In this document: piece by piece, positions 1 to 36,618 of the stretch
How the letters are laid out: each line of letters starts with the position of its first letter
How positions within the stretch are numbered: the first letter of the stretch is position 1
Origin: Candidatus Hermodarchaeota archaeon
GTDB taxonomy: Archaea > Asgardarchaeota > Hermodarchaeia > Hermodarchaeales > Hermodarchaeaceae
Direction: 5' to 3'
NCBI GenBank assembly: GCA_016839365.1
Contig: JAEOUH010000028.1
Location: forward strand, 1-36,618
DNA: 36,618 nucleotides
Position numbers and translations under genes: made by a program
Notes under the pieces: generated by a model
The model's database searches: none
What the model was told of the DNA's origin: nothing
Seen by the model: the letters and a program-made list of their open reading frames with translations, nothing else

Positions 1-129
1 GGTGCCCGTGGAGAGATCATCAAAGCCCCGCACACGAACCCGCTGCCGAAGTAGGGCATCCACCAGATGGCTGCCCACGAAGCCTGCCGCACCCGTTACT
101 AGCACCGTCCGCCGTGGATCTGTCGTCAT
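1..129 (-). CDS. NAD-dependent epimerase/dehydratase (extended SDR, GalE-like), 5' part; runs off the window
   Basis: Not in ORF track. Manual translation from ATG at 129: MTTDPRRTVLVTGAAGFVGSHLVDALLRQRVRVRGFDDLSTGT, containing the VLVTGxxGFxGSHL Rossmann motif and DDLSTG typical of NDP-sugar epimerases. Confidence 0.9.
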   Translation of the reverse strand, partial: MTTDPRRTVLVTGAAGFVGSHLVDALLRQRVRVRGFDDLSTGT

Positions 130-278
130 GGGGTCCCCCCAGCCTCTGCCCCTTCCCTCCTGCACCCTTTATGCTTTATGCTTGTCCCCGCCAGAAAGGG
201 ATAAGGTAAGCAGCAACGCTTAAAAGGCAGGATTCGCACCCACCACCTACTCCTCAACCGTACATGAGGTCGCCGATC

Positions 279-683
279 ATGGTCAAAAAATTCACTTACC
301 GCGGATTCGAACTCGACGAGCTGCAACGCATGCCCATGGACCAGTTCATCAACCTGCTCCCCGCCCGGCAACGCCGCAGCCTCAAACGCGGCCTACCCCC
401 CCGCCAAAAGAAGCTCCTCGAACGCCTCCGCAAAACCCGCCAACAGATGGGCCGAGGCAACCCCCCCATGATCCGCACCCACAACCGCGACATGATCATC
501 CTCCCCGAAATGGTCGGCCTCACCCTCGGCATCCACAACGGCAAAGAATTCCTCCCCCTCGACATCAAAGTCGAACACATCGGCCACTACCTCGGCGAAT
601 ACGCCCCCACCAACAAAGCCGTCCGCCACGGCAACCCCGGCATCGGCGCCACACGCGGAAGCCAATATGTACCCCTTAAATAA
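279..683 (+). CDS. rps19p: 30S ribosomal protein uS19 (archaeal S19P)
   Basis: [62 protein letters not shown]. Start moved to ATG 279 behind TGAGGT SD-like motif. Confidence 0.97.
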
Positions 684-703
684 GGTTTTTGCCTAATTAT
701 TAT

Positions 704-733
704 AATTAAGAATTATTATTTTAATTCTTAATT
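704..733. repeat. Perfect 12-bp inverted repeat with 6-bp spacer in a very AT-rich tract between convergent genes
   Basis: AATTAAGAATTA (704-715) TTATTT TAATTCTTAATT (722-733), read directly. Confidence 0.85.
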
Positions 734-784
734 TTTTTAGTAAGTTAAACTGATATTATGAATTGCTTCGTCATAGGGGGGTGG

Positions 785-2668
785 TCAAGGTTCACTGAGC
801 TGAATTTGGCCTAAGTGGGAGTAGTCATTTAGATCGTGGAAGCTGAGGATAGCTGGTGAGATGGTGTAGAGCACATCGTTGATGTACAGTGACCGGGTGA
901 TGAAGTGTGAACCCCACTGGTAATATTCATCTTGGAGTACTGTGGGGTCCTCGATGTGTGTAATTCGGTGGTGAAGTTCAATGGTTGCGGATTCGGGGTC
1001 GAGATAGAAGATGTAGGCCCCTTGCCAGACGATCTCGCCAAACTCATAGGGGGGATGAGTATTATTGTCTGGGTACTCTGCTAGTAGTACTGGTATTACT
1101 AAGAGTTGTAGGTCCGAATGATAAAGAACTGCATGATGGTCGTCTAGGGCGGGGGATTCTGTACCGCGTACGCCAAGAATCATCTTAGCGCTTTCTTCAG
1201 GTGTGTAGGGATCTGTGGTGTTAAATAAGCTAAGTTTTAGTCCTTGGTAATACCACCAGTTTTCGGTTTCAGAGGCTTGGACGTCTTTTCCGATACCTAA
1301 TAGCTGGTTACCTCCTAGCGGGTGAAGGTAATCAGAGTATCCGGGAATTATCAGTTCCCCTTGGAGTTTGGGTGTGGTGGGATTGGAAAGGTCAATGACA
1401 AAGAGGGGATCCGTTTGCCAGAAGGTCACAAGGAAACATACCGTGGCTTGGAATCGCACAGAGTAGATGCTTTCACCGGGCGCTAAACCTTCGAGAAGTC
1501 CAACAATGGTGAGGGTTTGGTCAAGGACATAGACGTTGCTGACCTGTGTCCATGTTCTCTCAAACAAGGTCGGAGGTGAGGTTTCTATCTGCCTTGTTGT
1601 AGCCACGCGAAGGTGGTCTGCATATTCGTCAAGGGCAAACTGGTTAATTAGTAAACCTGGAACCGCTCCGCTGGCTTCATATGATACCTGCCCCTCATGG
1701 ATGGCAAAGCGGTGTATTGCCGTGGAAGGACCTGAAATGGCGTTACTGCGGAAGGTGAAACGCGATACAGCCAGATACAGATTGACCAAGGATGAATAGA
1801 TCGTGCAAGTGCCTGTTCCGCCCAAGAAGGTTTCAATGGCTGGAGGAGTTTCAGGATTGCTGATGTCAAGAGCTATAATGTGATAGTAGCAGAATCCATA
1901 ATCATAGGATTGAGGATCATAATAGATGGCCTGAGCGGGGATAGTGTGGGTAAAACTTCCTATTTCGATTGATGGCAACAAGATGTTCTCCTGGGGTATC
2001 CCCTCACTCGCAAGGAGGTAAAGATAATTGTCAATGAGACGTGCACTGACGTAATAGTCATCAAGGCTGATTCGTTGAAGTAAGGTAATGGAAGTAGGTT
2101 GAGAAACATCATACACTTCAAGAATAACTTCAAAAGGGTTCCATTCGGGTTCTTGAGTAATGACTTGGCTAATCACGGCCAGCCTTGATGTATCCCAAAG
2201 AAACAAAACAAGAGGTGTTCCTTCGGGATCAATCCAACTGACGATTTGCGCTGTGTCCGCAGGGTACGCTTTTACAACGGCAATCTTCTCTTCTGCAATC
2301 GTGTAGATGTAGGTTCCATCTGTCTTAACAATATCTGGCTCATCAACACCTTCAACTTGGACATTTGTGGTCGAGTACCCTGCTGTGCCTTGCAATCCTC
2401 GGGGCGTATCTCCTGCTGAAAATGTAATCACATCCTCTAATCCCCACCAATAGCCTTGTGGTGGATGATGGCTTTGCACATACCAAGTCAATTCACTATA
2501 TGACCGAAAACGATGTAATTGAACAGGGGAATTAATTTGAGAACCCAAGTAAAGTCCGGTTACCGCGAATCCGCCTACAATCATTGATAATAAAAACAAG
2601 ACTCTTAATGAGGGAACTCGGAATTTCCTTAACCATCTAGCCCCAAATCGGGTCCTTATACGAGACAT
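785..2668 (-). CDS. Secreted/membrane-anchored beta-propeller domain protein (COG4880-like)
   Basis: N-terminal TM followed by family motifs YSTTNVQVEGVDEPDIVKTDG, GLLINQFALDEY, LAPGESIYSVRF, FLVTFxQTDPLFVIDL, GELxIPGYSDYLHP, GLKLSLF. Start uncertain (2668-2734). Confidence 0.88.
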   Translation of the reverse strand: MSRIRTRFGARWLRKFRVPSLRVLFLLSMIVGGFAVTGLYLGSQINSPVQLHRFRSYSELTWYVQSHHPPQGYWWGLEDVITFSAGDTPRGLQGTAGYSTTNVQVEGVDEPDIVKTDGTYIYTIAEEKIAVVKAYPADTAQIVSWIDPEGTPLVLFLWDTSRLAVISQVITQEPEWNPFEVILEVYDVSQPTSITLLQRISLDDYYVSARLIDNYLYLLASEGIPQENILLPSIEIGSFTHTIPAQAIYYDPQSYDYGFCYYHIIALDISNPETPPAIETFLGGTGTCTIYSSLVNLYLAVSRFTFRSNAISGPSTAIHRFAIHEGQVSYEASGAVPGLLINQFALDEYADHLRVATTRQIETSPPTLFERTWTQVSNVYVLDQTLTIVGLLEGLAPGESIYSVRFQATVCFLVTFWQTDPLFVIDLSNPTTPKLQGELIIPGYSDYLHPLGGNQLLGIGKDVQASETENWWYYQGLKLSLFNTTDPYTPEESAKMILGVRGTESPALDDHHAVLYHSDLQLLVIPVLLAEYPDNNTHPPYEFGEIVWQGAYIFYLDPESATIELHHRITHIEDPTVLQDEYYQWGSHFITRSLYINDVLYTISPAILSFHDLNDYSHLGQIQLSEP

Positions 2669-2998
2669 ACACTTACTTCTTATTATCTGGGTCATTAATC
2701 TAAACTTTAGAACACGAAAATTCAGAGTGTTCAATGATTTAGGACACTCAGATTTCCAACGATATGGGTTTGGGTTGGTGTCACGTTATGGCCCGAATGT
2801 TTTTTTGAAGCTGGTGTTGCAGGGATTGGTGGGGATCAGTATCCGGTATATGTTGTGAATCAGAAGGCAAAGCTGGTGAAGCAAAGAGTATTTGATCACG
2901 TCGTAAAAGGGCGGTATCGGTTGGCTGGGTAGGATTTCGATTTGAGTGTGTAACTTTTGGGTAGTGGTCTTAGGAGGTCGAGAAATTAGGGTTACTGG

Positions 2999-3805
2999 CT
3001 AGCTTGAGGGTGTGGTGTCTTTAGCAGCGACTTGCCATTCTTCGGTGAAGAAGACTTTGGTGTATTTGTCTTTCAAGTGGGTTTCGATGTCATGGGTGAG
3101 GCCGAGTTTCCAGATTTGGAGAGATTGGTTGAGGAGGAGGCGTGGGTCGGCTTTGATGGCGATGGTGACGGTTTTGCCTTTGGTGGTGACGGTGAGGGAT
3201 TCTTTGTCGACGCCGGTGAAGCGGCGGTAGAGGAAGGCTTCGAGTTTGTCTTTGGCGCTGGTGAGGCGTTTGGTGACGGTGATATCGTATTCGATGGTGT
3301 GGCCTGCGAGCATGGGGTTGAAGTCGACGGTGACGCGGCCGCCGCCGACGTGGCGGATGGTGCCGGATTGGTTGCCGATGGTGACGCGCATGCCGCGGAC
3401 GAGTTTCTTGTCGGTTTTGATGCGGGCGCGGGGGATGATGCGGACTTGTTGGGAATCACGGAGTCCGAAGGCTTGTTGAGGTTCTAAGGTGACATGTTTA
3501 CTTTCGCCGACGTGCATACCGATGAGGGCATCATCAACGCCGGGGACCATCCAGCCCTGACCGACGATGAGGAGGCGAGGACCGTAGGTGTCTTGTTCGT
3601 CGTAGACGTCTTCGGCTCGGGCGATGTCTTCTTTGGTAGTGTCGAAGAGGCGGTGATCTTCTTGGGTATACCCGACAAAATCAGCTAAAATGAAGTCCCC
3701 TGCTTTGATGGAGGTGGGAGGAGCAGCTTTCTTTGTGGGGGGTTTTGGTTTGGCTTTGGGTTTGGTTGTTTTTGTGGTCTTTTTCGGGGTTTTGGGTTTG
3801 GACAC
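2999..3805 (-). CDS. FKBP-type peptidyl-prolyl cis-trans isomerase (long archaeal SlyD/FKBP26 type) with Lys/Pro-rich N-terminal tail
   Basis: GDFI..DF.G, LFDTT.EDIA, VGQGWMVPGVDDALIGM.VGE, P.QAFG.RD, VTVDFNPMLAG. Confidence 0.93.
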   Translation of the reverse strand: MSKPKTPKKTTKTTKPKAKPKPPTKKAAPPTSIKAGDFILADFVGYTQEDHRLFDTTKEDIARAEDVYDEQDTYGPRLLIVGQGWMVPGVDDALIGMHVGESKHVTLEPQQAFGLRDSQQVRIIPRARIKTDKKLVRGMRVTIGNQSGTIRHVGGGRVTVDFNPMLAGHTIEYDITVTKRLTSAKDKLEAFLYRRFTGVDKESLTVTTKGKTVTIAIKADPRLLLNQSLQIWKLGLTHDIETHLKDKYTKVFFTEEWQVAAKDTTPSS

Positions 3806-3908
3806 GTCGGTTCACCTTGCCAAATGGTACATGTATCAGGCTTGTCCAAGCTTTTATAACAATTCCGTTGATTAGCCTATTTCGTTGATGTGTGTGGTGG
3901 TAGCATCC

Positions 3909-5072
3909 GTGAAGATCTTGATGGTGGTTGAATCACACGGAAAACGGGCGGGTGGTGGACCCCGTTATTGGGCTCAGCTGAGTCAGGGGCTAATACAACG
4001 AGGACATGAGGTCATCATTGTGAGTGGGACTCCTGAGGATGATGAATTTGCGTCTCCGAATACGGTGGGATTATTGCCGGTGGGTTCGAACCTGCGAAGC
4101 CGGTCGGTTTCAACGTTATTTCGTCGATTCCTGTTTAGACGAAGATACGGATCACTGGTGCAAGAATTTGCACGCGAGTGGCAACCGGACATCATACATA
4201 CAGTGCAGCCCATCGCGTCAGAAGCCGCCCTACGTGCGGGGGAGGAATTGGGGGTGCCTGTTGTCGTGTCAGTGTTATCCCATGTGGAGGCACAGTGGTC
4301 ACGGTTGGAGCGGGGAACCGGTCGTGCCCGGCTGTTTCGATTCTTAGAAGCCCGGGCGCTCCAACAACCTTTTACTCGGATAATTTGTTTAACTCATCGC
4401 TCAGAGGAGGTGCTGGTCCAGGAGGGGGTGCCACGAGAGCGGATTGTGTATGTGCCCCATGCTGTTGATGTGTCTAGGTTTCGTTCGGGTGTGGAGCCAA
4501 AGTTACGTAAGCAGCAGAATTTATCGAAGGATGCGTTTGTGATTGGGTATGCGGGAGCTTTGACCGCGGATAAGGGCTTTGATAAGTTACTGGAGGCAGT
4601 AATCCGGTCACAGCCCGTGGACCAGTTGCATTTAATGGTGGCTGGAGAAGCGGTGGGGTATCAGCGGTGGATGGAATTAACCAAAGGCGAAGGTGCAAAG
4701 AAGTTTCACTTTCTTGGGCGTCTTGATCATGGAGAGATGCCCGCGTTTATGGCGTCGTTGGATTTGTTTGTGATTCCTTCTCTAACCGAAACCCTACCCA
4801 CTTCATTGTTGGAAGCCTTAGCCACGGGTACACCGGTGATGGCTTCAGCAGTCGGTGGCGTGGCTGAATTTTTACAAAGCGATTGGGGGATTACCATGGA
4901 GTCTCCAGAACCCGAGGCGATTGCTGAGATCCTGGAAAGTTGGTTACCTCGGCGCACAGAGTTGCAAACGATGGGGAGCCGTGGTCAAGCGTATGTTCAT
5001 GAACACCATAATTGGAACCGTACGACTGAACTGACCGAAGGAGTGTATCTCTCATGTCTGGAGCAACCGTAG
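3909..5072 (+). CDS. Glycosyltransferase family 4 (GT-B)
   Basis: MKILMV...GGG...RGHEV N-terminus, KGFDKLLEA, DLFVIPSLTETLPTSLLEALATGTPVMASAVGG. GTG start at 3909 chosen. Confidence 0.93.
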   Translation: MKILMVVESHGKRAGGGPRYWAQLSQGLIQRGHEVIIVSGTPEDDEFASPNTVGLLPVGSNLRSRSVSTLFRRFLFRRRYGSLVQEFAREWQPDIIHTVQPIASEAALRAGEELGVPVVVSVLSHVEAQWSRLERGTGRARLFRFLEARALQQPFTRIICLTHRSEEVLVQEGVPRERIVYVPHAVDVSRFRSGVEPKLRKQQNLSKDAFVIGYAGALTADKGFDKLLEAVIRSQPVDQLHLMVAGEAVGYQRWMELTKGEGAKKFHFLGRLDHGEMPAFMASLDLFVIPSLTETLPTSLLEALATGTPVMASAVGGVAEFLQSDWGITMESPEPEAIAEILESWLPRRTELQTMGSRGQAYVHEHHNWNRTTELTEGVYLSCLEQP

Positions 5073-6679
5073 AATCAGAGGGAAGTAGCCCGTCTGATCG
5101 GTTTGCCCAAAATATCGTGGCAGAAACCACCACAATTGTGGTGGTAATCCTGTTTGGTATCGTGTCTTCGATTCTGATTGTGCGTGGATTGCCACAGACA
5201 CCGGTCTATGAATTTTATCTTTTTATTTTGGTGTTCACGTGGGTGAATATCCTCATCCCCTTGGGGACCATGGGGATGGATGTGACTTTACGAAGACATG
5301 TCCCTGAGGTAGTCAGTACCCGATCTTCAGCGTTGACGCGCATCATCGGTGTAGCCGTGTTGACAGCCATTGTCACTGGTTTGGGTATCATTGCTGTGAT
5401 GTATGTGTTGGTGGCGCTTTTACCACCGGACTTCTTTGTGCCTGGTTATGCGGTTCCGTTTCTCCAACTAGCCCTCTGGACTGTAGTCTTAACAGCCATT
5501 AGCACCGTGATGCAGGGAGCCTTTCGGGGGATGCAGGAAATGCGATATTGCACCTTTGCTATGGGGTTGTATCATGGGGTGTATGTTGCAGGTCTAGCTA
5601 TCCTGTTTCTGACCGGTATTATGACTTTATTACACGTAATCTTGGTGAACTTTGCGGCATCCGGATTAACAATCGCTTATGAGGCCGGAGTGTTACAACG
5701 ACTTTTTCGAAAGTATCGTAGTGACACGATAGGGGAAGCAAGGGTTGCTTCTATCCGACCAATGGCGTCGACAGCATCACAAGCACTGGTACTTGCCCTT
5801 CTGGGAACCATATTGCTTTATGTACCGATTCTTATTGCCAATATACATCGCACCTCCGATGTGGTTTTGGCAGGGTTGGGATTAGCGTTAAGTGTGGCTG
5901 TTTGGATTCAGCAGGGATTATCGGCTCCTTTTCGGGTGTTGATGCCACGGGCTGCTGGTGATGCGGCACAACGTGCGTGGACCACAATTAAAGAGTATAT
6001 GAGCCGAGCTTGGAAATTTGGTGTGCTACTAGCCGCCTTCGTTGCGGTGGTTTCAGTCTTTTTTGCGGCACCTGTTTTGATTGTGATGTTTGGCACTGAA
6101 GGTATGGTCGCGTTGCCGTTTTTTGTGCTTATGATCGGGAGTTTTCTCATTTATCCATTGATTGTGATGTTTTCAGACACGTTGATTGGGTTGGGGCGTA
6201 TCCGTTCCGTTCTGGCCACTACGGCGGTGTGGACTGTGGTGGTTTTGATAGTGTTGTGGTTTCTTACTCCCGTTTGGCGGGAAGTGGTGGTGGCGCTGAT
6301 TTGGTTGGTGGTCATTCCCTTTTTTGGCGTGTTTTTGGTATTGTATCAGCGACAGACAGAATCGCGTGTGGAGTTGGGGTTCCTTCCCAAGACCTTGGGT
6401 GTATTAGTGATTGTGGCGCTGTGCACGTTTGGGATTATGTGGATTGGATCTGTGGTCATCACAGTCGGGGGGCTTGCTGGCGTGGTTTCGTGGTTATTCC
6501 AGATAGGACTCATTCTAACTGCTGTTCCGTTGGCGATTGTGTATCTGTGGATGCTGATTCGGGGTCGAGTACTTGATGCAGGTGATACATTCGCGTTGCT
6601 TCGGATGAGTGAAGAACTTCATCCAATCTCACGACCAGTCTCGTGGCTTGTCGAACGAATGAGCCGCCGCAATGACTGA
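5054..6679 (+). CDS. Oligosaccharide flippase (Wzx/MurJ/MOP superfamily)
   Basis: About 14 hydrophobic segments, GMDVTLRRHVP and GAFRGMQEMR motifs typical of Wzx-like exporters; overlaps the GT4 stop. Confidence 0.8.
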   Translation: MSGATVESEGSSPSDRFAQNIVAETTTIVVVILFGIVSSILIVRGLPQTPVYEFYLFILVFTWVNILIPLGTMGMDVTLRRHVPEVVSTRSSALTRIIGVAVLTAIVTGLGIIAVMYVLVALLPPDFFVPGYAVPFLQLALWTVVLTAISTVMQGAFRGMQEMRYCTFAMGLYHGVYVAGLAILFLTGIMTLLHVILVNFAASGLTIAYEAGVLQRLFRKYRSDTIGEARVASIRPMASTASQALVLALLGTILLYVPILIANIHRTSDVVLAGLGLALSVAVWIQQGLSAPFRVLMPRAAGDAAQRAWTTIKEYMSRAWKFGVLLAAFVAVVSVFFAAPVLIVMFGTEGMVALPFFVLMIGSFLIYPLIVMFSDTLIGLGRIRSVLATTAVWTVVVLIVLWFLTPVWREVVVALIWLVVIPFFGVFLVLYQRQTESRVELGFLPKTLGVLVIVALCTFGIMWIGSVVITVGGLAGVVSWLFQIGLILTAVPLAIVYLWMLIRGRVLDAGDTFALLRMSEELHPISRPVSWLVERMSRRND

Positions 6680-6694
6680 CACTTGTGGGTTCTA

Positions 6695-7864
6695 TTATTG
6701 GAGAATCTTGTAATATACGGCTTCAAGTGTTCGAGTGGTTGCTTCGCGAGTGAAAGTGTCCATCAACCGCCTCCGACCCGCTTTACCTAGTTCTTCGCGT
6801 AGGTGGGGATTTTGTATCAATCGGATCAATGCGTGTGCAAGCGTTGGGGCATCAGAGGGCGGAACCAAGAGGCCGGTTTTGTCATGCCGGACCACATAGG
6901 GTATACCTCCTACCCTAGTGGCGACCACTGGTTTTTCCTGGGCCATGGCTTCCAACTGAACGACTCCGAAGGCTTCTGATCGTGACCGCGATGGTAATAC
7001 GAAGATATCACAGGCGGTATATGCGTCGCGAAGCCGTCGACGTGACAAGACTCCAAGAAAGTGTACCGCACCTGAGAGGCCTAATTGGGTGCTAAGAGTC
7101 TTGAGAGTAGGCATCAGTGGACCTGATCCAGCTAAAGCTAGGTGGACCTGGGAGTTCTGTTGGTGAACTTGCTTGAAGGCATGGAGTAAGGTGTGCAAAT
7201 CTTTGTAGGGCACTAAGCGTCCCACAAAGAGCAGGAGTGTTGTGTTTGGTTTGAAGTTGAAGCTTTCTTTGGCTTGATGTGGGCTGAGTCTGGATTTGAG
7301 AAAGAATGGATCGACCGTTGCAGGGATTACGGTGGTCTTGTGGAGGAAATCCTGTAAGAATAGTGAAGTGTTCCGATAGAGAGGTGAGGTGACGATGAGC
7401 TGTTGTGCGATGGATGCGACACGTCGACAGGCACGTCGATAGATTTGGTCCAGCCACGTGCGGAAAAAGGGCGTGTTGGCTGCGATATCGCTGATCAGGG
7501 CGTCAGCATGATAGGTGACCACTAGGGGGATCTTCGTTAGTTGACTTGCGAAGGCGGTGATGTCGACTGTCATGGGAGAGTTAATGTGAGCATGAAGGAT
7601 ATCATATCGCTGTCGAGTTAAGGCACGTAAGAGGCTAGGGAGAAGAGGGAAATTAAAAGGGCGGGCGATTGCACGAAGCCGGTGAATATGGATACCCTCA
7701 TATTGCTCAGAAGTGGGAGTATGGGGCACTTTAGCCGTGTAGACTTTGAGGGTGTGCCCGGCATCAACGAGCCCCTTTGCCAAGTTGTATGCGTAGGTTT
7801 CTAAGCCTCCGATAACAGGGTGAAAATCATGGACCACCTGTGTGATGTGTAATCGACGGGTCAT
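6695..7864 (-). CDS. Glycosyltransferase family 4 with PIG-A/WfcD-like N-terminus
   Basis: HDFHPVIGGLETY..NLAKGL...GH, LFVGRLVPYK, DIFVLPSRSRSEAFGVVQLEAMAQEKPVVATRVGG. Confidence 0.95.
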   Translation of the reverse strand: MTRRLHITQVVHDFHPVIGGLETYAYNLAKGLVDAGHTLKVYTAKVPHTPTSEQYEGIHIHRLRAIARPFNFPLLPSLLRALTRQRYDILHAHINSPMTVDITAFASQLTKIPLVVTYHADALISDIAANTPFFRTWLDQIYRRACRRVASIAQQLIVTSPLYRNTSLFLQDFLHKTTVIPATVDPFFLKSRLSPHQAKESFNFKPNTTLLLFVGRLVPYKDLHTLLHAFKQVHQQNSQVHLALAGSGPLMPTLKTLSTQLGLSGAVHFLGVLSRRRLRDAYTACDIFVLPSRSRSEAFGVVQLEAMAQEKPVVATRVGGIPYVVRHDKTGLLVPPSDAPTLAHALIRLIQNPHLREELGKAGRRRLMDTFTREATTRTLEAVYYKILQ

Positions 7865-7884
7865 GTCCTTTCACCCAAACCGAT

Positions 7885-8388
7885 TCAGAGTCCTGTGACA
7901 TTCATGGGTAGATGGACCCAAAGGCCCCGGCCTAATGGCTCGCGGATCCAAACAATCTCGTTCGCTGTTGGGTCATAGCGCCATAATTCAAAGGTCAAGC
8001 GATAATTGATTCCCGGAGTAGTCATATTAAGGGTTACTGGGAAACGCCAGGTTCCGCCATTGGGGACAAGTCTTTCGAATTGCTGAAGGGTGGGCGCAGA
8101 GGAGGGAGTGGTGGCGGTGGTCATGGTGGTCTCGTTGGCGAGTTTCATGCGCACATATAGGTACTGGACGACACCCATATAGTTGGACACTTCAATATTC
8201 AGGGTAATATTGGTGTTCACAGTGACATTGGTAGGGTAGGGTCCTGCTTGCATATCTTCATTGAGCATGGCAATTGAGGGAGTGGGTTCAGCAGGGGGCA
8301 GAAACCATACCGACACCAAGAGTGAGCCAGTGGCTAAGACAATGCCAAACATGATGATGGTGAGGATTGTTTGAGTGAATTTTCTCAT
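7885..8388 (-). CDS. DUF1616-like protein, C-terminal extracellular (Ig-like) module with one N-terminal TM
   Basis: YPTNVTV...ITLNIEVSNYMG.VQY.YVRMKL, W.FPVTL, YRLTFELW.YD, WVHL.MNVT; several NxS/T sequons. Confidence 0.7.
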   Translation of the reverse strand: MRKFTQTILTIIMFGIVLATGSLLVSVWFLPPAEPTPSIAMLNEDMQAGPYPTNVTVNTNITLNIEVSNYMGVVQYLYVRMKLANETTMTTATTPSSAPTLQQFERLVPNGGTWRFPVTLNMTTPGINYRLTFELWRYDPTANEIVWIREPLGRGLWVHLPMNVTGL

Positions 8389-8924
8389 GATTGTTCCTCC
8401 TCCTCATCATCGGGAAGCCGGATTTCCAATTGTAAAAATTCGCGCTGTTTCTGTTTACGGTACTGCTGCCAACGGCTAAGGGCAAAGTAACTTGCAAGAA
8501 TTGAAATTAGAATGACAGCAAAGATAAACACGATTTGGGCCTGAACTTGTGCAGTGGTTGTGACACCGCGCAGATAGGCTTCGTTGCTCACGGCGTTTGC
8601 GGTGGATTCTGCATTTTCAGCCAATGTGATAGCTGTGGCATAGTCTGCTGCCGTGTAGGCGTTGCGGGCTTGGTTCAGCTCTGTGATAGCGCCATTAAGT
8701 GTTCCGATGAGATCGGTAATCGATGAACCAGCGTTATCGGCGAAGACCAGGTTGATATAAGCGGCATTGATGGCGCTTTGTGCTGTGTCAATGGCCTGCA
8801 GTGCCTGGCTGGGCTGGGAATGGGTCGCAGCGACGGGAGATATTCTAAACCCTTGCAAAAATAGCCCTTGGCTCATTGCTAGAAGAGGGATAACCAAGAT
8901 CAAAACGAAATAGCGACGCTGCAT
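8385..8924 (-). CDS. Hypothetical type-I membrane protein (signal peptide, Ala-rich helical bundle, C-terminal TM, basic then acidic tail)
   Basis: Composition; 4-bp ATGA overlap with the downstream DUF1616 gene. Confidence 0.75.
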   Translation of the reverse strand: MQRRYFVLILVIPLLAMSQGLFLQGFRISPVAATHSQPSQALQAIDTAQSAINAAYINLVFADNAGSSITDLIGTLNGAITELNQARNAYTAADYATAITLAENAESTANAVSNEAYLRGVTTTAQVQAQIVFIFAVILISILASYFALSRWQQYRKQKQREFLQLEIRLPDDEEEEQS

Positions 8925-8972
8925 ATGATTCGAGAGAATAGGGGACTCAAAGGTTAAAAGAATCTTTGCTTA

Positions 8973-9635
8973 ATGATGACCGCGGATGGACTCTTCATGC
9001 TGCTTCGTGAAAAAGACACCTATGTTCCCGAAACCGTTAGAGAACTAATCCTCGAAGCGCTTCGCAGTCGCCGTTTTTCCACCGTCCAGGAAGTTGTGGC
9101 GGACCTGAAAACCAAAGGGGTGCCAGAAGAGGTAACAACCCGCATGATTAAGGACCTTGCTCAAGAAGGGCAACTGCTTTTGAACTTGCCTGGCGCTTCT
9201 GATGGAACCGTGATGACACCTGTAGCAAACCTTTGGGCCTATTTGCGCAGTACGCTGGCGTTGGATCTGTGGGTCACTTTACTTTTATTGGTGCTTGGGG
9301 TCGCAACGGTCTTTTTCATCCCTGTGGAGATGTTTCCTGCAGTGGTGTTGCGGTGGATATTTGGAGGGTTACTGCTGGTTTTTGTGCCCGGATTTGGATT
9401 TATTCGTGCTCTGTTCCCCTTTGAACGCTTTATTGACCGCTGGGAAAGGCTTGCGCTCTCGTGTGGCTTAAGCATTGCTTTGGCGGTGTTGGTGGCTTTT
9501 GGCTTGAATTTTACTCCATTTGGGATTACCCTTGTTCCCACGACCATTGTGCTTGCTGTGATTACCGTGCTGAGTATTTTGATTGCCACCGTCCGGCGGG
9601 CACGTGTTCTCATCGCTTCCAGTCCCAGTGAATAA
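8973..9635 (+). CDS. DUF1616-like membrane module with short soluble (possibly wHTH-like) N-terminal domain
   Basis: RWIFG...VFVPGF..IRALFP...ID.WERLALS.GLSIAL...GLNFTPFGI is the DUF1616 membrane signature. Confidence 0.8.
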   Translation: MMTADGLFMLLREKDTYVPETVRELILEALRSRRFSTVQEVVADLKTKGVPEEVTTRMIKDLAQEGQLLLNLPGASDGTVMTPVANLWAYLRSTLALDLWVTLLLLVLGVATVFFIPVEMFPAVVLRWIFGGLLLVFVPGFGFIRALFPFERFIDRWERLALSCGLSIALAVLVAFGLNFTPFGITLVPTTIVLAVITVLSILIATVRRARVLIASSPSE

Positions 9636-9644
9636 ACTGAGCCT

Positions 9645-10706
9645 TTAGAGAGCTTTGAGGTTCTTGACAAGACAATCGGGAGGACATGCACCCTTTTTGA
9701 TACGATAGTGTGGACATATGACTGAGCCTGGAGGGATAACTGCGCCGGTGTCAAGAATGGCCCCGTCACCAATGATGGTGTACTTGTCTAGTGTTAACGC
9801 TTTCCCGATGATGGCACCATGACCAACGATTGACTGGTGAATGGTTACCTCTGCGCCAATGATGGCATCATCGAATATGACCGCGTTGGAGATCTTTGTA
9901 TTGTTGCCTATAGTGACGTGGTTGCCAATAGTGACATCGGAGGCAATCTGAGCTGAAGAGGCGATTTTCGTGTCTTCTCCGATCTGTGGCGTTTTTCCGA
10001 TTTTTCCACGCAGGGCATGGTGGGCTTCAAGGAAGGAGGCGGGGGTACCAGTGTCAACCCAGATTCCGTGGTGTTCCCAACCGTAGACGGGAGCGGATTG
10101 GCAAAGTTGAGGGAATACGTCGTATTCGATTGACACTTCTTGATCAGGGGGAATCTGTTCCAGGATGGTGGAATCGAGTACATAACAGCCCGCGTTGATA
10201 AGATTACTGGGGGCTTGACGGGGAGGTGGTTTTTCAACAAATTGGTGTATTTGTCCATTGGTGGTGATATCAACGACTCCATAACGACTAGGATCTTCGA
10301 CACGATACAAGGCAATCGTGGCCACGGCTTGGTGTTCTTGGTGATATTGGAGCATATGATTATATGCCATATCCGAGACAATATCACCGTTTAAAACGAG
10401 AAACCGTTCAACGTCTTGTAAGTAGGGTTCAGCGTGTTTTATCGCCCCCGCGGTTCCCAGGGGTTGGGGTTCAACAGAAAAGTGCAAGGTCACCTCGGAG
10501 TTGGCGCTATTCTCAAGCCCGCTTCGGAGTTGCTCAGTATTATAGCCGGTTGCTAGGATAACCTCATTGATTCCTGATTTGGTGAGTTGACTGATGATGT
10601 ACCCGATGAGTGTGGATTCGGCAAGGGGGAGGAGTTGTTTGGGGCGCGTACACGTTAGGGAGCGGAGGCGTGTACCAAATCCGCCGGCAAGGATGAGGGC
10701 TTTCAT
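9645..10706 (-). CDS. NDP-sugar pyrophosphorylase (mannose-1-phosphate guanylyltransferase-like) with C-terminal hexapeptide beta-helix
   Basis: MKALILAGGFGTRLR.LT..RPKQLLP, EPQPLGTAGAIK, LNGDI, VEDPSRYGVV, FVEKP, INAG.Y, SIE.DVFP, W.DTGTP. The pattern resembles GDP-mannose pyrophosphorylases; substrate not proven. Confidence 0.9.
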   Translation of the reverse strand: MKALILAGGFGTRLRSLTCTRPKQLLPLAESTLIGYIISQLTKSGINEVILATGYNTEQLRSGLENSANSEVTLHFSVEPQPLGTAGAIKHAEPYLQDVERFLVLNGDIVSDMAYNHMLQYHQEHQAVATIALYRVEDPSRYGVVDITTNGQIHQFVEKPPPRQAPSNLINAGCYVLDSTILEQIPPDQEVSIEYDVFPQLCQSAPVYGWEHHGIWVDTGTPASFLEAHHALRGKIGKTPQIGEDTKIASSAQIASDVTIGNHVTIGNNTKISNAVIFDDAIIGAEVTIHQSIVGHGAIIGKALTLDKYTIIGDGAILDTGAVIPPGSVICPHYRIKKGACPPDCLVKNLKAL

Positions 10707-10863
10707 TGGTTTTCTTCCGAGATTTGTTTTGGATTGTGAGCCATAAGTATTTATGTGGTTGGTGATTCATCTGTTCTAAGGATTGGGCTGCCTGTGGGTA
10801 AGACTTAAGAATAAAGCCTTATCAAGGCAGTCGCATATTCCCTATCATAAGGGGTAACCGATT

Positions 10864-11202
10864 ATGGCACGAGATAAAATCTATGGTTTCCTCATTCTCC
10901 TCTTCGCGATTCTAGTTCTACTTTATTACACCTATTGGGCATTAATCTATCCTTTCATGTTCTACACAGTCTATCCATCCTTCACGGGAGCATTTCCTGA
11001 TCTTTCTGGTCATCCGTGGTATCCATTCTTCGGCTGGATTCCAGTTCTGGCGGAGCCCTATTGGGCTGTGGCAATTCCGATATGGCTGGCGATTGTGCTT
11101 GTACTCTTCATTGTGGCTTGGATTGGTTGGACCATGCTTACGACTCCACCCCCGATTCCCCTTGAAGAAATTGAGGAAGAAGAGGAAGCAAAAGAAGAGT
11201 AA
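10864..11202 (+). CDS. Small two-TM protein resembling PIG-P and DPM2
   Basis: DKIYGF...YYTYWALIYPF ... PYWAVAIP ... GWTMLTTPPP, acidic tail; GGGGT SD-like motif upstream. Family resemblance from recalled eukaryotic sequences. Confidence 0.7.
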   Translation: MARDKIYGFLILLFAILVLLYYTYWALIYPFMFYTVYPSFTGAFPDLSGHPWYPFFGWIPVLAEPYWAVAIPIWLAIVLVLFIVAWIGWTMLTTPPPIPLEEIEEEEEAKEE

Positions 11203-11295
11203 ACCACAAACCGTCGAGCATCGGCTGTCTCCCAAGTGGGAGACAACCCTTCTTTCTTTTCCCTGTCAACTGTCTGCCAAAAATATGAGTGAAGA

Positions 11296-11529
11296 TTAGG
11301 TTTCGGGAGGTTGATCGCCAGTCAAGACTTCGCGCCAGAGCTCGAGGCTTTCTTCGGCTTCTTTTCGATCCATTTTTTGGATGGCATAACCAGTATGAAC
11401 AATGACATAGTCTCCCGGCTCAAGCTTCTCTAAGAGGGCTATGGAGACGGAGCGTTTCACGCCACCGAAATCGACGATGGCAGTGTTGTCTTTTACGCTG
11501 ACCACCTGGGCAGGGATGGCAAGACACAT
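11296..11529 (-). CDS. hypC: [NiFe]-hydrogenase maturation chaperone HypC/HupF
   Basis: MCLAIPAQV, VDFGGVKR.V...L, GDYVIVHTGYAI.K.D..EA.ESL. Confidence 0.96.
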   Translation of the reverse strand: MCLAIPAQVVSVKDNTAIVDFGGVKRSVSIALLEKLEPGDYVIVHTGYAIQKMDRKEAEESLELWREVLTGDQPPET

Positions 11530-11597
11530 GATCATTCACTGCATAGTGTGTGGAGGCGGATGCTTCTTAAGCATTCTTGCGTTGCTAGAAGAATAAC

Positions 11598-12563
11598 GTG
11601 ATTAGGGTGACGATCAGCGACGCCCACCGATTAGCTAAAAAGTATGGGTACAAAGCGTTCATGGTTGAGCGGTATCTAGCCCTCTTCAAGGACCAAACGG
11701 ACCAATTTCTTCAAGGAAATGACCAGGAGTTCCCTAAAGCCATTCGCGTGAACACGCTCGCAATACCGATTCCGGAGGAGAAAAAGCGGTTAGAAGCCAA
11801 GGGATTTGACTTGGCACCGATTGATGGGCTAGCGTATGCGTTCCATGTACTCGAGTCACCGTTGGCTTTGGGAGCGACAACCGAATATTTGTTGGGTCAC
11901 TATATGTTGCAGAGTCCAGCTTCGATGTGGGCTGTTGAAGTTTTAGGACCACGTGGTGACCAGCTGGTAGTAGATATGTGCGCGGCCCCCGGGGGTAAAA
12001 CAACGCTCGTTGCACAGTTGATGAAAAATCAAGGAGCCATTGTTGCGACGGATATCAGCCGTAACCGAATTCGAAGCCTTCGATCGAACCTATCACGAAT
12101 GCGGGTGGAAAACAGCTTGGTGATGCGGATGGATGCAGCCCAATTACCTGATTTGGGGTTACAAGCGGATGCTGTCCTGCTAGATGCTCCGTGCACCGGT
12201 GAGGGATTAATCCCCTTAGATCCATCGCGAAAACAGAGTCGAACCCCTGCCGATTACACAACCCTAGCCCAGGTTCAGCAGAAACTAATCGTTGCAGGAG
12301 CTAAGCTGCTCCGTAAGGGTGGCGTCCTGGTTTATTCAACATGTTCGTTTGCTCCTGAGGAAAATGAGGAAATCATTGATTTTGCCCTACAAGAGTGTTC
12401 TTTACGGATTATTTCGACGAATTTACCGTTTGGCGATTCCGGGTTAACCACCTTTTTTGGTCGCGAGGTTGATGCGTCGCTACGATTAGCCCGACGGTTT
12501 TATCCCTATAAGCATGGGATGGAGGGTTTCTTTATTTGCAAAATGGAAAAACAAGCCGCCTGA
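11598..12563 (+). CDS. NOL1/NOP2/Sun family RNA m5C methyltransferase (Nop2-like)
   Basis: IRVNTL, LGATTEYLLGHY.LQ..AS, DMCAAPGGKTT, LLDAPCTGEG, LVYSTCS..PEENE, RFYP..HGMEGFFI. Confidence 0.95.
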   Translation: MIRVTISDAHRLAKKYGYKAFMVERYLALFKDQTDQFLQGNDQEFPKAIRVNTLAIPIPEEKKRLEAKGFDLAPIDGLAYAFHVLESPLALGATTEYLLGHYMLQSPASMWAVEVLGPRGDQLVVDMCAAPGGKTTLVAQLMKNQGAIVATDISRNRIRSLRSNLSRMRVENSLVMRMDAAQLPDLGLQADAVLLDAPCTGEGLIPLDPSRKQSRTPADYTTLAQVQQKLIVAGAKLLRKGGVLVYSTCSFAPEENEEIIDFALQECSLRIISTNLPFGDSGLTTFFGREVDASLRLARRFYPYKHGMEGFFICKMEKQAA

Positions 12564-13078
12564 TCTTCGGTCCCCCAAGTGAGGAAGAAACTCGGCAAAT
12601 CCGCCAAGGCCTGGTTCCCTTTATCTCAGAGGAGGCTGTTAATCGCCTTCTTGAAAAGAACCGATTGCTTCTAGGAAGAGGACGACGCAACGAGGTTTTC
12701 GTCGTATCCTCCCCGTTATGGAAGCTCTATGAACAGGTCCTGCCCAGACATCCCTATTTTATCGGCATTTTTCTGGGGGAGCTCCGAAAAGGAGAACTTT
12801 TACCAAGCCTGCATGTTCTGAATTATTTGAGTAGCAATATCAGACCAGAAGCGAAAATCTTAGCAGATGATAAAGGTGAACAACGATTCTTGTATGGTCA
12901 CTCACTTGCAACATCTGAGTTTGTTGGTCAAGATCTGAGTTCCGTGAAGTCGGGATCAGTGGTTGTTTTAAATGCGAAGGGGGAGGGATTAGGCTACGGG
13001 CACTTGACGAAATCAGGAGTTAAGACGCAGGTCAAAAATCGACTAGACTTAGGCTGGTATCTTCGCCGTGGTCGCTAG
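12536..13078 (+). CDS. NIP7-like ribosome biogenesis protein (PUA domain)
   Basis: PYFIGIFLGE, KGEQRFLYG, VVVLN..GE.LGYG, DLGWYLRRG; adjacent to nop2-like gene. Start uncertain. Confidence 0.85.
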   Translation: MQNGKTSRLIFGPPSEEETRQIRQGLVPFISEEAVNRLLEKNRLLLGRGRRNEVFVVSSPLWKLYEQVLPRHPYFIGIFLGELRKGELLPSLHVLNYLSSNIRPEAKILADDKGEQRFLYGHSLATSEFVGQDLSSVKSGSVVVLNAKGEGLGYGHLTKSGVKTQVKNRLDLGWYLRRGR

Positions 13079-13161
13079 ACCGTCTTCTTGAATCTTATGT
13101 GGACTAGCCTGGTTAAGAAATGGATGGAGAAGTAGGGATTATGTGTGTGCCCCTTAGATGG

Positions 13162-13470
13162 TTAGCCAAAGAGGGCGCCAAGACCGGCTACTTCTTCAGG
13201 CTTTTCTTCCTCTTCTTCTTCTTTCTTGGGCTTCTTTTCTGCGGGCTTATCAGCTGGAGCAGCAGCAGGGGCGGCTGCGGGAGCCGCGGCAGCGATGGGG
13301 ACAGCTTTGATAGCCTCATCGATGTTGATGTCTTTGAGTGTGGCGACGAGGGCTTTGATACGGCCTTCATCGGGTGTTACGCCTGCGGCTTCGAGCACCT
13401 TGGTTAGACCGGCAGCGGAGACTTTTTTGCCCGCCTTGTGAAGGAGCATTGCACTGTATATGTATTCCAT
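13162..13470 (-). CDS. rpl12p: 50S ribosomal stalk protein P1/L12
   Basis: [15 protein letters not shown], Ala-rich hinge, EEEEEE..GLGALFG. Confidence 0.98.
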
Positions 13471-13575
13471 TTTTCGTTCGTCCTCCGTGTTTCTTGGGGA
13501 AGACAGGGGCGTTACCTGTGAGGGGGAACGCTCTGTTGTGGCGTATTTTAATCTTTTGTCTTCATTACACCAGGT

Positions 13576-14502
13576 TTAGTTCGGCAGGGCATCCGGATTC
13601 TTATTCCGGATTGCCTGCACAAGTGCAGTGGCACTTTGCTCTGCTTGCGCTAGGATTTGCTCAGTCGTTTCATCAGTGAGGATTGCAGCAAAGAGAGAAA
13701 GGCTTCGACTTTCTTGGACCACCTTCTGTAACAGGAATGGCAAAGTCTCTTCGCTGATATAGTTCGCTGTCAGGGCAAGCGCCAATGCCTCTTGACCAGC
13801 AATAGTAAGTTGATCGACCACGTCGCTTCTCGAAATTTTGAAGACATCCGCAGAGAGGATGAGCCCATTATCGTAAGCAACGACCAGATGGAGTACAATT
13901 TCGTATGGTTCTAGGCCTAGTCGGGATAAGACGAGGGCTTGTTCCCGAGAAACAGTTTCACCGGCTTTCACGATGACATGGTCTTGGGTAATCCAGATGG
14001 ATCCGCCTTGAATGCGAGTTTTGAGCCCCACTTGACCGAGCTCAGAGATCAGGGGTCCGGGTGGAAATCCAGTATTTCCAGCTTCGATTGTGATGTCGAT
14101 GGGGGAAACGGTTCCTGCCTTAGCTGGGGCTTTGGCTTTGTTTTGTTGGAGTAGATCGCTGAGTTCAAAGGGGCTAATGTCAGTGAAGGCAAAGGCACTG
14201 GACCCTACAACATAGGGGATAAGCTTATCAAGATTCTTTTTCTCGGTTGCCGCTTGCTCGAGGGCTCGGATCATTAGTGCATTCCGTGCCATGTGGATAT
14301 TGGCGGTGTCCCGGAGAACCTTTTTGATGGTTTGGAATTGTTTTGACCCAATCTGTTCGGTGCGAAGCAAAGAGATATAGTCATACTTTTTGAGCAGGGA
14401 CACGAGGTGAGCAACCTCAGCGAGCTTCGCTTTAGGAACGGGACGTCCTTTACTGGTATGGGGAACAGCAGCAGTTGGCGAAGATTCTTGTTTTGCACTC
14501 AT
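13576..14502 (-). CDS. rplP0: 50S ribosomal protein uL10 (P0)
   Basis: APAKAG..SP.DI.I.AGNTGFPPGP.ISEL..VGL.TRIQGG.I; position in the L11-L1-L10-L12 cluster. Lacks the usual acidic GLGxLFG tail. Confidence 0.96.
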   Translation of the reverse strand: MSAKQESSPTAAVPHTSKGRPVPKAKLAEVAHLVSLLKKYDYISLLRTEQIGSKQFQTIKKVLRDTANIHMARNALMIRALEQAATEKKNLDKLIPYVVGSSAFAFTDISPFELSDLLQQNKAKAPAKAGTVSPIDITIEAGNTGFPPGPLISELGQVGLKTRIQGGSIWITQDHVIVKAGETVSREQALVLSRLGLEPYEIVLHLVVAYDNGLILSADVFKISRSDVVDQLTIAGQEALALALTANYISEETLPFLLQKVVQESRSLSLFAAILTDETTEQILAQAEQSATALVQAIRNKNPDALPN

Positions 14503-14519
14503 AATGTGTCACCGTCTTG

Positions 14520-15170
14520 TTATATCTGAATCTGGAATGGGGGTCCCATAGTGGTTTTGGTGAAGATTTTGTCAATATTTTGCATACCGCGCTCAAGGTT
14601 CCTTTCAAGCGAGGTGACTACAGCTTGGATATTCTCAGCGACAATCTTGGGCTGCATCGATCGCTTACCAACTTTGGCTTGAACGACCAGGTTCTTGCGC
14701 ATTCGGAGTTTGACGGATGAAGAGAATTCTGAGAGGAGATTTGTGACGTCGGTGTCAGGAGAGACAGGGCGTGGCATCTTTCCACGTGGACCAAGAAAAG
14801 GACCCAAGACCCGACCTACGAGTGGCATCATATCAGCTTGAGCAATGAAAAAATCAATTTCCTCAGCTAATGCCTTTGCTGCATCCTTATTTGCCTCTAA
14901 CTGTTCGATATCTTCTACTTCCAAGACATGCGCTGCACCCGAATTTCGAGCGTTAAAAGCAAAATTTCCAGAACCTATAACCGCAACCTTGACACCCTGA
15001 CCGGTACTATGGGGGAGAGTGACATCAACATTGAGCTGTTTACCACCTTTTTTGAGGTCAATGCCCTTCAAGTTCACGATGACTTCCATGGCCTCTTCGA
15101 ACTTGCGCTTCTTCGACTGCGTTTGCGCTTCGCTGACCGCAGAGACAATATTGTCCAGCTTCAATGACAT
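14520..15170 (-). CDS. rpl1: 50S ribosomal protein uL1
   Basis: KKRKF.E..E..VNLKGIDLKK, DFFIAQADMMP.VGR.LGP.LGPRGKMP, KTTMGP. Confidence 0.97.
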   Translation of the reverse strand: MSLKLDNIVSAVSEAQTQSKKRKFEEAMEVIVNLKGIDLKKGGKQLNVDVTLPHSTGQGVKVAVIGSGNFAFNARNSGAAHVLEVEDIEQLEANKDAAKALAEEIDFFIAQADMMPLVGRVLGPFLGPRGKMPRPVSPDTDVTNLLSEFSSSVKLRMRKNLVVQAKVGKRSMQPKIVAENIQAVVTSLERNLERGMQNIDKIFTKTTMGPPFQIQI

Positions 15171-15187
15171 CCTTGATTTCACCTGGT

Positions 15188-15670
15188 TTATCCTTGTAGT
15201 TTATCGGCATGGGCGCCTTCATCAATTTCCTTTTGAACTGACCGGGCATCCATTCCATCCACAGTGACACCCATACTTACGCAAGTACCAAGTACCGATT
15301 TCACACGATTCGCAAGCGAACTACCCAACAGGTCATTCTCCTTTGCACGGGCAACCTTCACCACTTTATCAAAGGAAATGTCACCGGTGATTTCTGTCCC
15401 AGTTGCACCAGTACCCTTCTCAACACCCACCTCCTTGATAATCAACGCGGAGGTTGGAGGAAGACCGATGGTGATCTCAAATTCTTTGGTATCGTCATCC
15501 ACAACAATGGTGACCGGAACCTTCAGCCCTTTCAGGTCTTCTGTCTGCCTGTTGATTTCTTGGACAATCTGATACAAGTTAGCCCCGGTCGGTCCTAGGA
15601 TTGGGGCGATGGGGGGTCCAGCTGATGCTTTTCCGCCTTCTACGAGGGCTTCACAGATGACTTTGCCCAT
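15188..15670 (-). CDS. rpl11: 50S ribosomal protein uL11
   Basis: VEGGKASAGPP..P.LGP.G, GLKVPV, PPTSALI.KE.G, VLGTC.SMGVTVDG. Confidence 0.98.
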   Translation of the reverse strand: MGKVICEALVEGGKASAGPPIAPILGPTGANLYQIVQEINRQTEDLKGLKVPVTIVVDDDTKEFEITIGLPPTSALIIKEVGVEKGTGATGTEITGDISFDKVVKVARAKENDLLGSSLANRVKSVLGTCVSMGVTVDGMDARSVQKEIDEGAHADKLQG

Positions 15671-15750
15671 TGGTGGTTTCTCCTCTTGTATGGATTCAGC
15701 TCCTTGAACTTGAGGCAGTTTTTAAATGTTCTGCTGCTACGCGGAGGAAT

Positions 15751-15981
15751 TCACTCTCGGCGACGAATGTAGTAGATGCCGAAGATGAGAATGCTGAGGA
15801 AAAATGCTAGATGTGCGAGGGCATAACCAATGATGATTGGTAATATGAAAGCTGGTCCAAGAAAGATGAGGGCAAGGACCATAAGGGAATTTGATAAGAT
15901 GAATCCTGCAAAGAGGATGAGAATGATCCACATTTCTTTTGAGAGCCGTTGTGATGACTGTTTGTGCTCATTCATCTGCAT
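15751..15981 (-). CDS. Small two-TM hypothetical protein (~76 aa)
   Basis: C-terminal part of track ORF 15751..16158; ATG at 15981 behind AGGTG; two hydrophobic helices and RRRE tail. Confidence 0.55.
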   Translation of the reverse strand: MQMNEHKQSSQRLSKEMWIILILFAGFILSNSLMVLALIFLGPAFILPIIIGYALAHLAFFLSILIFGIYYIRRRE

Positions 15982-16016
15982 GACACCTGTTACGCTTTCT
16001 CCTGAAGGCTTCGATG

Positions 16017-16184
16017 CTAGCCATTTAGTAGTTTTGGTATGAGTTTGGGTTTTAGATATTTTGTGCAAAGCATGGCAGTGATTGCCATTAACAAGGTCAG
16101 AATTGCAAATGCAATAACTAAAGCTGAACGAAATATGAAGTATCGGGTAGTACCCCATTTCGTGAACAACCCTTCCTCAACCAT
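16017..16184 (-). CDS. Single-TM micro-protein (55 aa), not in ORF track
   Basis: Manual translation MVEEGLFTKWGTTRYFIFRSALVIAFAILTLLMAITAMLCTKYLKPKLIPKLLNG*, GTGAGG SD-like motif upstream, one TM flanked by basic residues. Confidence 0.5.
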   Translation of the reverse strand: MVEEGLFTKWGTTRYFIFRSALVIAFAILTLLMAITAMLCTKYLKPKLIPKLLNG

Positions 16185-16344
16185 TATCTGCCCTCACTGA
16201 TTGCAAGTAATTCTGATAATTAATACTTATTTTCCTCTCTAATTATCTTCATTAATTTGACCAAAATGGGTAAATGGATAGTGCTTGTAAGAACGCACAA
16301 TAAGTTTTAATTATGACAGAATTAGTCTGACGTAGGGATACTCA

Positions 16345-16542
16345 ATGAGTCTTGGAGGCATTTTGAGTTTTGCTGCTGGTGGTGCATCGTTTGTGGTGGC
16401 CATTGGCTTTGTTGTGAGCGATGCGTTGCATGCGACGATTGGTGGGGGCTTCTTTTATGGAGCCTTATTTGGATTTCTTGCGTTCTTACTCATGGGTGTA
16501 GGATTATATGCCATCCTACGATCTTTGAACTCAGACAAGTAA
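16345..16542 (+). CDS. Small Gly-rich two-TM hypothetical protein (65 aa)
   Basis: ORF track; two hydrophobic segments; TTTTAATTA TATA-like box at ~16305. Confidence 0.6.
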   Translation: MSLGGILSFAAGGASFVVAIGFVVSDALHATIGGGFFYGALFGFLAFLLMGVGLYAILRSLNSDK

Positions 16543-16619
16543 GTTTCAGCTGAACAAGTAAAACTAATTGCTTCATGGAAAAGTCGAGCTGACCCAGGGG
16601 TGGAGTTGACACTACGTCG

Positions 16620-17120
16620 TTAGAGTTCGAGAAGTTCTTCTTCCTCTTCTTCGAGGTCTTCGGTAGGACGTCGTTCGACGATGCGGAGGAAATCGGCGTG
16701 GACCTTCACCGGAATGGGTGAGGGAGCCTCGAAGAGTTCGAGGGTGATTTCGTCCTTTGAGGTGTCGATACGCATGACGCGGGCACGTTCTCCCTTGAAG
16801 GGACCACCGGTGATTTCGACGATGGCGCCGATTTCGAGATCTTCGGTAGGGGGTCGGGGAACGAGGATGTGTTCGATTTCGTCGATGAGGATTTTACCAG
16901 GGATAATCCCCTTGATGTGGGGGATTCCGGCGATGGCGATCTCAACTTCCCGAGGACTACGCGCTTCAATAAAGATATACCCCTTCAGGGGTTCGGGGAC
17001 AAGAATGGCTTTGAGGTCGACTTGTCGTTTGCTAACTCGACCTGAGATGACGTGGGCAATACCCTTCTCTTGTCCGATGGTGGTTCTCACGATGTAAATG
17101 TTGGTCGTTTCCTCTGCCAT
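16620..17120 (-). CDS. spt5: Transcription elongation factor Spt5/NusG
   Basis: IY.VRTT.GQE, LKGYIFIEA (NGN domain); G.IVEITGGPFKGERARV (KOW domain). Confidence 0.98.
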   Translation of the reverse strand: MAEETTNIYIVRTTIGQEKGIAHVISGRVSKRQVDLKAILVPEPLKGYIFIEARSPREVEIAIAGIPHIKGIIPGKILIDEIEHILVPRPPTEDLEIGAIVEITGGPFKGERARVMRIDTSKDEITLELFEAPSPIPVKVHADFLRIVERRPTEDLEEEEEELLEL

Positions 17121-17161
17121 TCAGTGCACATCCCTAATCTAGTATTCCTCAGTGTTTGATC

Positions 17162-17350
17162 TTAACCGCCAAAGGCGGCGGTGGTGACGACGGTCATGAT
17201 AAGGCGAATGATGTAGCCAACAGCTCCGATGACAAAGAGACCGAGCATACTGAGTTTGAATTGCATCCAGATTTCTTTGCGGGATGGTCGTTGGGAGAGC
17301 TGGGCGATGCGCTTTGTGTTTTCCCAGAATTGTGCTACACGCTGTGACAT
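17162..17350 (-). CDS. secE: Protein translocase subunit SecE/Sec61gamma
   Basis: RI..L..RPS.KE......L..LG..VIG.VGYII; directly upstream of spt5. Confidence 0.92.
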   Translation of the reverse strand: MSQRVAQFWENTKRIAQLSQRPSRKEIWMQFKLSMLGLFVIGAVGYIIRLIMTVVTTAAFGG

Positions 17351-17440
17351 GTTTTTTCACCTAAAGTCAACTAGAGGTCTTGGGCAGTCTCATCTTTCCT
17401 CTCTTAATAAGTCTTTTCGCATTCGCACATCACCCTACGA

Positions 17441-18283
17441 CTACTCAGTCGCTTGCCGAATGAGATTGTGGATCCGTTCGACATGTAATCCCAAGGATTC
17501 GGCGATATTGATGACCTGCTCTCGTTGGTTTCCCTTCATTCCCTTCCAGTCTAAAGCGGCATAGGTGGGCTTGGGAGAGCTTCGTTCGATAGCATGGCTA
17601 ACAAGCGATTCAGATAGGTCATTTAAGTGATATTTGGGAATTACATGCGAGACTGCAAAGTCGGTTTCAAGATTTAGTCGTGTAAACCCTGGACAGTAAT
17701 GGGGACCACCGAAACCTAGTACGGCCAGATAGGGTGTCGAGTATCGCTGGGCAACGGATACTATTGTGCGTGCAACAATCTCGGCAGCAGTGGGATTTTG
17801 CCATTCTTGTTCAGTGCTGCCAATCTCGATATAGAGAACGGGCGTGGTATCAATGAAAGGACCGTGGTGAGTGGCTTCTAGTCCACATGCCCAGTTATGT
17901 AGTCCTAATCGATGTTGTTCGGAGCTGAGGGTGTGTAATGCGACTTTCATGGCGGATGGCGGTGCGATGCACAGGGTAGATGCTTTTCCTCCCAATTCTG
18001 CACCAGCCCAATTGCCTGGAATATGGGTAAGGAGCGCTGGTTGGAAAGCAGCGGATTTATGGCGGGAAGCAAAAATGAAAAGATCAGCAGAAAAATCATC
18101 GTCGAGGTTGTCAGAATGGATACTATCTTTTTCAAGAGTGACGAGGGAGAGCTGATCAAGTTGGTGGATTGCCTGGTTATCATATGTGTCAGACGTTTTG
18201 TTGAACGGATAGAGGTTGAGGAGCTGACGTTTGATGTTTTGAGCTGCGAGATCTTGCTGTGAACAGAAACAAATCACAGACAC
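17441..18283 (-). CDS. dtdA: D-aminoacyl-tRNA deacylase (archaeal DTD2/GEK1)
   Basis: FASRHKS...PALLTH.PGN, EATHHGP, IEIGSTE.EW, GFGGPHY.P.F, DWKG.KG. GTG start at 18283. Confidence 0.95.
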   Translation of the reverse strand: MSVICFCSQQDLAAQNIKRQLLNLYPFNKTSDTYDNQAIHQLDQLSLVTLEKDSIHSDNLDDDFSADLFIFASRHKSAAFQPALLTHIPGNWAGAELGGKASTLCIAPPSAMKVALHTLSSEQHRLGLHNWACGLEATHHGPFIDTTPVLYIEIGSTEQEWQNPTAAEIVARTIVSVAQRYSTPYLAVLGFGGPHYCPGFTRLNLETDFAVSHVIPKYHLNDLSESLVSHAIERSSPKPTYAALDWKGMKGNQREQVINIAESLGLHVERIHNLIRQATE

Positions 18284-18305
18284 GGTGCCTGACCTCGAAG
18301 AGATG

Positions 18306-19235
18306 TTAGAGGAGCAGGGCAAGAATGGCTTTTTCGGTATGGAGCCGATTCTCGGCTTGATCCCAGACTACACTATGAGGACCTTCGATGACGGCATCGG
18401 TGATTTCTTCATCCCGATGGGCTGGGAGACAATGCATCACTATACTGTGGGGAGCTGCAAGTTCAACCAAGGCTTCGTTTATCTGATAATCTGGTAGAAA
18501 AGCTGCAAGGCGTTTCTTGCGTTCTTCGTCTTGTCCCATTGACACGAACACATCGGTATACAACACATCCGCCTCCTCTACAGCAGCCTTCGGGTCATTG
18601 GTGAGTTCAAGCTGTGCCATATTCTCCTCGGCCCTTTCTCGAGCAAAAGCCGTGACTTCAGGGTTAGGTTCATATCCAGGTGGAGTGGCAACGGTGACTT
18701 CCAAGCCCATGGTTGCCCCGCCAATCATGAGAGACTGGCAGACATTGTTGCCATCACCGATGTAGACGAGTTTCAGCCCCTCTAGCTCATGGAGTTTCTC
18801 GCGGATAGTAAGTAGATCTGCAAGAGCCTGGCATGGATGATACATCGGAGTAAGTGCATTAATCACCGGAACGTCGCTATATTCGGCAAGTTCTACGACA
18901 TGCTCATGGTTAGTAGCCCGGATGACAATTCCGTGTAGATAACGGCTGAGCACTCGTGCTGTGTCCGCTATTGGTTCCCCGCGGCTGAGCTGTAATTCCT
19001 GTGAGCTCAGAAAGAGGGAATCACCCGATAATTCATTAACGGCTACTTCAAAGCTGACTCGCGTCCGGGTGGAGGGTCGTTCAAAGACCATACCCACGGA
19101 TCTTCCCAACAAGCTGGTCCCGAGTTCACCACGGTAGCGTTGCCGTTTCAAATCCGACGAAGTGTCAAGAATCAGCTGAATTTCTTCGCGAGTGAAGTCC
19201 TTTAGACTGAGCAGATGGCGCCCTTTTAGTTCCAT
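18306..19235 (-). CDS. argF: Ornithine carbamoyltransferase
   Basis: FERPSTRTRVSFE, E.IADTARVLSRY, HPCQALAD, GDGNNV, YTDVFVSMGQ, MHCLPAHR, DQAENRLH. Confidence 0.97.
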   Translation of the reverse strand: MELKGRHLLSLKDFTREEIQLILDTSSDLKRQRYRGELGTSLLGRSVGMVFERPSTRTRVSFEVAVNELSGDSLFLSSQELQLSRGEPIADTARVLSRYLHGIVIRATNHEHVVELAEYSDVPVINALTPMYHPCQALADLLTIREKLHELEGLKLVYIGDGNNVCQSLMIGGATMGLEVTVATPPGYEPNPEVTAFARERAEENMAQLELTNDPKAAVEEADVLYTDVFVSMGQDEERKKRLAAFLPDYQINEALVELAAPHSIVMHCLPAHRDEEITDAVIEGPHSVVWDQAENRLHTEKAILALLL

Positions 19236-19321
19236 TTTTCTCACATACCGTAAGGAAATCGTTTGAACCTGCAAGCACTTCTACTTTTTAGCCTTTGCGT
19301 CTCATAAAAAGAAGCTTAGAA

Positions 19322-20233
19322 CTAATCAGCAGGCACGATTTTTTGGGCGAACCATTCAGGATCGAAGGGCTCTAGATCAGAATATTCCTGCCCTACACCG
19401 ATAAAGATGATTGGTTTCCCAGTAGCGATGGCGATTGAGAGCGCAGCGCCACCTTTTGCATCGGCATCAACCTTTGTGAGAATGGCGGCATCGATTCCAA
19501 TCTCTTCATTGAATGTTTTTGCCTGCTCAATGGCATCATTTCCAGCAAGGGCGTCGCCAACAAAAATAACAAGGTCAGGTTCGGAAACCCGGTGGATTTT
19601 CTTGAGCTCGGCCATGAGGTTCTTGTCAGTTTGCATCCGACCTGCCGTGTCGATGAGCACCACATCGATTTTACGAGCCCGTGCATGACTAATAGCATCG
19701 AAGCCAACCGATGCGGAATCAGAACCATAAGGACGACTGATAACACGAACATTCAGCCGGTTGCCATGGGTTTGGAGCTGTTCGGCACTTCCAGCCCGAA
19801 AGGTGTCCCCACAAGCCAGCACAACCGAATAACCCTTCTTCTGAAACATGTAGGTTAGCTTGGCTATTGTAGTTGTTTTCCCCGTACCATTTACGCCCAA
19901 AAACATGAGCGTGAGGGGTTCCCCTTCCTTTTTCCGTTGCTCTAGCAGAGCAAACAGGTCCACAGGCGCCTCAGGAGTCAAAGCCTCTAAAATCGCCTCA
20001 TATAATGCTTCACGAATCGCACCTTTTTTACTTTGGAGGAGTCCGATTTGTTCACCCGTCAAGGTCTCTTTTAAGCGCTCATTGATTCGTTCAGTGGCCT
20101 CGTAAGCTACATCGTTTTCTAAGAGAGCTAGTTGAAGGTCTGAGAAAGCTGATTCAAAATTCTTTTCGCTAATCGATTTATGGGTGATCTTTTGGACGAA
20201 TCCATCGACTGCTTTACGAAGTCTTTCAAACAC
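19322..20233 (-). CDS. ftsY: SRP receptor FtsY
   Basis: GVNGTGKTTTIAKL, DTFRAG..EQL, DTAGR, TKVDADAKGGAALS, GVGQ.Y.DL. Confidence 0.98.
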   Translation of the reverse strand: MFERLRKAVDGFVQKITHKSISEKNFESAFSDLQLALLENDVAYEATERINERLKETLTGEQIGLLQSKKGAIREALYEAILEALTPEAPVDLFALLEQRKKEGEPLTLMFLGVNGTGKTTTIAKLTYMFQKKGYSVVLACGDTFRAGSAEQLQTHGNRLNVRVISRPYGSDSASVGFDAISHARARKIDVVLIDTAGRMQTDKNLMAELKKIHRVSEPDLVIFVGDALAGNDAIEQAKTFNEEIGIDAAILTKVDADAKGGAALSIAIATGKPIIFIGVGQEYSDLEPFDPEWFAQKIVPAD

Positions 20234-20267
20234 CCATAATCCCCCGCTCCCATGCAAATCATGTCAG

Positions 20268-20711
20268 TTATTTTTGCTGCTGTTGCGCGGCTTGGATAAG
20301 TTGATTGAGTTGAGTACGATAGTCGTCCATTTTCGCTTGTACATTTTGCAGCTGTTCAGTTTGACGTTGAGCAATATCGGTGAGTTGTTTTTGTTGTTCC
20401 TCGAACCGTTTCAACGCATCGTTTATAGTTCGTTCCGCAGCAAAGCCGGCTCCGATTGAGGTTACTACATGCTTGGGATCAATGAGCTTCACGTAGAGAT
20501 GGGTCCCCGAGCCAATGTTGATCATGATTTCATCATTAGCTTCGTGGTTTTTCAACTCTTGAACTGCCATAGTTGTTTCAGCCAGGCGTTGCATTTGGAC
20601 TTCAATCATCTGGAGATTGTTTTGCCCTCGCGCGATTTCTTCTTCAAGGGCTTGGATAGCCATTATGAATTGTTGCGCCGTTTGCTCAGGGTTGGGAGGA
20701 GTTTTTGCCAT
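20268..20711 (-). CDS. pfdA: Prefoldin alpha subunit
   Basis: Coiled coils flanking EIMINIGSG...V...IGAGF.AE; conserved rplX-pfdA-ftsY order. Confidence 0.93.
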   Translation of the reverse strand: MAKTPPNPEQTAQQFIMAIQALEEEIARGQNNLQMIEVQMQRLAETTMAVQELKNHEANDEIMINIGSGTHLYVKLIDPKHVVTSIGAGFAAERTINDALKRFEEQQKQLTDIAQRQTEQLQNVQAKMDDYRTQLNQLIQAAQQQQK

Positions 20712-20756
20712 TGTTTGTTCTTCCCCCAAGGGGTTGCTGGAAGCGCCTGTCAGGAC

Positions 20757-20990
20757 CTAATCGATCCCACTTAGCTTTCGAATAAGCAAGTTTTCGGCTT
20801 CCTCTGGTGCAATTACCGATATGTTTTCGATTTTGATTGCTGCACGTCGTACCCGGTGAAAAGAGCCTAAGAGCGAGTAGAGTTTTTCTCGGGCGTTGTC
20901 TTCGGTGACAGCACGGATTTCGTGAGAAAAGCGGTAATTCCGTTTATCTCGTGTGTAGGTGCCTTCTAGGTGATATATTTGCACTGACAT
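20757..20990 (-). CDS. rplX: 50S ribosomal protein eL20 (LX/L18ae)
   Basis: F..EIRA..E..AREKLYS.LGS.HRVRR..IKI. Confidence 0.95.
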   Translation of the reverse strand: MSVQIYHLEGTYTRDKRNYRFSHEIRAVTEDNAREKLYSLLGSFHRVRRAAIKIENISVIAPEEAENLLIRKLSGID

Positions 20991-21071
20991 GACTACCAGC
21001 CTTGGTGAGGTATGCAGTGAACCACCGAATAGTCTGGGCTATTTTAACTCTTTCCAAAGTTAAGGTGAGTT

Positions 21072-21734
21072 CTAAAAGAAGGCTTCGGTGATACGCATGA
21101 GTTCGGGTCCAGTGGTCTCAAAACCTGCTGCGGCCGCTTTTAACGTGACGAGTAGCCCAATCGAGATATAAGGCACGCCACAGTTGATTGTGCCGATGTC
21201 GGTTTCTACAGAGAAGAATGAACCCAACCAGCCCAGTTCTTCTTCGGAAACATCCTTGTGAGCTAATAAACCCTTATTTGTGACAACACAAAAGGATCCC
21301 ACCAAATCAGATTCTGCGATCCGGCTAGCATCAACTTCTACATCGAGTGCATCACTAATGGTCTTCTGTTCGCTTTTTGAGAATGCAGTACTGACGAGGG
21401 CGGCATGATCGTTTGTTAAAATAAGATTGCCCAATGCAGTGAGTTTGGATTCCAATTGCACGATCGGGATGCCAAGTTTTTGTAGCGATTCGAGTTCTTC
21501 ATCCAGTACAATATGGGGGACAAGGAGGCCATTTTTGTTTCCGGCTGTGAGTATTCCGATGAGGGTACTCTGGCCAATGGTTGTCCTAATCGGCTCCTTT
21601 TCAAAGATTTGCGTTAGTCCATGGGTAGTCGTTTCACTGCTTGGACCTTGCAGCACCCAATTATCAGTGACGCGACAAAACGCACCAATATTGGAACTAC
21701 CATTGAAATCAAACCGTTTAATTCTACCACTCAT
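21072..21734 (-). CDS. eif6: Translation initiation/anti-association factor aIF6
   Basis: GSSNIG.F, LIG.L.AGN.NG.LVP, ALGNLIL.ND, GTIN.GVP, G.ETTGPELMRI. Confidence 0.97.
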   Translation of the reverse strand: MSGRIKRFDFNGSSNIGAFCRVTDNWVLQGPSSETTTHGLTQIFEKEPIRTTIGQSTLIGILTAGNKNGLLVPHIVLDEELESLQKLGIPIVQLESKLTALGNLILTNDHAALVSTAFSKSEQKTISDALDVEVDASRIAESDLVGSFCVVTNKGLLAHKDVSEEELGWLGSFFSVETDIGTINCGVPYISIGLLVTLKAAAAGFETTGPELMRITEAFF

Positions 21735-21783
21735 AAGGAAAGCCACACAGATTGGTTAACCCGTTGCGGAATGAAAAAGGGGG

Positions 21784-22110
21784 TCATTGCCCCTCAACTA
21801 AGAAGACCTTGACAAAGCCATCACGATCTTTGGTTGCGCGGACGCGAACCCGGCGTGGTGGCTTTTCTATTCCTCGGGTCCAAAGGTATTCGTTGAGAGC
21901 TGTGTCGATGGAGAGGTCGGCTTCATCGTCCAGTTTCATATGCCGAATGATAAAGGCTTTAACTAGATTGACAGCCCGTTTAGCTCGTCGTTTCCGAATG
22001 GCTTCATACGCCTTGCCTAGGGGAATCGTGTAGAGTCTTTCGACCACGATCTCTTCTGCAACATCGGGCACCCCGAGCTCTTCAGTTACTGTTTTGTCTT
22101 CTTCACTCAT
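21784..22110 (-). CDS. rpl31e: 50S ribosomal protein eL31
   Basis: ERLYTIPL, RAKRAV, RHMK, LNEYLW.RGIEKPPRRVRV. Confidence 0.97.
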   Translation of the reverse strand: MSEEDKTVTEELGVPDVAEEIVVERLYTIPLGKAYEAIRKRRAKRAVNLVKAFIIRHMKLDDEADLSIDTALNEYLWTRGIEKPPRRVRVRATKDRDGFVKVFLVEGQ

Positions 22111-22132
22111 CGCTGATACACTCCATTCATGC

Positions 22133-22288
22133 TTAGGGCTTCAATTTTGATTGGCGCCAATTCCGTCGCTTTGGATGGGTGCGGACCTTTCCGTTGGTCT
22201 TTACCATAATCCATGCGGGAACGCCGACATTGGACTTTAGTTGACGGCCAAGCCGTAATTTCTTAGCCAGGGGTTTGTTTCGAGCCAT
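22133..22288 (-). CDS. rpl39e: 50S ribosomal protein eL39
   Basis: [13 protein letters not shown]...VPAWIMVKT...[10 protein letters not shown]. Confidence 0.97.
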
Positions 22289-22301
22289 CGTTATCACCTT
22301 T

Positions 22302-22634
22302 TCATTTGAATTGGATTTTGGTGTCACGCTGTCGTCCTGCTACTTGGGCAAGCATTCTCTTCAGCGTCTTGTCAGTAATTGGAATCTCGGGTAATCGGTT
22401 TGCTGAGGCCAGTCGAATGAGGTCGTTTTCAATTTGTTCCGCAAACGAAGGTTTCACCATTCGCAGATTAGATAACCGTGCACGCGCCTCAGGTGAGAGA
22501 ATTTGCCGGAGAACTGCTGCCCGTTGGGCACGAATATCTGCCTCTTGAGCTGCTACTTGCTCCTCGACCATTGCCTGCTGTTGCAGTTCAGCTAATTTCC
22601 GTTTCCGCAGCTCATCCAATTCTTCTTCGCTCAA
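22302..22634 (-). CDS. PDCD5/TFAR19-family dsDNA-binding protein
   Basis: [38 protein letters not shown]; TTG start behind GGAGG. Confidence 0.95.
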
Positions 22635-22655
22635 CTGTGCTACCTCCAATCCGTG

Positions 22656-23084
22656 TTATCCTGCATCCTCGGTTCGCATCATATGAGCCAACTTGTCGAG
22701 GAAGGACCGACCTTTGTTCGACAATCGTCGGCCTGTGCCTTTATCGTGTTCAACAAGACCAGCTTGTTCCAGCTGCTGGAGCGCGGTTCGAATAATGTTG
22801 CCGCTTCCCTTCCAGAAGTGATTGGGACGGACACCGCGTCGCTTTCGTCCGCCATAAGCTGTGCGAAGCCGGGCTACACCGCTGGGACCTTTCACATAGA
22901 GTCGACGAAGGATCGAGGCACAACGGATATACCACCAGTCCTCATTGATTGGTGGTTTCTCCTTGTGTGCACCGGTCTTGACGTATTGGGCCCATTCTGG
23001 CGGTGTGACTTCTTTTGCCTTCTTGAGCTCCTCAGCGATGCGAGGAATCAACTGATCTGCAGGAACATCATATACAGTAGACAC
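22656..23084 (-). CDS. rps19e: 30S ribosomal protein eS19
   Basis: TVYDVPA, PPEWA.YVKTG.HKE.PP, WWY.R.ASILR.LY, YGGRK.RG, GSG.IIR.ALQQLE.AG. Confidence 0.98.
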   Translation of the reverse strand: MSTVYDVPADQLIPRIAEELKKAKEVTPPEWAQYVKTGAHKEKPPINEDWWYIRCASILRRLYVKGPSGVARLRTAYGGRKRRGVRPNHFWKGSGNIIRTALQQLEQAGLVEHDKGTGRRLSNKGRSFLDKLAHMMRTEDAG

Positions 23085-23153
23085 GATAAAGACCCCACGG
23101 CGCACAGAGAAATTGACTCGCCGACGAGTCGGCTGAGATAGTCGATGAGCGCC

Positions 23154-23447
23154 TTAAAATTCTTTCGTAGTTACTTTGTTCTGTTTCCGCGAGGTTCGCC
23201 CTAGAACCACCACAAATCCTCGGCGTCCCCAGACCGCACTCGATGTTTTCGCCGCCAACTGTGCTACTAACTTGTCAATATCGTCAGAAGCTGACGAGGA
23301 TTTCAGGAATTTCACCTTGATGACCTTTTGCTTCTTCAGCTGGCGATTAACCTCTTCAATGATCCCAGCATCTAATCCATCTTTCCCGATACGGACCGCT
23401 GGTTTTTCTTCTGCCCAAATCCGGGCCAAATCAGCTTTGGTTGGCAT
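23154..23447 (-). CDS. YhbY/CRM-domain RNA-binding protein
   Basis: VRIGKDGL...IIEEV..QLK....IKVKFL, RG.V.VL. Confidence 0.92.
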   Translation of the reverse strand: MPTKADLARIWAEEKPAVRIGKDGLDAGIIEEVNRQLKKQKVIKVKFLKSSSASDDIDKLVAQLAAKTSSAVWGRRGFVVVLGRTSRKQNKVTTKEF

Positions 23448-23787
23448 GCTTCACTCCTCGTTCCGATTCCCATATGACCTTCCGCCGGTTCCCACAAGTC
23501 AAACAGGTGATCACCACGGATTTACTCCGACCAGTATTGCGCAGCCGAATCCGCGCATTCACACCTGGTCGAAGATAGTTCTCGCAACGATGGCAATAAC
23601 GATGGCGAAACTCTCGGGGTATCCGGACTCGAGTACGCATCATGATGCGCCGAGCCGACTGCACATACCGTTGCGCCAAGGCAGGATCCGTTGCAGCTAC
23701 CGCTTCTGCCCTCAGGAATAAATTCCGGAGGTGCTGTAAAACAGTGGTTCGCCACCGACGGCTCCCGCGCACTCGCATGTTGAACAC
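23431..23787 (-). CDS. rnp4: RNase P protein Rpp21
   Basis: LAQRYV..ARRI.MR.R..IP..FR...C.RC...L.PG.NA..RLR ... V.TC..CG..R zinc ribbon. Confidence 0.94.
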   Translation of the reverse strand: MFNMRVRGSRRWRTTVLQHLRNLFLRAEAVAATDPALAQRYVQSARRIMMRTRVRIPREFRHRYCHRCENYLRPGVNARIRLRNTGRSKSVVITCLTCGNRRKVIWESERGVKHANQS

Positions 23788-23805
23788 CTCAAAAAATGGG
23801 TAGAA

Positions 23806-23880
23806 TGGTGCGCTGTCCGGGATTTGAACCCGGGCACCCAGCGTGGCAGGCTGGAGTCCTAGCCACTAGACCAACAGCGC
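23806..23880 (-). tRNA. tRNA-Gly(GCC), intronless, CCA encoded
   Basis: Reverse complement GCGCTGTTGGTCTAGTGG...CCAGC CT GCC AC GCTGG...CCGGG TTCAAAT CCCGG ACAGCGC A CCA folds into a full cloverleaf. Confidence 0.97.
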
Positions 23881-23964
23881 ACGAAAGCAGGTAAAAACCG
23901 CCACCCTTTTTATTGGTTTTGGCTACACCTCTCTCACCCATTGAAACCGGTCCACCAGCTTATG

Positions 23965-23976
23965 GAAAGACTTAAG
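23965..23976 (+). promoter_or_regulatory. BRE-TATA-like promoter of tRNA-Gly(TCC)
   Basis: GAAAGA-CTTAAG about 30 nt upstream of the tRNA 5' end; similar purine-tract plus TTAA motifs recur upstream of many genes in this window. Confidence 0.55.
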
Positions 23977-24004
23977 CGAGTCGACACCACCCCTGCCGAA
24001 TGAA

Positions 24005-24110
24005 GCGGTCGTGGTCTAGTGGTTAAGATATCGGCCTTCCACGCCGATTACCCGGGTTCGAACGCCAGCACATACCCCGTGGCTGACCGAACATCCCGGC
24101 GACCGCACCA
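24005..24110 (+). tRNA. tRNA-Gly(TCC) with 31-nt non-canonical intron at 59/60 (24063-24093)
   Basis: Anticodon arm TCGGC CT TCC AC GCCGA. BHB: central helix TTCG/CGAA with bulges AA^C and CA^T; splicing restores T-loop TTCGAAT. CCA encoded. Confidence 0.93.
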
Positions 24111-24338
24111 TTTCTCTTTTTTCACAAGTTTTTGATGTTTGGCGCGATTTTGTTTCAGATTTGATATAGATGAAAAGGCCATAGGGTTCGGAGACCCAGT
24201 TTACACAACTTTTAGCTTATTTATATTACTTTTTATCTATTTTTTCAAGGTAATACAAAACTTTATAAGGGATTATCGAATTATATAACTTGTTATCAAT
24301 GTTTCCCGTTCGCCCCAATAACGTTGGAGTCGACGTGG

Positions 24339-24358
24339 CTCCATTGGAAACGATGGGG
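24339..24358 (+). promoter_or_regulatory. ORB-like element (candidate Orc1/Cdc6 binding site) beside an AT-rich tract
   Basis: CTCCATTGGAAACGATGGGG resembles the ORB pattern (TCCA-n-TGGAAAC plus G-string); AT-rich 24200-24300. Only one good copy seen. Confidence 0.4.
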
Positions 24359-24391
24359 TGGGAGAGCTCATCTAATCGGAGGTAGAATCGT

Positions 24392-24787
24392 ATGGAAATT
24401 GAACAAATGGGGCAGGTCCCCCCTGTGGAAGTGCATGATTACCAACGGTTTCTGGCATTCGCCCGTCAAGCAGCGATAGTGACCTTTGAACCAGTCTATC
24501 ACGTGGCACCTTTCGAAGGTGATGTTGTGGGTAATCCTGCGCAGTGGCTACGAGCTTTAAGGTTGTATGCGATTGGCGTTGAGCTCAACGGGGTGCTCAT
24601 CACGTTGATGCACCGGATTGATTTCCCGCCTGCGAACCTGGACTTTGAGGAAGGCGTCTACGATTGTGTGGCCACGGAAGGGCGTGTTGCACAGATTGTG
24701 CAGGAGCTGCAAACCAAGTTCCAAGCTGTACCGGGTGCTCCAGATCAGCCATCTTTGCATGAGGAATGGGTGCGCACGCTACGATAG
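24392..24787 (+). CDS. Hypothetical protein (131 aa)
   Basis: GGAGGT SD upstream, TATA-like boxes at ~24262 and ~24281, protein-like composition; no recognised family. Confidence 0.75.
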   Translation: MEIEQMGQVPPVEVHDYQRFLAFARQAAIVTFEPVYHVAPFEGDVVGNPAQWLRALRLYAIGVELNGVLITLMHRIDFPPANLDFEEGVYDCVATEGRVAQIVQELQTKFQAVPGAPDQPSLHEEWVRTLR

Positions 24788-24807
24788 CAGGTTGGGTCCG
24801 TGTCAAG

Positions 24808-24821
24808 GAAAAAGATATTAA
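24808..24821 (+). promoter_or_regulatory. BRE-TATA-like promoter of the tRNA-Val/tRNA-Phe pair
   Basis: GAAAAAGA-TATTAA upstream of two tRNAs separated by 5 nt. Confidence 0.55.
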
Positions 24822-24864
24822 GGCGCGTGCCCGGAATCAGAGCCCGTGGAATACCCCTGGCTTA

Positions 24865-24941
24865 GGGCCGGTGGTCTAGTTGGTTATGACGCCGTCCTGA
24901 CACGGCGGAGGTCCCGTGTTCAAATCACGGCCGGCCCACCA
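24865..24941 (+). tRNA. tRNA-Val(GAC), intronless, CCA encoded
   Basis: GGGCCGG...CCGTC CT GAC AC GGCGG...CCGTG TTCAAAT CACGG CCGGCCC A CCA. Confidence 0.97.
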
Positions 24942-24946
24942 CCTGT

Positions 24947-25059
24947 GCCGAGGTAGCTTAGCCCGGGAGTAGCCTGACCTGAGGGTTATGCGCTGCTATT
25001 CCGAAAGCGCGGGACTGAAGATCCCGTTGTCGTGTGTTCAAATCACGCCCTCGGCACCA
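24947..25059 (+). tRNA. tRNA-Phe(GAA) with ~36-nt non-canonical D-arm intron (22/23; 24970-25005)
   Basis: Anticodon arm CGGGA CT GAA GA TCCCG. Relaxed BHB: helix CGGG/TCCG with bulges AG^T and AA^A; splicing gives GCTTAGCCCGGGAGAGC. Exact junction +/-1 nt. Confidence 0.9.
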
Positions 25060-25099
25060 CCCCTTTTGATTAGAGTGGTGAGTAGGCAAAGGAGGATTA

Positions 25100-25606
25100 T
25101 CAACCGAAAAGAAAGTCCATGAGAATCGCGAGGATGAGGGCGATAAGGGCGGCAGCGACGTTAGCGATGATGTATCCGACTAAATAGGCGATGCGAGCAA
25201 AAGGGGAGTAGGTGAATAACAGGAAATAGCCAAGGGTCCAGATGCCCAAGACGATAAACATAGCGAGTAAAAGGATTGCGAACCGACGCAGATACAGACG
25301 CCTAGGGCTAGCAGAGGGGGTGCCACGGGGAACCTGGTAGGGAAAGAAGCGCGAGGCAAGGAGTTCGGCGAGGATGGCTGTGGCGGCTGCTTGACCAAGA
25401 ACGACCCCGAGAGGAACGAGGGTCAGCACAATGGAGGAGATGATGGAATAGGTATAAGCGCCTAGAAAAGAGAGATAGACTTGAACTAGCCCGAAGATGC
25501 CAAGGGCGATGAGTAAGAGCGCTCCATCATCTAATGTTTTCCAATAATAGGCCTGTGACATACAAGAACCCTCAAACGAGCTCGTCGGTGTGAGCCATTG
25601 GGACAC
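25100..25606 (-). CDS. Hypothetical four-TM membrane protein
   Basis: Four hydrophobic segments; true start may be MSQAYYW at 25561. Confidence 0.7.
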   Translation of the reverse strand: MSQWLTPTSSFEGSCMSQAYYWKTLDDGALLLIALGIFGLVQVYLSFLGAYTYSIISSIVLTLVPLGVVLGQAAATAILAELLASRFFPYQVPRGTPSASPRRLYLRRFAILLLAMFIVLGIWTLGYFLLFTYSPFARIAYLVGYIIANVAAALIALILAILMDFLFG

Positions 25607-25658
25607 CTCAGTAGGTATTAATGTTTTCTATGCAACCGACTATTACCTTAAAGAAAAA

Positions 25659-25763
25659 TGGTGGACCGGCCGGGATTTGAACCCGGGGCCTCCGCCAGTT
25701 GGGGCTTCGCTCAAGTGGAGGGAAGCTTGCCAAGACGGCGATCTACCGCTGATCTACCGGCCC
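25659..25763 (-). tRNA. tRNA-Ala(GGC) with 30-nt canonical 37/38 intron (25698-25727)
   Basis: Reverse complement GGGCCGG/CCGGTCC with G3.U70; CCGTC TT GGC A [intron with GCTTC/GAAGC stem] T GGCGG; CCA encoded. Confidence 0.95.
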
Positions 25764-25773
25764 ATATAGGGAG

Positions 25774-25959
25774 TTAGGCGCGGCGGGTGCGCGTTAGGTC
25801 TTTTCGGGCCCAGCGGTATTGTCGAATACGGCTGGAGACACCGAACCCACAGGCAGCACATCGTTTCTTCCGAATGTGATAAGATCGGCGACCACAGCGC
25901 CGGCAGCGAATGTGAGTTTTCTTGTTCTTCTTTCCAAAAGAGGGTGTACCTTTACCCAT
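25774..25959 (-). CDS. rpl37e: 50S ribosomal protein eL37
   Basis: [25 protein letters not shown]....CAACGFG. Confidence 0.98.
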
Positions 25960-25965
25960 GGTTCA

Positions 25966-26226
25966 TCACTTGTTCTTTTTCTCTGTCTTCTTGTCAGGGG
26001 CTTTTCCTGAAGGCGAGAGGAATATGACATTGTCACCGCGAAGGATAACCGTCCCCAGTTCCTGGGGGGGTTGTTCGGTGAGATCTTCGGCATCATCGAG
26101 GATGAGGTTCAGATGCTGATCATATCCTCGGAGACGACCACGTAGTTCGCGATCCCCTTTCAACTTCACAAGGACTTGTGAGTTAAGAGACCGACCTAGT
26201 AAATCCATTGGACGATGTTCTGACAC
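25966..26226 (-). CDS. Sm-like archaeal protein (SmAP1/Lsm)
   Basis: RP.DLL..SL...VLVKLKG..E.RG.L.GYDQHLNLIL.DAE, LG.V.LRGDNV; conserved Sm-rpl37e pair. Confidence 0.97.
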   Translation of the reverse strand: MSEHRPMDLLGRSLNSQVLVKLKGDRELRGRLRGYDQHLNLILDDAEDLTEQPPQELGTVILRGDNVIFLSPSGKAPDKKTEKKNK

Positions 26227-26315
26227 GGTATAAGCTCCTGCCTGTGAATTGCAGTTGGCATGACGAAGAGACCTTAAAAAAGTTTGCTACTCATTTAGGG
26301 AAGTGGTGTAGATCC

Positions 26316-26831
26316 ATGCGTATTAAACACCGGACCAAGTTACGAACCAAGGAACTCCGGCAGCTATTAGAAAACTTTTCCGAGCAGCCCAACTTCATCC
26401 ACCAGGCACTTCGCGACCCATCTTCAGGAAAAGTGTGGGTTGAGCGTGTAGTTTTAGATGACAAAACCAAGCTGTATTTTGTACAGAATGAATTATGGCT
26501 TGTGGACATGCAGAAAGAAGTGTATCCCGGATTGCCTGCGTTGATTTCTAAGAATATACAACTCCCCGAAGTTGTGGTTGATATGGGGGCGGTGCCATAC
26601 ATTGCAAACGGGGCGGATGTCATGACACCAGGAATCGTGAATCTGAACAACCAGCTCAATGTTGGTGATCTTGCCGTGATTATTGATCAGAAAAACCAAG
26701 TACCCTTGGCTGTTGGTCGGATGCTCCTTTCAGCTGAGGCAATTATAGCAGCGGATAAAGGGCGCGCCATCGAAACGCTCCATTATGTTGGTGACCAGTT
26801 GTGGAAGCTTGCCAAGGAGCTCTCCGAGTAA
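26316..26831 (+). CDS. PUA-domain RNA-binding protein (MCT-1/Tma20-like)
   Basis: LP.VVVDMGAVPYIANGADVM.PGIV, KGRAI..LHYVGD.LW. Start moved to ATG 26316. Confidence 0.93.
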   Translation: MRIKHRTKLRTKELRQLLENFSEQPNFIHQALRDPSSGKVWVERVVLDDKTKLYFVQNELWLVDMQKEVYPGLPALISKNIQLPEVVVDMGAVPYIANGADVMTPGIVNLNNQLNVGDLAVIIDQKNQVPLAVGRMLLSAEAIIAADKGRAIETLHYVGDQLWKLAKELSE

Positions 26832-26901
26832 CAGGGCGAAGGGTTTTTACAGTTCTCACAACTCATCCTTGGGTTGTAGAATTATCGGAGGATGATTAGG
26901 T

Positions 26902-27288
26902 TTGAGCCCATTTGGTCGAAAGAAAAAAGAAAAAGACGTCGCCGAGGATCTCAAAGTAGCTGCACCAAGCACGAGTTTGGAGGCAGCGTCCATGTTTGTC
27001 CGATTCATGGAATTAACGGGTTTAATGGACGTGACACCCATTTCGGAGGAAGTCCGCAAGGGCAACTTGGTTGTGATGGATGTGTCACCACTTGTTCAGC
27101 AGGGGACTGAATCCCAATTACAACTGCGACGTGCAGTGGAACAGCTTCGAGCGGTATGTATTAGCGTGGATGGCGACATTGGGCAACTTGGAAACCGCTA
27201 TGTCATCCTTACTCCAACCCGAGTGAAGATTTTCCGTGAAGCGCCAACAGAGGATGCTGATAAAAACAAGTCTCCTACGAAAAAGTAG
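26902..27288 (+). CDS. sepF: Cell division protein SepF (archaeal type)
   Basis: V..I.EEV..GN.V..D.SPL, L.RAVEQLR......GDI..LG..Y.ILTP..VKI. Confidence 0.88.
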   Translation: MSPFGRKKKEKDVAEDLKVAAPSTSLEAASMFVRFMELTGLMDVTPISEEVRKGNLVVMDVSPLVQQGTESQLQLRRAVEQLRAVCISVDGDIGQLGNRYVILTPTRVKIFREAPTEDADKNKSPTKK

Positions 27289-27297
27289 GCAGCGACA

Positions 27298-28380
27298 ATG
27301 AGAAAAGTGTGTATCCAGGTGGATCAGCGCCTGGGAGAACGGCTGCGCGTAATGCTAGTGGAGCGGGGGCTCCTCGATCCAGAATTTCCTATCACTAAGG
27401 AGGCAAACAAACTGTGTTTTCCTCTCCGCTACCAGCTTACTTCCGACGAATTACACGCCCTTGAACAAGAAACTATGACGCTCGCACAAATTGAACTAGA
27501 TCTCGAGGCCATTTCGCGAAAACCGACTGATCTCAAAGCAACGTTGCAAGGTACTCTCCCCGATGGATTACTCGATAAGATTCCACATTCCTTGGATATC
27601 ATCGGTGAGATTGCCGTCGTTGAGCTGGATACAGACCTAGTCCCTTATGAAGCTCACATAGGCGAGGCGATTATGATTATTAATTCACGGGTATCATCAG
27701 TGTATGCTAAGGAAGGAGGAGTTTCGGGAGTATGTCGCCTGCGCCCGCTTCGCTTGATTGCTGGCCAGGACCAAACTTACACTATACACACGGAATATGG
27801 AGTAAAACTCGCCATTGATGTCGTGCACACCTACTTCAGCCCGCGATTGGGTACAGAGCATGACCGAGTAACCCGCCAGGTGCAAGCTGGGGAGGTCATC
27901 GTGGACATGTTCACCGGAGTGGGGCCCTTTGCCCTTCTCGCTGCAAAACGTCAGTCGGTACAAGTATTTGCCATTGATGTGAATCCTCATGCCATCCAAT
28001 GTTTGAAAAAGAGCCTAGAGCTGAATAGCTTGGTTGGAGAAGTGGTGCCTTTAGTTGGGGACGCCCGAGCTATCATCGACGAGCAGCTTGTTCATAAAGC
28101 AAATCGGGTCATTATGAACCTTCCAAATGATGCCTTCTCGTTTCTCGACGCCGCTGTTACGGCATTGAACCCGAAGGGGGGCATTATTCACTTCTATGGC
28201 GTAACCTGCCAATCACTGCCTGAAGAAAAATTACAGTCAAACGTGTTGAACAGACTTGCGGACTTGGGTTGGAAGGCGATTGTCGGATATTCGCGTTCTG
28301 TTCGTCCAGCGGCACCCCATGAAGAGCAGATTGTGCTTGATCTTCATGTAGCTCCAGGGATAACAACGAGTGCCACCTGA
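27298..28380 (+). CDS. trm5: tRNA (guanine37-N1)-methyltransferase Trm5 / Met-10+ family
   Basis: DIIG.IAV, T.H.EYG..L..DV...YFSPRL.TEH.R, DMF.GVGPFA, DVNP.A, RVIMNLP. Confidence 0.92.
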   Translation: MRKVCIQVDQRLGERLRVMLVERGLLDPEFPITKEANKLCFPLRYQLTSDELHALEQETMTLAQIELDLEAISRKPTDLKATLQGTLPDGLLDKIPHSLDIIGEIAVVELDTDLVPYEAHIGEAIMIINSRVSSVYAKEGGVSGVCRLRPLRLIAGQDQTYTIHTEYGVKLAIDVVHTYFSPRLGTEHDRVTRQVQAGEVIVDMFTGVGPFALLAAKRQSVQVFAIDVNPHAIQCLKKSLELNSLVGEVVPLVGDARAIIDEQLVHKANRVIMNLPNDAFSFLDAAVTALNPKGGIIHFYGVTCQSLPEEKLQSNVLNRLADLGWKAIVGYSRSVRPAAPHEEQIVLDLHVAPGITTSAT

Positions 28381-28790
28381 AGCACTGCATTGGGCTGTTG
28401 AAGTGATTCGATTAGTTGCCGGTTGAGATCCTTAGCCGATTTGTCGCAGCGAATAGCAATGGTTCTTTCATCAATGAAGGCACTTTTCCGCCAAACAAGT
28501 GAAGTTGGCGAGGTGAGTAAAAGGTGTGGAGACCCAAACCCTTGAACCTGGTCGGTGATTTCCCCCACTGAGAGGTGGGTGCGTACCTTTGTATCCACCC
28601 GTTTTAGAATGGCGCCAAGAAGATTATTGATGTCTTGGGCACTGTGAGAAGCATTCACTCCGATAATGCAGTCACCGCGAATGGATAGAGTGGAGCCTAA
28701 TGTCACCTCAAAGGTGGATGAATGAGTAGCTTGCACATTCACATGTCCTTGGGCACGAATGATGATTTGGACCAGTTTAGTAGGTGCCAT
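28344..28790 (-). CDS. DUF371 family protein
   Basis: A.GH.NV.ATH.STFEVT....L..RGDCIIGV.A, SLV.RKS.FID.RT.AI..DKSA.DL.R; convergent overlap with trm5. Confidence 0.9.
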   Translation of the reverse strand: MAPTKLVQIIIRAQGHVNVQATHSSTFEVTLGSTLSIRGDCIIGVNASHSAQDINNLLGAILKRVDTKVRTHLSVGEITDQVQGFGSPHLLLTSPTSLVWRKSAFIDERTIAIRCDKSAKDLNRQLIESLQQPNAVLQVALVVIPGAT

Positions 28791-28848
28791 AGTGGGATAT
28801 TTAGTGGGGCAGGTACAAATAGTTTCAAAACGAGTGTTTCCATGTAGC

Positions 28849-29556
28849 ATGGTGGGTGATGATACGTCTTCAGAAAATAGGGACGTGGTGGATAAGAATA
28901 AAGAGATTACTTTGAAGCGATTAGTGTCGTCCCGCACAGTTACAAAGGAAGACACGATTCGAGCGTATCAGGTAGTTCCCCGTGAACTCTTTGTACCTGA
29001 AAAACTTAGAACCGATGCCTATGTTGATACTCCCTTACCCATCGGTGAAGGACAAACCATTTCGGCAATTCATATGTGCTTAATCTACCTTGAACTCCTT
29101 GACCTTAAAGAAGGGTTGAAAGTTCTAGAGGTTGGTGGAGGGTCAGGGTATCATGCAGCATTGGTAGCAGAAGTTGTATCGCCTACAGGGAAGCCGTTAT
29201 CGGGGCATGTGTTCACAATTGAGCGCATACCAGCTCTTGTTGAGTTTGCAAAAACAAACCTCGAACGAGCCGGGTATAGTGATCGCGTTACAGTATTAGA
29301 AGGGGATGGAACCCTTGGGCACCCTGTGGAGGCCCCCTTTGATCGAATTATGGTGGCGGCTGCGGCTCCGGATATCCCCCCTTCGTTGATTGACCAGCTG
29401 AAACCAGAAGGAATCATGTTAATCCCTGTGGGTCGACAACAGTTTTGGCAAGAATTAACCGTTGTCACCAAGGATACGGAAGGCAACGCTAAGCAGCGCC
29501 GAAAAATGTCGGTTGCTTTTGTTCCCCTCATTGGCAAAGAGGGGTGGTCACCTTGA
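28849..29556 (+). CDS. pcm: Protein-L-isoaspartate O-methyltransferase
   Basis: VPRELFVP, AY.D.PLPIG.GQTISA.HM, VLEVG.GSGYHAA, GDGTLG....APFDRI.V.AAA, FVPLIG. Confidence 0.96.
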   Translation: MVGDDTSSENRDVVDKNKEITLKRLVSSRTVTKEDTIRAYQVVPRELFVPEKLRTDAYVDTPLPIGEGQTISAIHMCLIYLELLDLKEGLKVLEVGGGSGYHAALVAEVVSPTGKPLSGHVFTIERIPALVEFAKTNLERAGYSDRVTVLEGDGTLGHPVEAPFDRIMVAAAAPDIPPSLIDQLKPEGIMLIPVGRQQFWQELTVVTKDTEGNAKQRRKMSVAFVPLIGKEGWSP

Positions 29557-29563
29557 CCCGCAG

Positions 29564-30754
29564 CTACCCTGGTTTTCGAAGTTTCGCGATAAAATAGCCA
29601 GTAAGGCCATGGGTATCAGGGTAAATCCGTTGAACCTTTGTTTTCATTGTGGAATCCCCTGCTAGCCCCTTTGAACCGAGAAAGGGGATTTGCGATTCAA
29701 GGGTAAAATCGTAGGTGTCGATGAGGTATTGTATGTTCAGCTCATTTTCTTCGATCGTCAACGTACATGTGGAATATACCAATATTCCATCTGGACCAAG
29801 TGCAGAAACCGCTGAGTCGAGTATCATTCGTTGGTAGGAAGCGGTGCTCTGAATACGAGCCAGCGTGGTTTCATCATACAGTTTGGGTCGAACCCCAAGG
29901 GCTGTACAGGGTGGATCGACAAGAACACGATTAGCCTGTACCGTAGGGTGTTGGGCTACGAATTCTTTGGCTCGGCCCACAAAGGGTGTGATGCAGGTTA
30001 TTCCTAACCTTTCTGCTTCGGTGAGGAGTTGGGTTAATCGTCGCTCTGAGCGATCGACTGCGATGAGCTGACATTGATTGTTGACTAGTTGGGCGATATG
30101 AGTACTTTTACCACCGGGAGCTGCACAGAAATCGATTATCGTTTCCCCAGGTTTAGGTGCAAGGATTGGTGCTACCAGCATAGCGGAAAGGGATTGAGAG
30201 TAGAACAGCCCCTCTTGATGAGCTGTAAGGTCAACGATACTGGGCACATCGTAATAGGAATTGGTTATTCTGACGACGAGCCCATGTTTTTGTTCAGCTA
30301 GTTGTGAACTGGCTTGTTGTGCAATGCCACTCCCCACTATATGCCCTTTAGGATTGACCACTGTGACTAAATCTCCTTTAGCGAATCTGTTAAAGCGTTT
30401 AACTCCGGGTCGATAGAGGTGACTCCCAACCAGTACGTTTTCGCTACTGGTTTTATCTGCGACGATGATTATGTCGCGTTGAGGAATTGGGCCAGTGGGG
30501 GTAATCGGCAGGGCTACAGCATTCACACCATAGTCTGCAATGGTTGCGTTGACATTTTCTTCTTTGAGCCGATCAACGAGCTCTTCGTTGGTAGTTCGAA
30601 GGGTATTGGTACGGAGGTAGAAGAAATCGCCTGGTTTGCTTAATGCCATCGTTAGAGTCTGGGTGCGTTGCTTGCCAAAAAGGTCGATGAAATAGTTGTA
30701 GAGTTCGTCGCTAAATTCGGACGCTTGAGGGGGTGGACGGATTGAATTTCGCAC
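29564..30754 (-). CDS. RsmB/NOP-family m5C methyltransferase with inserted PUA domain (NSUN6-like)
   Basis: LRTNTL, PUA segment (E.V..GS.LY.PGV...KGD.VTV), D.CAAPGGKSTH, VLVDPPCTALGVRP, LVYSTCT...EENE. Confidence 0.92.
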   Translation of the reverse strand: MRNSIRPPPQASEFSDELYNYFIDLFGKQRTQTLTMALSKPGDFFYLRTNTLRTTNEELVDRLKEENVNATIADYGVNAVALPITPTGPIPQRDIIIVADKTSSENVLVGSHLYRPGVKRFNRFAKGDLVTVVNPKGHIVGSGIAQQASSQLAEQKHGLVVRITNSYYDVPSIVDLTAHQEGLFYSQSLSAMLVAPILAPKPGETIIDFCAAPGGKSTHIAQLVNNQCQLIAVDRSERRLTQLLTEAERLGITCITPFVGRAKEFVAQHPTVQANRVLVDPPCTALGVRPKLYDETTLARIQSTASYQRMILDSAVSALGPDGILVYSTCTLTIEENELNIQYLIDTYDFTLESQIPFLGSKGLAGDSTMKTKVQRIYPDTHGLTGYFIAKLRKPG

Positions 30755-30781
30755 AGTCTTTCAGCTCTAGCCTGTGGAGCA

Positions 30782-31705
30782 TTACACTTCCACAAAGAAG
30801 GTTCCTTTCGCGATGAGTTTTACCTTTCCGGACACTAAAACACTTGTAGGAACGTTTTCTCCGACTACTTCAGCGATGAGTTGACTGGGTCGGCGAATCT
30901 CATATCCTTGTTCGATGATGATAGGGGTACCTCGTGAAGGTCTACGTAGAAGGTCATGGTGGTCCACATAGGCACCGATGGGTCCGGCGGCGCTCCCTGT
31001 TGCTGGGTCTTCAAGGACTCCGACATCTGGGGCAAACATTCGAACATGCACATCTGAATCAGAGTGGACGGTGTCAGTGCTAAGGATCACGATCTTTGCA
31101 GTAGATTCATCCTCAAGTGTTTTCAGGATGAGCGGTCCATCGGGTTGGGCTTTTTGCACAGCTTCAAGTGAACTGAGGGGTACGATAAGGAAAGGGGTGC
31201 CCGTTGCGACATATTGCATCGGGTAGTCGGTTGATAGTGCAGACGCGGGAAGACCGATTGTTGCTGCGATTGCGTCCCGATTTTGTATTTCAGTCAGGAA
31301 TTGGGGTGCTGGTTGAATCATCCGGATGGTATCTGATGAGACGTATTCAACTGAGATTTTCCCAATTCCGAGCTCTAGGTTGGTCTGGGGGGCAGTTGAA
31401 TCCACTAGCCCAGTGTACTTTAACACAAAGGTGCTTCCAAGAGTAGGGTGACCTGCAAAGGGGATTTCTTGAGCGGGAGTGAAAATGCGTACTTTGAATG
31501 AACAATCTTTGAGGGTAGGCTTTTCAAAAAAAGTGGTTTCCGAGAAATTCATTTCTAGTGCAATGCCTTGCATTGTATCAGTTGATATTTGGGAATTAGC
31601 AGGAATATCCCAGAACGTGGCAAGCTGATTTCCACCAAAGGGGTGGCGATCATCGACAAAGACGCTGGTTTGAATGTATGGCAGTTCTTTCAAGCGCTTC
31701 ACCAT
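30782..31705 (-). CDS. PhzF-family isomerase/epimerase
   Basis: PFGGNQLA, IA.EMNFSET.F, VRIFTP..E.PFAGHPTLG, RMFAP..GV.EDPATGSAAG, I.QG.EI.RPS. Confidence 0.95.
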   Translation of the reverse strand: MVKRLKELPYIQTSVFVDDRHPFGGNQLATFWDIPANSQISTDTMQGIALEMNFSETTFFEKPTLKDCSFKVRIFTPAQEIPFAGHPTLGSTFVLKYTGLVDSTAPQTNLELGIGKISVEYVSSDTIRMIQPAPQFLTEIQNRDAIAATIGLPASALSTDYPMQYVATGTPFLIVPLSSLEAVQKAQPDGPLILKTLEDESTAKIVILSTDTVHSDSDVHVRMFAPDVGVLEDPATGSAAGPIGAYVDHHDLLRRPSRGTPIIIEQGYEIRRPSQLIAEVVGENVPTSVLVSGKVKLIAKGTFFVEV

Positions 31706-31860
31706 GATGCCAGGTGTGTACGGCTCAAGAAAAGAGCTTTTCCTTTGGTAGCCTTGATTTCGAACACTGCAGAGATTCCGGGGGAGAAGAACTGTGCAGG
31801 AGCGTTTTTTTATACCCTTAATCCCAGGGGGTAAACGACATCAGAGTCTGGTGATTACCG

Positions 31861-32067
31861 ATGATTGAGTTCAACGCTAGCGTATTAGAGCAAAACTTGA
31901 TTCAACTTCCTGACTGGCTTATTGAAAGCGCAGGGCTCAAGCAAGGTGATGTACTTCGATTAGCAGTGCTTCACAAGGTCATCGTGCAGATGGCTGAGCA
32001 ACCGGCAAAGAAGAAGACCAAGAAATCGAAAACGACAGCCCCCACAGAACCGAAGAGCGAAACGTAA
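31861..32067 (+). CDS. Small AbrB/MazE-like swapped-hairpin protein with Lys-rich tail
   Basis: IQLP.W.....GLK.GD.L.L pattern; GGTGA SD upstream. Confidence 0.55.
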   Translation: MIEFNASVLEQNLIQLPDWLIESAGLKQGDVLRLAVLHKVIVQMAEQPAKKKTKKSKTTAPTEPKSET

Positions 32068-32084
32068 CACCACTCCTTTTGGAT

Positions 32085-33104
32085 TTAGTAACCACGCTCA
32101 ACATCAACAACGTTGATGAAGTCCTTTCGCCCTTTCGCAAAGCGGGTTATATTGTCAATCACTTCATCCCAGCGATCCAAGTCATCGAAAGGGGAAGCCG
32201 CATGGTGCGGGGAAAGCAGAATATTATCAAGTGAATGGAAAGGCTCTTCATAGGGATATTTGCGTCCGTTTTCATCGGGCCCGGGTTGGTATGTGTACCA
32301 CACGTCAATCGCCGCCCCAGCGATTTCTCTTTCTTTGAGAATCTGATAGAGTGCCTTTTGGTTGACGATAGCGCCCCGTGCAACGTTGACTACAATGCCC
32401 TTCTTTCCTAATCGCTTGAGCTCGTTGAAGCCGATGAGATCCTCAGTTTCAGTGGTCAACGGGAGTGCGATAATGAGGGTGTCAACTTTATCGAGAAACT
32501 CATTCAGTTGTGATGGCGTGTATCTTTGAATGGGGGTTGGGGTGGAGCTGTCCTGGTTTTCCCAGCTACGACGAAGAACTGCGAAAGTAACATCAAATCC
32601 TGAGAGAAGTTCATGGACCTTCTGGTTAATGGCCCCGTACCCAAGTAAGCCAATGACCCGTCCACTCATTGGTATATTTTTGGCATCCGCATCGCCCTTA
32701 CGCCATTCACCAGCCATCATCCAGTTGTGATGAGGGACGATGTTGTTCAGGATGGCAAGGAGCATGGCTACAACATGTTGAGCCACAAAGATGGCGTTGG
32801 AATGCCCATTTACTAATGTTATCCCATGGTGGCGACCAACTTCATTGAACCAGGGAACGAGGTGTTGCACCCCAGCACCTGGGAAGATGAAAAGTTTCAA
32901 CTGTTTTGCGCATTCAAGGAGGTCTGGTGAGGGGCGCCATCCAACAATGATCTGCGCTGATGGGGCGTATTTCAGGAATTCTGATTCATCGGCCTCCTCA
33001 GGAAATATAAGATTCAAATCTGGGAGCGGACTCAGGCGTTGGCGTAGACGTATTTGCAGTGGTTCAGGAACCTTCCAGAGAAATAGCACAGTGGCGTTAC
33101 TCAT
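32085..33104 (-). CDS. D-isomer-specific 2-hydroxyacid dehydrogenase
   Basis: GAGV, G.LGYGAI, ALPLT.ET..LIG, VNVARG.IV, AAIDVW, NILLSPH.A. Confidence 0.94.
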   Translation of the reverse strand: MSNATVLFLWKVPEPLQIRLRQRLSPLPDLNLIFPEEADESEFLKYAPSAQIIVGWRPSPDLLECAKQLKLFIFPGAGVQHLVPWFNEVGRHHGITLVNGHSNAIFVAQHVVAMLLAILNNIVPHHNWMMAGEWRKGDADAKNIPMSGRVIGLLGYGAINQKVHELLSGFDVTFAVLRRSWENQDSSTPTPIQRYTPSQLNEFLDKVDTLIIALPLTTETEDLIGFNELKRLGKKGIVVNVARGAIVNQKALYQILKEREIAGAAIDVWYTYQPGPDENGRKYPYEEPFHSLDNILLSPHHAASPFDDLDRWDEVIDNITRFAKGRKDFINVVDVERGY

Positions 33105-33190
33105 TGGAACTCACAGGGTCACATCCTCATCGAAGAATAAAACTGCACACGGTTTTACTAGATATCCAGAGAAACCGAAAAAGAGTATAC

Positions 33191-33426
33191 CATTCACCCG
33201 CTGTGCGTCCACAACGGGTGAATGATACCGGGGACCCACTCAGTCCCACAGTAATCATCGTAAGGGTTACGGGTTCTGGTTGTGGCTACCATTTGGAGCC
33301 ACGACGAGAGGTCATAACCTTGTATGCGCGTTGATAGCCAGGTGTGGGATGGGGGTTGCGGCAGCCAAGAGCTGCACGTTCGCCGACAGAGATTCTGTCG
33401 AATTGAACTTTCTTTCCTTTCTTCTT
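33191..33426 (+). ncRNA. Candidate structured non-coding RNA (irregular rod, two short hairpins, pyrimidine tract)
   Basis: Nested helices GACCC/GGGTT, TCCCACA/TGTGGGA, ATCA/TGAT, AGGGTTA/TAACCTT, TTCT/AGAG, GTTGTGGCT/AGCCACGAC; then GCAGC/GCTGC and CGACAGA/TCTGTCG hairpins and a T/C tract; GAAAAAGAGTATA promoter-like motif at ~33178. Confidence 0.55.
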
Positions 33427-33507
33427 AAAGAGTGCCAATGTAGTTCACCTGTGAGGGTGCTCTGAAGGAGTGAAGGAGTGGAGCACAGATATATTCATGG
33501 GAGCCGG

Positions 33508-33585
33508 CTAGTTACCAAATACTCCAAACTTCTCATGAAAACACGCTAAAGGCGAACCGTCAAGTTCAGTTTTTTCTAGTAACAT
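33508..33585 (-). CDS. Putative 25-aa micro-protein
   Basis: MLLEKTELDGSPLACFHEKFGVFGN*; GAGGT SD 6 nt upstream; symmetric TTATATAA box at 33626-33633. Confidence 0.3.
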   Translation of the reverse strand: MLLEKTELDGSPLACFHEKFGVFGN

Positions 33586-33668
33586 CTTGTGACCTCAAAA
33601 AGTGAGCCCAAAAGGTGAGTCCGCCTTATATAACGCGGTGTCATATGCTTTCTTCGGTGACACGAAAA

Positions 33669-33761
33669 ATGCACAAAAATCGTTATCCTCAGGGCGCGGC
33701 CATGACCAAGACAGAAGCTGATCGCGTCAAGTACATCTATTGGTTTGCTTGCCGCAACTAG
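33669..33761 (+). CDS. Putative 30-aa micro-protein
   Basis: MHKNRYPQGAAMTKTEADRVKYIYWFACRN*; GGTGA SD, TTATATAA box ~35 nt upstream, 3' hairpin plus pyrimidine tract. Confidence 0.45.
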   Translation: MHKNRYPQGAAMTKTEADRVKYIYWFACRN

Positions 33762-33783
33762 GACCACTGTTACGCTTCATGAA

Positions 33784-33846
33784 CGTGCCCATAACTCTTG
33801 GGGCTCGGGCGATTGGGCACGGGTCCCCTTTTCTCTCTTTTCTCTC
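33784..33846 (+). terminator. Hairpin plus oligo-pyrimidine tract after the 30-aa ORF
   Basis: CGTGCCCA...TGGGCACG stem followed by CCCCTTTTCTCTCTTTTCTCTC. Confidence 0.5.
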
Positions 33847-34104
33847 ATCCTCAATCGTGTTTATGGTGGTTATTTTGTGGGTTAAAGGTGTTGGACAATG
33901 GGTATGCTCATGAAACCTCGTGTAGCGCTCACTTAACAGAGAAACAGCAGAACGGACGACACTACCGGATTTCACGAGTTTTTCTGGAAGCTTGGCTGTG
34001 GCCTTTGACAATCTAAGTCCCCCGTAAAGGTTGTATCCGCTCAGTATCCTCGTTGTGTAGAAGAAGCTATTGGCTCAACAAAAGAATGAAGCAAAAGTGT
34101 TAGG

Positions 34105-34332
34105 CTAATCTCCTTTGTGTTTTTTGGGTTGTTTGGCTTTTTTCCAGAGAACGCCTGGACTATAGGCGCCTGGCATGCCAGCAAATCCGTGTGAGTCTCT
34201 AGTATGGGGAATGAAATTTGAATCTTGATTTCTTTCATCGGTAAAGGAGAGGGTTTCTTTGCGTTCGATCAGCCAGTCGGCCCATGACAGCTTCTCATTT
34301 GCTTCAATTTTTTTTAATTTCCGTTTTCCCAT
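34105..34332 (-). CDS. Small basic hypothetical protein (75 aa)
   Basis: ATG start, Lys-rich termini, divergent from the GNAT gene; no family recognised. Confidence 0.5.
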   Translation of the reverse strand: MGKRKLKKIEANEKLSWADWLIERKETLSFTDERNQDSNFIPHTRDSHGFAGMPGAYSPGVLWKKAKQPKKHKGD

Positions 34333-34415
34333 TGACCCAACCTATAATATAATTGGGAACCGAGGAAGATAAACTCTACTAGTCACACCAAATGTTGTAA
34401 GAGCTGTGATGTCTG

Positions 34416-35030
34416 ATGCCAATTGAATATGAGCCCTGTTCTCTCTGCCAAAACCATGCGGAGTATTCCTGCTCACATTGCGGAGAGCTAGTTTGTGCAA
34501 ATGATGCGCGAATACGCGTCATCTGTACTAATTGTTTCTCACAGAAACATTGCGAGTATCGAATTCGTCAATCATTCAGTGATGATTTGGAGTCCCTTGA
34601 AGCGTTAGTGAGCTTGTTTTGGGGAGACCCGATGCAATTGATGTTTGATCAGCACTTCAAGGTGACTGAATACCCCGCCATAATCGCTGAAACTGATCAC
34701 GGAATAGGCGGGTTCATCTTCTACACGCCATTCAGAAAAGATGGGGTACTCATCATAGCATTAGGGGTCCTTCCGCAATTTCAAGGATGTGGAATTGGGA
34801 GAGATCTTGTTGCCCATGTTGAAAAAATGGCTAAAGAACAAGGGCGACAGCTGCTCTTTGTTATTACGACTAATGATAACCTACCAGCTCTTGCTTTCTA
34901 CCAGCGGATAGGTTTTCAATTGTTTGAGGTCATTCCGAATGTTGTTTCCCAGAAGCTGGGAGGTTCGTTTCCTGGATTTGCAACTATTCCCATTCGTGAT
35001 GAGCTCAGATTGCGGAAGCATGTGATTTAG
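34416..35030 (+). CDS. GNAT acetyltransferase with N-terminal Cys-rich zinc-finger
   Basis: CSLC-x7-CSHC-x4-C...CTNC N-terminus; GNAT motif A V.PQFQG.GIG..L, and ITTNDNLPALAFYQR.GF, GIP-like TIPIRDEL. Confidence 0.9.
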   Translation: MPIEYEPCSLCQNHAEYSCSHCGELVCANDARIRVICTNCFSQKHCEYRIRQSFSDDLESLEALVSLFWGDPMQLMFDQHFKVTEYPAIIAETDHGIGGFIFYTPFRKDGVLIIALGVLPQFQGCGIGRDLVAHVEKMAKEQGRQLLFVITTNDNLPALAFYQRIGFQLFEVIPNVVSQKLGGSFPGFATIPIRDELRLRKHVI

Positions 35031-35128
35031 GTTCACCTTCGTGTTTCACAGTGCTTTCGTAGTGCTTACCCTTTGATTGTCAAAGTTTAAAGAGAGAAAT
35101 TTGGCAGGCTCATTCGGTTGAAGTACCT

Positions 35129-35586
35129 ATGACACAAATTGCACCCGAGCTCTTACCTTCGCTGAAACAGGCGCTGAAACAACCGGGGGTTCTATGATCC
35201 GGGAGTATTACAGCTATACAAGCGCGGTCAGTCATTTGGGCTAGTCGGCCGCTTGGATAAGATTTTAGAAATGCATATTCGTGGTTTTAAAGACGGCTTA
35301 GTCGAAGCAGAAATCGAAATATCCAGAGACTACTTTGAGCATCTTGGACCTAAATCGTGCCGATCTGCTCAATCAGAATTGGAGTCCATTCTAAGGGAAG
35401 AAGGGATTTTTTTTTACTCCCAGTTCACCATCAGATGAAACAGAGCGGGTAGAAATACCAAGTAAGCTGACCGAGTGGCGAAAAATACTTGGTCTAACAG
35501 CTCTCGGAATCTTCGCAGGGATACCGGTTGCCCTTGTCACCTCTGCCCTCATAAATCCAAAAGTGAAAGGGGCCGTTCAAAAGTAA
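35129..35586 (+). pseudogene. Conserved-looking archaeal hypothetical (C-terminal TM) broken by two +1 frameshifts in homopolymers
   Basis: Frame A MTQIAPELLPSLKQALKQ, G5 run (35185-35189), frame B GFYDPGVLQLYKRGQSFGLV...MHIRGFKDG..EAEIEISRDYFEHL...ILREEGI, T9 run (35407-35415), frame C TPSS...IPSKLTEWRKILGLTALGIFAG...QK*. Confidence 0.7.
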
Positions 35587-35813
35587 TTAAGAGCCTCCAT
35601 CCATATGCGGATTTTCGTAATTCTAGTCTTTCTGATTATACAGGGGAATTAAATTGACACCGACTTCCGGAATAACATGAGCAAACTCATCATTCTGAAT
35701 GTGCTCTTCGTGATCGCATTTGCTACCTTCTCTTAAAGCGGTATCAGACCTATCAGCACCAACAACGTATACCCGCTAGAAACAAGCTGCAACGGAATAG
35801 CACTGCCGTTAAA

Positions 35814-36488
35814 TCAGCCTAGATGGTTGACAAACACGGTGTTCATGGTCGCAACAAGATCGTCGAGGGCAGAGCCGGGTTCTAGGAGGATGCCGTTTAA
35901 CCAGTTTTCATCACGAGATATAAAGTTCCAGTCAAAGGGATTGGTGGGATTTGGTGTGCCGGTATAGGTGCCATTGAGGAACACAATATGCCCTGTCGGG
36001 CTTTGTATCGTGAAGAGTTGAATCCAGGTCCCATCCGCATATAGAATGTCTAAGCCAAAGCCAACGGAGTACTGGAGATCATAGAGGGAGTCAGCGGAAG
36101 GCATGGTGGCGTTTAGTCCGGAATAGATGGCGTTGTTGATGTTTTGCACTTCGGCAAGAGTGGTGAGGAACCATGCTTCGTAGAATGTAATACTGCCAGG
36201 TCCCAGCGAGTCATTGAGGAAGGTGGCAGACACGTTCCATGCCCCTGCGAGATTCGGGATAAATAATGCGGCCATCAGTTCAGGATAGATGATATCAGAC
36301 GAATTGCCAAGGATTTGGACTGCTAGGATATCAGACGCTTTGTCTTCCATGAAGCTAGACAGAGCAGTGCCAGAGACTCCGTCATCAACCGGCGGACCAG
36401 GGATAAAGAAGCTGAAAATATAAGGAGATGCGAGAAGAAGGCCAAGTACGATTGGAATTGCTAACAGTCCTAACCATTTCTTATTCAT
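35814..36488 (-). CDS. Secreted/membrane-anchored hypothetical glycoprotein
   Basis: MNKKWLGLLAIPIVLGLLL signal/anchor behind GGGTGA SD; multiple NxS/T sequons (NSS, NVS, NDS, NAT, NGT). Confidence 0.8.
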   Translation of the reverse strand: MNKKWLGLLAIPIVLGLLLASPYIFSFFIPGPPVDDGVSGTALSSFMEDKASDILAVQILGNSSDIIYPELMAALFIPNLAGAWNVSATFLNDSLGPGSITFYEAWFLTTLAEVQNINNAIYSGLNATMPSADSLYDLQYSVGFGLDILYADGTWIQLFTIQSPTGHIVFLNGTYTGTPNPTNPFDWNFISRDENWLNGILLEPGSALDDLVATMNTVFVNHLG

Positions 36489-36618
36489 GAAACTCACCCT
36501 TTGAAACTCATTGGATTCTTTGCCTTGGTTGGTTATTATCCTATGGTTTTGAACACCTGATGATAAAGCGGACCAAGTTATATCCCCAACCGAAGCGGCA
36601 ATTCTCACTGTGATCTAC

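Follow-up and report, generated by a model that had tools for sequence, protein, structure and literature searches.

A Hermodarchaeial member of a core archaeal family of transmembrane hairpins related to DPM2 and PIG-P, and its possible role beside a polyprenyl-phosphate hexose synthase

The window analyzed here, a stretch of 36,618 nucleotides of Hermodarchaeial DNA, carries a 112-codon open reading frame (ORF; ATG to TAA, 10864-11202, forward strand) for a small two-transmembrane (TM) hairpin protein that is almost certainly homologous to the eukaryotic proteins DPM2 and PIG-P. The protein is the Hermodarchaeial ortholog of a core, mostly single-copy gene of Asgard archaea and Thermoproteota. 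As to its function, the reading that we favor, tentatively, is that it serves as the membrane partner of a polyprenyl-phosphate hexose synthase whose catalytic subunit has no TM helix of its own.

Homology, distribution and predicted fold of the hairpin

Against the Pfam models, the protein scored 33.4 bits with DPM2 (PF07297; gathering score 27.3; E = 5.4e-8), the top-scoring stretch of its 112 amino acids (aa) being residues 4 to 32, and a lower 22.1 bits with PIG-P (PF08510; cut-off 39.3; E = 1.5e-4) over residues 5 to 108, a match that is significant but sub-threshold. A sequence-only reading of the same DNA had described a 112-aa two-TM protein with the motifs DKIYGF, YYTYWALIYPF, PYWAVAIP and TMLTTPPP and had likened it to both eukaryotic proteins. 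The ORF and all four motifs are present (Table 1), TMLTTPPP occupying residues 90 to 97 and being followed by the acidic EEIEEEEEAKEE tail, and the proposed likeness was borne out by significant matches to both profiles, above the cut-off for DPM2 and below it for PIG-P. All homologs begin with MxKDK, so the start codon of the ORF is correct.

Seventy-four close homologs with up to 99% identity were retrieved, the closest of them labeled Hermodarchaeia or Hermodarchaeota, and an exhaustive search gave 203 representative clusters at E ≤ 1e-3; among the matches listed (150 of 203), those inspected were all of archaeal type. Word-indexed searches likewise gave archaeal proteins only. The family pattern runs MxKDKxxG, TM1, WAxAIP, TM2, AWIGWTMxTTPPPxPxEE and an acidic tail. 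Every one of these elements is found in the protein of the window, and the signature is kept across its homologs, with five residues (G8, W86, G88, T94 and P95) invariant in an alignment of 31 sequences. On the evidence of the 74 homologs, the 203 clusters, the invariant residues and a DPM2 score above the gathering score, the hairpin is a real protein and more than a chance frame. The sequence-only reading had also remarked that the C-terminal part resembles a widespread uncharacterized archaeal family; that family exists and belongs to the same superfamily, since its members, scanned singly, matched PIG-P in 60 of 101 cases (best E = 2e-10) and DPM2 in 44 of 101 (best E = 2e-8). The family has no Pfam model of its own, close homologs already carry precomputed Pfam labels, and an ESM-Atlas cluster from Thorarchaeota was auto-named DPM2. 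A search for longer forms of the family returned fusions to HhH/DUF4332 domains only and none with a glycosyltransferase; in these metagenomic proteins of 280-315 aa (P0117, P0271-P0277) the hairpin is fused C-terminally to a helix-hairpin-helix / DUF4332 domain.

The gene was found in 133 of the 151 Asgard genomes searched (73 of the 78 high-quality ones), nearly always as one copy, and is as common in Thermoproteota (183 of the 201 genomes searched). Relatives that carry the signature motif are encoded in at least 410 species genomes, and the best 80 loci come from Asgard lineages, Bathyarchaeia, Nitrososphaerota and Methanomethylicota. Within its own genome, a 2.2-Mb assembly of 93 contigs that is 84% complete, a six-frame search showed the hairpin gene to be single-copy (33.3 bits with DPM2 for the frame). 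The genes that surround it in the window (an L12/L10/L1/L11/Spt5 cluster, NIP7, an RsmB-type methyltransferase and HypC) show the host to be an archaeon. Elsewhere in the window, ORFs at 7885-8388 (−) and 8973-9635 (+) match different halves of Pfam DUF1616 (positions 152-292 and 3-120), with a 179-aa ORF of no family sitting between them, and a 135-aa ORF without a Pfam match (15751-16158, −) separates the L11 gene from that for Spt5/NusG in the conserved ribosomal cluster.

An AlphaFold2 model built on the 31-sequence alignment is confident (mean pLDDT 88.1) and places helices at residues 3-36, 65-93 and 100-111, as expected of two TM segments that form a hairpin and are followed by a short C-terminal helix; both termini probably lie in the cytoplasm. 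The inter-helix loop, presumably extracellular, has the lowest model confidence (pLDDT 67-77) and varies in length and sequence among family members. Structure searches were uninformative because the fold is so simple: with the hairpin model, Foldseek returned no match in the PDB at E ≤ 0.001, and VIA-align against 48,161 chains returned generic helical hairpins only (Z up to 7.5), the TM hairpin of ArnC being rejected as a structural relative since its Z of 6.1 lies within this noise. Searching the PDB by sequence with a profile of the family likewise gave no match to a solved DPM2, PIG-P or 5mlz; the top match was DHHC20 (E = 0.025).

Table 1. Positions of the hairpin gene and its elements, of neighboring features in the window, and of related genes in other contigs and genomes
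Feature	Position	Strand	Basis or remark
P0001, DPM2/PIG-P-like two-TM hairpin, 112 aa	10864..11202	+	ORF, stop codon included
DKIYGF, N-terminal cytosolic motif (putative side), residues 4-9	10873..10890	+	family consensus KDKxxG; G8 invariant
YYTYWALIYPF, TM helix 1, residues 21-31	10924..10956	+	motif and AlphaFold2 model
Inter-helix loop, aromatic- and proline-rich, residues 37-64	10972..11055	+	alignment and model
TM helix 2, residues 65-93, starting with PYWAVAIP (65-72)	11056..11142	+	motif, alignment and model
Family signature AWIGWTMLTTPPPIPLEE, cytosolic end of TM2 (putative side), residues 85-102	11116..11169	+	W86, G88, T94 and P95 invariant
Acidic C-terminal tail, residues 100-112, modeled as a short helix	11161..11199	+	sequence and model
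NDP-sugar pyrophosphorylase (NTP_transferase and left-handed beta-helix), divergent	9645..10706	−	best NCBIfam match mannose-1-phosphate guanylyltransferase, below curated cut-off
Divergent intergenic spacer, 157 bp, common to the hairpin and pyrophosphorylase genes	10707..10863	.	
Second Heimdall paralog (copy B)	about 2900-3300 in L092, L094, L096, L098, L100, L102		genomes G015, G036, G052, G127, G142, G148
229-aa GT2, best candidate partner	G000:C54:31137-31826		

Gene neighborhoods and a candidate synthase partner

The pairing of the hairpin gene with a divergent GMPP-like pyrophosphorylase gene is kept in the four closest genomes (loci L011-L014), and linkage to genes of the GDP-mannose pathway or to GT2 genes recurs in several lineages. 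In 15 Thor-type loci the hairpin gene has a PGM/PMM gene as its neighbor, and in L003 such a gene is found about 2 kb upstream; three loci of Bathyarchaeia (L080, L089 and L090) have a short NTP-transferase gene directly downstream on the same strand. In a further locus, from Bathyarchaeota (L058:3824-7814), four genes on one strand form an operon-like series: the gene for a hairpin of 109 aa is followed by those for a TM-less GT2 of 247 aa, a GT4 bearing DUF1972 and another GT4. The GT2 is 37% identical to the 229-aa GT2 that the Hermodarchaeial genome encodes on contig C54. Overall, a GDP-mannose-pathway/sugar-activation or GT2 gene was found within 4 kb of the hairpin gene in 28 of 80 loci, against ~2% expected from the gene density of the Hermodarchaeial genome, these 28 loci being related and representing roughly five independent arrangements. 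Such linkage in several lineages points to sugar-lipid synthesis. Across the loci compared, no family-wide operon and no conserved glycosyltransferase operon was found; most neighborhoods of the family are of a housekeeping kind, consisting of ribosomal protein clusters, and the canonical Heimdallarchaeia copy lies by a class II aminoacyl-tRNA synthetase gene.

The Hermodarchaeial genome has only two GT2 genes. Their products, 229 and 232 aa long, belong to the AglJ / dolichyl-phosphate hexose transferase type and have neither a hydrophobic C-terminal domain nor a membrane segment. The 229-aa protein aligns to residues 24-234 of the 374-residue Dol-P-Man synthase of P. furiosus (E = 2.5e-18) and, given the extent of this alignment, lacks the four-TM domain of the Pyrococcus enzyme. 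TM-less GT2 orthologs of 225-260 aa occur widely in Asgard archaea, and TM-less Dpm1 has been traced to a probable TACK/Asgard ancestor (PMC4973528). The gene for the 232-aa GT2 stands beside genes for a short sugar-1-phosphate nucleotidyltransferase and a flippase-like membrane protein (G000:C72:21500-27890; L010), which is a compact lipid-linked-sugar module, and in another contig three PGM/PMM-family genes lie side by side, adjoining another NTP-transferase gene (G000:C7:3844-10213).

Were the hairpin the partner of such a GT2, the two would make up a polyprenyl(dolichyl)-phosphate hexose synthase in which a TM-less catalytic subunit is assisted by an accessory subunit embedded in the membrane, and such a complex would be the archaeal equivalent of the "type II" Dol-P-Man synthase of eukaryotes. 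The task of the hairpin would be to keep the soluble GT2 at the membrane, or else to present or stabilize the lipid-phosphate acceptor, and two hairpins might dimerize into a four-helix bundle that resembles the membrane domain of the Pyrococcus synthase. The conserved AWIGWT-TTPPP-acidic segment, on what would be the cytosolic face, is a candidate docking site for the GT2. Should this hold, TACK and Asgard archaea would rely on a Dol-P-hexose synthase of several subunits, comparable to that of humans.

Several observations count against a synthase partnership. The hairpin gene is not adjacent to either GT2 gene, all of them lying on different contigs of the genome; its family sits mostly in housekeeping neighborhoods, and the only fusions found are to HhH/DUF4332 domains; and the family is more widespread than the close orthologs of the candidate GT2. 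In mammals, moreover, DPM1 is tethered by DPM3 and not by DPM2, and no DPM3 homolog was found in the 84%-complete genome; the sole DPM3 match (E = 0.14) was rejected, since its frame is not that of the 577-aa ORF within which it falls. Co-occurrence in the 151 Asgard genomes was uninformative: the criterion for a C54-type GT2 is loose, and genomes without the hairpin often have such a GT2. Prediction of a complex between the hairpin and the 229-aa GT2 returned "no answer" (score 0.00), which counts neither way.

Alternative roles for the hairpin

It is a serious possibility that this hairpin of the DPM2/PIG-P superfamily has a housekeeping role in the membrane that is independent of any GT2, such as binding or flipping dolichyl-phosphate(-sugar), aiding the oligosaccharyltransferase AglB, or scaffolding another complex via its acidic tail. 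Such a role would sit well with a mostly single-copy family that is near-universal in Asgard archaea and Thermoproteota, two large archaeal groups, and often encoded beside ribosomal-protein or tRNA-synthetase genes, that shares no family-wide operon with a glycosyltransferase, and whose fusions include none to enzymes. It would also be in keeping with a 2026 article (PMC12992685) that proposes a possible flippase role for the DPM2-like membrane domain of the Pyrococcus synthase, with the product of the enzyme as its cargo. Set against this are the recurrent linkage to GDP-mannose-pathway and GT2 genes in several lineages and the fact that both eukaryotic relatives, DPM2 and PIG-P, are glycosyltransferase subunits.

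The sequence-only reading had linked the protein to the GPI-N-acetylglucosaminyltransferase (GPI-GnT). In that case it would be a PIG-P-like subunit of a GPI-GnT-like enzyme, aiding a PIG-A-type GT4 in the transfer of GlcNAc onto an inositol phospholipid, with PIG-L-type de-acetylation to follow, and we regard this as very unlikely. The significant sub-threshold match to PIG-P spans nearly the whole hairpin (residues 5-108), two GT4 genes lie within 7 kb of it, and the genome encodes two PIG-L-family deacetylases and two CDP-alcohol phosphatidyltransferases. However, the two neighbors are ordinary GT4s without the PIG-A-specific domain and are kept in the closest relatives only, the score of the protein with DPM2 exceeds that with PIG-P, and searches of the 84%-complete genome found neither the PIG-A-specific domain (PF08288) nor PIG-C, PIG-Q or PIG-H (PF06432, PF05024, PF10181). 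Of the 151 Asgard genomes, just 8 have the PIG-A domain, none of them in the family to which this genome belongs, as against 133 with the hairpin; because the domain occurs in so few genomes, a near-universal hairpin cannot depend on a PIG-A-type partner, and the link to GPI-GnT was not supported.

That the likeness to DPM2 and PIG-P is a generic similarity of hydrophobic hairpins with no true homology is scarcely credible: although the proteins are short and mostly transmembrane, match unrelated TM families weakly (Phage_holin_3_6 in 48 of 101 members, for example) and yield only generic hairpins in structure searches, the DPM2 score exceeds its curated cut-off, both profiles match family-wide at the best E values given above, the matches span both helices in the same order, and a phylogeny published independently was built on this very family (PMC12872463).

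Evolutionary origin and comparison with known systems

Kay et al. (Nature 2025; PMC12872463) derived DPM2 and PIGP from a pre-LECA duplication of a gene of archaeal origin; in the PF07297 tree of the supplement to that work, the Asgard sequences form the sister group, and one duplication gives two LECA clades, DPM2 and PIGP. A single Asgard gene that precedes the DPM2/PIG-P duplication is thus already published. The proposal that the gene in this window represents the pre-duplication ancestor agrees with the published tree and, since that tree already shows it, is not new; what does not stand is its identification with the ancestor, as the gene is a living ortholog and not the ancestor itself. 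An archaeal pre-duplication homolog is another component of the ER inherited from the archaeal host, a point that is likewise already in print, and to which the protein of this window adds nothing beyond its many orthologs.

In the Asgard sample, all six Heimdallarchaeia-type genomes have two copies of the hairpin. Copy A is canonical and scores higher with DPM2. Copy B (Table 1) follows the pattern RTLKG...FETY...QYWGL.FPS...AWVGYTM.T.EP.R.TYEEAYE and, where it scores at all, scores higher with PIG-P, always below the cut-off; its homologs are labeled Heimdallarchaeota or Kariarchaeaceae. In an archaea-only tree, copy B forms its own well-supported clade (100/98) that groups, weakly (59/75), with the Heimdall A copies, a position that suggests that the A/B duplication occurred inside Heimdallarchaeia. 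In two genomes copy B lies directly upstream of a gene for a PlsC-type acyltransferase on the same strand, and in three others it converges on a gene for a UbiA-family prenyltransferase of 520-540 aa. Because its scores fall below the Pfam cut-offs, copy B is probably missing from the published PF07297 tree. A wider scenario, in our view unlikely, would give TACK and Asgard archaea an ancestral Dol-P-hexose synthase encoded by two genes, with paired hairpins as its four-helix membrane domain; this enzyme would be the source of DPM1, DPM2 and DPM3 as well as of PIG-P, and the DPM2/PIG-P split would perhaps not be purely eukaryotic.

In eukaryotes, DPM2 and PIG-P are parts of the machinery in the ER that serves N-glycosylation, O-mannosylation and GPI anchors. 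DPM2, of ~84 aa, is the regulatory subunit of the type-II dolichol-phosphate-mannose synthase, whose activity it enhances in a complex with DPM3 and the TM-less GT2 DPM1, and also an enhancer of the GPI-GlcNAc transferase, and PIG-P/Gpi19 is an essential small subunit of GPI-GnT. Like the archaeal protein, DPM2 is a small two-TM hairpin, and the two share the order of their motifs, namely D/K-x-x-G at the N terminus, YYT-W in helix 1 and AVAIP at the start of helix 2; the genome of the archaeal hairpin, too, encodes a catalytic GT2 without a TM helix. The archaeal protein differs from DPM2 in that its outer loop is longer and rich in aromatic residues, in that helix 2 is followed by the family-specific AWIGWTMxTTPPPxPxEE motif and an acidic tail, and in that no DPM3 partner is detectable in its genome. 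With PIG-P/Gpi19, likewise a two-TM hairpin, it shares motifs like IYGF and YWAVA(I/L)P and, beyond helix 2, a T-x-P segment, whereas its score falls short of the Pfam cut-off (22.1 against 39.3) and the PIG-A domain, PIG-C, PIG-Q and PIG-H were not found in its 84%-complete genome. In the type-III Dol-P-Man synthase of P. furiosus (PDB 5mlz), two tandem TM hairpins are attached to the GT2 catalytic domain, whereas the archaeal hairpin described here is encoded by a separate gene. Searched against the sequences of the PDB, the family profile missed 5mlz, and the link between the hairpin and this structure rests on the published resemblance in sequence of TMH1 and TMH3 of the Pyrococcus enzyme to human DPM2 (PMC5526996). 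It is the catalytic part of this same enzyme to which the 229-aa GT2 of the Hermodarchaeial genome aligns.
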